Under the pieces are notes generated by a model. The model was not told the DNA's origin. It was given only the letters and a program-made list of their open reading frames with translations, and searched no databases. DNA of 53,330 nt from a virus (taxonomy: Duplodnaviria; Caudoviricetes): positions 1 to 53,330 of the IMG/VR virus record IMGVR_UViG_3300037010_000252; one strand, written 5' to 3'. Shown piece by piece: positions 1 to 53,330 of this stretch. Every line of letters begins with the position of its first letter. The first letter of the stretch is position 1. The translations under genes and the position numbers were made by a program.

Positions 1-96
1 CCTCCAATGCTCAATGCACTCGCGCTGGTAGCAGCCCGTGAGCGAGACTGTGATGTGGCGGACGGCTTCCTCGATGGTTGGCTGTTTGCCACTCAC
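1..96 (-). CDS. hypothetical protein, truncated by the window edge (MSGKQPTIEEAVRHITVSLTGCYQRECIEHWR...)
   Basis: GTG start overlaps the TGA of the 93..296 gene (GTGA coupling), GGAG upstream, frame open to position 1; not in the ORF track. Confidence 0.6.
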   Translation of the reverse strand, partial: MSGKQPTIEEAVRHITVSLTGCYQRECIEHWR

Positions 97-296
97 TTCT
101 CCATTCCGGCACAACAGCCATCCTTGAACCACGGAGATTCTTGGCCATCGGCCCCAGGTTCACGCTCGAACTTCCCGCATTCCTCGGCGGCCTTCCGCGA
201 ACATACCTGGCCCTTGTAGTGAATGCGGCAACGGAGAGCACCGTCGGCCCCATTGTAGCTGTTAGTACAGTCTGGGCAAGATGGCAGCAATGTCAT
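93..296 (-). CDS. small Cys-rich hypothetical protein (possible Zn-binding)
   Basis: ATGA-coupled to the Cro-like gene; CxxC...C...C...C pattern followed by FEREPGAD. Confidence 0.7.
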   Translation of the reverse strand: MTLLPSCPDCTNSYNGADGALRCRIHYKGQVCSRKAAEECGKFEREPGADGQESPWFKDGCCAGMEK

Positions 297-523
297 ACTA
301 TTCGCCCAGGCGTGCCGTCCAGCGGATTTGGATAGATGTCAGGACGCAACGTATGCGGTAGAACCTTCCATCCCAGATAATCGCATACTGGAATGACATA
401 CTCCGCCCTTAGAACATCATCGTCACCCCATTGACACACGGCTTGCCGAGTGACCCCGGCAGCAGCAGCCAGCGCCGCCTTGTTATTTCGGAAGTAGTTT
501 CTTACGAGGTCTGCTATGTTCAT
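293..523 (-). CDS. Cro/YdaS-like HTH transcriptional regulator
   Basis: 76 aa; HTH KAALAAAAGVTRQAVCQW and C-terminal LRPDIY typical of the Cro/YdaS family; first gene after a divergent promoter. Confidence 0.85.
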   Translation of the reverse strand: MNIADLVRNYFRNNKAALAAAAGVTRQAVCQWGDDDVLRAEYVIPVCDYLGWKVLPHTLRPDIYPNPLDGTPGRIV

Positions 524-528
524 GCCGA

Positions 529-558
529 AAGTTAATCACATTTTACCTATCAAGTCAA
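529..558 (-). promoter_or_regulatory. leftward sigma70-type promoter for the Cro-like gene, probably leaderless
   Basis: minus strand TTGACT-N18-TAACTT, then 5 nt to the ATG with no SD. Confidence 0.55.
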
Positions 559-609
559 CAGTTCGCATGTGCCCTGGATCCTGCTGCGAAAATTTTTTGC
601 AAACACCCC

Positions 610-638
610 TTGACTTGAAGTAAAACATAGTTTACAGT
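610..638 (+). promoter_or_regulatory. rightward sigma70-type early promoter with an overlapping palindromic operator (GTAAA-N6-TTTAC, 620-635)
   Basis: TTGACT(610-615)-N17-TACAGT(633-638); a related GTAAA-N6-TTAAC site sits in the leftward promoter. Confidence 0.7.
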
Positions 639-797
639 GACCTACATCGAGGCAGTTTACCGCAGCGATGCCCGGCCAACCAGGCGTACCGAAAGGAAGC
701 CTCAAACGCTGGAATCCGGAGAAATAGCGACCACGAGCGGGCGCGGACACTAGGTGTCTTTACCGGATGGGGTTCCTGTTCAATGAAAGGAAATGCC

Positions 798-1091
798 ATG
801 ATCGGAAAAGAAATGATCGGGAAATATGTAATCGTCCGCACATACAGTGCGGGAGTCCATTTTGGTAGGCTGATGTGGCGTTACGGGAAGGAGGTCTTGC
901 TGTGTGATGCACGGCGAATCTGGTATTGGGAGGGGGCGTTCACTTTGAACGCAATCGCTGTAAACGGGGTCGCCAAAACTTCAAAGCTATCGATTCCAGT
1001 GTCCGAAATTCTCTTGACAGAGGCTGTAGAGGTCATTCCGTGCACTGAGACGGCATCTGCCAATCTTCGTGGAATGGAGGCATATGGATAA
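798..1091 (+). CDS. conserved phage protein (VIVRTYSAGVHFG, DUF6948-like)
   Basis: recognisable motif; AAAGGA SD before ATG 798 (ORF track starts at 783). Confidence 0.8.
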   Translation: MIGKEMIGKYVIVRTYSAGVHFGRLMWRYGKEVLLCDARRIWYWEGAFTLNAIAVNGVAKTSKLSIPVSEILLTEAVEVIPCTETASANLRGMEAYG

Positions 1092-1329
1092 AAACCAAGG
1101 TTACGGATTCGGCAGATACGGCTTTGGGTCTGGCGCTGGAGAAGGTGACGGGGTAGGCTCAACAGACGGTTCAGGTGATGGCTCGGGATATGGTTCAGGG
1201 CATGGAGGTGCGCACGGAACTGGTTACGGCGTTGGACTCGCAGAAGGGTATGGGTCTGAGCATGGAGAAGGAACCGGAGATGGTTCCGCCGATGGATACG
1301 GAAACGACACTGGAGACGGAATAGGGTAG
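1084..1329 (+). CDS. Gly-rich GxGxG repeat protein
   Basis: GYG/GDG/GSG repeats; overlaps the end of the previous gene, a pairing common in phages. Confidence 0.7.
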   Translation: MDKNQGYGFGRYGFGSGAGEGDGVGSTDGSGDGSGYGSGHGGAHGTGYGVGLAEGYGSEHGEGTGDGSADGYGNDTGDGIG

Positions 1330-1452
1330 AAGCAGTAAACCGTGTGGATGCAGTCGGTTTGTAACTGTACCAGCCGCCACGGCAACAGGTGGAGTTTGCC
1401 TTGCAAGGGCTTGCCTGTTGCCGGGAAGCGGCACTCACATGAATGGCTGCTT
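1330..1452 (+). ncRNA. candidate structured intergenic RNA element
   Basis: nested inverted repeats: AAGCAG/CTGCTT, AAACCG/CGGTTT, GCCGC/GCGGC, and a perfect 10-bp CGGCAACAGG/CCTGTTGCCG. Confidence 0.45.
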
Positions 1453-1490
1453 ATGTATTTCCTGGTGCGCTTATGCGAAGAGGAGATGAA

Positions 1491-1619
1491 ATGAAATTCG
1501 GAACAAACGACTTACTGAAAGAGGCTTACCGAAATCTTGGCAGAGAAAGCGCCCTGGTTGACAGTATCGTGACCGTGGCTTGCCTGATCGCCATTGTGTT
1601 GATGGTGGTGTACTTATGA
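1491..1619 (+). CDS. 42-aa membrane peptide (MKFGTNDLLKEAYRNLGRESALVDSIVTVACLIAIVLMVVYL)
   Basis: GAGGAG SD, hydrophobic C-terminal helix, ATGA coupling to the next gene; below the ORF-track cutoff. Confidence 0.7.
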   Translation: MKFGTNDLLKEAYRNLGRESALVDSIVTVACLIAIVLMVVYL

Positions 1620-1870
1620 AGCCGCCCTTGTCAATCTGCATTTTTGGCGATCAAGTAATCACCATTCCGTCATACGTTGTACCACGATGGAACCAGTGTA
1701 TGTTAGCCGATAGCTTGGTCATGTGGCGTAGCTTCGCTTTCCTGCTATCAGCGGAGGCAAAGATGTCCCAGGTTGAGGGAGACAAGGAAATGGAATCAGA
1801 CCTCAAATTTCTGTTTGAACTGGCAATGCAGCATGTCTATTCGCTGCAACCAAGTATGGAGGAAGCATGA
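1616..1870 (+). CDS. hypothetical protein
   Basis: ATG 1616 overlaps the upstream stop; coupled to the next gene. Confidence 0.65.
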   Translation: MKPPLSICIFGDQVITIPSYVVPRWNQCMLADSLVMWRSFAFLLSAEAKMSQVEGDKEMESDLKFLFELAMQHVYSLQPSMEEA

Positions 1871-2055
1871 ACAACGTAATCGAGTTTTCTAAACCGGCCC
1901 CATCATGCCTGGTTCCGATCACCCATCCTGCTCGCGCTTTCGAGCGCGCTACTGACGTTGAGAGAACGTTTCAGCAATATCGGACTACGGATTTGGTTGT
2001 GGTGGGTATGTTAGGGCCGGAAGATCGGCCATCAGAACAGGTGGCTCTCAAGTGA
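1867..2055 (+). CDS. hypothetical protein
   Basis: GGAGG SD; ATGA and GTGA coupling on both sides. Confidence 0.65.
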   Translation: MNNVIEFSKPAPSCLVPITHPARAFERATDVERTFQQYRTTDLVVVGMLGPEDRPSEQVALK

Positions 2056-2921
2056 GTAACGAAATTGCAACAAGTAAATCCTCCGTTCCAGCAATGAGCG
2101 AAGCAGAACTGCTGAACGTCCTGCGCAATTCGCTGTATGTCGGAGCGCGTGACGAGTCAATCAAGATGGCGATTGCCTACTGCACCGCCAGTGGGCTTGA
2201 TATTTTCCAAAAGCCTGTCCACATAGTCCCGATGTGGGACGAAAAGACCAAGAGTATGCGCGACGTGGTAATGCCAGGGATCGGCCTATATCGCACACAG
2301 GCGGCTCGTTCCGGCGCGTATGCTGGAGTTACCGAGCCAGAGTTCGGCCCAGACATCACCGAGACATTCCCGGAAGAGAAGGGGTATGAAGGTAAGCGCC
2401 GACCAGAAGTTACTATCACGTACCCGGAATATTGTCGCGTAATCGTCAAGCGCCTACTTCCCAATGGGCAAATTGCAGAGTTCGCAGCTACCGAACGCTG
2501 GAAAGAGAACTATGCCACCTCCGGCAAGGGATCAAAACAGCCCAATTCCATGTGGAAGCGCAGGCCATATGCGCAGCTTGCGAAGTGTGCTGAGGCGCAA
2601 GCACTGCGCAAGGCATTCCCGGAATTTGGATCGCAGCCTACCGCAGACGAAATGGAAGGAAAGGAAATCGACGTTGGCTTCGTCAACCACGAGACCGTGG
2701 AAGTTCGCACCGAACTGCCCGCATACAGCCAAGAACAGATGAACACGAATATTGAGGTATGGCGCTCCGCAATTGCTTCCGGGAGGATTACTCCAGAGCG
2801 TATCGTGGCAATGGTATCTAGCAAATACGTGTTGAGCGATGACCAGATAAAGACGATACACGGCTTGTCTGTCTCAAATGTCGTTGATGCAGAGATAGTG
2901 GATGAGGGGGAACAGAAGTGA
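2052..2921 (+). CDS. bet: phage single-strand annealing recombinase (Bet/RecT family)
   Basis: GLDIFQKPVHIVPM...MPGIGLYR..AARSG and PNSMWKRRPYAQLAKCAEAQALRKAFP motifs. Confidence 0.9.
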   Translation: MSNEIATSKSSVPAMSEAELLNVLRNSLYVGARDESIKMAIAYCTASGLDIFQKPVHIVPMWDEKTKSMRDVVMPGIGLYRTQAARSGAYAGVTEPEFGPDITETFPEEKGYEGKRRPEVTITYPEYCRVIVKRLLPNGQIAEFAATERWKENYATSGKGSKQPNSMWKRRPYAQLAKCAEAQALRKAFPEFGSQPTADEMEGKEIDVGFVNHETVEVRTELPAYSQEQMNTNIEVWRSAIASGRITPERIVAMVSSKYVLSDDQIKTIHGLSVSNVVDAEIVDEGEQK

Positions 2922-4528
2922 ACACTACGGCAAGAAAAGATGATGACTTTGATTTTCGTGTTGTCGATCTGCGTCATGACACAGATATTTATGTTGTCGG
3001 TCTGCGTCAGGGAACAAAAGAGTGGCTTGAGCACAGAGCAAAACATTACAACGCCAGCGATGCTCCTGCTATGTTGGGGTTGTCTCGCTATAAGACACGC
3101 CAGCAATTACTGCGCGAAACAGTTACCGGGGTTGTTCCAGATGTTGACGAGGAAACGCAACGCCGCTTCGATAGAGGCCATGAGCTTGAGGCAATCGCAA
3201 GGCCGTGGGCTGAGGAAATCATAGGCGCAGAACTTTTCCCTGTAGTGCTGTCTGGAAACATTGACGGATTGCCGCTATCAGCTTCGCTTGACGGGCTGAC
3301 AATGCTTGCGGACGTTGCATTCGAGCACAAGACGGGGCGCGCAGACCTTTTGGAAAGCCTGGAGGAAGGAATAATCCCTGACGAATACAAGCCTCAGATG
3401 GAGCAATGTCTTCTTCTGTCTGGCGCAACAAGATGCCTCTTTATGGCATCTAACGGCGACCGCGAAACGATGCGCTATGCTTGGTATGAGCAAGATTCGG
3501 CAGTGCGCAAGAAACTTCTAGCAGGCTGGAAACAGTTTGCCGAAGACCTGGCTAACTATCAGCACGTCGAAGTCATTCAGCCAGCCGTGGCAGATCCTCA
3601 GATGTCTCTTCCGGCAGTATTCGTCAAGGTAAACGGCAGTATTGCGCTGGACGATAACCTGTCCGTGTTTGGAGAAGCCCTAACGGCATACGTTGAGCAG
3701 ATCAACAAGAAACCACAGACTGACCAGGACTTCGTAAACCTTGAGGCCGCCGTCAAGACGCTTAAAAAAGCCGAGGACGCGCTTGATGCCGCAGAGAGTA
3801 GCGCACTCGGGCAGGTGGTCAGCGTCGATGCTATGCGCAGAACTGTTGCGTTGTATCGAGAGATGGCTCGCAATGCTCGTCTGATGATCGAAAAACTTGT
3901 TAAGGCTGAGAAGGAGAACCGTCGAGCAAAGATTATCCTTGATGCGCAAGACGCAATTATGAAACACATAGACCGCTTGAATGAGCGCGTTGGCGGGTGG
4001 ATGCCGAAAACCATTCCATCGTTCGCTGACACAATCAAGGGTCTGAAATCGTTAGATTCAATGCGCGATAAGGTTTCGACCGCGCTTGCCAATGCAAAGA
4101 TTGAGGCTAACGAACTGGCTGACCGCATCGAGTTTAATGACAAGCAGAGAACCGTTGACGGCGTGAACTACAGTTATCTAGTTCCAGACTTCGGGCAAAT
4201 CTGCATCAAGCCGAAAGAGGACTTCGCTGCAATCGTGGCGCAACGCATCGCAGAACATAAAGCTGCCGAAGCCGAGATAATGGCCGCGACAAAGCGAGAA
4301 TCATCAGCAACAGATCAACTGGCGAATGCCAGCGAATCGACGCACGTAGAGCAGAGCGCGACTACGATCCCTAGGGAACCGCTGGATAGCAGACAACCGC
4401 CCAGGATCGACGATGCTCTCATCGACGACTTCCTGTCGGTGCTTGAGATCAGCGCGCGCGAGCGCAATGAGCTTCGCCCGATCCTGGTGAAGTTCGAGAT
4501 TTTCAGAATGACAAGGAATACGAGATAA
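2918..4528 (+). CDS. YqaJ/lambda-exonuclease-like recombination nuclease with coiled-coil extension
   Basis: QGTKEWLEHR...ASDAPAMLG, GHELE, SASLDG, FEHK motifs; follows Bet. Confidence 0.9.
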   Translation: MNTTARKDDDFDFRVVDLRHDTDIYVVGLRQGTKEWLEHRAKHYNASDAPAMLGLSRYKTRQQLLRETVTGVVPDVDEETQRRFDRGHELEAIARPWAEEIIGAELFPVVLSGNIDGLPLSASLDGLTMLADVAFEHKTGRADLLESLEEGIIPDEYKPQMEQCLLLSGATRCLFMASNGDRETMRYAWYEQDSAVRKKLLAGWKQFAEDLANYQHVEVIQPAVADPQMSLPAVFVKVNGSIALDDNLSVFGEALTAYVEQINKKPQTDQDFVNLEAAVKTLKKAEDALDAAESSALGQVVSVDAMRRTVALYREMARNARLMIEKLVKAEKENRRAKIILDAQDAIMKHIDRLNERVGGWMPKTIPSFADTIKGLKSLDSMRDKVSTALANAKIEANELADRIEFNDKQRTVDGVNYSYLVPDFGQICIKPKEDFAAIVAQRIAEHKAAEAEIMAATKRESSATDQLANASESTHVEQSATTIPREPLDSRQPPRIDDALIDDFLSVLEISARERNELRPILVKFEIFRMTRNTR

Positions 4529-4538
4529 GGAGTGGTAA

Positions 4539-5162
4539 ATGGATAAAGCATTGGAAGAAATGGAAGCCCGCGTCATTGAGCGTAATGACCGGATACACGT
4601 TTACCCGATGCGAAACAAGACGCCAGAAGAGCGCAGGGCAATCGCTGCCAAAAGCCACGCAACACGCAGAGCACGGCGAGAGGCAGAGGAAGCAGCCAGG
4701 CTGGAGGCGAGAGCTTACGCAGGCGGTTTGCGAGATGAGATCGCCGCACTCGAACGCAGAATAGCGGGAATGAAACGCATGGAAACGATGCAAGTTGTTT
4801 CCTCCTTGTTGACCGGAAAGGCGCTGTTGCGAGCCGAAGAAATAGCCGCCGCCGCGCAGCCGTGGGAAAAATTGAGCGGTGTTTATTTCTTGCTATATGG
4901 GGATGAGATTGTGTATGTCGGGCAGTCGGTGAATGTCTACTCAAGAATTGCGCAGCACGCAAGAAAACTGTTTGACCGCTATGCGGTTGTTCCGTGCCAT
5001 GCTGGTGCGCTGGATAAACTGGAGTCGCTTTATATCCATCTGCTGCGCCCAAAATTGAACGGCGTGCAAAAAGACGGCGCATGTTGTGCGCCTATAAGTT
5101 TAACTGATCTGCTAGGTATGGTTCCTAACGACTTAGCTCATTCATCTGCAAGCAGTCGGTGA
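4539..5162 (+). CDS. GIY-YIG nuclease domain protein with helical N-terminus
   Basis: GVYFL...IVYVGQS...RIAQH...E..YI....PKLN; AAGGAG SD. Confidence 0.8.
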   Translation: MDKALEEMEARVIERNDRIHVYPMRNKTPEERRAIAAKSHATRRARREAEEAARLEARAYAGGLRDEIAALERRIAGMKRMETMQVVSSLLTGKALLRAEEIAAAAQPWEKLSGVYFLLYGDEIVYVGQSVNVYSRIAQHARKLFDRYAVVPCHAGALDKLESLYIHLLRPKLNGVQKDGACCAPISLTDLLGMVPNDLAHSSASSR

Positions 5163-5216
5163 AACTAAGTAGCAAGTAATGAATGAGGAAACGCGCATAA
5201 ACTTGATTGGATTTGT

Positions 5217-5717
5217 ATGCCACAGCCTTTGTGGTGGGTTACTAAAGATGGAGACCTAGATTGCCTGGAGTTGTATGAACGACATTACTCTTGCAATAGA
5301 CGGCTTGACGGATCACGAGAACGCGCACAGTGCTTTGTCGGGCCAGGTGAAAAGGTCGTCCTGCGAACAAAAAGCGGGGACGCCATGTTTGTATGGCGAC
5401 GCTTCCTTGACGACTGCATTGACCAGCGAACCGGTGAGCGGCAGGCCGGAGTCAACTGCGCCGTTTTTCGGAACGAGTCGGAGCACCTTAGTTCAGAACT
5501 CATTCGCCAGGCGGACGCAATTGCTGATGTCTTGTGGCCTGATTTGCGGCATTATACCTACGTCAATAGCAAAAAGGTCGCATCAAAAAACCCTGGATTT
5601 TGCTTTCTCAAGGCAGGATGGCGACGATGCGGAATAACAAAGGGCGGCCTTCTTGTTTTTGAGCGTGTTAAATCGCATGAGCGCGAAAAGAGTCAACATG
5701 ACAACGATAAAGGATAA
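5217..5717 (+). CDS. conserved phage protein, possibly Mom-related GNAT-fold DNA modification enzyme
   Basis: ERHYS...FRNE...SSELI...YTYV...NPGFCFLKAGW layout resembles Mom-family motifs; function is inferred. Confidence 0.5.
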   Translation: MPQPLWWVTKDGDLDCLELYERHYSCNRRLDGSRERAQCFVGPGEKVVLRTKSGDAMFVWRRFLDDCIDQRTGERQAGVNCAVFRNESEHLSSELIRQADAIADVLWPDLRHYTYVNSKKVASKNPGFCFLKAGWRRCGITKGGLLVFERVKSHEREKSQHDNDKG

Positions 5718-5835
5718 GCCACGCGCTTACTACAACGAGATTTACCCATGCGCTGCGCAATGGCTGCGCAACCTGATTGCGGACGGGCACATTGCACCCG
5801 GAGACGTAAGGAGGCTGAATAATGCGATTCGATAG
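5698..5835 (+). pseudogene. N-terminal remnant of a phage C5 cytosine DNA methyltransferase
   Basis: AYYNEIYPCAAQWLRNLIADGHIAPGDV matches the usual start of phage Dcm-type MTases; it stops after 45 aa with no PC catalytic motif. Confidence 0.75.
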
Positions 5836-6112
5836 CAATTTATTGGCAAAGGTAGGAGAGAACAGCGATGTTGTACCTGGAAACGTTTACCAGGCTAATG
5901 GTGGTAGAAAAAGCTCCGGTACTAAATGGTGGCTGGTGGTCGCCGTTTCAAAGACAGAGGCGCACTGTGTCGGATTCGATGAGTGCGGCTATCCGTGTTC
6001 CACTGACAGCTACCTCAAGGATGCGCTACGAGAGCGACCAATCGTCGGACGTTGTGATCTGGACGCGATCCAGTTGACGCTGACAGTAGCGTCTTCAAGT
6101 TGCGAGGAGTAG
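5822..6112 (+). CDS. hypothetical protein
   Basis: AGGAGG SD; fits the operon packing. Confidence 0.7.
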   Translation: MRFDSNLLAKVGENSDVVPGNVYQANGGRKSSGTKWWLVVAVSKTEAHCVGFDECGYPCSTDSYLKDALRERPIVGRCDLDAIQLTLTVASSSCEE

Positions 6113-6116
6113 CAAT

Positions 6117-6980
6117 ATGAATAAGTGGGATCAACGCATGTCGAACTTGGCGAATCTGGTTTCGACATGGAGCAAAGACCCGAGCACTGGAGTAGGGGCC
6201 GTGATCGTTGATGCCAAGAACCGTGTTGTTTCTCTTGGATACAACGGGTTTCCGAGATGCGTGGTCGATTCAGACGAAATGCTGTTCGACCGCGACGAGA
6301 AGCTGCGCCGCACCATCCACGCTGAGGAGAACGCATTGCTGTTCGCCGGACGCTCGGTAGAAGGCTGCACCCTCTACGTGACCCACCCTCCGTGTGCGCG
6401 TTGCGCGGCAAAGATCGTCCAGGCAGGAATTGCCCGCGTGGTTGCGCAAATCCCCGATGAACAGTTCAGTGGCCGGTGGGAGGCGGATATGCGCAGTGCC
6501 TCCGAGATGTTCGCGGAGGCTGGAGTTGTGCTTACGCTAAACACGGACGACTACTCGGAAGCCACGAGCACTGGTGACTACTCGGCTGCTACGAACGCTG
6601 GATATCGGTCGGCTGCCACGACCACCGGAGACCGCTCGGCGGCCACTAACACTGGCTTCTACTCGTTGGCCGTAACAGCGGGCCACTACTCGTTGTCCTT
6701 GAACGCTGGCTACGGCTCGGTGGCTATGGCCGCTGGCCGCTACTCGACGGCTAAGGTGACAAGCGCAGAATCTATAGCGGCATCTCTTGGTGTGGAGGGC
6801 CGTGCCCGCGCCTCAGCAGGTAGCGCTATCGTCCTCTGCTACCGCGACAAAAAAGGCCGCCTGATCCATATTCGAGCCAGCAAGGTGGGAGACAATGGTA
6901 TCAAGGAAGGTGTTTGGTATTCGCTGGACTCCGACGGAGAATTTATCGAAGTGAAATCTGACGAGAGCAAGGAGTGTTAA
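6117..6980 (+). CDS. dCMP deaminase fused to a 9-aa-repeat phage domain
   Basis: SKDPST.VGA, GYNG, HAEENA and PCARC deaminase motifs in the first ~140 aa; then TGDxSAATN-type repeats and an IRASKVG.NGIK...WY.LD..GEF tail. Confidence 0.85.
   Translation: MNKWDQRMSNLANLVSTWSKDPSTGVGAVIVDAKNRVVSLGYNGFPRCVVDSDEMLFDRDEKLRRTIHAEENALLFAGRSVEGCTLYVTHPPCARCAAKIVQAGIARVVAQIPDEQFSGRWEADMRSASEMFAEAGVVLTLNTDDYSEATSTGDYSAATNAGYRSAATTTGDRSAATNTGFYSLAVTAGHYSLSLNAGYGSVAMAAGRYSTAKVTSAESIAASLGVEGRARASAGSAIVLCYRDKKGRLIHIRASKVGDNGIKEGVWYSLDSDGEFIEVKSDESKEC
6544..6760 (+). repeat. degenerate 27-bp tandem repeats (about 8 units) encoding xGxxSxAxx
   Basis: TDDYSEATS/TGDYSAATN/AGYRSAATT/TGDRSAATN/TGFYSLAVT/AGHYSLSLN/AGYGSVAMA/AGRYSTAKV. 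Confidence 0.8.
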
Positions 6981-7427
6981 ATGTCTGTATCTATTGAACA
7001 GATCAAACAGGGAGCAGTTTTCCGGTTCAAAAACGGGCCGCGCCGCGTTACCGGCTTTGGCAGGTCAATTGGCTCAGGATTCAATGTCAGGTGGGAGTAC
7101 GCTGACGGCAAAAAGCGAGGTGGACGGCTCACAGGGAGTCAGTGGGTACACAACTTTAAGTCCCAAGCCATTGAGCAAATCCCTGATCCGGCCGTAGCGG
7201 GGGCTACTTGCCTCCTGGTGTCTGGACGAGAGGTTGCGATCTTTGAAGATGATGTGTTCAAAATCACGGTGGACACGAACTGCCCGGCTAAATGGGCGTT
7301 TGTTGACTTGGGAACAGGAGAACTGTGGGGACACGATGGCACTCAGTTCAGGCGTCTATCTTCTGCCGAATTGGAAGAAGTAATGGATGTGGCAAAACAA
7401 GCAGCCGAGCAAAAGGAGGCGAAATGA
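6981..7427 (+). CDS. hypothetical protein
   Basis: AAGGAG SD; abuts the previous stop. Confidence 0.75.
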   Translation: MSVSIEQIKQGAVFRFKNGPRRVTGFGRSIGSGFNVRWEYADGKKRGGRLTGSQWVHNFKSQAIEQIPDPAVAGATCLLVSGREVAIFEDDVFKITVDTNCPAKWAFVDLGTGELWGHDGTQFRRLSSAELEEVMDVAKQAAEQKEAK

Positions 7428-7645
7428 AAGAGGTAGTTACATTTAGGTGGGAAGGGGATGTCGAAAGTGAATCAGGTGTTGCCATTTACGAAGTCGGCAC
7501 GCCAACATGCTCGCTACGGCTACCCAACTTCCAATCTGCGTACACTACGTACATGGCGATGCGTGAGGCGTATCAGAAAGGATACGAGGATGGCGTTTGT
7601 AGCACGAAGGCTGCGGTGCAATCTGCGCTGTCAAAACTTCTATAG
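7424..7645 (+). CDS. hypothetical protein
   Basis: AAGGAGG SD and ATGA coupling place the start at 7424. Confidence 0.7.
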   Translation: MKEVVTFRWEGDVESESGVAIYEVGTPTCSLRLPNFQSAYTTYMAMREAYQKGYEDGVCSTKAAVQSALSKLL

Positions 7646-7657
7646 AAGGAACGAACG

Positions 7658-8032
7658 ATGAGCCGTTTAGCAAAAAATCTTGTTGCCTTCGACACAGGAC
7701 GGGGCTTTGCTGATGTGATTGCTATGCCAACTCTGAATATCCAAGAGGTTGTATCTGATATGCCAGATAACACTGCCCACGAGTATCGGCTGGAGGTGCT
7801 AGTTGGGGCTTCGACCTTGGTGAATAAATCGGTCACTGAACAGTCCGATCACAAAGAGAACGTCTTCACCAATGCAATACGTGCGACACGCCGTAAGATC
7901 GTCGAAGAGGCCTTCGGTGAGTTTCGTCCACTGATCTATCAGATCAACGAAGCGATTCATGCTCGTGACTGGAATGAGGCTAATCGTCTCACTGGAAAAC
8001 TGTATCAACAGATGTTTGAGGATGGCCTATGA
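7658..8032 (+). CDS. hypothetical phage protein
   Basis: AAGGA SD; 124-aa ORF in the operon. Confidence 0.75.
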   Translation: MSRLAKNLVAFDTGRGFADVIAMPTLNIQEVVSDMPDNTAHEYRLEVLVGASTLVNKSVTEQSDHKENVFTNAIRATRRKIVEEAFGEFRPLIYQINEAIHARDWNEANRLTGKLYQQMFEDGL

Positions 8033-8081
8033 AACTCATGCCGACCAATGCGCCACATACAATGTTAACCAAGGATAAATA

Positions 8082-8396
8082 ATGGGTAGCATCATCAAGC
8101 GGACAGTTACCGAGGTAACGTTCATGGAGAACACCAGTTCAAACGAAGATATGCAGGCCATTACACTCCGCCTTGAAAGCGAAGGTGCTGGACGATTCCT
8201 AATCATTTCTAATGGGAGGCCTGGTGGCGAAATGTACCTGAATAGCCTAGACGATCTTCGCATCATCTACGAAACAGCCTGCCAGCTATGGAATCAAGGC
8301 GATGTAATGGCTCCAGGCGACGCGGACATTGATGAAACACTGGAGCCTACTACTTACGATGACAGCATAAGCAGAGCATTTGTGGAGCAGGAATGA
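8082..8396 (+). CDS. hypothetical protein
   Basis: AAGGA SD; coupled to the next gene. Confidence 0.7.
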   Translation: MGSIIKRTVTEVTFMENTSSNEDMQAITLRLESEGAGRFLIISNGRPGGEMYLNSLDDLRIIYETACQLWNQGDVMAPGDADIDETLEPTTYDDSISRAFVEQE

Positions 8397-8755
8397 AACT
8401 CACTACATCAATGCGCCGAGTCATGATCGCTCTAGACGAGCATGGTGATATGTCTGCGCGAGAAATTGCAGAAGTAGCATACATTTCAGTGCGCACCCTG
8501 GTATCCAGTGGAGTTCTAACTGCATTGCGCGAAGCTGGACTAATCCGAATCTCTGATTGGCAGCGCAATTTCCCAGGTTCACCAACCCCGATATACTCGT
8601 TTACTCCGGGGAATAACAAGCGTAAGCCAAAGCCGTACTCCAACGCAGAAGTGTGCAAGCGATGGAAGGAGAGCGTCGGGTACTACGGGCGCGAATACAA
8701 ACAGCGCCAGAAAACGCGGCAATCCATTGACCAACTTTTGAGGATCAATAAATGA
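8393..8755 (+). CDS. winged-HTH DNA-binding protein
   Basis: MSAREIAEVAYISVRT...L..LRE.GLIRISDWQR...P.Y pattern. Confidence 0.7.
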   Translation: MKLTTSMRRVMIALDEHGDMSAREIAEVAYISVRTLVSSGVLTALREAGLIRISDWQRNFPGSPTPIYSFTPGNNKRKPKPYSNAEVCKRWKESVGYYGREYKQRQKTRQSIDQLLRINK

Positions 8756-9048
8756 GCAGATTCGACGACATTCGCGCATGGGCGCACGACCGCAACCTGA
8801 TCGACGGCAGCACGCCAGATCGGCAATTCCTCAAACTGTCGGAGGAGGTTGGCGAATTGGCGGCAGGGCTGGCAAAGGGTAATCGTCTTGCCGTTATCGA
8901 CGGCATAGGCGACGCAATTGTGGTGTTGACAATTCTTGCTTCGCAAGTAGGAATGCTAATTGAGGATTGCATTGACGCAGCCTGGGATGAGATCAAGGAT
9001 CGCAAGGGGCGTATGCAGGACGGTGTTTTTATCAAGGACGGCGATTGA
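8752..9048 (+). CDS. MazG-like nucleotide pyrophosphohydrolase
   Basis: KLSEEVGELA...DGIGD..V.L..L...AWDEIKDRKG.M.DGVF.K. Confidence 0.9.
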   Translation: MSRFDDIRAWAHDRNLIDGSTPDRQFLKLSEEVGELAAGLAKGNRLAVIDGIGDAIVVLTILASQVGMLIEDCIDAAWDEIKDRKGRMQDGVFIKDGD

Positions 9049-9103
9049 AATGCCAATCGTGAATGTTGCAATGTTCGATTAACCAATTTTTGAGGATCAC
9101 AAC

Positions 9104-9535
9104 ATGAAAGTATTTGGTGCTGCAAGACTTGGAAGCGATATGGAAGTACGCTTTGCTAAAGACGGAGAGCCTGTCGGTAATGTATCGTTGGCCTTTAGGT
9201 TGGGCAAGAAGGATAAGAAAACCGGAGAGTACATGACACAGTGGGTACGAGCTTCACTCTTCGGGAAGCGTGCTGAATCGCTGGCACCATACTTGGTTAA
9301 GGGAAGCATCCATGCTTTCGTCTTGCGCGATCTGCATGTCGAAGAGTTTACTACCAGCGATGGCGAGAGGCGGGTGTCAGTCCAGGCCACAATTGATGAC
9401 GTTGAACTGTGCAGCAAAAAGGATTCAGTGAGCGCCGAAGATCATGCTAGACGCAAAGAACAATCTCATGAAGCACGCGCTGGTGAAGTAGTCGGAGGTG
9501 GTTTCGACGAAACTGATGGCGACATCCCATTTTAG
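9104..9535 (+). CDS. ssb: single-stranded DNA-binding protein
   Basis: RLG.D.EVR, TQW...LFGKRAE.L..YL.KG, acidic C-terminal DIPF. Confidence 0.92.
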   Translation: MKVFGAARLGSDMEVRFAKDGEPVGNVSLAFRLGKKDKKTGEYMTQWVRASLFGKRAESLAPYLVKGSIHAFVLRDLHVEEFTTSDGERRVSVQATIDDVELCSKKDSVSAEDHARRKEQSHEARAGEVVGGGFDETDGDIPF

Positions 9536-9564
9536 AATACACCTCACAGATAAAAGTGGATTCA

Positions 9565-9963
9565 TTACGTTAGGTGCCTTGAGTTGATCCGTGTCGCCGC
9601 GCTTTCTAGGGAGTCAAAAGCAGCGCCACCGTTTCGCTCCACCATTTGCGCCACGGCGCCTAGCGACTTCCACTGCCCATCTGTGAACCTCTTATCGCCG
9701 TCCTCTCGCAACCTAACAAATACAGTTCGCGCTGGTCGTTTGTTACTGTCGTCGATCGCTTCAGCAATCGAATATACACCGGTCATCTTTGGCGTAATTA
9801 CGTACAAACACACGTCGCACTCTTCTCGCTGGCGCAGTTCTTCGGCCATGCGCTCTGGCGTCCAGTCATCAACGACTGGATTGAAAAATTCAATGTCGAT
9901 CATTGGAATAATGCGATCGCGCCAGTTAGATCCGTTGCATGTACCGCCCAAAAATACTTTCAT
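9565..9963 (-). CDS. nucleoside 2-deoxyribosyltransferase-like protein
   Basis: KVFLGGTC..S.WR, FFNPVV.DW, GVYSIAE motifs; GGAGAGG SD. Confidence 0.8.
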   Translation of the reverse strand: MKVFLGGTCNGSNWRDRIIPMIDIEFFNPVVDDWTPERMAEELRQREECDVCLYVITPKMTGVYSIAEAIDDSNKRPARTVFVRLREDGDKRFTDGQWKSLGAVAQMVERNGGAAFDSLESAATRINSRHLT

Positions 9964-9981
9964 GTCAAAACCCTCTCCAAG

Positions 9982-12900
9982 TTATTGATTATGCAAAGAC
10001 AATAGCTCGCCACGCAACTCCTTTGGGGCAGACTTGACAATTCGTTGTTGCCTAGTCTCGGCCATCTTCTTCACTCGCTCCATTACCTGCTTGCTAGTGA
10101 TGGAGATTTTCTTATCAGGGTTATTGGCGTTCCAGTCTGCCAATTCCTGACGTGCCTTTGTGACGGCTTCCTTGTCTCCTGTGAAAATCCCCTGCGCTAT
10201 TGCTCCAGAAATCTCGGACTCTACGTTGCGAACCAGTTGAATGTCCTGCATGTCCATCTGCGCCGTTCGGCTTTCGCGTGCCACGCTGGCTGGCTGGAAG
10301 CCGATCAGTTTAGATGCCGCGTCTAACGTGTCTGTGTTGACAACCTTCTTCCCTGAACTGTCCCGGTACATTCCAGTACTTGCCATGTCTGCTGCTTTCA
10401 GCGCATTGCGCACCGCAAGCGGCATGAACTCGCCATTCAGCGCGTCTTTAATAACTCCACCTACGGGGCCAAGCACATCAAGAACTTCTCCGGCCTTATC
10501 TGTCTTGTTCTTCAACATGATCCCTGTGCCTGGTAGTAGATTGCTCATCCCAAGGCGCGCCGAGAAATCAATCGGGAATCCAGGCAATGCAGACGTGCCA
10601 TGCAAAACAAAATCGGCGCCAGTCTGCCCCAATATCGAGGCAACGAATTTCTCCTTCTCGGCCTTGGTGTTCCACGCATAGCCCATATGCTGCGCAAGGG
10701 TGTCGATCAGGTCGTCTAGGTCGTCAGCGAACGGAAGCCCCTGTAGGCCAGCAGCCAGCACAAGAATGGCCAGCGCAATCGCCTTCTCCTTCTTCGGCAG
10801 CCTGGACAGAAATTCCATGTAGCCGATGCTGTACTGCTTGAATGTGAAAACAAGCGCACCCGCAGCACCACGTGACCAGTTGGAGCGGTTTCCGCGATTG
10901 TAAATTCCCTGGGTTTCGTTTACGGCTTCTTCCGCGAAGGCGAACGGATCGGCCATCTTGTTCTGGCGCGCGATATTGTAGGCCGCGATGAATGTAGAGC
11001 GGCGGTTGAACTGCTCGGCAAGAGAGAACAGAGACCCCCAGGCGAATAGGCCGCGCTTGCTAAGGTCGTCCAGGTTATTTGCCAAATCCCCCTTGACGCC
11101 TAACATGCGCGCCAATGCGCCTATTCCAGAACCACGCTTGAGTGCTTCTGCATGTAGCTGGTGAATCTCCTGAGGGCTGACGACGCCATCTACTTCTGCG
11201 CGCTTTAGGGCCTGCTTCAAGTCAGCGTCGAGAGTATCACCCGCAACGGCCAGTTTCATTGCCTTGGCCATCTCATACCCTGCATTCTTCGAGAACTGAT
11301 GCAGATATGGGTAGCTCATAACAATCGGCTGCGTCAGGTTTACCATTGCCGACGCCACAGATCCACCGATGTACTGCACGAACAAAAGTCCGCGCAGCTT
11401 TGTGGAATCATCTGTTGGGTTGCGCACGAAGTCTATAAGTTTGATTGCATCGTCTTTCACGTCCCCTTTTTCCTTCGGGATCGCTTCTGCAGCTTTATCC
11501 ATCTGTCCGCCGTATGCGTTCGCTGCAGCATGACGCGCGTTCGATGTGATGAAGCTGGCGAGAATGCGCGGAATGTCTTCGCTGAATCCAGCCATACCTT
11601 TGCGCCTGAGTAGTCTCTTCATGGCGCTGCGATTAGACTTCGCCAGTTTGATGTATTGCTGAACAAGTGCCTTGTTCTTAGCACCAATCGCATCTGCAAA
11701 CAATTCCAGCGTGTCCGGGCTGATTCCGTTGAACAGCTTATACGACTCGGAAGACAGCACGCCCTGAGTAAAGGTTGCCCCCGCAAATTCAGGATCGGCC
11801 TTCAGTTCGCGCATTCTGGCGTTTGCTTCTGCTTCGCTCTCGAATAGGCTGAAATAAAGCTCCTTGTCACCTTTGGTGACATAGAGCGTGTACTTGCCGA
11901 AGCGGCTCAATGGTGCGTATCCCTTGGCCTTTAGGTCGGCTACTCGCATTCCCTTGTCCAATACAGCCTTGGCGTCGTCGGACTTGCCGATACTATTTAG
12001 GTGTGCAGCAACCATTATCGCTGACCGACTTGCTGTTTCCGCATTCAGTATATCGTCGCGCAGATGTTCTGCATCTTTGCCCACGTAGCTCAGAATATCG
12101 GTTTTCCCAAGATCATCGAGAGACTTATCCACGGCTGCGCGGAACTGTCTGTAAAGCTCGATCTGGTTTTCGGTCAACTTGAATTTGTTCCGTAGCTCAT
12201 CTGCGCTGTAAACCTTCTCGTCCACAAGCGTTCCAGCGAATATAGGAGCGGAAATCGCCTTGATGTCTGCCTGACTTGGCCGCTTCGACTTCCATAGATC
12301 GCTAATCGACTTCAATTGCGGGATCAGTTTGTCAGCCATATCGGCAGCACTGTTTGCAAACGTAGCCATCCCGGATATGTATGACTGAACAGAGTCGAAC
12401 ACTTTTCGGTAATCAGCGTCAATTTGAGACTTGTGGTACGGTGTTCCGATTGACTTGTGCCACCATCCGTTGAACGTTTTCTGGGTGGTCAATAGGTCTG
12501 TGATACGCTGTGATACGGCAACCTGCATTTCGACCGTTCGGCTAAACATGGGGCTTGTGCTATCTTTAGTGGATGCACGATTCGCCTTATCCTCTTCCGA
12601 TTGAGTCTCTTGGGCCGTCCGAATACCATACCGGCCCGTCAGATCGCCATTACGGTACGCATCTGCAATGCGCTTGGCCTGTTCTGCTTCGGCCTTTAGT
12701 TTTGACTGGTATTCATCAATGGTTGGATGGCCTGCCCAAGTGTCGCCTTGCGGTTTACGCATCGAAGGATTGTCAAGCGTAACAATTCCTTGCTTAGTGC
12801 GCGAATAAGCCTCACCAGGTCGCGCATTGGTGGACTCCTTGCCTCCGTTCTCGATGAATGCCCTGGCGGGAAGGATGTAGTTTGCAATGATGTCGTTATC

Positions 12901-15900
12901 AGTCAGTTTCAGGTTCATGCCTTTGCTACGCAACCACTGCCTGATAGCCGCGATTGCGCGCTTAACGAAGCCAATTTCCGGGCGCGTCTCGGCCATGTTT
13001 ACCAATACTTCCTCGGCGGCTTTCAGTAGGTCGTTCTCATTTTTAGGGTCAAAACCGTATTCCTTGACCTTCGCATCTACTTCGGCGCGGCGCATAGCAA
13101 CAATCTGTCGCAGGATAGAATCTAGCGCATCACCGAACATACCGCGCAAACCTGCGTGACCAAGAACTTCGTGCGCGACTGTCCTGATTACGTCATAGAC
13201 GCTCTTGTGTTGGCTGGCTACGATGTAAACCTTTCCACCCGTAATGAAACCGCGCGGCTCTCCTTTTGCCCCTCTGGCCTTCATTTTTGCGTCTTCGTCG
13301 CGCACGCGCTGCGGAACCTTGGAGTCCTGCATGTCGGATACGACGATGATCTCTGGCGCGTTCCTCCAGTGGGCCGTGATCCAATTTACAATATTTTGCA
13401 CGCGGACGACGCGCTTGACTGTTTCTGCTTCTGTTAGGCCATTAGTGGCGCGCAGGAAATCAACTGAATCACTAGTATTGTCGTCTTGTTTTTCTTCTGC
13501 CCCCCTAAGTTTGGAAAGCAGCTTACTGTATTCGGCTCGTGCTTTTTCCAGCTTTGCAGTATCAGGCCATTCGCCAGGAACCTTTGTTTTATCAATCTCT
13601 TCCTTGGTCTTCTTGGCGCGCTCAAGCTGTGCCATGTTGTAGTCTAGCATGTTGCCTGCGGTAGTCACCAGTGAATCGGCAACCTTGATAACCTGATTGG
13701 CGATCTTCACCGCGTCAGTCGCATTGTCGCCAACATCTATGACCATGTTCAGCGAGTCATTGCCAACGCCAACCACGACATCAAGCATCTTGCCGTTTCT
13801 TGATTTCTGGCCTTCGACGCTGACATCAAGCTCTCCCATCTTGCCGACGTTCTTGATACTGTCTTCGGCCACCGCATCAGCAACTTCCTGTGCGATTGCT
13901 TTTGCTGCAACAGATCTCCTGTTGTAGGTTTTTCCGTTAAATTCAAGCATGAACGGTGAAGCGTCGCCTTTGATGTTTGCGTATGCTTCTGACATCAAAG
14001 CGCGCGATGTGTATTCCTTACCATTCATGACAACAGAGATAGGGGCAGCGCGATCATTCCCGTTCTCGTCTTTCACCTTGGCATTTATCTTTCCCTCAAG
14101 GTATTCACCAGCCTTGTCCGGGTCTGTGTAGGTGGTTCCGTCGATAACAACCTTGAAGTTGTCGCGCTGCTTTTTAACCGCGTTACGGTACGCCTTGGCA
14201 GCTCCATCCATGCGTTTGGACTTCTCAATTTGCTTTGGCAGGCTTGCAAGCTGCTCGTTTACTTTGCGAGCGCGGTTGATGATGTCATTCTTTTGCGCCT
14301 CAAACGACCGCTTGCGCTGCTCTAGCTTCTTGATTTCTGAGCGCATCTGGATTTCCTTGAGCAAATCCATGTTTCCTGTTGCGGCGGCTTGCATTTCCCC
14401 TGCTGACATTTCCATGTCATCAAATGGATTTTCGATTTCTCGGCTCACGTTACGGGTGCGAAGCTGATTAATCATTTTCAGCTTCGCTTCCTGTATCTGC
14501 CACATGCGCAAATCAAGCGTGTCCTGCGTGACGTAGGCAAGAATCTCTACCTCAAATCCATTAAGGGTATCGGACAGCTTGTTTCCTTGACGGATGATGC
14601 GCCCCTCGCGCTGTTCTACGTCGGATGGCTTCCACGGAACATCAAGGTGGTGCAATGCGACAAGTCGTTCTTGTACGTTTGTACCGGCACCCATCTTGGA
14701 GGTTGATCCAATCAATACACGAATCTGCCCACTATTAACCTTTCGGAACAGTGCTGCTTTCTGGTCGTCTGTGTTGGCGTCATGAATGAATGCGATCTCG
14801 GCTTCCGGTATGCCGCGTTCGACAAGGGCCGACCTAAGATCGTCATAGACCGAGAATCCGCGAAGAGCTGCATTGATGGCATCAAGCCAGTCCCTTCCCT
14901 TGGCGTTAAGCTTCTCCTGTGCCGCCTCGCTTGCCTCAACCTTTGCAAGCGCATCCTCATTGCCAACCGCAGCTAGAGACTGCACTTGTTCAGTGTTTCC
15001 AGCATCAATTATGGCGCGCAGTTCCTCGTATTCCTTGATCTCTGCTTTAGCTTGTTTGAGCGGAGTGCCAAGGTCTGAAAAGACAAGTTGTGCCCCCTTA
15101 TTGTCGTCGTACTGCTGGTATCGCTCGAAGATTTCATCGGCAGCACGGTCGATTCTGCCTCCACTCTCGCGCTCGGTGATTTCAGGTCTGACAAGGCGAA
15201 TATCCATCGCCGCCTTGCGCGCGTCTGTCATAATGACAAGTGCATTGTCCTCGCCCTTTTCTGGGCGGCCACCTCTGGCTGCAAGTTCCTTTGCGCGCTT
15301 TGCGATTTCCGCCATGTATTCTGTCTGTGCCTGCGACCTTGTGAGCGCAACGGGCTGACGTTTGCCGTCTTTCAGCTTTGGAAGGGGAAATTCTCGGCCT
15401 CCGTGTTCTTCACGGAATGCAGCCTTGATGTCTTCCATAGTAACCGTATCGGAAACCTGGTCGAACATTTTTAGCAATTCTGTGGTGTTGACGAAGGTGT
15501 TCATTCGGTTAGACGGCTTGTAGCCATCCCCGCCCATATTCTGCATGAATACCTGCTGCACGGACGCGAAAGTGTTTGCCCAGGAGTCAAACGAATCGAA
15601 ACCTGCCTCCTTCATTTGGTCTGGCATCAGGTAGCGCATCATGTGGTACATCTCTGCCAGCGAGTTTGAAACTGGTGTTCCAGTCGCAAATACAAGACCT
15701 TGACCGCGCCCGTTCTTCTCGAAAATCTGATTAGCCTTGATATACATATCATAGGCACGCTGGCTTCCTGCCGGGTCTCCCAATCCCTGAACATTCTGCA
15801 TTTTGGTCGAGAACATTAGGTTCTTGAACAGGTGTGCCTCATCAACGAACAGTTGATCTACGCCAATCTGTCCGAAGTCAAGCAAATCATCTGTCGCCTT

Positions 15901-18900
15901 ATCGCGCAACTTTTCGATGCGGTTTTCCAGCCTTTCGATCAACCCCTGCAACTGTTTAACCGTGCGCTTTTTCTGTTTGGATTCTCCGTCTCCTTCTTTA
16001 ACAGAATTGATTGTCTTGACGATGTTCTTTATCTGTTCCTCGTTGAACCTGGCCTCGAACTCGGGGGACGGCTTGATGAACCCGAACGAAGAGTGGGCGA
16101 TGATTACCGCATCCCAATCACCAGTTGCAATTTTTGCCAGGAATCTGCGACGATTAAGTTTTGAGAAGTCCTTCTTTGTTGCAGTAAGGATGTTTGCGCC
16201 AGGGTATAGCCTATAGAAGTCTGCCGCCCACTGCTTGACTAGATGGTTTGGCACCACGATCATTGGCTTTTTGGCGAGGCCTGTGCGCTTTAGCTCCATA
16301 GCTGCGGCGATAATTGTGTATGTCTTGCCAGCGCCAACGACATGATCCAGAAGAACTGTGCGATCCTGGACGATGCGCGCGATAGCATTGCGCTGGTGAC
16401 GGCGGAATTTGATAATGCTGTCAGGAACCTTTCCAGGAAAGCGCATCCACGATCCGTCATACTTGCGCGTCACATAGTTGTTATTGGTATCGTTGTACGC
16501 GCGCACAAGAATTTCTGAGCGTTCCGGATCTGAGAACAGCCAATCCTGAAAGCGGTCACGTATCTCTTGCGCCTTTGTGTTAGCGTCTTCTGTTTCCTTG
16601 ACAAGTGTGTAAGTCCTACCATCGAAGTCCTTGCCACTCACCTTGATGGTGCGATTATTAAGGATTGCCGATAGCAGCATGTCTCCGCTATATTCCTTGG
16701 TTCCCCAAGTGTTTGTCGCCTTTATTTCTGATCCAGGTTGAATCGAAACTGAATATGAGCTATTTGCGGGGATATAAGTAATGCTGGCCGTGGTTCCTTC
16801 GCCAAACAGTTCTTTTGCGAAGTCCTCATAAACACTCTCTGGAACCCACGGTGAGCCGACGCGGGCCGCAATCTCGTGCGCCCCAACATCTTCTGGGATA
16901 ACTTCTTCCAATGCCTGGACATTGTTCATCATTCCAGCAGCTTTCGCCTGCTTTAGCTTGTCGCGGACGTTTCCTGACAAGTAAGCATCGCGCAGCATGT
17001 ATTCATTGGTAGCAGGATCAATGAACAAAAGTGGCTTGTCTCCTGTGGAGAGCTTTTCCAGAACTTCGTCGGCCTGCATTCCGAGAAGTTTTCCGATATA
17101 TTCGGCATCTATCTTCCCTCGTTCGGCCATCGAAATAGCTATAGCGTCGGCGGGGCTGTCTGCCTTTTCAACAATCTTGCGCGCATCTACCACACGCTGA
17201 TTGAAGATCGGTGCTTTCTTGGCTCTAGACTTGAAGGCAGGTATTCCGAGCGACTTTGCGGCCGCATTTCCCATGCCGCGCGTGTAGTCATACTCAAGAG
17301 AAGCCAATAGAGGATAATCTGGGTCATCTCCGAATACGCGAGATGTGCTCATGTCATTCAGCAACCCATGCTTCTTGGTGTATGAGTCATATTGCTCGTT
17401 AAGTCTATCGCGTAGCGCGTTCATGGATTCGTCACCACGAATCTCGGCGGCCAACAATTTACGCAGAGTGTCACGCATGGCAACCAATTGCTTAATGCGA
17501 TCGAACCCAGACTCACCAAGTTTGGTTTTTTCAGTCCATTGGGTGTCAGGTGTAATCTGTCTGCTGTATGTCTCACCGTCAAGACCGCGAACACGAATTA
17601 ACAGCTTGTCACCATCACTATAGAATCCGCCGTCAAGCACATCTAGCTTACCTAGAGCGGCAGACTCAGCATTGACGGCGTTATCGGTATTCGTTATCGA
17701 GCGATCCGTATAGACGTTGGCCGGTAGATTTGCTACAGCTTCTCGCAGAATCTCCAGCGTATCTTGTCCATCGCGTGCAATGAGTGCAGGCATACCCGGC
17801 CCATACATGGTTCCGTATGCGCCGTACTTGCCAAGCATCATGTGCTCATTGTCTGCGAAGTACTGATTGAGAGGGACGCGGTTCCCTTCGTCGTCGATAG
17901 CAACTACAACATCCATCCACCGTTTCGCGTCTTCTCTGGTAGCTTTCGTACCCCATTCTGATTCTGGCAGTTTTTGCAAGAAGATCAGGTCGGTAGTGAC
18001 TTCTGTGTTTGCGTTCTTGCTGAAAGCGTTATTTGGCAGCCGGATAGCGCCCAATAGCTTTGCGCGGTCAGAAATGTACCGGCGAGCAGCATCACCTTTG
18101 GAGTCTAGGAAATTGCTTGTGACAACCTGGGCAAGAATCCCTCCTTCGCGTAGCATGTCCACTGCCTTGGCAAAGAAGTAGTTATGTAGAGACAGCCCAG
18201 ACAGGTGCTTGCGACCTGATTTATCAACCTGCTTATCAGATGCGAAGGGAGGATTTCCAACTGCAACGTCATAGTAGTTGTCGCTTCCCTGAAATTCCGT
18301 GAAGTCAGCTTGCTGAACGTTCTGCTTAGGGTATAGCTGCTTTGCTATCTTGACGGCAAACGGCTCGCGTTCAATGGCGGTTACACGTCCGCCACTACGC
18401 ATGTCAATAGGCATCAAGCCGATGAAGTTTCCGACTCCAGCGCCAGCCTCAAGAACACGTCCACCATTGAAACCCATGCTGCGAAGTGCGGCATAGATAC
18501 CGTCAACAATGACTTCGCGCGATGTGTAGTGGGCATAGCGTGTTGAGCGTGCGGCGTCTGCGAACTCCTGTTCAGACATCAGGCTGCGTAGTTCGGCGTA
18601 TTCCTTTGCCCAATCTTTATTGGACTCATCAAACGCCTGCGGGATTCCACCCCATCCAACGTACTTCGCAAGTACGCGCTGCTCATCAGGGGTCGCAGGA
18701 CGGTTTTCCTCGTCCAGTTTTTTCAGAAGTCGGATTGCCGCGACATTGTTCTTGAACTTGGTTTTTTGCCCACCCTCGCCAAGCCCTAGATCATCATTAA
18801 TAATGAAGTCGTCAGGCTTAAACTGTGGAGGATCGGTCCTCGGCGCGTTTGGTGCCTCGTCTTCCTGGTTTACTGCTCCGGATCCCCCGGAATTGTCACC

Positions 18901-21900
18901 GATGCCATTGTCTTGTTGTAGTCTGCCATTGCTGCGTGGCCTAGGCTCTGTTCCATTTCTTCGTCCTGCCCCGTCTCCGGCGCTGGAAACAGGTAGTCCT
19001 CCCGCGTCATTTCCCACGCTTCCGTCTGGCTGAACCCCTCGCGCACCAGGTTCTGCATTTCCTCTGCCGTTGCCTGTGCTGCTTCCATCAGGTTTTTCTG
19101 CAGCGTTCCCTCCTTCACCATGCGCGCCACCATTTCTGGAAGGTACTCCTTCCAGTGTTCTAGTGCCTGCCTCATCCAGTTTTCGTACTGCATTACCGTC
19201 ACCCTCTTGAGGTTTGTTTATAGATGATGTGGCTGCGGTGTCAACTGGCGGCTTCCATTTGGTGAAGCGGTATTTTGCATCGCTCTCGATGCTGTCTAGC
19301 GCCTCATGCTTTGACCATCCACCTTTCGGCCCGGCTCCACCATTGGTGATGGTTGCGCCTGATCCATCGTCGCGCGACTTCATCACCCATCCGTTGTCGG
19401 TTTTCTCTATCCATACGGTACGGCCATCGACGCCAGCATAGTCGAAATGCGCCTTGTATCCAGCATCGACCGCACCTATCAATTCGTCTAGCGTGTTTGG
19501 ATACTTGGTTTCCACAGCATCCTTTATATGCTCTCTCAGCACGGAAGCCGCGCGCGGGAACAATTCAGCAAACGCATTGAACGGCTCAACATTTCCTCTC
19601 TTGATTGCTTCGACAATGGCGTCTTCCGCATCGAATATGCTGGTACGCATCTTGCGAAGGTCGGACTCAAGTTGAGTTACTTCTGCCTTAAGCGCCGTTT
19701 TTTCAGCCAACAGCATGGGTTCATTGAGTTTATTTCTGACGCGGCGGATCGCGTCTTCCTTGCGCTGCATGGTATATTGCAGCGCATCTCCTATTTCACC
19801 CGGTATTGAAACGGTTCCGGCTTTCGCGGGAACTTTCTCTACTTTGACCGGCTCCTCCTCAGCAATACCTGCCGCCTTAGCTTTGGTGTCCTCCTTGGCC
19901 GAAAGGCCGTTGATGTCGAATCGCTCAACATCGTCCGCGCTGCTCATTTCCTTCTGAAACGCTGTGGCGCGCGGGTCGTACTTGACACCCATGTACCACG
20001 ATTTCAGGTACGGTTTCACGGCGTCACCAAGGTCTGCAATCATTGCCTTGGCGTAGGCAACAAAGGTGCGCGCACCCTTTTCAATGTGATAGCCCGCCAA
20101 AGTAATACCGGCCTGCATAACTTCCGGGTCGATGCCGCTGTTAAGCTGCCCGGACAGTTTCTTTTTAAGAAGCGCACGCGCTGCTGCTGCTGCATCCTCT
20201 GTAAATATAGTGTTCTTAGACACCTTTGGATGGTCGAGAAGATCGGACTGGTTGTGGTTGGCATCTGCCGCACGATCTGATCCAGTCAAGGTGAAGCTGT
20301 TGCGCTCCGCGTCGGCGCGCGCCTTGGCATCTGCTTCTGCCTCTGCCTTTGCTTTGTCCGATTCGGCCTTTCTATCTGCCTCGGACTTGGCTTTTAGTTC
20401 TTCTGGCGTCTGCCGATTTAGCGCGAAGTCTTCGGTTTGAGAGGATGTAGTAGGCTGATTGCCTACGCCTTCCTCAGAAGCTCCGCTTTCTTGCGACGTA
20501 TAACCGACAGCCGTCTCTTTAGTAGCGCCAGTTGTAGTACCTTCTTGCGCTCCCTTGGTGTCAGTTCCTTTAGCCGATTCACTATGTTGTCCGGTTGATT
20601 CATTGATTTCGTCCTCGCTAAATCCGAGCGCACGCATGATCTCGGCTTCACTCGTGCTCTCCTTGAAGTCAGGAATATCGTCCTCTTCGTCGAATGTCAT
20701 GCCTTCTAGGTTGGTTTCACTGGCGATTTCCTCGGCCAACGTTTCTGCATCGGATGGCAGTTCTGCCTCAATCTCCGCTTCCTGTTTGGCAAGTTTCTGT
20801 TCTCTTGCAACAAGCTCGTTGTAGTGCTCACGGTCGGCCGCAGACATAACCGAGTTTTTATTCAGCGCCTCCCGTACCAAGTCGCGCGCAGCCTGAACAC
20901 CGCCGTCAACGTCATTGTATTCAGCGTCGGTAATGTATCCTGCCTCGTGTAACTTTCTGGCAACCAGATCAAGGGCGTTTCCATCTTTTCGGAAAAGACC
21001 AGGGGCCATGCGGACGGCACCGATCCCCTTCTCTCCGGTGATGTCGCTGGCTTCCTGAATCTTGATGCCGCCAATCTTCTTTATGGTGTCGATGAACTTC
21101 TTGCGAGATGACTCAGCAAATTCGTCGCTGGTCGTGGCGACATCTTTCTTCGATTTTTCCTTGCTGCCGGATGCAGGAATAATGCCTTTCTCTCCAGCGT
21201 AAATCCTTTGTTTGCTAGACAGCGCCCCGGCATCCTTAATGGCTTTGCTGACCGTTGCGAAGTCTGAACTAGCGACAGGGATGTTTTCTCCGGTCTCGAA
21301 GTTTTGAGCCGGATACTCTCCAATGTAAACGACGCCATTTCGGACGGTGACTGGTTCTGTGCTTTTCGGCGTGGTTCCGACTCGCGCAATAACCTGGTTC
21401 GCACCAGCATCAGTAGTATTGCTTACCTGCCGCGTTTTCCCTTGGCTGGATGCATTGGCTTCTGGACTTTTGTCGCCTGCATTGGTTTCTGTGCTTTTGT
21501 TGGTTGCATGGGTTTCTTGGCTTTGTCCGCCTGGTTGAACTCCCGCGCCACCGACTGCGGGACTCCCGCTTCCTTGGCGAATTTCTTGTTGTGCGCTGCT
21601 GCCTGCATTAAGCGTGCTTGTGCCGGGGACTTGCTTGGCATTTTCTACTCCTTGTGGTTGGTTGAAATGATTGCTGGTTGGCTCGGTGGTTACATTCGAG
21701 TCGGCCACCCCAACCGTTCCAGAAGACTTATCCGCCGTGCCGCCTGGTACAGAGATTCCGGTAGCTCCACTTGCTCCCACGGGTCTGCCAGCATCGCTGT
21801 TTTGTGCAGCAACTCCGCCTCCTGGTAGCTGATTACCTGCGCGTTCAGGGCTTTGCGAAGCCAACTCGGAAACTGCTGTGCTTTGATTTCCTGCGCCATT

Positions 21901-23295
21901 GTTTGCTACCTGTTCTGTTTTTGGTTCGTTTGGAATAATTCCTGCAGCAATGGCCGGAGTGCCTTGTTGTTCAGGTGCGGGCGTGCCGGGGAGAGCAATT
22001 CCCAATACACTCTCAGGTGCAATCGCCCCAGAATCAATTCCGGTAGATGCCGCGCGGGCAATCGCCCCGTCACCAAGTTGGGCCTTGGCCGTCTCGACAA
22101 TATTAGGTGCCGCGTCGTTAGATGCCGCGTCATTGGCGGCCATCGTGCGCTTGATTTCAAGGTCGCGCCGCATTACCGCCTGGTTGGCCGCCTGTTGGGC
22201 ATAGAAAGCCTTTATTTCTTCTGGGGTATAAAGTTCTCCGGTATTTGGGTTAGTGTCGGTAGTAGTCGGGGGCGGCAGGACTTCACCTGCATCGGGAACG
22301 ACACGACCGCTGCGCAAGTTTGCACCTGCGCCCATGATTCCGCCTGTAATGCCGCCCTCCACTGCCTGCCGTAAAACGCCTTCTGACAGCGGCTTATTGT
22401 CTGCGTAATTCTGCCACGCCTGTTCCTGCGCCGACTGAGGGACTTCCTGCAATATGCCTTCGCTGGCCGCTCCTCCGGCTATGCGCTTCCACGCTGAAAG
22501 TCCATTTTTTCCACTTTCCAGTGCGGTATTATCCAGCCCCTTAGCCATTGCCGTTTCGGCAGTTTCCAGCCCAAGTTTGTTGGCGATATGCCCGCCCACA
22601 CCTGAAATTAGGGCGTCTATACCGCCAGAAGCAAGTGCTGCGATAGCATTCTTCTGCTGGTCATTGCCCTGGTACTGATCCATTTGCTGCCCGGACTGGA
22701 TTGCGCCTTCGCCAATACCTCCGGCAATTGCCGCCGATTTATCACCGGCTAGACGCTCAAGGTAGCCAGTTCCTGCTTTTCTTGCTGCGGCTCCTGCTGC
22801 GACTTCTGCGGCTGGCGTCAATACACGTCCAGCAGTCATAAGACCACGGCCAATAGCCCCACCAGCCAACATAGAGGGAGCAGACTCAGCCACCTGATTT
22901 ACCGAATACATCGGGTTTTTCAGGTACTCGGCGGCCACATCAAAGCCGTTCTTGTTTTGATCCTTCCATGCGGCGTCGATGTCCTGCTGTGACTTGACGT
23001 ATTCTGGAGAGTATTGCGATTCCAGCTCCTTGGCTTTCTGCCCAGGAGAAAATCCGATTGCCTTGCCAATTTTTTCGGCGGTATCTGATATGGGCCTGCC
23101 CAAGCCGGAAAGCGCAAACGGCAAGTCAGCTATTCCGGTAGCAATTCCAGGAATTTCCGCAATTCCGCGCATGATAGATAGGCCAAGATCAGAATGATTT
23201 GGCTTTCCTACCGGCTTTGCGTTGGAAGATTGGAATAACCCGAGTGGGTCGTTATTCTGCTGCAAAAGACCAAGTGGATCGTTACTGTCAGCCAT
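9982..23295 (-). CDS. giant polyvalent virion/ejection protein, DarB-like: N6-adenine MTase + SF2/SNF2-like helicase + zincin-like peptidase + PLxRFG domain
   Basis: 4437 aa; LEAGAGVGNF (~18424-18457), NPPF (~18244-18255), HVVGAGKT (~16321-16344), DEAH (15832-15843), QREGRIIRQGN, HEVLGH (~13156-13173), PLSRFG (~11896-11913); last large gene of the structural module. Confidence 0.9.
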   Translation of the reverse strand: MADSNDPLGLLQQNNDPLGLFQSSNAKPVGKPNHSDLGLSIMRGIAEIPGIATGIADLPFALSGLGRPISDTAEKIGKAIGFSPGQKAKELESQYSPEYVKSQQDIDAAWKDQNKNGFDVAAEYLKNPMYSVNQVAESAPSMLAGGAIGRGLMTAGRVLTPAAEVAAGAAARKAGTGYLERLAGDKSAAIAGGIGEGAIQSGQQMDQYQGNDQQKNAIAALASGGIDALISGVGGHIANKLGLETAETAMAKGLDNTALESGKNGLSAWKRIAGGAASEGILQEVPQSAQEQAWQNYADNKPLSEGVLRQAVEGGITGGIMGAGANLRSGRVVPDAGEVLPPPTTTDTNPNTGELYTPEEIKAFYAQQAANQAVMRRDLEIKRTMAANDAASNDAAPNIVETAKAQLGDGAIARAASTGIDSGAIAPESVLGIALPGTPAPEQQGTPAIAAGIIPNEPKTEQVANNGAGNQSTAVSELASQSPERAGNQLPGGGVAAQNSDAGRPVGASGATGISVPGGTADKSSGTVGVADSNVTTEPTSNHFNQPQGVENAKQVPGTSTLNAGSSAQQEIRQGSGSPAVGGAGVQPGGQSQETHATNKSTETNAGDKSPEANASSQGKTRQVSNTTDAGANQVIARVGTTPKSTEPVTVRNGVVYIGEYPAQNFETGENIPVASSDFATVSKAIKDAGALSSKQRIYAGEKGIIPASGSKEKSKKDVATTSDEFAESSRKKFIDTIKKIGGIKIQEASDITGEKGIGAVRMAPGLFRKDGNALDLVARKLHEAGYITDAEYNDVDGGVQAARDLVREALNKNSVMSAADREHYNELVAREQKLAKQEAEIEAELPSDAETLAEEIASETNLEGMTFDEEDDIPDFKESTSEAEIMRALGFSEDEINESTGQHSESAKGTDTKGAQEGTTTGATKETAVGYTSQESGASEEGVGNQPTTSSQTEDFALNRQTPEELKAKSEADRKAESDKAKAEAEADAKARADAERNSFTLTGSDRAADANHNQSDLLDHPKVSKNTIFTEDAAAAARALLKKKLSGQLNSGIDPEVMQAGITLAGYHIEKGARTFVAYAKAMIADLGDAVKPYLKSWYMGVKYDPRATAFQKEMSSADDVERFDINGLSAKEDTKAKAAGIAEEEPVKVEKVPAKAGTVSIPGEIGDALQYTMQRKEDAIRRVRNKLNEPMLLAEKTALKAEVTQLESDLRKMRTSIFDAEDAIVEAIKRGNVEPFNAFAELFPRAASVLREHIKDAVETKYPNTLDELIGAVDAGYKAHFDYAGVDGRTVWIEKTDNGWVMKSRDDGSGATITNGGAGPKGGWSKHEALDSIESDAKYRFTKWKPPVDTAATSSINKPQEGDGNAVRKLDEAGTRTLEGVPSRNGGAHGEGGNAAEKPDGSSTGNGRGNAEPGARGVQPDGSVGNDAGGLPVSSAGDGAGRRNGTEPRPRSNGRLQQDNGIGDNSGGSGAVNQEDEAPNAPRTDPPQFKPDDFIINDDLGLGEGGQKTKFKNNVAAIRLLKKLDEENRPATPDEQRVLAKYVGWGGIPQAFDESNKDWAKEYAELRSLMSEQEFADAARSTRYAHYTSREVIVDGIYAALRSMGFNGGRVLEAGAGVGNFIGLMPIDMRSGGRVTAIEREPFAVKIAKQLYPKQNVQQADFTEFQGSDNYYDVAVGNPPFASDKQVDKSGRKHLSGLSLHNYFFAKAVDMLREGGILAQVVTSNFLDSKGDAARRYISDRAKLLGAIRLPNNAFSKNANTEVTTDLIFLQKLPESEWGTKATREDAKRWMDVVVAIDDEGNRVPLNQYFADNEHMMLGKYGAYGTMYGPGMPALIARDGQDTLEILREAVANLPANVYTDRSITNTDNAVNAESAALGKLDVLDGGFYSDGDKLLIRVRGLDGETYSRQITPDTQWTEKTKLGESGFDRIKQLVAMRDTLRKLLAAEIRGDESMNALRDRLNEQYDSYTKKHGLLNDMSTSRVFGDDPDYPLLASLEYDYTRGMGNAAAKSLGIPAFKSRAKKAPIFNQRVVDARKIVEKADSPADAIAISMAERGKIDAEYIGKLLGMQADEVLEKLSTGDKPLLFIDPATNEYMLRDAYLSGNVRDKLKQAKAAGMMNNVQALEEVIPEDVGAHEIAARVGSPWVPESVYEDFAKELFGEGTTASITYIPANSSYSVSIQPGSEIKATNTWGTKEYSGDMLLSAILNNRTIKVSGKDFDGRTYTLVKETEDANTKAQEIRDRFQDWLFSDPERSEILVRAYNDTNNNYVTRKYDGSWMRFPGKVPDSIIKFRRHQRNAIARIVQDRTVLLDHVVGAGKTYTIIAAAMELKRTGLAKKPMIVVPNHLVKQWAADFYRLYPGANILTATKKDFSKLNRRRFLAKIATGDWDAVIIAHSSFGFIKPSPEFEARFNEEQIKNIVKTINSVKEGDGESKQKKRTVKQLQGLIERLENRIEKLRDKATDDLLDFGQIGVDQLFVDEAHLFKNLMFSTKMQNVQGLGDPAGSQRAYDMYIKANQIFEKNGRGQGLVFATGTPVSNSLAEMYHMMRYLMPDQMKEAGFDSFDSWANTFASVQQVFMQNMGGDGYKPSNRMNTFVNTTELLKMFDQVSDTVTMEDIKAAFREEHGGREFPLPKLKDGKRQPVALTRSQAQTEYMAEIAKRAKELAARGGRPEKGEDNALVIMTDARKAAMDIRLVRPEITERESGGRIDRAADEIFERYQQYDDNKGAQLVFSDLGTPLKQAKAEIKEYEELRAIIDAGNTEQVQSLAAVGNEDALAKVEASEAAQEKLNAKGRDWLDAINAALRGFSVYDDLRSALVERGIPEAEIAFIHDANTDDQKAALFRKVNSGQIRVLIGSTSKMGAGTNVQERLVALHHLDVPWKPSDVEQREGRIIRQGNKLSDTLNGFEVEILAYVTQDTLDLRMWQIQEAKLKMINQLRTRNVSREIENPFDDMEMSAGEMQAAATGNMDLLKEIQMRSEIKKLEQRKRSFEAQKNDIINRARKVNEQLASLPKQIEKSKRMDGAAKAYRNAVKKQRDNFKVVIDGTTYTDPDKAGEYLEGKINAKVKDENGNDRAAPISVVMNGKEYTSRALMSEAYANIKGDASPFMLEFNGKTYNRRSVAAKAIAQEVADAVAEDSIKNVGKMGELDVSVEGQKSRNGKMLDVVVGVGNDSLNMVIDVGDNATDAVKIANQVIKVADSLVTTAGNMLDYNMAQLERAKKTKEEIDKTKVPGEWPDTAKLEKARAEYSKLLSKLRGAEEKQDDNTSDSVDFLRATNGLTEAETVKRVVRVQNIVNWITAHWRNAPEIIVVSDMQDSKVPQRVRDEDAKMKARGAKGEPRGFITGGKVYIVASQHKSVYDVIRTVAHEVLGHAGLRGMFGDALDSILRQIVAMRRAEVDAKVKEYGFDPKNENDLLKAAEEVLVNMAETRPEIGFVKRAIAAIRQWLRSKGMNLKLTDNDIIANYILPARAFIENGGKESTNARPGEAYSRTKQGIVTLDNPSMRKPQGDTWAGHPTIDEYQSKLKAEAEQAKRIADAYRNGDLTGRYGIRTAQETQSEEDKANRASTKDSTSPMFSRTVEMQVAVSQRITDLLTTQKTFNGWWHKSIGTPYHKSQIDADYRKVFDSVQSYISGMATFANSAADMADKLIPQLKSISDLWKSKRPSQADIKAISAPIFAGTLVDEKVYSADELRNKFKLTENQIELYRQFRAAVDKSLDDLGKTDILSYVGKDAEHLRDDILNAETASRSAIMVAAHLNSIGKSDDAKAVLDKGMRVADLKAKGYAPLSRFGKYTLYVTKGDKELYFSLFESEAEANARMRELKADPEFAGATFTQGVLSSESYKLFNGISPDTLELFADAIGAKNKALVQQYIKLAKSNRSAMKRLLRRKGMAGFSEDIPRILASFITSNARHAAANAYGGQMDKAAEAIPKEKGDVKDDAIKLIDFVRNPTDDSTKLRGLLFVQYIGGSVASAMVNLTQPIVMSYPYLHQFSKNAGYEMAKAMKLAVAGDTLDADLKQALKRAEVDGVVSPQEIHQLHAEALKRGSGIGALARMLGVKGDLANNLDDLSKRGLFAWGSLFSLAEQFNRRSTFIAAYNIARQNKMADPFAFAEEAVNETQGIYNRGNRSNWSRGAAGALVFTFKQYSIGYMEFLSRLPKKEKAIALAILVLAAGLQGLPFADDLDDLIDTLAQHMGYAWNTKAEKEKFVASILGQTGADFVLHGTSALPGFPIDFSARLGMSNLLPGTGIMLKNKTDKAGEVLDVLGPVGGVIKDALNGEFMPLAVRNALKAADMASTGMYRDSSGKKVVNTDTLDAASKLIGFQPASVARESRTAQMDMQDIQLVRNVESEISGAIAQGIFTGDKEAVTKARQELADWNANNPDKKISITSKQVMERVKKMAETRQQRIVKSAPKELRGELLSLHNQ
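12696..12827 (-). CDS. candidate nested 43-aa gene in the +1 frame of the giant gene (MRDLVRLIRALSKELLRLTILR...)
   Basis: AAGGAG 7 nt before the ATG; same +1 frame as the other nested ORFs; lies in an interdomain linker; no recognisable homology. Confidence 0.35.
   Translation of the reverse strand: MRDLVRLIRALSKELLRLTILRCVNRKATLGQAIQPLMNTSQN
18870..19193 (-). CDS. nested +1-frame gene, TnpV/DUF1896-like helical protein (107 aa)
   Basis: GAGGG 8 nt before ATG 19193; HWKEYLPEMVARMVKEGTLQKNL...AWEMTREDYLFP resembles the TnpV/DUF1896 pattern; host frame is G/N/R low-complexity across it. Confidence 0.75.
   Translation of the reverse strand: MQYENWMRQALEHWKEYLPEMVARMVKEGTLQKNLMEAAQATAEEMQNLVREGFSQTEAWEMTREDYLFPAPETGQDEEMEQSLGHAAMADYNKTMASVTIPGDPEQ
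20463..20603 (-). CDS. nested +1-frame 46-aa basic helical protein (MNQPDNIVNRLKELTPRERKKVLQLALLKRRL...)
   Basis: GAGGA 8 nt before the ATG; amphipathic LTPxER helix; host frame low-complexity over the same span. Confidence 0.55.
   Translation of the reverse strand: MNQPDNIVNRLKELTPRERKKVLQLALLKRRLSVIRRKKAELLRKA
21423..21641 (-). CDS. nested +1-frame 72-aa conserved small phage protein (MPSKSPAQARLMQAAAHNKKFAKEAGVPQSVAREFNQADK)
   Basis: AAGGAG 6 nt before the ATG; I recognise this MPS.S..Q...M.A.AH...FAK..G.PQSV..EF..AD pattern from stand-alone phage genes. Confidence 0.8.
   Translation of the reverse strand: MPSKSPAQARLMQAAAHNKKFAKEAGVPQSVAREFNQADKAKKPMQPTKAQKPMQATKVQKPMHPAKGKRGR
21435..21515 (-). 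repeat. three 27-bp repeats inside the nested 72-aa gene
   Basis: +1 frame KPMQPTKAQ/KPMQATKVQ/KPMHPAKGK; host frame ETHATNKST/ETNAGDKSP/EANASSQGK. Confidence 0.75.
21690..21899 (-). CDS. nested +1-frame 69-aa protein (MAQEIKAQQFPSWLRKALNAQVISYQEAELL...)
   Basis: AGGT 8 nt before the ATG; globular-looking composition; host frame G/A/S low-complexity. Confidence 0.6.
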   Translation of the reverse strand: MAQEIKAQQFPSWLRKALNAQVISYQEAELLHKTAMLADPWEQVELPESLYQAARRISLLERLGWPTRM

Positions 23296-23328
23296 TGCCT
23301 TGAATCCTACTAATTGTGGGTTTTCATG

Positions 23329-23372
23329 ATTCTATCGGTGCTGATACTTGGTGTTCTACTACCCCAGACGCA
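23329..23372 (-). promoter_or_regulatory. putative late promoter (TGCGTCTGGGGT-N26-TAGAAT) upstream of the giant gene
   Basis: shared motif and spacing with three other late intergenic regions. Confidence 0.5.
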
Positions 23373-23373
23373 T

Positions 23374-25449
23374 TCACTGAACTCCATAGATAGCATATAG
23401 TGATTTAATTTGCGCAGGATCGGTTATCCCCTTCGCTTTGGCGGCCGCATCGACCTGCTCCTTGGTGACTGACATGCCGCCAGCCTGTGTTCCTCCATTC
23501 ATCCCGACGTACTGCCCGGTGCGCGTGTTGAACGGAACCTTGAGTTTAATCGGATTGCCAAGCGCGTCAACACCGCTCTCGATTTCGGCAAGGATGTACT
23601 TATCGTAGTTAGTGCCTCTGGCTGCGTTCAGTTGAGAAAGCAAAGATTCTCGTGTCTTGTCGTCCTTGGCGTTCATGAACTCGGCAAGCAGTTTGTCCTG
23701 CGTTGCCGATCTGTCGTTCTCCAACTTGGCTCCACGTGTGCGCTCCTGGTCGTAGGCATTGAGGGGCTTCGGAGTGAGATCTGCGGCGATCTTGAGCTTT
23801 GTGGCCTCGAGGTTAGATGCATTAGTACTCTGGTTATTTAAGACCAGTGCAGCGTTGCTGTTTCCGCTGAGTGCGGCATTTCGCATCCCATCCATATAAA
23901 TGCTGTCAAGACTTGCCTTGTCCTGCGCTGCTTGCGCCTGTCCATTCTTTAGGTTTGCAGCATCGCTTGCCTGCCGTTCGGCCATGATCTGTGCGCCGGT
24001 CTTGCCGTTGGAGAATTTGGAGGCAATATACGGGTTAGGCGTAGAGTCTCCGTATGAAACACGACCATCCTTGCCGACCGATTTGGTAACACCTCCGTAG
24101 CCGTCCATAGCGAAGCGGGCATTGTCAGCCGCAACGCTTTGCGAAGTGTTCTGTCTGGCGCGAATACCCTTGTTAACGATGTCCACCATTTGCGGGCTGA
24201 GCTCCGACGCCGTGCGGTTTTTGTAAAACGTCTCTGCCGCTGCCGGGTCATTGAACTTCGTATCTCCCTGCGCATCGTTGAATTTCTGTGCGAACCTGCC
24301 AGCCTGCTCGGCAAGCAGCGCATCATTGTTTGCTGTGAAAGTTGAATCAGCCAGCGCCTTGCTGTTGAGTGTTCCATCCGGCGCGCGAACACTGGCAGGG
24401 AGGGTGGCTTCAGCCGATGTAGCAGTGGTTGACGGTACTACGGATGGCGCTGCAGCAACATTCCCGCTTTGGGCGGCCTGAACCACTGGCTGTGCTTGGA
24501 CAGCTTTGTTATTAGGCGACGATTGACCAGCAATGCTAGGTTGCGCGGCTGCATTACCGCTGTCACCGAACAATGGCTTCCCAACAAATTCTCGACCGAC
24601 ATACTTTTGTCCGGTGTATCCGGTACGAATATCTGCCCCAAAGGAGTCCGCCGCGTTGGCAATTGGGGCGGCAATTGCCCCAGGAATGTTGTTGGCGATT
24701 GACAGCGCGGCCTGACGTGTATTCTCAAGACTCCTTGCTGCATTTCCGATAGCCTCGCCTGTACCGCTTGCTACGTTTGCTACTACACGAGATGCTGCAC
24801 CGATGTTCTGTCCAACAGGCTGCGACGGAGGCGCAGTGCCAAACATTGCTTCTCCAAGCGTCGGGATCGTACTTGCTGGCTTGTAAAAGTCAGAAACCCA
24901 AGGCTTTTTTTTGTCTGTTTGGCCTCCGTCAGCCATCCCCCGCATGATTGCTGGCTTGTTCTTAGGGTCAACGAACTTATGTGTCTTGGCTCTGATTGCG
25001 TCAAGGGCTTTCTGGCCTCCCATCGCCTGAACTGTATCTGCGGGAAGAACGTATTCACCATTGGATAGCGCAACAGGCCCTACTTTGTCATCTGTCTTGC
25101 CTCCTGGGCCATACACCTTTCCACCATGTCCGCGCTCGATTTTGGCAGCATTGCCGCGCTTCATTCCTCCATCTTTCATGCCTCGGCGTTGTGCTTCAAG
25201 CATCTCGGCAGGAGGGGTAGCGCCATCCCTGATCCGCGACATTCCGCCCTTGCCAGCCGGTGCCGAAATGGTTTGGGTTTGGCTGCCGGTGGCATCATCC
25301 AGTGCGGATTCAATCCTGTTGCCACGTGTAGCTAGCGCAATACCAGCATCTCGCGCCATCCCTGTGCCGAGCATGTACGGGTTCGCTCCGCCGTTGGCCA
25401 TCCTCGGAATGCCGCAGGCAATCGACGCCTTTTTGTTGTGCTTCTTCAT
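23374..25449 (-). CDS. putative ejection/internal virion protein
   Basis: 691 aa, Ala/Gly/Gln-rich; GPGGKTDDKVGPVALSNGEYVLPADTV motif and three M[AK][ND]GG repeats; AGGAG SD; directly upstream of the giant gene. Confidence 0.7.
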   Translation of the reverse strand: MKKHNKKASIACGIPRMANGGANPYMLGTGMARDAGIALATRGNRIESALDDATGSQTQTISAPAGKGGMSRIRDGATPPAEMLEAQRRGMKDGGMKRGNAAKIERGHGGKVYGPGGKTDDKVGPVALSNGEYVLPADTVQAMGGQKALDAIRAKTHKFVDPKNKPAIMRGMADGGQTDKKKPWVSDFYKPASTIPTLGEAMFGTAPPSQPVGQNIGAASRVVANVASGTGEAIGNAARSLENTRQAALSIANNIPGAIAAPIANAADSFGADIRTGYTGQKYVGREFVGKPLFGDSGNAAAQPSIAGQSSPNNKAVQAQPVVQAAQSGNVAAAPSVVPSTTATSAEATLPASVRAPDGTLNSKALADSTFTANNDALLAEQAGRFAQKFNDAQGDTKFNDPAAAETFYKNRTASELSPQMVDIVNKGIRARQNTSQSVAADNARFAMDGYGGVTKSVGKDGRVSYGDSTPNPYIASKFSNGKTGAQIMAERQASDAANLKNGQAQAAQDKASLDSIYMDGMRNAALSGNSNAALVLNNQSTNASNLEATKLKIAADLTPKPLNAYDQERTRGAKLENDRSATQDKLLAEFMNAKDDKTRESLLSQLNAARGTNYDKYILAEIESGVDALGNPIKLKVPFNTRTGQYVGMNGGTQAGGMSVTKEQVDAAAKAKGITDPAQIKSLYAIYGVQ

Positions 25450-25467
25450 GGTAATTCTCCTGATTCC

Positions 25468-26424
25468 TTACTGAAAGACGTTTTCGGCATGAGAAACGAT
25501 GGTACTGATAGCGTTCAGTGCAGACGCCGCAGCACGTGCAAATGCCTCTGCCTCAGCGACGACTGCACTTGCAGCAGTTGATGCAGCCTTGCTGTAACCG
25601 TCAATGTTAAGCCCCTGCTCCTTGAGTGAGGCTTCTTGGTTCGATAACGTTATCTTCATTGCCATCTCATCGCGCGCGAGACGTGCTCGGTACAAGTCTG
25701 CTGTTGCCGCCATCATGCGTGCTTTGGCGTCTAACCTTATCGACGCCACCCGCGCCGCAGTGTCCGCACCAGACACAATCGAACGGATGTAGTCAGCGGC
25801 AGCCTGTATCGCAGACATGCGAGACTTGATCGCATTATCGACGGCAAAGCGCAGGTTTTCGACCGACATATCAGCCTGCTTGATCGCCGCATCGCGTGAC
25901 GCAGCCTGCAAACTCTCAAGTTGGTCTGACTTTATCTTCGCAAGCCGCGCGGCTGCTGCGCCCGGAGGAATACTGAATCCGCGCCCAGAAAATTCGCTGA
26001 GTGTCTGTGCTTCCAGTCTCATTCCATCGGCAATTACCCTGTCGCGGTCTCGGCCCCATATCTGAGCCTCTACGTCCGGGTTAATCCCGGTTCCGCCAAG
26101 CGTGATCGAGTTCACAAGCCAGTTAGTGGCCTCGTCGAATGCGTCTGCTGCCAGCGGGTAATACTTGACGAAAAACCCCGCAAGCTCGTCCGATAGCATG
26201 GCCATTATTTTGTCTAGTTGCGCATCGAATGTGAGCGTTGGGTTCTCGACATCGGGAACGTTTGGCTCAATCGCGGTGATCGTATAGGACGCCTTGGTCG
26301 ATGACGCCCTAGGCCCGGACATAGCTCGTGTGACAGCGTTGGTGATAATCGCATCGACCGTGCCTAGATAGCCAGATGCGAGCGCGCGCTGGTTAAATAC
26401 TTCTGTGGTTGCGCTGTCTGACAT
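25468..26424 (-). CDS. putative internal virion/structural protein (helical, Ala-rich)
   Basis: 318 aa; RGF..PPG motif; lies in the virion module. Confidence 0.65.
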   Translation of the reverse strand: MSDSATTEVFNQRALASGYLGTVDAIITNAVTRAMSGPRASSTKASYTITAIEPNVPDVENPTLTFDAQLDKIMAMLSDELAGFFVKYYPLAADAFDEATNWLVNSITLGGTGINPDVEAQIWGRDRDRVIADGMRLEAQTLSEFSGRGFSIPPGAAAARLAKIKSDQLESLQAASRDAAIKQADMSVENLRFAVDNAIKSRMSAIQAAADYIRSIVSGADTAARVASIRLDAKARMMAATADLYRARLARDEMAMKITLSNQEASLKEQGLNIDGYSKAASTAASAVVAEAEAFARAAASALNAISTIVSHAENVFQ

Positions 26425-28445
26425 TAAATTCTCCGTGTCCCGTCTGTGGTCAATAGGCCGACAGAAGCGATCTCAAAATCCGCGCCGTCCTTGTTTTTCA
26501 GAGTTAACCCTAGCATGTTCGCCTTTAACCCACGCCCGAGATCGACCCGGTGTTGTTTGAACGTGCCATCATCGCTGCTGCGCGTCTCGTAGGTGTAGAT
26601 CTTTCCATCTGCATCCACCTCAAGTTTCAGAACGTCAGTAGAAGATGCTGCGATGTAGACATTTGGCAGCATTTTCTGCAACGTAGTCGCCATATCCATC
26701 TTGCCGATGTTTGCCAGAGAGTTGATCTGCGCTCCGGCATCGGTTGGGCCTTCTAGCCTATATACACCATCGGCCGCAACGCCATAGGCCACCCCCGCGC
26801 GGGTGAAGAAACTGTTGAAACAATATCCATCGTACTGACTGGATGCATTTGTTTCCTGGTTCACCACCCATACCACGCCGTTGGTAGGCAGGTCAGCTAG
26901 GTCGTTTAGGCTAGATGTCTGCAATGACATCCCACGCAGCATGGACAGAAGTTCATATCCATAGACGCCGGACAGGGAGAACGAGTCGGACTGCTGAAGA
27001 ATAGATAGCAGCTCAAGCGCCTGCTCTCGTGAGAGAGTCAACGATGACGTGATTCGCCCTTCGCTGTTGAGGATCAGGAACAGGTCGTACTTCATCGCGT
27101 TACCGGAAATAATGACCCCTGTGCTGACCAGAAGCATTTCATTGTCCTTGATGAATCCGCCAGATCCGAATGCAAATGGGGATGGAAGCGTAACCGATCC
27201 AATGCCATACTCAGTTTCTGCGGCCTGTGACAAGAACAATGGCAATGCGCTATCGCCATTACCTACGTCAGTCTCGGTGCCTGCACCCCATACTGTCATG
27301 AATGGAAGATTGATATAACCGGAAGTAGGCTTTTCTGGAATGAAGTCCCCATCAATGCCGCTGACCGATAACTCCGGTAATGTGGCATAACCGAAACCAA
27401 GGTATTCAGAATCAGGGTCGCTGCCAAATACTTTCATCGCCAGCAGCGTAATCGACCCGCGCCCGCCCACTTCGGCATCAGCTTCCATGTCACCGTCGCC
27501 GGTAATCGTAGCGTCTAGCTGTCCAGCTACCCCAAAGTCTCCACTGAGCGCGCCGTAGCCGGACATAATCACCGAAGTTCTAAACGACACCAGCAAGTCT
27601 CCGCTGCCAGTCATTTCGGCGCGCACCTGCGGTTTCATGGTGATCTCGCCTGACCCGCGCATGACTACGGATGGCTCTAGCACCGTAGTTACAGAAGTGC
27701 TGCTGACGAACTTCGCGCTAGAAACCTCATCTCCGCCAGAGTACAGCATTCCGTAGGCGTATAGGATGCTGCGCTGGTCGTATGTTCTGACATTGCTGAT
27801 ATGTACAAGTCCGCCAGCGGTGTAGGCAATGCGCCCATCAGCCAGCCGTAGAATGCGGACAGCAAGCCCAAACGTGTTTGTTGCCGCCAGCAGCGCCACC
27901 TTCGCGCCGGACTCGAAGGCGTAGATTCCTGACGTGTCAACCAATACCCCGCACTTGAACTTGCTGACCCTCATGCCCTCCATGCCGATAGGGCCTATAC
28001 CAACCAAAGCGGCATAGGTGCCAGGCTTCACCGTGAACTCAAGGTATGAGGAGGTGTCCAGCGTTCCTACCGTTCGCGCGTAGCTGTTCCATCCCTGGTT
28101 GAGAGATATTTTGAACTGCTCTTGAGTCGGAGGTGAGGCTGGCACGGCAGGAACGGCTGCGGTCGGCGGGTAGTAGACAAGAAAGTCGTATGTGTTACAA
28201 ACCGTTTGTCCGTGGCCGGATGAAGGTGCCGTAATACTGATAGTTCCTGGATACCCGTTTCCTACAACAAGCGAGTCGCTGTCTGTAGAACTAAATGATG
28301 TAACATCCACGGAATATGAGACGTAGCACAGGGTCTGTGGCTCGATGGCTACATGCGCAGGCTTGGCAGGAATATATGGGCTACCAGGGCCTCCTGGGCT
28401 GTTAGGAATATAGGTTCCGATGACGTTCTTGATGAGTGACCCCAT
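26424..28445 (-). CDS. putative tail/structural protein
   Basis: 673 aa beta-rich; C-terminal WVVN....S.Y....FNSF...G.Y.L.G domain seen in podovirus-type tail modules; AAGGA SD. Confidence 0.6.
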   Translation of the reverse strand: MGSLIKNVIGTYIPNSPGGPGSPYIPAKPAHVAIEPQTLCYVSYSVDVTSFSSTDSDSLVVGNGYPGTISITAPSSGHGQTVCNTYDFLVYYPPTAAVPAVPASPPTQEQFKISLNQGWNSYARTVGTLDTSSYLEFTVKPGTYAALVGIGPIGMEGMRVSKFKCGVLVDTSGIYAFESGAKVALLAATNTFGLAVRILRLADGRIAYTAGGLVHISNVRTYDQRSILYAYGMLYSGGDEVSSAKFVSSTSVTTVLEPSVVMRGSGEITMKPQVRAEMTGSGDLLVSFRTSVIMSGYGALSGDFGVAGQLDATITGDGDMEADAEVGGRGSITLLAMKVFGSDPDSEYLGFGYATLPELSVSGIDGDFIPEKPTSGYINLPFMTVWGAGTETDVGNGDSALPLFLSQAAETEYGIGSVTLPSPFAFGSGGFIKDNEMLLVSTGVIISGNAMKYDLFLILNSEGRITSSLTLSREQALELLSILQQSDSFSLSGVYGYELLSMLRGMSLQTSSLNDLADLPTNGVVWVVNQETNASSQYDGYCFNSFFTRAGVAYGVAADGVYRLEGPTDAGAQINSLANIGKMDMATTLQKMLPNVYIAASSTDVLKLEVDADGKIYTYETRSSDDGTFKQHRVDLGRGLKANMLGLTLKNKDGADFEIASVGLLTTDGTRRI

Positions 28446-28489
28446 AATCTATCCTTGTCTGCTGCTGTGTAGGCTGTAGGACACCTGGG

Positions 28490-28951
28490 TCATGACAATA
28501 TCTCTTCCTGTCCGCTTAATGATGTCCAGAACGCCACAGGGGTATTTTTCATGGTAAATTCAAACGTCGAAGAGTCAAGTTCTCCGCTGTTACCGAAACT
28601 ATTAAGAAAAGTGACGATAATGTAACCAATCTGCGCATTGATCGTAGTGTCAGTCGTGCCGGAATAACCAGAAAACAATAATACACCGGTAGGACTGAAC
28701 ACCTCCGCCATGCATATCTGGCACGAATTACCTCCAGACATGCGCGCAACAAGCATCGTCATCGGAGAAAGCGGAGTGAGTCTTATCGCGTCTCCGTATG
28801 CCGGTCTACCGCTCCCAAGCCACCATGCGTCTCCCCACGCACCACCGCCAGGCGGCCCGATGAGAAATGATCCAGATTCAACCGCGATGCTGAATAGAGA
28901 ACTAGTCAGACCTTCATAGTTAGGGTCGCGCCCATGCGAGAAACAAGGCAT
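28490..28951 (-). CDS. hypothetical structural protein
   Basis: GGAGG SD; 153 aa. Confidence 0.65.
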   Translation of the reverse strand: MPCFSHGRDPNYEGLTSSLFSIAVESGSFLIGPPGGGAWGDAWWLGSGRPAYGDAIRLTPLSPMTMLVARMSGGNSCQICMAEVFSPTGVLLFSGYSGTTDTTINAQIGYIIVTFLNSFGNSGELDSSTFEFTMKNTPVAFWTSLSGQEEILS

Positions 28952-28962
28952 CTAGTGTCCTC

Positions 28963-30435
28963 CTAAAACCATAGCGCGCGAGTCGGGGAACTTTTACTAG
29001 CCAGTTCCGCAAACTTGTGGTCTCCAAAAACCGCTACGTCCGCGCGGCTAATCCTTCCGTCTGCGACCTTGCCGCGTGCAATCCATTTTGACTCGGCAGA
29101 TGAGTCGTATTCGTACAGCTTAGTCACGCCATCAGCAAAGATTAACGCCAGCGCCTTGGTTTCCGAAGAACTTGCGCTTACTGTACGGTGCCTGACGATA
29201 ACGCCGGGAGGATGATTGAACAATGTCCATCCACCAAACGGAGAACCGTAATACACGGCATTAAAAAAGTCATTGCTATTGGCATCTCGTATTTCGCATA
29301 TGTAATACCCTGGTGACACCTCGGAGATCACAGCTAACTGTGTTGTGTTGTCATACGCCGGTAAGACAATATCCTTCACATTGACAGTCCCATCCAAGGA
29401 AAACACTACGCCTTTTATCTTGTCATCAGGCGGTACTGGCCCCCAAAAACACACGTCGCGCAGGCCATAGCTAAAGCTGCCGCGATTGTATGGAGGCCAG
29501 TTAAACGGCCAGTAAACACCTATCAGGTTATACATTGCGGTGATGAGTTGTGACTCCGAGCCATCCCCTGAGCATGGCGCAGGCAAACCGAACGCCTGGG
29601 CGATTGCTTGCGAATTAACCTGACCAGCAAACGACAATACTCCGTTGGAAAATGGGTCGCTTCCGACCTCTTGTACATAAGCCAGAACTTGAGTCGGCCC
29701 AAGAACTTCCGAGCACTTTCCGTCGTTGTGTACTACATATATCATGGCAGCGTTCTCACCCCATATAGGGCGCATGTAGTGTGCCTTGCCGCGAAACCCA
29801 GGGAACTGACCTTTGACCGACAGCGAAGACGTGATACGCAGACCTCCGCGCACAACAGAAACCAAGAACTGATCGAAGTCTGTTGAGGATGATGTAGTGT
29901 TCGTGGACATACTATAAAAGTTGCCGCCGAGCGTGAATCCGTATCCTACAAATGGTGTTGTAGACGGGGATTTTTCGGATTGGTCAAAAACCCCATTCAA
30001 ATACCCTGTACTATCTGTTGGATCACTGACGATGATCGGCCGTGGCGCATACCATGATCCAGAAAGCGTGCCATATACCCCTAGCGAGGCGAAGAAGTCA
30101 GACGACCCGTGATACATTACTTCTCCAAGCCCGCTAAACAGTGCGGTAGGAGCATTTCCTTCGGATGGGGGGCGCGACATTGTGAGCACGAAGTCACCTC
30201 CGTACTGATCGCAGTAGCGGTATTCGTATTTGCCACCTGTAAAGTCAACCACGACGGCCCCAGGAGGAGCGATAATGCGCGCCTCGTCGATGCCATCTAT
30301 CGTGGACAGCCTGATTAGGTATCCGCTGATGATGTAGCTCTTGGAAGTAATCCCCATATCCTTGAGCATCTTCATCTTCTGCTTGACGAATGGCCGCCAT
30401 GCGTCACTGCGAATGCCATTGGTGACGATGTTCAT
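28963..30435 (-). CDS. hypothetical structural protein
   Basis: 490-aa ORF in the structural module. Confidence 0.7.
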   Translation of the reverse strand: MNIVTNGIRSDAWRPFVKQKMKMLKDMGITSKSYIISGYLIRLSTIDGIDEARIIAPPGAVVVDFTGGKYEYRYCDQYGGDFVLTMSRPPSEGNAPTALFSGLGEVMYHGSSDFFASLGVYGTLSGSWYAPRPIIVSDPTDSTGYLNGVFDQSEKSPSTTPFVGYGFTLGGNFYSMSTNTTSSSTDFDQFLVSVVRGGLRITSSLSVKGQFPGFRGKAHYMRPIWGENAAMIYVVHNDGKCSEVLGPTQVLAYVQEVGSDPFSNGVLSFAGQVNSQAIAQAFGLPAPCSGDGSESQLITAMYNLIGVYWPFNWPPYNRGSFSYGLRDVCFWGPVPPDDKIKGVVFSLDGTVNVKDIVLPAYDNTTQLAVISEVSPGYYICEIRDANSNDFFNAVYYGSPFGGWTLFNHPPGVIVRHRTVSASSSETKALALIFADGVTKLYEYDSSAESKWIARGKVADGRISRADVAVFGDHKFAELASKSSPTRALWF

Positions 30436-30453
30436 TCGTTGCGCTGACCTGAG

Positions 30454-30498
30454 AATGTCGCCATACCAAGGTCGAACGCCATATCAACCCCTTACGCC
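30454..30498 (-). promoter_or_regulatory. putative late promoter (GGCGTAAGGGGT-N27-GACATT)
   Basis: variant of the shared late motif. Confidence 0.35.
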
Positions 30499-30929
30499 GT
30501 AGGCATTGCGACGTTGAAACTGTCGATGTTCTTGTAGTTGCCTGATACGAAGTTTACGCTGCTGAAAATCAGGTCAGCACCAACTACGCCTACAGTGCCC
30601 TGCAGGCGATTGTTTGTAGTGCTCATGGTGCCATCGTCAGTAAGCCCCTGGAAGCGGTAGAACGAAGCAGTTCCGTTGGCGACGATCAGTCCGCGCCAGA
30701 CTTCCGAGGGATTCTTCCCAAGCACTCCGGAAGTGGAAGAAGTTGCCATTGTGATACCAGTGCCAGCAGCGTTGTTGGATATAATGCACAGCAACGTATT
30801 GCCAGACAGCGCAGCGTCTGCGGTTGCTGGCTCCGCTCCGTCGTATATGAAGATCGCGCCGCCATCGACGCCAGATTTGAAGTTTCCTGTGGTCAGCAGA
30901 TAGTCGCGCAGTCCGGTACTAAGTTTCAT
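30492..30929 (-). CDS. virion structural protein
   Basis: LSTGLR...I.IY.G..PA.ADAA....LL.I...GTA.FYR...R.QG.VG pattern; AGGAG SD. Confidence 0.7.
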   Translation of the reverse strand: MKLSTGLRDYLLTTGNFKSGVDGGAIFIYDGAEPATADAALSGNTLLCIISNNAAGTGITMATSSTSGVLGKNPSEVWRGLIVANGTASFYRFQGLTDDGTMSTTNNRLQGTVGVVGADLIFSSVNFVSGNYKNIDSFNVAMPTA

Positions 30930-30941
30930 GTCGTGCTCCTA

Positions 30942-31337
30942 TTAAGTTAGTGCGGCGATGCCACGTCCGATGCCAAGAACCAGTGAGCTGTTTGCGACTA
31001 CTGTTTCCGGCACCGCCAGCGCGCCTCCGATAAGAAAGTTTCCTCCGGTTGGGCCTACGGTGTCCCATACGCCGATGTGCGTAACGATGTATGTAGTGGC
31101 CGCTGAGTTAGCAGTCCAACTCAAGGCAGCGGTGTTTGCGGACTGCCCAGAAGCAGCCGCGCCGAATACGACAGCCTTACGGATATAGGCGGAGTCAGTT
31201 GAAACCAGAACTTCGTTCGCTCCAGTGGTTCCAGGGTCGGCTACATGAAGGGAAATGAACCACGTGGTAGGGCGTGTTGCCGCACCAGAGGTGAGCATCC
31301 AGTTGAGCAGCAGGTTTCGTGCGTATGCGCTAATCAT
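30942..31337 (-). CDS. virion structural/tail-associated protein
   Basis: LH.ADPG.TGANEV...Y.R.AV.F...THIGVWD....GN pattern; AAGGA SD. Confidence 0.7.
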   Translation of the reverse strand: MISAYARNLLLNWMLTSGAATRPTTWFISLHVADPGTTGANEVLVSTDSAYIRKAVVFGAAASGQSANTAALSWTANSAATTYIVTHIGVWDTVGPTGGNFLIGGALAVPETVVANSSLVLGIGRGIAALT

Positions 31338-31346
31338 ATCGAGTCC

Positions 31347-31859
31347 TTAAACGGTAACGAGAGAGAGTCCGGCGGTCACGCGCAGCGACTCGCCTGCGGC
31401 TACTGTCTTTGGAGAGCTGGCAAGCACGGCAGACAACAATACACCGGTGGTTCCACCCTTGACCGATCCGGAACTGATGAATCCGCCGCGCACTGTCTTG
31501 GCCGCCGTGAAGGTGAAGGTAGCGGGCGCCGCTCCATTGACGTACACACCGTTGGTAAGCGCGTCTGGCACGATCAGTACGCGCGTGGATTCCGAGTACG
31601 CTGTTGTAATTTCGGTCGCGGTGGCGGGGAATGCGGACATATTGTCGCCAGTTGCCGGAGAGTGCGCGCCTTCGTACAGCCCAATGTACCAGCTAGAAAA
31701 CTGGCTGCCTCCAAGAAGCGCCACATTCAGGATGTAGTCGCGCCCCTCATCCGGGATCATGTTGTTCTCGGTGAAATCCCATTTCAGGTTTCCGAGCGTA
31801 TCGAAGCACTCGAACTTGTATTTGAAACCGATACGACATTTACTGATGTCCATGCTCAT
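31347..31859 (-). CDS. virion structural protein
   Basis: N.IP.EG..Y.L...WYIGL...VRGGF.S...KG.T.GVL.S pattern; coupled to the upstream gene. Confidence 0.7.
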   Translation of the reverse strand: MSMDISKCRIGFKYKFECFDTLGNLKWDFTENNMIPDEGRDYILNVALLGGSQFSSWYIGLYEGAHSPATGDNMSAFPATATEITTAYSESTRVLIVPDALTNGVYVNGAAPATFTFTAAKTVRGGFISSGSVKGGTTGVLLSAVLASSPKTVAAGESLRVTAGLSLVTV

Positions 31860-33088
31860 CCCGCCTTCCTGATGACTTCCATTTCGATAAATGACGACGC
31901 CGCAAGCGGTGAAACCGTGCTGTTTTGAACGCTTGCGACGAATTGCTTGATGCCGTTGTGCTCGCGCAGCATCGCAGCACCAGAGGTGCCAGTATCGGCT
32001 GCCACGTTATCTTCCTGCATATTGACTAGCTGGCCGTCCTTTCTCCCGGTGACGGCGCCGCGCGTGCTGTACCACATGGCGTTCCCGGTAGCGCGGTCGA
32101 TCAGGCTGGTGCCTGGAACAGCGCCGTAGCTAACTTGCTCGGCAATCACCGGAGTTTCCCTTGTCTCTCCACTCAGCAGGAATGTCTTGTCGGTGGTCGC
32201 AATCCACACTCCAGCATCTACCGCTTCAATCACGGCTATGTCGTGCTCGAACTGTATGTAGTTGTTTGCCAGTCTGAAATGGCTAAAGGCGAACGGCTCG
32301 GAGTACCACAGCACTTTTCCGTCGGCTACGTACATGCGGCCTTTGTACTGGCGGATTATTGAACCTGCCGGTGGTGCGTCGATGAACTGCTTGTCGAGCG
32401 CAGCGCCGCTGCCGGGATCGGTGTAGACTGTGAAGCTCCCTGCGGTGGTATCGCCAACGTGATACAGGGTCTTTCCGTTGACCGTGCTTAGATATAGGCG
32501 CAGCGTTGCGTCTCCTCGTTGCGGAAGGCCGATGAACTGGATACTCGATGACGTGGTGACGGTGATAGAAGATAGCTCACTGGCACCATGTTCGATGCCG
32601 TCTGGAGTCAAGTAGGTGAGTGCTGCCAGATATGTTCCTTTGGGAAGCACGCCGTATGATGAACCCATCAATGGCGCACTAGGAACGTCATATCCCCATC
32701 GCGTCAGCGTTCCGTTGGCGAGCAGCTTGCGAGTCATGATGCCATCGCTAAAGTACAGTACGCCGTCGAAGTACTCGTAGGCAACAGGCCCATGTACCGA
32801 GCACACATCGCTGGCGGTGTCATCGTCGTTCAGCAGCTTGAGAGTATGTCCGTCAACGAAGAATGTGCCACCTGCGCAGGAATATCCGCTGTGCGCGCCG
32901 ACCGCAGGCGTGACGCGGGTGAAACCATCTCTGCGGCTAAGGTATCCACGATTGTCGATGTTCACGTTTACGGCGTTGCGCAGCGCGACTTTATTGCCGT
33001 CTTGGTTAGTCGGTAGGGCATAATCCGGCGCACGATTGTTCATGCCGATGGGCCAAGGCCCGATTGCCTTTGGTGTACCGGTTGCCAT
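31856..33088 (-). CDS. putative tail nozzle/stabilisation protein
   Basis: 410 aa; G.NN...LR.A.NV.ID..G...RR.G start and GR.YVA....LWYSEP; follows the adaptor gene. Confidence 0.6.
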   Translation of the reverse strand: MATGTPKAIGPWPIGMNNRAPDYALPTNQDGNKVALRNAVNVNIDNRGYLSRRDGFTRVTPAVGAHSGYSCAGGTFFVDGHTLKLLNDDDTASDVCSVHGPVAYEYFDGVLYFSDGIMTRKLLANGTLTRWGYDVPSAPLMGSSYGVLPKGTYLAALTYLTPDGIEHGASELSSITVTTSSSIQFIGLPQRGDATLRLYLSTVNGKTLYHVGDTTAGSFTVYTDPGSGAALDKQFIDAPPAGSIIRQYKGRMYVADGKVLWYSEPFAFSHFRLANNYIQFEHDIAVIEAVDAGVWIATTDKTFLLSGETRETPVIAEQVSYGAVPGTSLIDRATGNAMWYSTRGAVTGRKDGQLVNMQEDNVAADTGTSGAAMLREHNGIKQFVASVQNSTVSPLAASSFIEMEVIRKAG

Positions 33089-33089
33089 G

Positions 33090-33722
33090 TCAGAACACGC
33101 AGCGGGTTACATGCCGCCTGCGTTCTCCGTGTTTGCGCCGCACATTGGCGTCGATTCTCTGTCCGAAGTTGGCGATAAATTCGGCCTCGTGGCGGTCGGC
33201 CTTGCCTTGGTCGAAGCTATCGCTGTCAGTCTTTAGATATGCCAGGTGAAGCGCCCAATCCAGAAGTTTTGCGTGATACCTTGCATTGATCTCAGGTGTA
33301 TCCGTATCCGCAGTCATTTGAGTGTTTGGAAGTCGGTACATTCCAAGACGCAATGTTCCTGAAAAATCAGGGGTAAAATTGAGTTCGATGGATGTTCGAT
33401 CTGGAATTAGGAACAATGCTCTATAACGCATCTCGCGGCGGTCGATGATCGGAATTTTATCCGGTTCGATTGCGGGCGGTATCGTCAATTCGGCGTAATC
33501 AAGCCTAACGACGTTTGCTGTCAGTGGATAACGCTTGGTTCCTGGAACTACGTTAATCAGCGACGTCGCGCTGGTGTCGTCGTAAATCAAGCTGGCACGC
33601 TCTGCCGCTTCGTTTTCTGCTTCGTTAAGGAATCCATCAATCTCCGGGTCGCCCCACAGATATGGGGCCGCAATGTCCCCGGACTTGATCCTGAACAGTG
33701 ATCGCAGTTCGGCCAGGGTCAT
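33090..33722 (-). CDS. head-tail adaptor protein
   Basis: MTL.EL...FR....D...PYLW.D.E...LNEA..EA..R and PEI...H..L.DW....AY.K.D.D..D...A......F...FG. Confidence 0.75.
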   Translation of the reverse strand: MTLAELRSLFRIKSGDIAAPYLWGDPEIDGFLNEAENEAAERASLIYDDTSATSLINVVPGTKRYPLTANVVRLDYAELTIPPAIEPDKIPIIDRREMRYRALFLIPDRTSIELNFTPDFSGTLRLGMYRLPNTQMTADTDTPEINARYHAKLLDWALHLAYLKTDSDSFDQGKADRHEAEFIANFGQRIDANVRRKHGERRRHVTRCVF

Positions 33723-33725
33723 TTG

Positions 33726-34088
33726 TTACTCATGTCCGCCGTCGTCAACAACGGCTTCCCATGCGTTGTCGCGCTCTTCCCGAGAGACAGTGAAACCTAC
33801 GATCCTGGATACGGCATCTGTCTTTGGTTTTCCATCGGCAGTAAAGTCTTCTTCAGACGGGGCTTCTACCATTGCCTGCATGGCTTCTACGATGGCGCTC
33901 ATCTTGTCGAAGGCTTTACCTTCTTGGGGAATTGCGCGCTCGATACCTTCGGGCATACAGCCAAGCGCAATCGCTTCGCGGTGAAAATTTGGGTGAAGAT
34001 CGGTGCCAGTTGGCTCAACAATGGCGATATGGCCAGTTGTCAGTGCAATCTGTACCGGCTTATCTTCCGGAGGAAAGAACTTCATCAA
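33726..34088 (-). CDS. hypothetical protein (head module)
   Basis: AAGGAG SD; FTADGKP....S..VGF.VS.EE.D.AW. Confidence 0.75.
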   Translation of the reverse strand: MMKFFPPEDKPVQIALTTGHIAIVEPTGTDLHPNFHREAIALGCMPEGIERAIPQEGKAFDKMSAIVEAMQAMVEAPSEEDFTADGKPKTDAVSRIVGFTVSREERDNAWEAVVDDGGHE

Positions 34089-34104
34089 TTCTCCTTTTCA
34101 GTAA

Positions 34105-34135
34105 ATGGGCCACACCAGTTATAGGCGCGGCCCAT
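34105..34135 (-). terminator. stem-loop after the 133-aa gene, possible weak terminator
   Basis: 12-bp stem ATGGGCCGCGCC/GGTGTGGCCCAT with G-U pairs; short U tail. Confidence 0.45.
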
Positions 34136-34139
34136 GATT

Positions 34140-34541
34140 TTAGCCTTGCGCAAATTCGGCTCGGCCAACAACGTAGTATTGGACGGCAAGGCGAACCTTG
34201 CCAGTCGTCGGAGTGCCGCCGCCAGAAGTCCACGTAACCGTAAGATAAGGCTGTGCAGACGTAACCACAAAACCAGTCGGGTTGATCGGAACGCGAGAAC
34301 CAAGAGCATGAATATTGCCGTCCGTCATGTAACGGGTGGCCAAACCTGCATCGCCAACGTCCATAACGTCAGAAGTGCTAGAGTTCCATGCCTCGGTAGT
34401 TACAAGATCGCCACTGACTACAACTGCGCCAACAGGCAATTGCATCACGTTCAGGGCAACGTTGGTAACAAGGTCTGCCACGGAGATGTCCTGATACGCG
34501 GCAATCAGTTCCTGACGCCCAGAGTTTTTAATCAAAGCCAT
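34140..34541 (-). CDS. putative capsid decoration/minor capsid protein
   Basis: LP.GA.V..G......AWN......DVGD....RY pattern directly after the major capsid gene. Confidence 0.65.
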   Translation of the reverse strand: MALIKNSGRQELIAAYQDISVADLVTNVALNVMQLPVGAVVVSGDLVTTEAWNSSTSDVMDVGDAGLATRYMTDGNIHALGSRVPINPTGFVVTSAQPYLTVTWTSGGGTPTTGKVRLAVQYYVVGRAEFAQG

Positions 34542-34567
34542 GATGATTCCTTTCTATTCAGGGTAAT

Positions 34568-34591
34568 TGGCTGGTCATTGCTGACCAGCCA
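34568..34591 (-). terminator. perfect 10-bp hairpin after the capsid stop
   Basis: TGGCTGGTCA-N4-TGACCAGCCA; no strong U tract, so it may stabilise mRNA rather than terminate. Confidence 0.5.
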
Positions 34592-34596
34592 TGCGA

Positions 34597-35697
34597 TTAC
34601 TGGATGTAGTGATCCACCGCAACCACGCCGAAATCCTGAACGGAACCGTCGTAGATCGAGTAGAACTTGGGTTTCAGGAAGCCAAGCATCTTGTCGATGT
34701 TGATACCCTGCTGGCTGCCATACTGGAACGTCTTTTCATCCCATTCAGGAGCACCAAGATCAGCCATCGCCAGCGCCTGAGCGCCGCATACAAGCGTGCG
34801 GGTGCCGTTGACAGTACCGCCCGAACCCCATTTCGACCCAGAAGCAGCGCCCTTGGTCGTATAGACCAGACGATGCTCTTGAATGACAGCACCGTCGATG
34901 GTCACAGTACCGCCCGTGAAGAACGGGTTATCTGCGCTTCGCGGCATTGCCGTAACAACTGCGCGCTGATAGTCGGGGTCTTTCTTCAACTGCGCCAAGC
35001 TGTTGGGGTGCATCATGATGACGTAATACTCCTTGCCACCAGACATCAACGGCTTGACGTAGTGCTCCTTGGCATAGGCGATCATGTCAACGATTGCCTT
35101 GTACGTAAGAACATATGTGTTTGCGATGTTTGCGGTATTGCTCGGCAGCAACTGAGTACCATCCCACATCAGCGAGCGCGCCGACGTGGGCGCGGAAACG
35201 TCTGCGGCAAACGCCAGGTTTGGGAACGGAGAGCCAACTCGGGCGGCGCCGTTATTCTGCACCGAATAACCGACGCCTGACATAGTAAGGAACGCCAGTT
35301 GATCGACGCGGTTTGCCAGCCAGTAAGCGAGGCGATCACGGCCAGTTTCGCGGAACCTAATGACGGTCTTTTGTTCCGCCAGTTTGCCCTTGTTGCGAAC
35401 CGAATGGGATAGCTGGTCGATTGTGATGATTTGGCTATACGACTGCATAGCCTCTTCATTGCCTTCGCGCTCGTTATCACCGATCACGCCATCACCAACC
35501 AGGTCTGCAACCAGATGGATGATGCACTGCTCACCCTTCTCGGTACGGGTCAAGTCGGTAATGCGCTGGATCATCGAACCTTCGTCCGTGCCAGTGAATT
35601 TTTTGATGAACATTTGATCGCGTGCAGCGCGCCACACATCGCGCGACCAAACCAGTTTTTGTTGCGGCGTCAACGCCGCGAAATTTGTCAAAGACAT
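34597..35697 (-). CDS. major capsid protein (N4-gp56/DUF4043-type)
   Basis: 366 aa; TNFA.LT..QK.VWSRD.W..AR...F..KF.G, GDGV.GD...EGNEE and NP.F.G...DG..I.E motifs; AGGAG SD; follows portal and scaffold. Confidence 0.88.
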   Translation of the reverse strand: MSLTNFAALTPQQKLVWSRDVWRAARDQMFIKKFTGTDEGSMIQRITDLTRTEKGEQCIIHLVADLVGDGVIGDNEREGNEEAMQSYSQIITIDQLSHSVRNKGKLAEQKTVIRFRETGRDRLAYWLANRVDQLAFLTMSGVGYSVQNNGAARVGSPFPNLAFAADVSAPTSARSLMWDGTQLLPSNTANIANTYVLTYKAIVDMIAYAKEHYVKPLMSGGKEYYVIMMHPNSLAQLKKDPDYQRAVVTAMPRSADNPFFTGGTVTIDGAVIQEHRLVYTTKGAASGSKWGSGGTVNGTRTLVCGAQALAMADLGAPEWDEKTFQYGSQQGINIDKMLGFLKPKFYSIYDGSVQDFGVVAVDHYIQ

Positions 35698-35863
35698 ATT
35701 GCGACTCCTAAGTAAGTTGGAAAACGTCTAGGCTGTACGCCGCCACACCGCGAAACCGGCTTTCTGGTTGCCGAACCACGACAGATAACGCTCTGTCTCT
35801 TGCGAAATCGCTATGTCTTTCATGCAGGCGGGGCGCGAATCCCGCCTGGCATTCATGCTTAGA

Positions 35864-36760
35864 TCAGTCGCCTCGCATACGCCTCTTTTCAGATTCCGGC
35901 AATGCGTCAAACTGTTCTTCGGTCATGTTTTGAATGTTAACTTTTGCCGCGTCCTGTCTAGTGCCAACCCCCACCGCAGTCGTGCTAGGCTGTGTTGCGG
36001 CAATCTTAGCGCCACGTTTAATTGCAACCACAGTGCGGTCGTCAACTTGCTTGCTTTCGTCAGCGGGTTCGGGCTTGTCAAGGTTGTACATCTTGGCAAC
36101 CTTATCGGCTGCCCTAGTGATAGCCTCAGCGGGACGCATTCCCTTTGACGCAATATAGAAGTCGCGCAATTCAACCAGTTCGGCAATAGCCTCAGGGTTG
36201 GCGGATTCTCCTGTGTCGTTGAACTCCGGGTATTTCTCGATCACAGCAGCGGCTGCGGCATTGATGTTGTTACTTTCAATAGCCATAATGCTGCGCTGCT
36301 CAATTTCCTTTACCGCACTGTCACGGATAATGGCGTTAATCTGCATGCGCAATTCTCGCGCCTTGTCTCGGTCTCCATCCATCAGTGCGTCTGTATAGGC
36401 ATCCTCAAGCGTGGAAACCTCGGTAGCAACATCAGGATTGGCAACCTGTTCCTGCTTTGCACCTCCGTTACGAAGTTCCTCAAGCTCTGCTAGAAGAGCG
36501 GCCTCTCGCAATTCTGCGGCCTTTTTGGCATTGTTTACTTCGTCAAAACGTGACTTTGGAATCATCACGTTAGGCTTTGAGGATTCCTCTTCAGCCTCTT
36601 CTGGGATTGAGGCAATCTCTTCCAGCGCCTCCGGGTCAAGCGGTTCATCTTCAACCGATTCCGGGTTAAAGTCGTCGCCACGGTCGCCCGTTACAACATC
36701 GTCTTCATCAACAATGTCGTTTTCACCATCTTTGATCTGGTCTTCCGATTCAGATGTCAT
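35864..36760 (-). CDS. capsid scaffolding protein
   Basis: acidic coiled-coil with DRGDD, IPKSRFDEV and C-terminal M..EQF.ALPE.E..R.RGD; sits between portal and capsid. Confidence 0.8.
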   Translation of the reverse strand: MTSESEDQIKDGENDIVDEDDVVTGDRGDDFNPESVEDEPLDPEALEEIASIPEEAEEESSKPNVMIPKSRFDEVNNAKKAAELREAALLAELEELRNGGAKQEQVANPDVATEVSTLEDAYTDALMDGDRDKARELRMQINAIIRDSAVKEIEQRSIMAIESNNINAAAAAVIEKYPEFNDTGESANPEAIAELVELRDFYIASKGMRPAEAITRAADKVAKMYNLDKPEPADESKQVDDRTVVAIKRGAKIAATQPSTTAVGVGTRQDAAKVNIQNMTEEQFDALPESEKRRMRGD

Positions 36761-36776
36761 GTCAATCCTCTATTGG

Positions 36777-36962
36777 TCAATCATTTTCGCCGGATTCTTC
36801 GGCGGCATTCGACTGCAACTGCTTCAGTTCAGCAGATTTTTCAACAGCCAGCTTCTTGACTGCCGCCATGCGCTTCTTGTCTTTCTGGATTTCACGTGCG
36901 CTCAACAGTGTGCGCAGATCGCTTTCAACAAGAAAATCTTTGTCAGAAATTACTCTTGCCAT
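36777..36962 (-). CDS. small conserved phage protein (ESDLRTL..A.EI.KD.KRM)
   Basis: GAGGA SD before ATG 36962. Confidence 0.75.
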   Translation of the reverse strand: MARVISDKDFLVESDLRTLLSAREIQKDKKRMAAVKKLAVEKSAELKQLQSNAAEESGEND

Positions 36963-36987
36963 GTTGTTTGTCCTCAGTGTTTTGTGG

Positions 36988-39108
36988 TTACTGTGTTGCT
37001 GGTTTCCCGCCTTCGATTCCTGTGTCCATGCCAACGTCGGGATTTGCTGGCGTGAGTGGGTCTGTGTTTTTCGCTGGAGGAACTATAGGGCCACGCAGAC
37101 CTGGCGGAGCCTCTGGCACGATAGGAGGCGCATCCTGATCGACAAAACCAGCCGATTTAAGGATAGAGTCGGCCATTCCAGCGGTCTGTGGGGTTTCTGC
37201 GATGGTGCGCGCCGATTGCATTGCGCTGAACGTAGCCTCCACCAGTTTATTGACTGTGACTGCCTCAAGTTGCTTCGTTTCGGCCTTGATCTTGTCTGCC
37301 TGGGCTTGGGCAAGTGCAGTTTCTTCCGGGGATTTACTGCCAACACCTTCCATTTGCTTGATGATGTCTTGCTTGCGAGACAGATTGGAACTCATGACAA
37401 TCGCCGTATCCGGTATTGCTACACCGCTCTTGCGCATTTCGAGTGCCTGCGTGAACTGGCTGTTCTCAAATGTTACCTGCATCGGCTGCTCGGTAATCAC
37501 CAGGTCGTACTCTCCTACGCTCATGTCGTTGATATATCCGCCTTGGCCGTCCGGCTTGTTGACCTCGACGAAATTGTGTTCCTCTGCCCCGGTATCTGGA
37601 TTTGTCTCGGTGATGCGTATGATTCTCGGGGAATCATAAAAATTCTTGATAGCGTAATCAATCCATCCAGCAACGAATGACCTAGTACGAGACAGGCTGT
37701 CCAGGGGAACAGCGAGCTGCTGCTGGCTTGCAGACTGTCGGCTCTGGATTGCGACTCCAGATACTTCCGCTCCTTGGGTTCCGCGCATTGCATCCGGGAC
37801 GGTAACCTCCTTCAAGGTAAGCAATGCCCTATCCATAAGTCGATCAACCCCGCTTGGAATCTGGCTAGGGTCGATTTTCCTAGGCGGTTGTGCGCCCTTG
37901 GCGTACTCGATTACAAGGCCATTCTCTCCGCCACGCTCCTCAAGTTCCTCGCCACTCATATTTGTTAGGCTATTCTGCTCATACATCCAGCCAGAATTTG
38001 CCGCCGAGTTTAGGATATGTACGAACTGACTCAACGTCTTGTTAAGAATCTTCTGCGGGTCAATGGCGTTATCAACCATGCCACGTGTTTTGCCGCGCCG
38101 GAAATATGGGAAGAACGGAACCACGGTAAAGCGATCATATGGGCTGATTTCATCAATCAGCGTCACGTAACGTGTTGAAACAGTCCACTTTACCCGTCGT
38201 ATCATGCGCTTGGATAGCGTTCCGCCTTCGGCAATCTCGGATGCTACGGCATCTGCATTGGTGCTGGTAACTGGATGCACGTCTCCGTAAGGAGAAATGA
38301 CAACATCAGCCATTTCATAAACGAATCGCTGTCTGTCAATGATGCGATAACGGGCTGTGTCATCGTCAACGCCGCTACGGTAGAACATATAGTAGCTCTG
38401 CCCACCTGTATAGATGTTTCCAAACTTGTTGCGCTGGCCTCCGCTATCGCCAGCTTCATCAACTCCGTCCCCAAAGTCATGCTCGCCTTGGTCCCCGTGG
38501 GCCATCTTCACCTTATCGCGCATCTCCTTGCCGTACAGCGCCTCAATTTCGTCCAGGCTGTACCATCGGGTGACAATAACGTCTCCCCATTTCTGCGGGT
38601 CATAGCTCTTAGCGTCAGGATCAGGGATCACGTCTCTAGGATCAAGGTCAGTGATGCGCAATTCCCCGAGAACGTTGTCATCGTATGACATTCGGCAGTC
38701 GTAGTATCCACGCTGCTCGATCATGCCATCAGCAAAAACTCCAGTTTCTACCCAATGCAGTTTGTTGTTGTCGGCAATCTGCATCGCCAGTTTAGACCTA
38801 ATATCCGCAGTCACCTGGTTAACTGGATTGCGCGGGCGAAAGGCGATGTCCATGCGGTTATGAATCTGATAGCCGATGGCGGAATTTAGCGCGGGCATGA
38901 TCTCGTTGGCTTCAAGAACCGGCTTTCCGTCAGCGTTCAATTGTTCACGGTCTGCGTCGTCCCATTGCAGACCTCCGCCCAAATAGTTGCGCTCGCAAAG
39001 AATCGCCCGGAATATGTAATCCAGGTGTCCGCGCGCGATACCATAGCGGTATCTATCCCAATTCTGTTGGGCGGTAATGTCGCCTAGTGGTTGATTGATG
39101 TCGTTCAT
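36988..39108 (-). CDS. portal protein (P22/N4-like)
   Basis: 706 aa; Y.G...QW....R..L...GKP....N.I, DPDA..YD...W, G.V.N..DPQ...NK, SGVAI..RQ; directly after terL. Confidence 0.9.
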   Translation of the reverse strand: MNDINQPLGDITAQQNWDRYRYGIARGHLDYIFRAILCERNYLGGGLQWDDADREQLNADGKPVLEANEIMPALNSAIGYQIHNRMDIAFRPRNPVNQVTADIRSKLAMQIADNNKLHWVETGVFADGMIEQRGYYDCRMSYDDNVLGELRITDLDPRDVIPDPDAKSYDPQKWGDVIVTRWYSLDEIEALYGKEMRDKVKMAHGDQGEHDFGDGVDEAGDSGGQRNKFGNIYTGGQSYYMFYRSGVDDDTARYRIIDRQRFVYEMADVVISPYGDVHPVTSTNADAVASEIAEGGTLSKRMIRRVKWTVSTRYVTLIDEISPYDRFTVVPFFPYFRRGKTRGMVDNAIDPQKILNKTLSQFVHILNSAANSGWMYEQNSLTNMSGEELEERGGENGLVIEYAKGAQPPRKIDPSQIPSGVDRLMDRALLTLKEVTVPDAMRGTQGAEVSGVAIQSRQSASQQQLAVPLDSLSRTRSFVAGWIDYAIKNFYDSPRIIRITETNPDTGAEEHNFVEVNKPDGQGGYINDMSVGEYDLVITEQPMQVTFENSQFTQALEMRKSGVAIPDTAIVMSSNLSRKQDIIKQMEGVGSKSPEETALAQAQADKIKAETKQLEAVTVNKLVEATFSAMQSARTIAETPQTAGMADSILKSAGFVDQDAPPIVPEAPPGLRGPIVPPAKNTDPLTPANPDVGMDTGIEGGKPATQ

Positions 39109-40634
39109 GCTGCCATTGCTGATCGTTTCTGTCTGCGACGAATGCTGGCTAGTTTCTGCTGCAATGGGGACAGTTCAGAAGCGCGAACTTCAACTGGCAT
39201 AAAGAATGTCATTGCCAGCGCGTCAGCGAAGTCTGGTGATCGCACGCCAGAAGCTCTCATTTTTTCCTTTGATTCAAGCAATATACGTCTTGCAGAATCG
39301 TAGCTGTATCCTGGCGCGCATAGGTCAGCAGCAAATTCATCGCTATCCGGTATTTGTGGGTCGAGCGTGAGCCACTCACGCATTTTTCCCCACATTTCTG
39401 CCCTAACATTGGAATAGGTTTCCTTGTCAAACGCCGCTGCGCCACTATGTACGCGGATAATCAAGCGATTCGGGAACAATTCTGCCAATCTACTGTAAAC
39501 ACCTGCTCCCACCCCCACCGCGTCCACAAAAACAGCATCCGGGTTTTCCTCGTGAATCATCATCGAGGCATGTCCGACAAGTTCCATTAGGTCAAGATGC
39601 GCGAACTTCTTGGTTTTTAGGACGCGCAAACCTTGGCGTAGCACGAATGTCGACCTGTCTGAGCCGAACTCTGCGGGGTCTATTCCCATCACCTTAGCGC
39701 CACGCGCCTCGGCATTATTCTTGCGGGCTGCGGCTACAAGTGACTGACTGATATACGACTCTCCGCCAGCACGAATGAACGCCAATTCGGGGCTTGCCGG
39801 GTACTCCTGGTTGAATAGGCTTACGTCCCCCTTAAAGTCTCCGAGGATCTTGTTTCTCCTCCATGCCATCTGGAACTCGTCTAGTCCGTAGGTGGTAGCG
39901 TATTGCGCCTCTTCGGTATCAAGAACGAATCCTTCTGGTGGAGTGCGGCGATACTCAGTCTGGATGAACCAGGGAAGGAATATCGGAATGTACTCGGTAA
40001 GTCCAGCCTCAGCGTCCTGCCATGCCTGGTGGAACGGATTTCCTACTCCGTTAGCGGTAGATTCAATGAATACCTCTGTGCCCTCCATGTCCGGGACTGC
40101 CTGCCCAATACCGGCCATGTGTTTCGCCGCATTCGGCCAGAAGCCAAATTCGCTTGCATGAAATAACTGCGCAGTGTCTCCGCGCCCTGTCTCGCTCGCA
40201 CCGGCTGTCAAAACCTTGTACGAGGACATCAACCTACCGAATGCCAGCTCGTTTGCGTTGTCTTTGCTGGCAGTTGGCCTAAGATTTTCTGGACAACATG
40301 CGTGATACAGCTTTGCCATGCTGAACAGGTTTGAAGTGGCCTTGGACTCATGAGTCATGATTACAGCACGCCTACCTGTTTGCGTGCTGGTCTTATGGTA
40401 GAAGCGGCCTTCTACCAGGGTTGATATTCCCTGTTGCCTACCCTTGAGGATGATTGCGCGAACCTTTCCCGTGCTGGATAACTGTGCTTCTATCTTCTCA
40501 TGTAGAAGGTGTTGCGCGCTGTTGAGCACAAACGGAACAACACGCCCGCGCTTGTCCCGTATGCGAAGGGCATGTTGAGCGTAATACGGAAAGTCATATA
40601 GCAGGCGCCGCAGGCGGGATTCTACCTCGTTCAT
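39105..40634 (-). CDS. terL: terminase large subunit
   Basis: IILKGRQQGIST Walker A, FHASE Walker B, ESTANG coupling motif, GIDPA and SPD.ADA nuclease motifs. Confidence 0.93.
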   Translation of the reverse strand: MNEVESRLRRLLYDFPYYAQHALRIRDKRGRVVPFVLNSAQHLLHEKIEAQLSSTGKVRAIILKGRQQGISTLVEGRFYHKTSTQTGRRAVIMTHESKATSNLFSMAKLYHACCPENLRPTASKDNANELAFGRLMSSYKVLTAGASETGRGDTAQLFHASEFGFWPNAAKHMAGIGQAVPDMEGTEVFIESTANGVGNPFHQAWQDAEAGLTEYIPIFLPWFIQTEYRRTPPEGFVLDTEEAQYATTYGLDEFQMAWRRNKILGDFKGDVSLFNQEYPASPELAFIRAGGESYISQSLVAAARKNNAEARGAKVMGIDPAEFGSDRSTFVLRQGLRVLKTKKFAHLDLMELVGHASMMIHEENPDAVFVDAVGVGAGVYSRLAELFPNRLIIRVHSGAAAFDKETYSNVRAEMWGKMREWLTLDPQIPDSDEFAADLCAPGYSYDSARRILLESKEKMRASGVRSPDFADALAMTFFMPVEVRASELSPLQQKLASIRRRQKRSAMAA

Positions 40635-40651
40635 ATTTGTGTCAGAAATCT

Positions 40652-40930
40652 TTACGAATATGCAGCATAAACATTAAGGTCAGCGGAACACCCGAGCCAT
40701 TTACCGGATGGCAAGGTAACGCTGGCCTGTAACTTCCATGTCCCGGCCTTGTCAAGTGTGTCTGCCTGGGTGATGTACAGGAGTTCAGTGCCAGATGCCG
40801 TTGCAGTCCACGTAACATGCGTTCCATCTGGTTTGCGCGCATTGATCTCGGTAACAGTGGCTCCGGCCAGGCTTACCTTGGTATCCAACTTGATTAGTGT
40901 TCCAGTGTCTCCGACATAGACTTTGCTCAT
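40652..40930 (-). CDS. small beta-sandwich structural protein (BppU N-terminal-like)
   Basis: VGD.GT...KPDGT...W....Y......LD.AG.W.LQ pattern; GGAGG SD. Confidence 0.65.
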   Translation of the reverse strand: MSKVYVGDTGTLIKLDTKVSLAGATVTEINARKPDGTHVTWTATASGTELLYITQADTLDKAGTWKLQASVTLPSGKWLGCSADLNVYAAYS

Positions 40931-41100
40931 ACGTCCTCCAGATCAATGCGCGAAATCAGGATTACAACCTGTTTTAATGCGCTTTTCACGCCTACAGTTG
41001 TAGTAAGCAGCGATTCAAACAGCACCGACATGGTAACTCCTGATTCGTAGCCTTGCGACTGCGTGATGCGGCTCAACAGAATGACAATTTCCGTGCTCAT
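40927..41100 (-). CDS. 57-aa hypothetical protein (MSTEIVILLSRITQSQG...ISRIDLEDV)
   Basis: ATGA-coupled on both sides and fills the gap; not in the ORF track. Confidence 0.6.
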   Translation of the reverse strand: MSTEIVILLSRITQSQGYESGVTMSVLFESLLTTTVGVKSALKQVVILISRIDLEDV

Positions 41101-41237
41101 CGTGCTGATACAAGGCTTACGCTTTGGACAATGTGAGATTGTAGGCGCACAACTTCACGTCGGCGCCTCACGGCATTAAACAGCGACCCCCAACGGCCGC
41201 CCCAACGGCCGCCCCATCGTCCGCCCCAATGACTCAC
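41097..41237 (-). CDS. 46-aa WG-repeat protein (MSHWGGRWGGRWGGRWGSLF...)
   Basis: GTG start overlaps the upstream TGA, GGAGG SD; 12-bp tandem repeats encode WGGR; coupled downstream. Confidence 0.65.
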   Translation of the reverse strand: MSHWGGRWGGRWGGRWGSLFNAVRRRREVVRLQSHIVQSVSLVSAR

Positions 41238-41737
41238 ATGGGCCTCCATTCGTCAGTGCCCTCGATGCCGGAGCCGGTGATTGGAACTGCGTTTACCTTT
41301 CGGATGTCGGCTGCAATCGGCGTTGCCTGCGCTGCAGCTATTACGGCTGCAGCATTCTGCGCCGCCGTCGGAGGAGCTCCTCCGTCACCGATTACCAGCG
41401 TAGCAGCCGCAGAAGACTGCACCAGTACTTGCGGATTGCCTGTGTTGTTGATTCTGTCAAGAGCATCAGCCAGGTTTCCGCCGCTAACTGTTGCCTGGTA
41501 GGCTCCAGCAGCGAAATTTAGCTTCCACGATGATCGAAGCGCAACCGTAATTCCTGTTTGCACCCCGCCTCCAAGCGCGTTTTTGCCAGTCGCATCGGCA
41601 ATTTGGTCGTAAACAATCCCTCGCTCGCTTGATTCCTCGTCGCGGATCGCGTTGATTAGCGTCTGCATCATCAACGGCGCCGCGTCAGACTGCGGAATTA
41701 CGATGAAATTCGCTGAATGATCGAATGAAATAGTCAT
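41234..41737 (-). CDS. putative tail-associated structural protein
   Basis: 167 aa with C-terminal DIRKVN.V.I.GSG...D.W.P motif. Confidence 0.65.
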   Translation of the reverse strand: MTISFDHSANFIVIPQSDAAPLMMQTLINAIRDEESSERGIVYDQIADATGKNALGGGVQTGITVALRSSWKLNFAAGAYQATVSGGNLADALDRINNTGNPQVLVQSSAAATLVIGDGGAPPTAAQNAAAVIAAAQATPIAADIRKVNAVPITGSGIEGTDEWRPM

Positions 41738-41739
41738 GC

Positions 41740-43131
41740 TTACGTCACGATAGCATCAGTCGTCCTAATTGCCGATACCGACGCCCCGGCATTCGTTACG
41801 GTAGCCGAGTTCTCAAACGGCAAGATGCCCTTTTTACGAACACGGGCAACCACATCAAAATCTGAAACGTACACAAAACTCTTGCTCATGCTTGAGCCAG
41901 TTGCCAAGTCGTCTATGAGCGGATTGTATAGTGCTGCGCCACTTGCTCCAGATAGGGCCGGGGACACGCCGGTAAACTGCTTGGATCCGCGTGTTACCCC
42001 GGTGTATGTATAGCGAGTATCTCCAAGGCGCAACACTCCGGTATCCGCGATGTCGTTGCCAATTGCTTCGTTGACAGTTACCGTGGTGGCCGACGTGTGA
42101 ACCCCGTTTAGGGTGAACTGGCTCTTGTTTAGCGCCCCAGATACGGTACGCCCGACAAGTACACGATCTCCGGCAACCAGGCCAGAGACAATAACAGAAA
42201 CCGTGGTAGGCGGAATCCTGGTTGTCCCGGATGAGTCGATAAGCTGGCGGTTGTTTGAGTCGCTTACGTTGGTGAGCAGAACGCCGCGAGCGCCAAAGAA
42301 TTTGCCGCCTGCAAAGCTACCGAATGGCGATTGCTTAACTTCTGCATATGAAGGATCAACAGACCTGTAAAACTGGCCTTGTACGCCGTTCAGGGTAGTG
42401 GTAGATCCTCGCCGTGTAATGTATTTGAGATACTTGTATGCCTGGGCGCAAGTGTATACACCTCCGCAATCCACCTTAGCCCCGTAGCTTTCTGCCGTTC
42501 CGTCTCCGTTAACATCCTCTGTATATGTGCCGAAACTGACTGTGATTGTATAGGCCGACACGTCAGATCCATCGTCGTTTGTGTCTGGGCTGGTCGCAAG
42601 AGGAATCGGGTTCCGTCCACCAGTCGCGCTTGCCTGTGCAGTGAAGTGATCGTACAGGTCTGCATTTCCGGTAACACGGTTGCGAATGTAGGCGGTAATG
42701 TTTCGGTTATCAACATCGGATCCGCCCGACACCACTTTAACAAGCTGGTCGATATGCCCTTGCACATAACCAGGGTACGTAGCTACCAATGCAGCATTTT
42801 GCAGCCAGTAAACTACGCCATCTGTCTCAATAGTACCCAGAGTGTAGAAGTTGGCCCACACGTCCTTGTCTGTAGTGGCCTTTTGAACCACAATCGAGCC
42901 GCCGTATAGGTATCCCAAGTCACTGTCTGAGCCGAACGTCCATCCATTGATGAGTGTGTATTCGACCGGGGTTTGTGCCGACATTGGAACCGTGTCGTCC
43001 ATTTGTCCCGCATCGTCAAACAAGTCCATCAACCATGAATACAGAGCATTTACCGTATAGCGGGTAGTTCCGCTGACGTGGCTAATCTTCTTGTTTGTAT
43101 AGTCGAGGCTGAAATCGTCATAAATTGCCAT
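41740..43131 (-). CDS. putative tail/structural protein
   Basis: 463 aa, Thr/Gly/Val-rich; YTVN.LYSWL.D..DD...MD...P motif; AGGA SD. Confidence 0.7.
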   Translation of the reverse strand: MAIYDDFSLDYTNKKISHVSGTTRYTVNALYSWLMDLFDDAGQMDDTVPMSAQTPVEYTLINGWTFGSDSDLGYLYGGSIVVQKATTDKDVWANFYTLGTIETDGVVYWLQNAALVATYPGYVQGHIDQLVKVVSGGSDVDNRNITAYIRNRVTGNADLYDHFTAQASATGGRNPIPLATSPDTNDDGSDVSAYTITVSFGTYTEDVNGDGTAESYGAKVDCGGVYTCAQAYKYLKYITRRGSTTTLNGVQGQFYRSVDPSYAEVKQSPFGSFAGGKFFGARGVLLTNVSDSNNRQLIDSSGTTRIPPTTVSVIVSGLVAGDRVLVGRTVSGALNKSQFTLNGVHTSATTVTVNEAIGNDIADTGVLRLGDTRYTYTGVTRGSKQFTGVSPALSGASGAALYNPLIDDLATGSSMSKSFVYVSDFDVVARVRKKGILPFENSATVTNAGASVSAIRTTDAIVT

Positions 43132-43143
43132 GATCTTGTCCTA

Positions 43144-43530
43144 TTAGGCTATTAAATCTGGAACTTGTGAAATGTAAATTGTTCCGCCACTCTTTGAGAT
43201 GTTGCCGTAGGCATCCAGCGGTATGTACTTAGGTGCAGTTGTCCCTTTGCGTACAGCAACATGAACCAACATTGGATTTGAATACGCCGGAATACCTGCA
43301 ATAACTTCATATGTTGACGAAGCCACACCGCTTGCAAGCAGCAACCCGGTACTGTTTTCGGTCACACGATAAGCTGACCCAACTACGATGTTTTGCAGTG
43401 TCAGACTAGCGTAGAACAATGGATCAGTTGGAAGACGGAAGACGCCAACCCCATACCTGCCAAGGCTCTCTACTCGGCCGCTTTGTGCCGGTGAGAACGC
43501 ATTGAATGTATCCGGGATAATTGCGCTCAT
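43144..43530 (-). CDS. putative tail-fibre-associated protein
   Basis: TAATG coupling; LTL.N.V.GS.YRV...VRKG...P.Y.P pattern. Confidence 0.65.
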   Translation of the reverse strand: MSAIIPDTFNAFSPAQSGRVESLGRYGVGVFRLPTDPLFYASLTLQNIVVGSAYRVTENSTGLLLASGVASSTYEVIAGIPAYSNPMLVHVAVRKGTTAPKYIPLDAYGNISKSGGTIYISQVPDLIA

Positions 43531-44990
43531 TACGAAACCTGCGGGTCTGGATCAACGAATAGTATGTCGAGCGAAGATGCTGATTTGATACCTATGTTGA
43601 GGGTAACAACTACTGCGCTATCCTGCTTGATAGAGGTTGGAGTCGTTACGCTTATCTTGTTCTTGTTGAAGGTAATCGACCCCCATGTTGATGATGGGAG
43701 CCAGGTTGCAGTCGATGTAGCAAGAGGCGCAGGAGAAGACAGCCTGTTCCGCGAACTAACAGTTTTCGGCAAACCTGTTGCATCATCTACATAAGTCACC
43801 TCTAGCCACACAGTTGCATCAGTCGGGGACATTGTGTTGGCAACAAGAAACTCTTGCGTAATAGTCTTGCTTGCCGCTGCGCTCTGGTAAACCTTGCTCG
43901 TGTGAATTTTAAGCGGCGCTGACGTGCTGGCCGTAACGGGATACGCGCGCCATGACCAAGGAGTAGAACCGCTGGTTGGCAGCGTTGCATTGAGTGTTGG
44001 CGGGTTGTTGTCAGAACGTGACGATATAAAACCACTACGATCCCACCGCTCAGACCCCAGACTTCCATCGGCTCCAAATGTAGAAATAGTTCCAATGTGG
44101 CGGGCAGTAGATGACGAAAGATTTATTGTCTTCGGATAAGAAAACCCAAATGTTTCTGCATAACCTACATAGCTTGTTGACATAATAAACAGCGTGAATC
44201 CAGTAGTCACCAAGTTGCCAGTTAAACTCCCGCCATTTACCAGAAAATTGACACCACCAGAACTCGAACCAGCAAGACTGATTGCAGCTAACTGGCCATA
44301 AGGTCCACTTGACGCATTCGCAATCAATGTAGTGTTATTTAGCACTACTTGACCTTGGGTCGCGCCAATAAACGTTGAGTATTGTCCGATACTAATTGTG
44401 CAATTGTTGACTTCATTAAAACCAGTGTATCCACTACCAAGGTTAGAGCCAGTTGCATAGATGGCTATTCTTCCGTAGCCGTTAGTTGTGTTTGATACAT
44501 CTATCAACCAGCCATCTATAATGTTCGCAGCACTTAAATATATTGCAACACCATTCGAGTTCGATGCACAAACTACACTTATCCGCCCTGCTGTCGATGC
44601 GATTACATTATTGGCTGTACGAATGGTTGCAATGTAGGTTGCCAAACTGATGGTAAGCGTACCGCTAACTCCGCTCCATACAGCGCCATTGTCAAGTATC
44701 CACGTCACTACAACGGAAGGTGAATCGTCCGTAAGCCCTGACTTACCCAAATAGCTGTTAACAGTAAGGGTCAGAGTGATGTCAGCGCCACCGCTGGTCT
44801 TAGAGCGAATATATACAGTATCACCAGCATTCAACGACCCATAGGCCGGTGCAGTGCTAGTAGTGCTATTTGTGTTAAAGAAAATAGCAATGTCATTCCA
44901 AGCCCCAGGCGCACCAGCCGATGCAGCTTCATTACTTGCAGTGCCGTCACCACAATATGCAGCGCCGTGGATAAGATACTTGTTAGCCAT
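43530..44990 (-). CDS. putative receptor-binding tail fibre/spike
   Basis: 486 aa, Ser/Thr/Gly/Asn-rich with a beta-helix-like middle; visibly AT-richer than the rest; C-terminal FVDPDP. Confidence 0.6.
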   Translation of the reverse strand: MANKYLIHGAAYCGDGTASNEAASAGAPGAWNDIAIFFNTNSTTSTAPAYGSLNAGDTVYIRSKTSGGADITLTLTVNSYLGKSGLTDDSPSVVVTWILDNGAVWSGVSGTLTISLATYIATIRTANNVIASTAGRISVVCASNSNGVAIYLSAANIIDGWLIDVSNTTNGYGRIAIYATGSNLGSGYTGFNEVNNCTISIGQYSTFIGATQGQVVLNNTTLIANASSGPYGQLAAISLAGSSSGGVNFLVNGGSLTGNLVTTGFTLFIMSTSYVGYAETFGFSYPKTINLSSSTARHIGTISTFGADGSLGSERWDRSGFISSRSDNNPPTLNATLPTSGSTPWSWRAYPVTASTSAPLKIHTSKVYQSAAASKTITQEFLVANTMSPTDATVWLEVTYVDDATGLPKTVSSRNRLSSPAPLATSTATWLPSSTWGSITFNKNKISVTTPTSIKQDSAVVVTLNIGIKSASSLDILFVDPDPQVS

Positions 44991-45390
44991 TCATAATGCC
45001 CTGATCTGCGCACAATGAAGCAAATGCCTGCATCTGCAAAGCAGCTTGCGCAATCATGAAAATTGCTGGCACCAGCTCATACTTATCCGAAACAGTAACC
45101 TCAATCTCTTTGTCTGTATTGTTCCAGCCAACAAGCGGTGAATGCTCGGCAAGCCAGTTCTTGACACACTCCGATTTGGTTCCTATGTAGTCTAATGACA
45201 GACGAAACGCAGATTCACCGTCGTCGGTGACGCGCCAGCCGTTACCATTGATTGCGTCAGCAAACACGACCACGTTATCACCATCGTCCCACTTCATTGG
45301 AGTTACCACCATAAAACCATTTTTGGTATCAATGACTTCAAAATTATGGAGAATCTCAAATTCAATTTTGGATATGGACTCCTTATCCAT
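44983..45390 (-). CDS. DUF1828-like protein
   Basis: TP....DGD....F.......R.TDDGE motif; overlaps both neighbours by 8 bp. Confidence 0.65.
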   Translation of the reverse strand: MDKESISKIEFEILHNFEVIDTKNGFMVVTPMKWDDGDNVVVFADAINGNGWRVTDDGESAFRLSLDYIGTKSECVKNWLAEHSPLVGWNNTDKEIEVTVSDKYELVPAIFMIAQAALQMQAFASLCADQGIMNG

Positions 45391-45775
45391 TCAGAATCTC
45401 CTGAGCACGCCCACTTGCCAGTATGCCTGCCTGTTCTAGCATCATCACACCGCCTTGTGTTTTCGTACTATCGAGGTCTACATCCTCAGCCAATTCCATA
45501 AGATACAGGTAATCATCCAATGCTGCACTCGAACCGCGTGCCTGCCGAATGGCGATACGCTCTTCGGAGGTGAATAGCTCCAAGAACTCCAGTTTTGACA
45601 GGGTGCGGCGGCCTCCGTATTTGTGGTAGTCAGTCACAACGGGGGCATCTGGGCTAGGCTCCATGGTCACAACTTCCTCAAGTCTCCATCCATCGCCAAG
45701 ATGTTCCGGGCTTGGGGAATCTGCAACGTACTCGGTGACAGCTCCATTAGGATCAGTTGCGCGAAATGTTGGCAT
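45383..45775 (-). CDS. putative tail fibre assembly chaperone
   Basis: LSKLEFL.LFT.EERIAI...A..VDL......GV..L...GIL...RA.EIL pattern. Confidence 0.65.
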   Translation of the reverse strand: MPTFRATDPNGAVTEYVADSPSPEHLGDGWRLEEVVTMEPSPDAPVVTDYHKYGGRRTLSKLEFLELFTSEERIAIRQARGSSAALDDYLYLMELAEDVDLDSTKTQGGVMMLEQAGILASGRAQEILNG

Positions 45776-45817
45776 GTTGTCTCTATTGTTAAGCTGTCAG
45801 GAGGTCGTGATACTGGA

Positions 45818-45860
45818 ACTATGCCAAGTTACGCCAGTTTTCATACGCACCCTAGACGCA
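45818..45860 (-). promoter_or_regulatory. putative late promoter (TGCGTCTAGGGT-N25-CATAGT)
   Basis: 11/12 identical to the 23361-23372 box; intergenic after terS. Confidence 0.5.
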
Positions 45861-45861
45861 G

Positions 45862-46491
45862 TCACTCGTTAACGGCTGGCAGAGACAGCACGTACTCTTC
45901 AAGAGACCGATTGCTACTCTCTTCCGCTTTTCCGATGTTGAACATTTCACGCTCCAGCGTAATCAGCGTTTTGAGGGCATTGGATAGGTCTGCAAGAACC
46001 TTTGTGTTGGCGGAGAGCGATACTGCACGCATCATTTGCGACCTTCTTATCGGGCTTTCATCTCCGTCACACTCAGCCCGGATGTCTTCCTGTATCTGCT
46101 CTCGATTGCGGATAGCGGCTTCAAGGTCGTCCATGAGCATGTCTGCAGCGCCTCGCGCACGCATCACGCTCTTGCTATGCTCTCGCATCATCGCAAGAAC
46201 TATCTGCGCGTTTTCGTTGACAACCATCTTATCATTGATGTTGTCAGCGATGCGCAGCGCAACTACATCCTTTGTCGCCTTGAATACGATGTTGGCGTGC
46301 AAGTCCTTATCGCTTCCGACCAGGCTCCTCAGCCTGTAAACGGTATGGTATCCAACGCTATGCTTCTCCGCGATAGCCTGTGTGTTGAGGATGCCAGCGC
46401 GAATGTCGTCAATAATGGCCTGCCTTTTGTTCTCACGCTGAACGGCGGTCATTCTGTCCTTCACCAGTCGGCGCTTTACCCGCTGTGACAC
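45862..46491 (-). CDS. terminase small subunit (probable)
   Basis: N-terminal HTH (DIRAGILNTQAIAEKHSV) and C-terminal L..L...LK.LI.LERE.FNI motif typical of this terS type; follows the lysis cassette. Confidence 0.7.
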   Translation of the reverse strand: MSQRVKRRLVKDRMTAVQRENKRQAIIDDIRAGILNTQAIAEKHSVGYHTVYRLRSLVGSDKDLHANIVFKATKDVVALRIADNINDKMVVNENAQIVLAMMREHSKSVMRARGAADMLMDDLEAAIRNREQIQEDIRAECDGDESPIRRSQMMRAVSLSANTKVLADLSNALKTLITLEREMFNIGKAEESSNRSLEEYVLSLPAVNE

Positions 46492-46492
46492 G

Positions 46493-46975
46493 TCATTTCT
46501 CCGCTTCGTGCCAGTCTATCAATGCGTTCAGTCGCTCGGCGCATGTGTCGTATTGCTGGTTGGCGCTGGAGATCCAGTAGGCAACGTCCCGATCAGAGGC
46601 GGCAGGTGCATCGGAACCTTTTGTGTCAGGCTTGCCGGGGGTTTCGGTTGGGTCGCTGGCGGCTGGCTGCAACAGGCTGACAGCAGCAGGGGAAAGGCAA
46701 GGAACATTGTGGGTGACGGATGGGACACGTTTGATTACCTCTACGGTTTTGACAGTGATTCGGCCTTCTGCCTGGGCGAGACGCGCGGTTGCCTCATCGG
46801 CTCGCTTGATTTGCGCGTTGATCGCAGCAATCTGCGCCTCGCGCTGCTTTGCAAGCTCGGCCTTGGCCTTTTTTTGGCTCGAACCATAGCCATAGTAGAA
46901 CCCGCCGCCGAACAATGCGACGGCGACCAGGACGGCAGCCAGGATACGGTACGGAATCGGGATCAAGGACAGCAT
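46493..46975 (-). CDS. inner-membrane spanin (Rz-like)
   Basis: N-terminal TM helix, coiled coil, C-terminal Cys and C.ERLNALIDW; follows the endolysin. Confidence 0.8.
   Translation of the reverse strand: MLSLIPIPYRILAAVLVAVALFGGGFYYGYGSSQKKAKAELAKQREAQIAAINAQIKRADEATARLAQAEGRITVKTVEVIKRVPSVTHNVPCLSPAAVSLLQPAASDPTETPGKPDTKGSDAPAASDRDVAYWISSANQQYDTCAERLNALIDWHEAEK
46528..46728 (-). CDS. outer-membrane lipoprotein spanin (Rz1-like), fully embedded in Rz
   Basis: GAGGT SD before GTG; signal FLAFPLLLSA-C lipobox; Pro-rich mature part. Confidence 0.75.
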   Translation of the reverse strand: MSHPSPTMFLAFPLLLSACCSQPPATQPKPPASLTQKVPMHLPPLIGTLPTGSPAPTSNTTHAPSD

Positions 46976-47442
46976 TACATCTCCCTAATGCCAAGGCACA
47001 GCTTGCGCTCTGCCTCGCGGCGCTTAACCAAACCGGGATTTACCTTTCCTCCGGCCCTGTTAAACAGCAAGATAGCGTCACATGCCCCCTTGTAGTCGCC
47101 CATCACCATCTTTTTGGCAACTGTTGACCTGCAAAACGCATCGGGGCCGATGTTGTAAGTAAGACTTACAAGTGCGTCGAACTCATACTGATACATCGGC
47201 ACCGGGGCGCAGCGTTTAACCGCGTCGGAATAAACGCTCGCACTCTTGTTGAGCCGAATCAGGGATCGCACCGGGTCAGTCTTGTCTCCCGGCTTTACGC
47301 CTTCTGTAGTCCCAAACCCGATGGTCTGCACTCCTACACCATCGTCATAGGCCGTCCCTCTATAACCCTCGCTGACCGCGATACCTACCAGGGCAGACGC
47401 CGACAGAACCAAGGCGCCGATGGCTGTACGTCGCTGGATCAT
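46975..47442 (-). CDS. SAR endolysin, GH24 lysozyme
   Basis: weakly hydrophobic N-terminal SAR segment followed by the E-x8-D-x5-T triad (EGYRGTAYDDGVGVQT) and GLVKRR..E; real start is ATG 47442, coupled to the holin stop. Confidence 0.9.
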   Translation of the reverse strand: MIQRRTAIGALVLSASALVGIAVSEGYRGTAYDDGVGVQTIGFGTTEGVKPGDKTDPVRSLIRLNKSASVYSDAVKRCAPVPMYQYEFDALVSLTYNIGPDAFCRSTVAKKMVMGDYKGACDAILLFNRAGGKVNPGLVKRREAERKLCLGIREM

Positions 47443-47657
47443 TCGTCGTCCCTCATCTTGGGCTGCGCAATCAGCCGTGCGAACATCGCGCCCGCAACGG
47501 CAACAAACGACAAGACGGCGAACAAATCGCGCGGGATAGAATCCGAGAAGATTGGCACAACGACCTCGGCGCCCGACATGACTGCGGCAAACGCACCCAG
47601 GCGCATACTCCATGCCTTGCGCGCGATTCGCTTCCAATCGTCTAGCAGCATTATCAT
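47439..47657 (-). CDS. holin (two TM helices)
   Basis: L..DW....RKAWS.R...ARL..QP pattern directly upstream of the endolysin; AAGGA SD. Confidence 0.75.
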   Translation of the reverse strand: MIMLLDDWKRIARKAWSMRLGAFAAVMSGAEVVVPIFSDSIPRDLFAVLSFVAVAGAMFARLIAQPKMRDDE

Positions 47658-47938
47658 TTACCGTTCCTTTGTTGCGCGTACTGCCGTTTTTCGTGGTCGA
47701 TCTGGCAATCTCTGTCGCAATAAACAAGCTCGGGCGGAAGCTCTTCCCCGCAGTTCAGGCAATGCCCATCATGTTCGGGAACAGGCTTCCTGTAACTGAT
47801 GGCCGCTTCACGCGCCTTTTCCTCGGCAATAGTTGCCAGATCGTCAATGTCCATTTTTGGAAAACTGAAAAATTGAACTAGGCAATACACCAGCATACCG
47901 GCCGCAAACCCTATCGAGAATCCGGCAACGAAGAGCAT
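47654..47938 (-). CDS. TraR/DksA-like C4 zinc-finger protein with a possible N-terminal TM helix
   Basis: DIDDLA acidic tip, then CLNC...CDRDC; the start could be 47938 (TAATG coupled) or 47854. Confidence 0.65.
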   Translation of the reverse strand: MLFVAGFSIGFAAGMLVYCLVQFFSFPKMDIDDLATIAEEKAREAAISYRKPVPEHDGHCLNCGEELPPELVYCDRDCQIDHEKRQYAQQRNGK

Positions 47939-48129
47939 TAGTATGCGAGCATGTGTACCGAAACATTCTTTGCTCCAGCGTCTTCCAGGGCTTGCTTGAA
48001 CTCGGATGCGCAGTCTTCCTCAACGGAGGTCATAACGCTTTTAACGCATTCCATAGCCTCATCGGTTGACGCCATGTTTGCGTACTCAAACCAAATCGAC
48101 ACATGCACCGTAATCTTGCCCTTGCTCAT
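47938..48129 (-). CDS. hypothetical protein
   Basis: AAGGA SD; ATGA-coupled start at 48129. Confidence 0.6.
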   Translation of the reverse strand: MSKGKITVHVSIWFEYANMASTDEAMECVKSVMTSVEEDCASEFKQALEDAGAKNVSVHMLAY

Positions 48130-48503
48130 GGATGAGTCCTTCCTCCGGTAATCCATAACCACAACATCCCGCCGAGCACAGTCACAAACAGAACTGGCCG
48201 CCACATAACTCCGCACGCAGAATTAAGCCTGCCCATAAACCGCATCATTCCTCGCACGTCCTCAGTAAATTCCGGCAAGCCCTCCTGTCGTTCAGCGATC
48301 CGAACTAGATTGGCGACCGTCAACGTAAGAGCCTTGATGGATTCGGTAGTTTCCGCGTGCATCTTGAATGACTCAGCCCTGGCCGCAACCAGTTCGACCA
48401 TTAGCTTGTCGTTGTCCTCCATGCGCTGATGAAGCCTCTCTACCCTGTCATTGATCCGTTTATGGACGTGCGACGTTGTGTCTGTTGATCGTCTATCTGT
48501 CAT
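48126..48503 (-). CDS. coiled-coil protein with C-terminal TM helix (possible holin/antiholin accessory)
   Basis: DRR motif, coiled coil, hydrophobic C-terminus; first gene of the lysis cluster. Confidence 0.65.
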   Translation of the reverse strand: MTDRRSTDTTSHVHKRINDRVERLHQRMEDNDKLMVELVAARAESFKMHAETTESIKALTLTVANLVRIAERQEGLPEFTEDVRGMMRFMGRLNSACGVMWRPVLFVTVLGGMLWLWITGGRTHP

Positions 48504-48531
48504 TTGCGCGACCGTGTGATGCTTTTGCGTG

Positions 48532-48575
48532 ATTTTGCCAAGCCACCAGGCCGTCAGCCATTAACCCCCACCGCA
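48532..48575 (-). promoter_or_regulatory. putative late promoter (TGCGGTGGGGGT-N26-CAAAAT)
   Basis: variant of the shared late motif, upstream of the lysis cluster. Confidence 0.4.
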
Positions 48576-48709
48576 CACAACGTTAACCATGCGGAGTATC
48601 TCCATCCGACTACGCTAACGCGCTGGAGATTGCGGTCGATGCCTATGCCCATGCTGGCAACAAGCACTAAAGGAGCGGGATTGCCGGAACAATCCGCTTG
48701 GGCGATGAA

Positions 48710-49084
48710 TCAATCCACATGCACAACAGTCGTTACCGATCCACACCTCAGCGTGATGCGCCCTCGCTCGTCCTGTGTAGCAATCACGCCCCTGGACGCC
48801 AGTAGAGCAACTTTGCGTGCCGTCCGTGCGCCGTTACGCCTTGCATAGTCGATCAGCGCGGCATCACTAGCAGACCATCTTGTTTCGCACTTGTTGCGAT
48901 TTACCCGAACCCTCCGCCTACGGGCTGCCCACGCTGATCTTGCCAGGATGGCGCCTACTACCCCTGGGTGCAGTTTGCAAATGTTTGCAATTTCGCAGGT
49001 AGATAGGTCGTTCGGAGAGGAAAAAAAGAGAGAATCAATGATTGCGCACAGCATTTTCCGCGAGTTTTCCTGCCCCCGTTTCAA
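48710..49084 (-). CDS. basic HTH-like hypothetical protein
   Basis: LSTCEIANICKLHPGVVGAIL resembles an HTH; start uncertain (TTG 49084 or ATG 49054). Confidence 0.5.
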   Translation of the reverse strand: MKRGQENSRKMLCAIIDSLFFSSPNDLSTCEIANICKLHPGVVGAILARSAWAARRRRVRVNRNKCETRWSASDAALIDYARRNGARTARKVALLASRGVIATQDERGRITLRCGSVTTVVHVD

Positions 49085-49175
49085 TCTGTGCGCTCTTATC
49101 TATTGATTTGATTGAAGTTTTGCAGTTTGTGCAATTTTTCCCATTTTTTTGCTGTGTTTTGCAAAATCTTTGCAC

Positions 49176-49490
49176 TCAATCAAGCAAGCCATGTCGTTCG
49201 AGTATCTCGTTGCATTTGGCGCTTAGGTCTTCCTGCTTCCCGTATCTATCCTCGAATCTACGCTTGTACGGGTGTACGGCAATCAGTGTCTTGTCATTAC
49301 CTGTTCCGTGTTGATGGTGGCCAGCGCATAGCGGCAGGACGCGGCGATGCGCGCCTGGCTTTGTGCGGCCGTCTATGTGGTGGATGCTGCAATGGTTTGT
49401 CGGGTTGCCGTCGATATAGCACGCAATGCAGCCGATTACGTCAACCAGACGCGACCAGTAGATACGCTCGCTCTTGGTGGGTGCGCTCAT
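49176..49490 (-). CDS. Ref-family (recombination enhancement) HNH nuclease
   Basis: GCIAC...IHH..GR....AH..VLPLC..HH...HP.K..FE..YG; start at ATG 49490 because the longer track start runs into the tRNA. Confidence 0.8.
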   Translation of the reverse strand: MSAPTKSERIYWSRLVDVIGCIACYIDGNPTNHCSIHHIDGRTKPGAHRRVLPLCAGHHQHGTGNDKTLIAVHPYKRRFEDRYGKQEDLSAKCNEILERHGLLD

Positions 49491-49501
49491 ATCGAGTGTG
49501 T

Positions 49502-49578
49502 TGGTGGGTCTGAACGGACTTGAACCGTTGACCACGGAATTATGAGTTCCACGCTCTAACCATCTGAGCTACAGACCC
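49502..49578 (-). tRNA. tRNA with CAT anticodon (Ile2-type more likely than elongator Met)
   Basis: GGGTCTG/CAGACCC acceptor stem, D arm AGCTCAGATGGTTAGAGC, anticodon loop CTCATAA, T loop TTCAAGT, encoded CCA; 77 nt. Confidence 0.93.
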
Positions 49579-49587
49579 GTGAAGCTA

Positions 49588-50073
49588 TCATACCTCATCC
49601 GGCATTGCTTCGGCCATCATCTCAATGGCCTCCGGTGTGAGGCTCGGCCAGTACTCTTGCGCTATGTATCCCGAAATCCTCCTGATCGTCGCCCGGAACT
49701 GCGCTTCGTCCATGCTGGCGAACGACAGGCTACGCGGCACCCGGTGCATGATCTTGACCTTCTGGCCCAAAATGACCAGGACAAGCGGTATCTCGTCGCA
49801 CTCTATGTTGCCCTCGATCTGTAGGCGCTTGAGCACCGCATGACCGTCGAGTCCGGTAAAGTCTTCAATGTTGTCGGACACAAGAGTACCTAGGCGATGT
49901 GCGAGCCGATGGAATCCCGGGTTACGCGGCTTACGTAGGTCGGCAAGAAGGATGTCCCCTATCCTGTATCCGCGCTCACGCAGCCGCTTTGCGGTATATC
50001 CGTCGGCCGGGACAAGTGCGCCCCTTACGACGGTAAACAGCAGGCGCTCGGGCTTACTGGCTGCCGCCTTCAT
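49588..50073 (-). CDS. DUF1367/NinB-like protein
   Basis: G.LVPAD, PRNP.FHR and P.S.SF.SMDE..F motifs. Confidence 0.7.
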   Translation of the reverse strand: MKAAASKPERLLFTVVRGALVPADGYTAKRLRERGYRIGDILLADLRKPRNPGFHRLAHRLGTLVSDNIEDFTGLDGHAVLKRLQIEGNIECDEIPLVLVILGQKVKIMHRVPRSLSFASMDEAQFRATIRRISGYIAQEYWPSLTPEAIEMMAEAMPDEV

Positions 50074-50251
50074 GGGCTATATCATGTGCAATCGCGGCAA
50101 AGCATACCTTTGCGGCCTCGATTCCGCGCCGCGCGGCCTCCTTGGCCTCGTCGTACTCGCCAAGCTCGCGCAGCCGGTAATGGCGCGCGACGGCCTCAAA
50201 GTCGGCCGCGAACTGCTTGCTCACCATCACCTGCTCGCCGCTGCTTGCCAT
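50054..50251 (-). CDS. hypothetical protein
   Basis: first ORF after a TGnTAAAAT extended -10 (50281-50289); overlaps the next gene. Confidence 0.6.
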   Translation of the reverse strand: MASSGEQVMVSKQFAADFEAVARHYRLRELGEYDEAKEAARRGIEAAKVCFAAIAHDIAHEGGSQ

Positions 50252-50330
50252 CTATAGTCCCATTCCAGACGGTACGCATCATTTTACCACGTGCCCGCCC
50301 CACCTAGCGAAAATATTTTGTCAATCATAC

Positions 50331-50358
50331 TTGACATTTCCCAAAAATCGCGTAGACT
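50331..50358 (+). promoter_or_regulatory. strong sigma70-type early promoter
   Basis: TTGACA-N16-TAGACT with an AT-rich upstream tract and a 5' hairpin GATAGCA-CAG-TGCTGTC. Confidence 0.7.
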
Positions 50359-50422
50359 GCAAATCATGGATAGCACAGTGCTGTCGCCCACGCCACGGGG
50401 AGTCAGGGGCTAGGAGATTGAA

Positions 50423-50797
50423 ATGAGCCACAAGCAATTGGTATCTGATATTCACGCCGTTGTGCAGCAGCGGATAGGAGAAATCGACCTAATCATGACA
50501 GGGCAGCGGAATACCGCCTCGTTCTACATGGCCACGTCCCAAATTTCTGGACAGGATCGCCTGTCCGCACTGACGGAATGGAAGTCCGCGCTAAAGGAGT
50601 CCTTGAGGGAAGTCAAGCGGGTTGCGCACTCAGCCCCCGAGGTGAAAGCATACCAAAAATTCCTAGGCTCTCCGTCCTCCATGTCATATGTAATGGTGGA
50701 TTGCCTCATCTGGCCATCCAGTGGGGGGCATTCCAAGCACGAAGAGTTTGACGCCGCCGTGCAGAAGCTAAAACGCCTGCTGAGCTGCGAGTTTTGA
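50423..50797 (+). CDS. hypothetical early protein
   Basis: AGGAG SD. Confidence 0.75.
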   Translation: MSHKQLVSDIHAVVQQRIGEIDLIMTGQRNTASFYMATSQISGQDRLSALTEWKSALKESLREVKRVAHSAPEVKAYQKFLGSPSSMSYVMVDCLIWPSSGGHSKHEEFDAAVQKLKRLLSCEF

Positions 50798-50833
50798 GCA
50801 GAGTTCAACCAAAACGCACGCAAGGAGAAAACA

Positions 50834-51331
50834 ATGGAAGCAAGCCAAGTTGTTAACGATCTTACAAAATCCGGCATTGAGCCTGTTGCCGAGTACGTGG
50901 CCGCAGCAGGTCGTGACTACGGATGGGTCAAGGCGTGGCCAACAGACGGCCGCTATGTAGTGCAGTACGGCGACAGCTCAAACACTTACGCCGAGTTTGC
51001 CAACGACATTGATGATTTGGCCTGGTGGATTGAGTTCTCTGGATTGAGCGGACTCGATGCAGTTGTACAAACTGCCAATGTGCGAGGCCCTGGCGCAGTG
51101 CCGGAAGCCAACGAGGGCGATGAAGGGCCGTTCTATATCCTGGAAACCCGCTACTGGTACGGCGCGATCGAGACCAGTAGTCTTGTCATGGACGACACTG
51201 GGCGCGAACCGCTTGAGTTCGCATCCATCGAGGATGCGCGCGCATGGATTAAGCACGTTGACGGCGAGGTTTACCGCCTCTCAAACAACGAGAGTATGCG
51301 CCCGTACTATAACGTTGTCGCCTGCTCTTAA
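50834..51331 (+). CDS. acidic hypothetical early protein
   Basis: AAGGAG SD; 165 aa. Confidence 0.8.
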   Translation: MEASQVVNDLTKSGIEPVAEYVAAAGRDYGWVKAWPTDGRYVVQYGDSSNTYAEFANDIDDLAWWIEFSGLSGLDAVVQTANVRGPGAVPEANEGDEGPFYILETRYWYGAIETSSLVMDDTGREPLEFASIEDARAWIKHVDGEVYRLSNNESMRPYYNVVACS

Positions 51332-51366
51332 AAACCAAACTTCCAAACACATAGGAGAAACATACC

Positions 51367-51696
51367 ATGTATAAGCGAGCAACCTTTTCAGACTTCCTCG
51401 ACGCCTTCCGTCACGCCGGGCGTGAAGATCAATTCAGCTATCAGGCGAAGGAGGCGCTATTTGAATACCTTGAAGACTTTGAAGAAGAAACCGGAGAGCC
51501 GTATGAACTTGACGTTATCGCGCTTTGCTGCGAGTTCCAGGAATCCGACATTGACGAGATCATCGAAGAAAACGGCCTCGATTTGTCTAGCTGTGAGGAT
51601 GACGACGACAGGCGCGAGTTGGTCAAGGAGTTCCTCGACTACAGAACGACTGTTGTATGGTCGGACGGCGACAGCTTCCTTTTTCAGCAATTTTAA
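51367..51696 (+). CDS. highly acidic small protein, candidate DNA mimic
   Basis: AGGAG SD; about 32 D/E versus 9 K/R in 109 aa; FSY....LFEYLE....ELDVIA.CC.F.E motif. Confidence 0.8.
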   Translation: MYKRATFSDFLDAFRHAGREDQFSYQAKEALFEYLEDFEEETGEPYELDVIALCCEFQESDIDEIIEENGLDLSSCEDDDDRRELVKEFLDYRTTVVWSDGDSFLFQQF

Positions 51697-51754
51697 TGGT
51701 GGGTGAACCAAAATATTGCGGACAACCCATGTGACCAAATACGGAGCTATCGAC

Positions 51755-52060
51755 ATGATTACAGAATCAGAAGCCAAAGCAAAAATTTGCCCGCTCAGGA
51801 GCATGGAATGCCTAGCCAGCGACTGCGCATTCTGGAGGTGGTCGCCAGCCACTAATCCATCCAACGGGGTGCAGAGGTTCTATGTCGCTGACAATGCGTC
51901 CGCAGAAAATGAGCGCGACGCCGGGAAAAAGCCGAAAGGCCATGAACGTTGGGAATTTGTACCGTGCGACGGCGATCCGGCAGGATGGCTGGAGCCACGC
52001 CAGGATGCCGACTTGCGGCGTAAAGGATACTGCGGCATCGCCGGGGAGCCTGCAAAATGA
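51755..52060 (+). CDS. Cys-containing hypothetical phage protein (TE.EA..K.CP...C.AS.C..WRW...GYCG.AG)
   Basis: GGAG SD before ATG 51755. Confidence 0.75.
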   Translation: MITESEAKAKICPLRSMECLASDCAFWRWSPATNPSNGVQRFYVADNASAENERDAGKKPKGHERWEFVPCDGDPAGWLEPRQDADLRRKGYCGIAGEPAK

Positions 52061-52524
52061 GGAATGCAACAATTTTGGGGCGCGTCGATGTTCCCGTGGT
52101 TGACCATGATTATCTGGAGAAGATCATTGACGAAGGGAAAAACCTTCACGGCCTCGTCAAATACTTTTCCATAAGCATAGAAGCCAGGCTCCCACTGAAA
52201 TCACTTTACCCGAATGCTTATGGATTCGGGCTTTACGCTACTGGATGGGTAGGCCCACACACCGACGACGGCGTAACAGGCGACATTACGCTAGGCATTG
52301 TCATTGTAGGGAACCATTACCTGTTCACGGGCAACGGCCGCCGCGTCGGAGACCTCGTTCCGGGAACAGTGTTCGCGTTGCTAAACAAAAAGCAGCACGG
52401 CGCATTTCAAAAGTACAAGAACGATACTACGCCACTGGTATTCGCCGCGTGCGAACCTGATCTTGCTGCGGAGGACTGGTATTTGTTTTGCGGCGATCTC
52501 ACAAGAGCAATACACCGTATGTAA
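52057..52524 (+). CDS. 2OG-Fe(II) oxygenase/cupin-like protein
   Basis: PHTD...L.PG.VF.L....HG gives an HxD...H metal triad in a beta-rich sequence. Confidence 0.55.
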   Translation: MRNATILGRVDVPVVDHDYLEKIIDEGKNLHGLVKYFSISIEARLPLKSLYPNAYGFGLYATGWVGPHTDDGVTGDITLGIVIVGNHYLFTGNGRRVGDLVPGTVFALLNKKQHGAFQKYKNDTTPLVFAACEPDLAAEDWYLFCGDLTRAIHRM

Positions 52525-52565
52525 TTTAGATGCGCGTGAAACCTTAAACAAATAGAGGAAAGTCA

Positions 52566-52769
52566 ATGGATATTGAACAAGTAAGGGCTGCGCGGCTCGA
52601 AATGGAAAACCAGATCATGGCGGCTATCATGGAGATCACGATGGACTTTCACACAAAGACCGGATTAAGTCCTGAAAGTATTGATGTTCAGATGGTTGAT
52701 ATAACAATGATTGGCAACCACAATAAACGCTTCGTAGTTGGGGCAGTTCATGCTTGTGTTCCGCTGTAA
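52566..52769 (+). CDS. hypothetical protein
   Basis: GAGGA SD; 67 aa. Confidence 0.7.
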   Translation: MDIEQVRAARLEMENQIMAAIMEITMDFHTKTGLSPESIDVQMVDITMIGNHNKRFVVGAVHACVPL

Positions 52770-52794
52770 CTAGGTGAGCGACAAGCAACGCCTC

Positions 52795-53097
52795 TTAAGG
52801 AGCAATTTTCTGCTTCCCGCTGCACGCGCGCTCAAGCGCGGCAGTCAGAGCCTTACGGGCTTCATGCGCTTCCTCAATAACTGTTTCCAATATTTCCCCT
52901 TCACAAAGGCACGCCAGAATCGCATCCGTTTCTTTTCCAGGGCTAGAATCACCGCTATCCACCCACTCAATGTCATGCAGCGCCTTTGCCACTAACTTCA
53001 GGTGTTTAGCAAATGCACGGCGCTCAGGCGTGTCCTGTATAAAAGTGGCCTCGTACTCCAGCTTGGAGAACAGATAATTCATGCTTCCACCGCTCAT
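52795..53097 (-). CDS. conserved phage hypothetical protein (MSGGS.NY...ALHD.EW..SGD)
   Basis: AGGAG SD; convergent with the early operon. Confidence 0.75.
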   Translation of the reverse strand: MSGGSMNYLFSKLEYEATFIQDTPERRAFAKHLKLVAKALHDIEWVDSGDSSPGKETDAILACLCEGEILETVIEEAHEARKALTAALERACSGKQKIAP

Positions 53098-53139
53098 CTT
53101 CCACTCCTAACTAATACTATCAATAAAAGAATCTAACAC

Positions 53140-53330
53140 CTGCCCCCCGAGCCGAAGGCGAACAGACTTTATCCCTAGCCGTTGGCTGTGGAGTCCTTTC
53201 GCTCCTCGGCCCGAGGGTCTGCCCCCGTCGCCTTAGTGCTTCGTCAGCCTTACGGGGCGTTCGTGCGGACTTCGACGCGAACTGTGCTATTCCATCCCCT
53301 TATCCCCGCAGCGCACTTGGTATGTCGGCC
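53140..53330 (-). ncRNA. non-coding structured element (candidate RNA or replication origin), probably truncated
   Basis: all three minus frames stop by about 53250; nested helices GGCGA/TCGCC, CAGAC/GTCTG and hairpins CCTCG/CGAGG, GGAG/CTCC, AGCC/GGCT. Confidence 0.45.

Follow-up and report, generated by a model that had tools for sequence, protein, structure and literature searches.

Genes embedded in larger genes are known from phage lambda, in which Rz1 lies inside Rz, and from the overlapping genes of phiX174. In these cases the embedded gene shares the strand of its host, is read in another frame from a separate ribosome-binding site, and the cell produces both proteins. The window analyzed here, a stretch of 53,330 nt (IMG/VR record IMGVR_UViG_3300037010_000252, Caudoviricetes), presents a small gene that likewise lies wholly within a larger gene of the same strand, in another frame and with a ribosome-binding site of its own (Table 1). 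Unlike Rz1/Rz and the phiX174 genes, this embedded gene originates from a large, usually stand-alone family, thus it is older than the overlap, and in the host frame this stretch is read as a disordered linker (dN/dS above 1) within a polyvalent virion protein of 4437 aa. Giant proteins of this type have been described with accessories: in phage P1, the small Dar proteins Ulx, Hdf, DdrA and DdrB enter the particle in an ordered fashion together with the giant DarB and leave it with the DNA upon ejection (PMC12810830). According to the JC1 paper, Bcep22-like phages with DarB-like giants are not known to possess accessories of this kind (PMC9144972). The likeness of the nested protein to the P1 accessories is one of functional analogy only. 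The literature on DarB-like proteins together with overlapping genes yielded nothing related, and in the main text of the polyvalent-protein paper the term "overlapping" is absent and "nested" is used for hairpins only (PMC5512222). Within the theme of embedded genes, an old gene overprinted by the linker of a giant gene is new.

Table 1. Features of the nested gene and its giant host gene in the window
Feature	Position	Strand	Remarks
Nested gene	21423..21641	(-)	ATG ORF, 72 codons and TAA stop; phrog_16759 member
Conserved N-terminal domain of the nested product, codons 1-43	21513..21641	(-)	Predicted three short helices: 6-17, 19-25, 29-42
Three 27-nt repeat units	21435..21515	(-)	Basic disordered tail: KPMQPTKAQ / KPMQATKVQ / KPMHPAKGK
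In-frame TAG	21645..21647	(-)	Two codons 5' of the nested ATG; closes the nested frame upstream
Shine-Dalgarno AAGGAG	21648..21653	(-)	6-nt spacer, then the nested ATG
Host gene of the giant polyvalent (DarB-like) virion protein	9982..23295	(-)	4437 aa
Giant N-terminal conserved domain, aa 34-342	22270..23196	(-)	Common to F116-type giants and the giant of G001:C106
Giant-frame linker, aa ~537-635	21391..21687	(-)	Spans the nested gene with a frame offset of one base
Giant methyltransferase domain, aa 1606-1751	18043..18480	(-)	
Giant SNF2/ResIII helicase region, aa 2295-2904	14584..16413	(-)	
Giant C-terminal PLxRFG domain, aa 3792-4427	10015..11922	(-)	NF032893, E 2.7e-146, 488.8 bits, cut-off 100

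An earlier note on this DNA had proposed a nested gene of 72 aa with a strong Shine-Dalgarno sequence, and both proposals were confirmed. The translated ORF (MPSKSPAQ...KGKRGR*, 72 aa) is related in the nested frame to phrog_16759, residues 1-50 matching profile positions 1-50 of 58 (E 2.9e-19), and it is enclosed completely by the giant ORF. The nested ATG starts at the second base of a giant codon, hence the nested frame is +1 to the giant frame and the giant frame -1 to the nested one. Start codon and ribosome-binding site are its own. The in-frame TAG two codons upstream leaves no alternative nested start. The motif AGGAG-N4-9-ATG occurs 25 times in the window versus 8.9 expected, most occurrences heading long ORFs, and marks real gene starts in this window. 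Only two occurrences lie within the giant on the giant's strand. The other one, at 12825..12839, heads a stretch of 43 codons for which no support was found. An ORF of 109 codons (21081..21410) in the nested frame, just past the nested stop, was also dismissed; it lies partly over a conserved domain of the giant and is without Pfam match. The giant's own start is preceded by a weak AAGG only. Structures in the initiation regions of the nested loci were not above those of shuffled sequences, and no public RNA run was listed as holding the nested stretch.

The nested protein is affiliated to a large family. Of the candidate proteins of 39-126 aa, 681 of 707 matched the family at E <= 1e-3, and in viral contigs relatedness was confirmed for 592 of 599 pattern matches. 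The N-terminal ~40 aa had been likened in the earlier note to a small basic stand-alone protein in virion modules of environmental phages. This was borne out by hundreds of stand-alone homologues, mostly within packaging and virion modules, which adjoin terminase, portal, tail and virion genes. In an alignment of 80 members M1, P2, S3, Q8 and D39 were invariant, and the match began at query residue 1 in 84/84 among the loci listed, placing the domain at the extreme N-terminus. The nested protein also matches the N-termini of two virion structural protein families. With phrog_16759 and phrog_22033/CBB_322 it shares the N-terminal domain of ~45 aa including the invariant residues (E 4.8e-14 for phrog_22033/CBB_322) and a basic tail. 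In these families the domain is encoded by a stand-alone gene or heads a long protein, whereas in the window it is embedded out of frame in another gene and followed by a unique KPMQ-type repeat tail. CBB_322, which begins with the domain of the nested protein (locus tag checked), is represented by 30 listed peptides in CBB virions (PMC5259590). The Lys/Arg-rich end of the window tail, ...KPMHPAKGKRGR, is that of the short form of phrog_16759. Between the window copy and the stand-alone copies nearest to it, 27-48 of 126 nt differ with a pN/pS of ~0.2, a low ratio that could have accrued before nesting.

The host gene comes after the portal, capsid and tail genes and combines unrelated enzymatic domains (methyltransferase, SNF2/ResIII helicase, PLxRFG) in a virion module, as is typical for polyvalent proteins. 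Its relatives are annotated as DarB-like and carry LPD38. Presence in virions was reported by mass spectrometry for the homologue gp69 of phage JC1 only (PMC9144972). All ten closest giant relatives (P0003-P0012) were without an out-of-frame copy and without an in-frame copy of the small gene; the closest, P0003, has an unrelated linker of ~47 aa at the insert site. Since the nearest giant relatives all lack the insert, it is probably derived in the window lineage. Viral contigs were searched for close relatives of the window's giant and none were found. Non-nested loci with neighbors homologous to giants were sought by tblastn as a split ancestor, and only Rhizobium phage RHph_TM3_14A qualified: its giant gene, with ~200 nt between its end and the small gene, matches the C-terminus of the window giant (E 3e-12).

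Nesting inside a giant ORF, defined as an enclosing ORF that continues without a stop for at least 100 aa to either side, was observed in 12 of the 255 family loci, window included, and the relative frame was always the same. The eleven others are located on ten IMG/VR contigs and one MAG contig. A GGAG or GAGG was present 6-12 nt upstream of the nested start in 12/12 nested loci. Among the best 25 of 149 cultured-phage records, the match was never under a giant gene. A giant domain common to all nested loci was not found. A quick tree built from 158 domain sequences requires three changes of the nested state, two of them forced by starred branches; a single nested clade was not rejected in the AU test (p 0.76), which had 43 columns only.

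Selection acts differently on the two readings. In four independent nested pairs, 14, 8 and 51 changes were located at nested codon positions 1, 2 and 3 (chi-square p 2e-10). Nine Nei-Gojobori comparisons among the other nested copies gave dN/dS values of 0.03-0.25 in the nested frame versus 2.2-28 in the giant frame, and mean amino-acid identity among nested copies was 0.77 in the nested versus 0.46 in the giant frame. Nucleotide conservation peaks locally at the nested gene in both groups of relatives, with 0.82-0.88 versus mostly 0.3-0.7 in the flanks. With random synonymous codons, the giant frame remained free of stops across the nested gene in 0.8 % of the draws (window) or no more than 0.1 % (seven others); its openness over this stretch depends on a non-random choice of synonymous codons (P <= 0.008). 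These measurements of selection on both readings apply to the nested clade. In the lineage of the window, selection after nesting has to be deduced from the other lineages and from the intactness of the gene, because the window is the only sampled insert-bearing member of its lineage.

The repeat tail had been the original argument for selection on the nested frame. The identity figures of the earlier note were exact in both frames: relative to unit 1, the nested-frame units have 7/9 and 5/9 identical residues, the giant-frame units (ETHATNKST / ETNAGDKSP / EANASSQGK) 5/9 and 2/9. Tandem Repeats Finder reported an array at 21451..21533 with a period of 27, 3.1 copies and 75 % matches. Differences between units at nested codon positions 1, 2 and 3 amounted to 1, 1, 4; 2, 1, 6; and 3, 1, 7, and are rich in third positions. 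As a sign of nested-frame selection this pattern is suggestive at best; the argument is weak on its own because there are only three units, which possibly diverged before nesting. The claim itself was upheld far more strongly by ten distinct nested copies from other contigs.

The arrangement might be read in other ways. That it is an assembly or annotation artefact, in which two genes flanking a normal small gene were fused by an indel error, is hardly credible. The window is a metagenome-derived contig of an uncultured phage; however, a second assembly of a public run spanned positions 20900..22200 (1301 nt) without interruption and showed 0 differences and 0 gaps, though this run may be the source sample and does not represent independent data. 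The continuous giant frame is present likewise in eleven other contigs from three collections, and the relatives of the giant hold the flanking parts in one polypeptide. A -1 slip of the ribosome near the nested 3' end, which would yield a protein of ~3800 aa with an N-terminal MPSKS domain, is very unlikely as well. Such a fusion would agree with the giant frame being -1 to the nested frame, with the canonical heptamer G_GGA_AAA that the window carries 13 nt ahead of the nested stop, and with the occurrence of the domain at the head of large virion proteins in other phages, e.g., CBB_322 with 847 aa. Against it, every nested copy retains its own stop and a basic tail resembling those of stand-alone proteins. 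A heptamer of the type X_XXY_YYZ is absent from 7 of the 9 nested sequences examined, and the two that have it carry it at different places; in L186, two heptamers fall in the middle of the domain, away from the 3' end. Downstream structure was not beyond that of shuffled sequences (z -0.02 and +0.79). A programmed -1 frameshift site was thus rejected.

A somewhat less improbable, but still unlikely reading takes the insert as a silent relic: a stand-alone copy, or a linker cassette with such a copy, would have been captured by recombination, the nested frame would have ceased to be translated or required, and its intactness would reflect recency only. The probably derived state of the insert is in line with this reading, and no sister sequence was found on which selection in the window lineage could be measured. 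However, ORF, ATG and consensus Shine-Dalgarno sequence are all intact, and a lineage-specific 27-nt triplication has grown in the tail with differences mainly at nested third positions. At the DNA level, the closest donor-like copy among those sampled already diverges by at least 21 %, yet protein identity is 84-86 %. Moreover, other nested lineages clearly keep the arrangement by selection.

We therefore infer with good confidence that the 72-codon ORF is a genuine gene, real and expressed, and translated separately from its host. The start site and the two frames are apparent from the window itself, the selection on both readings from its relatives. For a separately translated gene, ribosomes would start at its own AAGGAG-ATG within the late mRNA of the giant and end at its own TAA. 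Ribosomes coming from the giant ATG would read the same stretch as a spacer rich in Gly, Ser, Gln and Thr and then go on. The small gene would be the old, constrained reading, and the giant's reading of ~220 nt a young one, constrained only to stay open.

The nested protein is predicted to consist of a three-helix domain at the very N-terminus and a disordered basic tail; AlphaFold2 block pLDDT values for residues 11-40 were 95, 95 and 90. Pfam had no match for the nested protein or 80 family members, and searches of NCBIfam and PDB sequences with the nested protein were also without match. In the ESM Atlas, a neighbor cluster (score 0.87) carried DUF3008 on 10 % of its members. Proteins of Pfam DUF3008 (PF11450) are short phage proteins like those of the nested family, but membership was rejected: 0/80 family members matched any DUF3008 model at E <= 1, and the nested protein itself had no match. 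Foldseek against the PDB yielded nothing at E <= 0.001; the top weak rows were helix-turn-helix DNA-binding domains with E >= 1.8. BFVD returned family members and DUF6321 proteins only, and a literature search found no paper mentioning DUF6321. The predicted domain and basic tail are compatible with a DNA-condensing internal protein, as raised in the earlier note, and so is the mass-spectrometric detection of CBB_322 in virions. As a tentative guess, the product may bind DNA in the context of head and packaging and might accompany the giant during packaging or ejection. Rather more doubtful is a wider proposal, in which the small protein would be a dedicated partner of giant ejected polyvalent proteins, either a co-packaged accessory or a DNA-end or DNA-coating factor like Ulx and Hdf of P1. 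Giant genes would have engulfed the gene repeatedly via the one frame that can be kept open, and both proteins would be made from the same mRNA, the old gene doubling as the linker of the giant. If this partnership were true, the window and the clade L176-L194 would represent at least two independent engulfments.

Overprinting usually runs in the opposite direction: here it is the embedded gene that is ancient and widespread, and the long gene reads it as a free-running spacer. The signatures of dual coding are thereby separable, with a low dN/dS in the nested frame and only stop avoidance in the host frame. The nested gene is probably uncalled in most such contigs, because standard gene callers do not retain an ORF that lies within a longer one. 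A family with hundreds of members beside terminase, portal and virion genes merits functional work, and the nested protein is a candidate accessory for the giant DarB-like polyvalent proteins of podophages, for which none is known.

The nested ORF lies inside a giant ORF. The nested ATG begins at position 2 of a giant codon, and AAGGAG lies 6 nt 5' of it. Coordinates, frame and Shine-Dalgarno (SD) motif were as the earlier note had described them. Since a TAG stands in the nested frame two codons ahead of the ATG, the ORF has no earlier start. The window is an entire IMG/VR record with an estimated completeness of 87 %; another assembly, built from a public run that may be the source sample, was identical to it over 20900..22200 (0 differences, 0 gaps). 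The tail carries a repeat with a period of 27 nt in 3.1 copies (Tandem Repeats Finder). Recomputed translations and identities of the units in both frames agreed exactly with the earlier note, which had taken them as evidence of selection on the nested frame; the differences between units fell mostly on third positions (1/1/4, 2/1/6 and 3/1/7 at nested codon positions 1/2/3), a bias that is only suggestive with three units.

Features in the 53,330-bp window
Feature	Position	Strand	Remarks
Nested ORF	21423..21641	-	72-aa product MPSKSPAQARLMQAAAHNKKFAKEAGVPQSVAREFNQADKAKKPMQPTKAQKPMQATKVQKPMHPAKGKRGR, inside the giant ORF
Giant ORF	9982..23295	-	4437 aa
Methyltransferase domain	giant aa 1606-1751	-	domain search
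SNF2/ResIII helicase	giant aa 2295-2904	-	domain search
PLxRFG domain	giant C-terminus	-	NF032893, E 2.7e-146
Heptamer G_GGA_AAA	21435..21441	-	canonical X_XXY_YYZ; nested nt 200-206, 13 nt before nested stop
AGGAG-spacer-ATG	12825..12839	-	sole other case within the giant on its strand; same +1 frame
ATG ORF, probably spurious	21081..21410	-	109 codons; nested frame, opening 4 codons past nested stop
RecE-like exonuclease	2918..4528	+	E 9.8e-150; opposite strand arm
dCMP deaminase fused to domain of unknown function	6117..6980	+	opposite strand arm

Stronger evidence of selection came from ten distinct nested DNA sequences compared over 43 codons. Summed pairwise differences were 449/342/856 at nested codon positions 1/2/3, and mean amino-acid identity was 0.77 in the nested versus 0.46 in the giant frame. 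Four phylogenetically independent pairs presented 14/8/51 changes (chi-square p 2e-10); in nine comparisons that involved only the other nested copies, dN/dS was 0.03-0.25 for the nested frame and 2.2-28 for the giant one. When ±750 nt were aligned, nucleotide conservation peaked at the nested gene (0.82-0.88 versus mostly 0.3-0.7 around it), dropping further wherever the flanks were unalignable. When synonymous nested codons were drawn at random according to the usage of the respective giant, 0.8 % of the draws for the window, and at most 0.1 % for seven other loci, left the giant frame without a stop across the nested gene; over the domain region, only 45 of 177 family loci were stop-free in the giant-type frame. 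Because nested-frame dN/dS is low and giant-frame openness is unlikely by chance, both readings are, to judge from these sequences, maintained, the nested one for its protein and the giant one merely to stay open.

Independent internal initiation at the nested ATG would be the simplest model of expression, because AGGAG-N4-9-ATG is a good gene-start marker in this phage, the SD at the giant's own start is weaker (AAGG) and nested initiation regions showed no excess of structure over shuffles (z +0.07 to +1.72 in seven of eight, +0.56 in the window). A -1 slip at the heptamer near the nested stop would lead into the giant frame; such a frameshift fusion was not supported, as the heptamer is unconserved among the other nested copies and is followed by no structure. 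The second AGGAG-spacer-ATG was discarded as a gene start, having just ~43 codons downstream and nothing supporting a gene. The ORF following the nested stop is probably spurious, since Pfam gave it no match and its span overlaps a giant-frame domain that is conserved among the giant's relatives P0003-P0009.

In all fetched family loci, nesting was scored wherever a frame on the strand of the small gene was open to both sides of it for 100 aa or more. It was found in 12 of 255: the window, L176 (a 62.8-kb MAG contig, 42 % GC) and ten viral contigs (L184-L188, L190-L192, L194, L195). All twelve had the relative frame of the window and GGAG or GAGG 6-12 nt 5' of the ATG, and 500 to 863 codons of the open frame precede the nested gene. 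In L176, the giant (2382 aa, with SLT and LPD38 domains) has an N-terminal domain in common with the window giant (27 % identity, E 1e-13). In six loci (L176, L186, L187, L190, L191, L194) the giant-frame motif ...LGL...L..LD.NNP..H..I... lies directly upstream, at ~60-90 aa, thus the nesting position is inherited there; the window and L195 lack the LGL...NNP..H motif. The six giants differ greatly downstream of the nested gene, and the motif may be a small domain travelling with it as a cassette. In the window, a separate capture is suggested by the protein being closer to stand-alone copies (84-86 % identity, L004) than to other nested copies (58-72 %). Neither the giant-frame peptide across the nested gene nor an in-frame copy occurs in the ten nearest giant relatives (P0003-P0012). 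The flanks of the closest, P0003, align closely around the insert; from '...VGVAD.NV' to 'IARVGTTP...' the window has ~100 residues, essentially the SD and the nested gene, and P0003 an unrelated ~47. A single clade of all nested copies was not rejected by the AU test (p 0.76), and spread as a transferable linker cassette would fit as well. Of 126 nt, 27-48 differ between the window copy and stand-alone relatives, and pN/pS is ~0.2.

The earlier note had linked the N-terminus with a small basic stand-alone protein of virion modules, and both parts of this reading were supported. Residues 1-50 matched phrog_16759 (58-position profile, E 2.9e-19); residues 1-45 also matched two families labelled virion structural protein, phrog_22033 (845 positions) and phrog_25121 (263 positions), at their N-termini. 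Pfam and NCBIfam gave no match. Relatives occurred in 148 records of cultured phages (tblastn); pattern matches were confirmed for 592 of 599 viral and 466 of 599 metagenome contigs, besides 11 of 134 genome contigs, and 681 of 707 candidate proteins of 39-126 aa, all unnamed, matched at E <= 1e-3. Most members have 45-62 aa; M1, P2, S3, Q8 and D39 are invariant among 80 aligned short ones. In long forms (90-847 aa) the domain is always at the extreme N-terminus, often followed by DUF6321. One 575-aa member (L164:1535-3259) continues beyond DUF6321 into a weak SU10-adaptor-like region (25.9 bits, cut-off 27) and is either a real head-tail adaptor fusion or a read-through. The MAG G001, to which L176 belongs, has four copies, on contigs C133, C111, C38 and C106 (L178-L181): one is nested, and three are long forms whose open frames measure 172-210 aa; several phages may be binned together.

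The 138 upstream neighbours of non-nested copies that were compared with PHROGs included 4 large terminases, 1 portal (BUCT555), 1 DarB-like giant (Rhizobium phage RHph_TM3_14A), 9 tail fibre, spike or assembly proteins, 6 virion structural proteins, 18 members of the unknown family phrog_8198 and a few nucleases, the majority being without match. Downstream, 81 of 142 candidates were compared, the 61 omitted being chiefly ~350-aa ORFs resembling phrog_12985 matches; among the 81 were 8 small and 4 large terminases, 3 portals, 5 phrog_25516 virion proteins and 9 phrog_12985 members. By these neighbours the family is assigned to the late, head and packaging module. In six GC-rich contigs (L004, L009, L016, L017, L024, L042) the small-terminase frame is open backwards across the entire small gene, so ORF lists show a terminase ORF seemingly containing it; the terminase start is likely 3' of the small gene. 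For CBB_322 (847 aa, family domain at its start, locus tag confirmed), 30 peptides are listed from CBB virions (PMC5259590).

The giant is the last gene of a late operon on one strand, with large terminase, portal, major head protein, head closure and virion proteins. Giants of F116-, Bcep22-, PBC5-, Atu_ph08- and Skulduggery-type phages, annotated as 'DarB-like antirestriction' or 'PLxRFG domain-containing', resemble it over the N-terminal ~300 aa and other parts. Owing to this position, these relatives and its enzymatic domains, it counts among the phage-type polyvalent virion proteins as understood in PMC5512222. Its homologue JC1 gp69 was detected in virions by mass spectrometry (PMC9144972).

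AlphaFold2 (80-sequence alignment) predicted helices at residues 6-17, 19-25 and 29-42 of the nested product, with pLDDT 90-95 over residues 11-40, then a disordered tail. A PDB sequence search gave no match and Foldseek against PDB nothing at E <= 0.001, the weak best rows being helix-turn-helix DNA binders. Neighbours in the ESM Atlas were phage clusters without names; they also gave a weak lead to DUF3008, which a Pfam scan confirmed in 0 of 80 family members. From fold class, basic tail, packaging context, the CBB_322 virion record and the link to ejected giants, a DNA-binding, head-associated role is tentatively proposed, as a rather doubtful assignment. A related possibility would be an accessory for giant incorporation, by analogy with P1 Ulx and Hdf, which have such a role for DarB (PMC12810830). 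No earlier mention of the embedded gene was found in the literature searched. On the comparative evidence, what the nested ORF represents is a genuine embedded gene that has been conserved.
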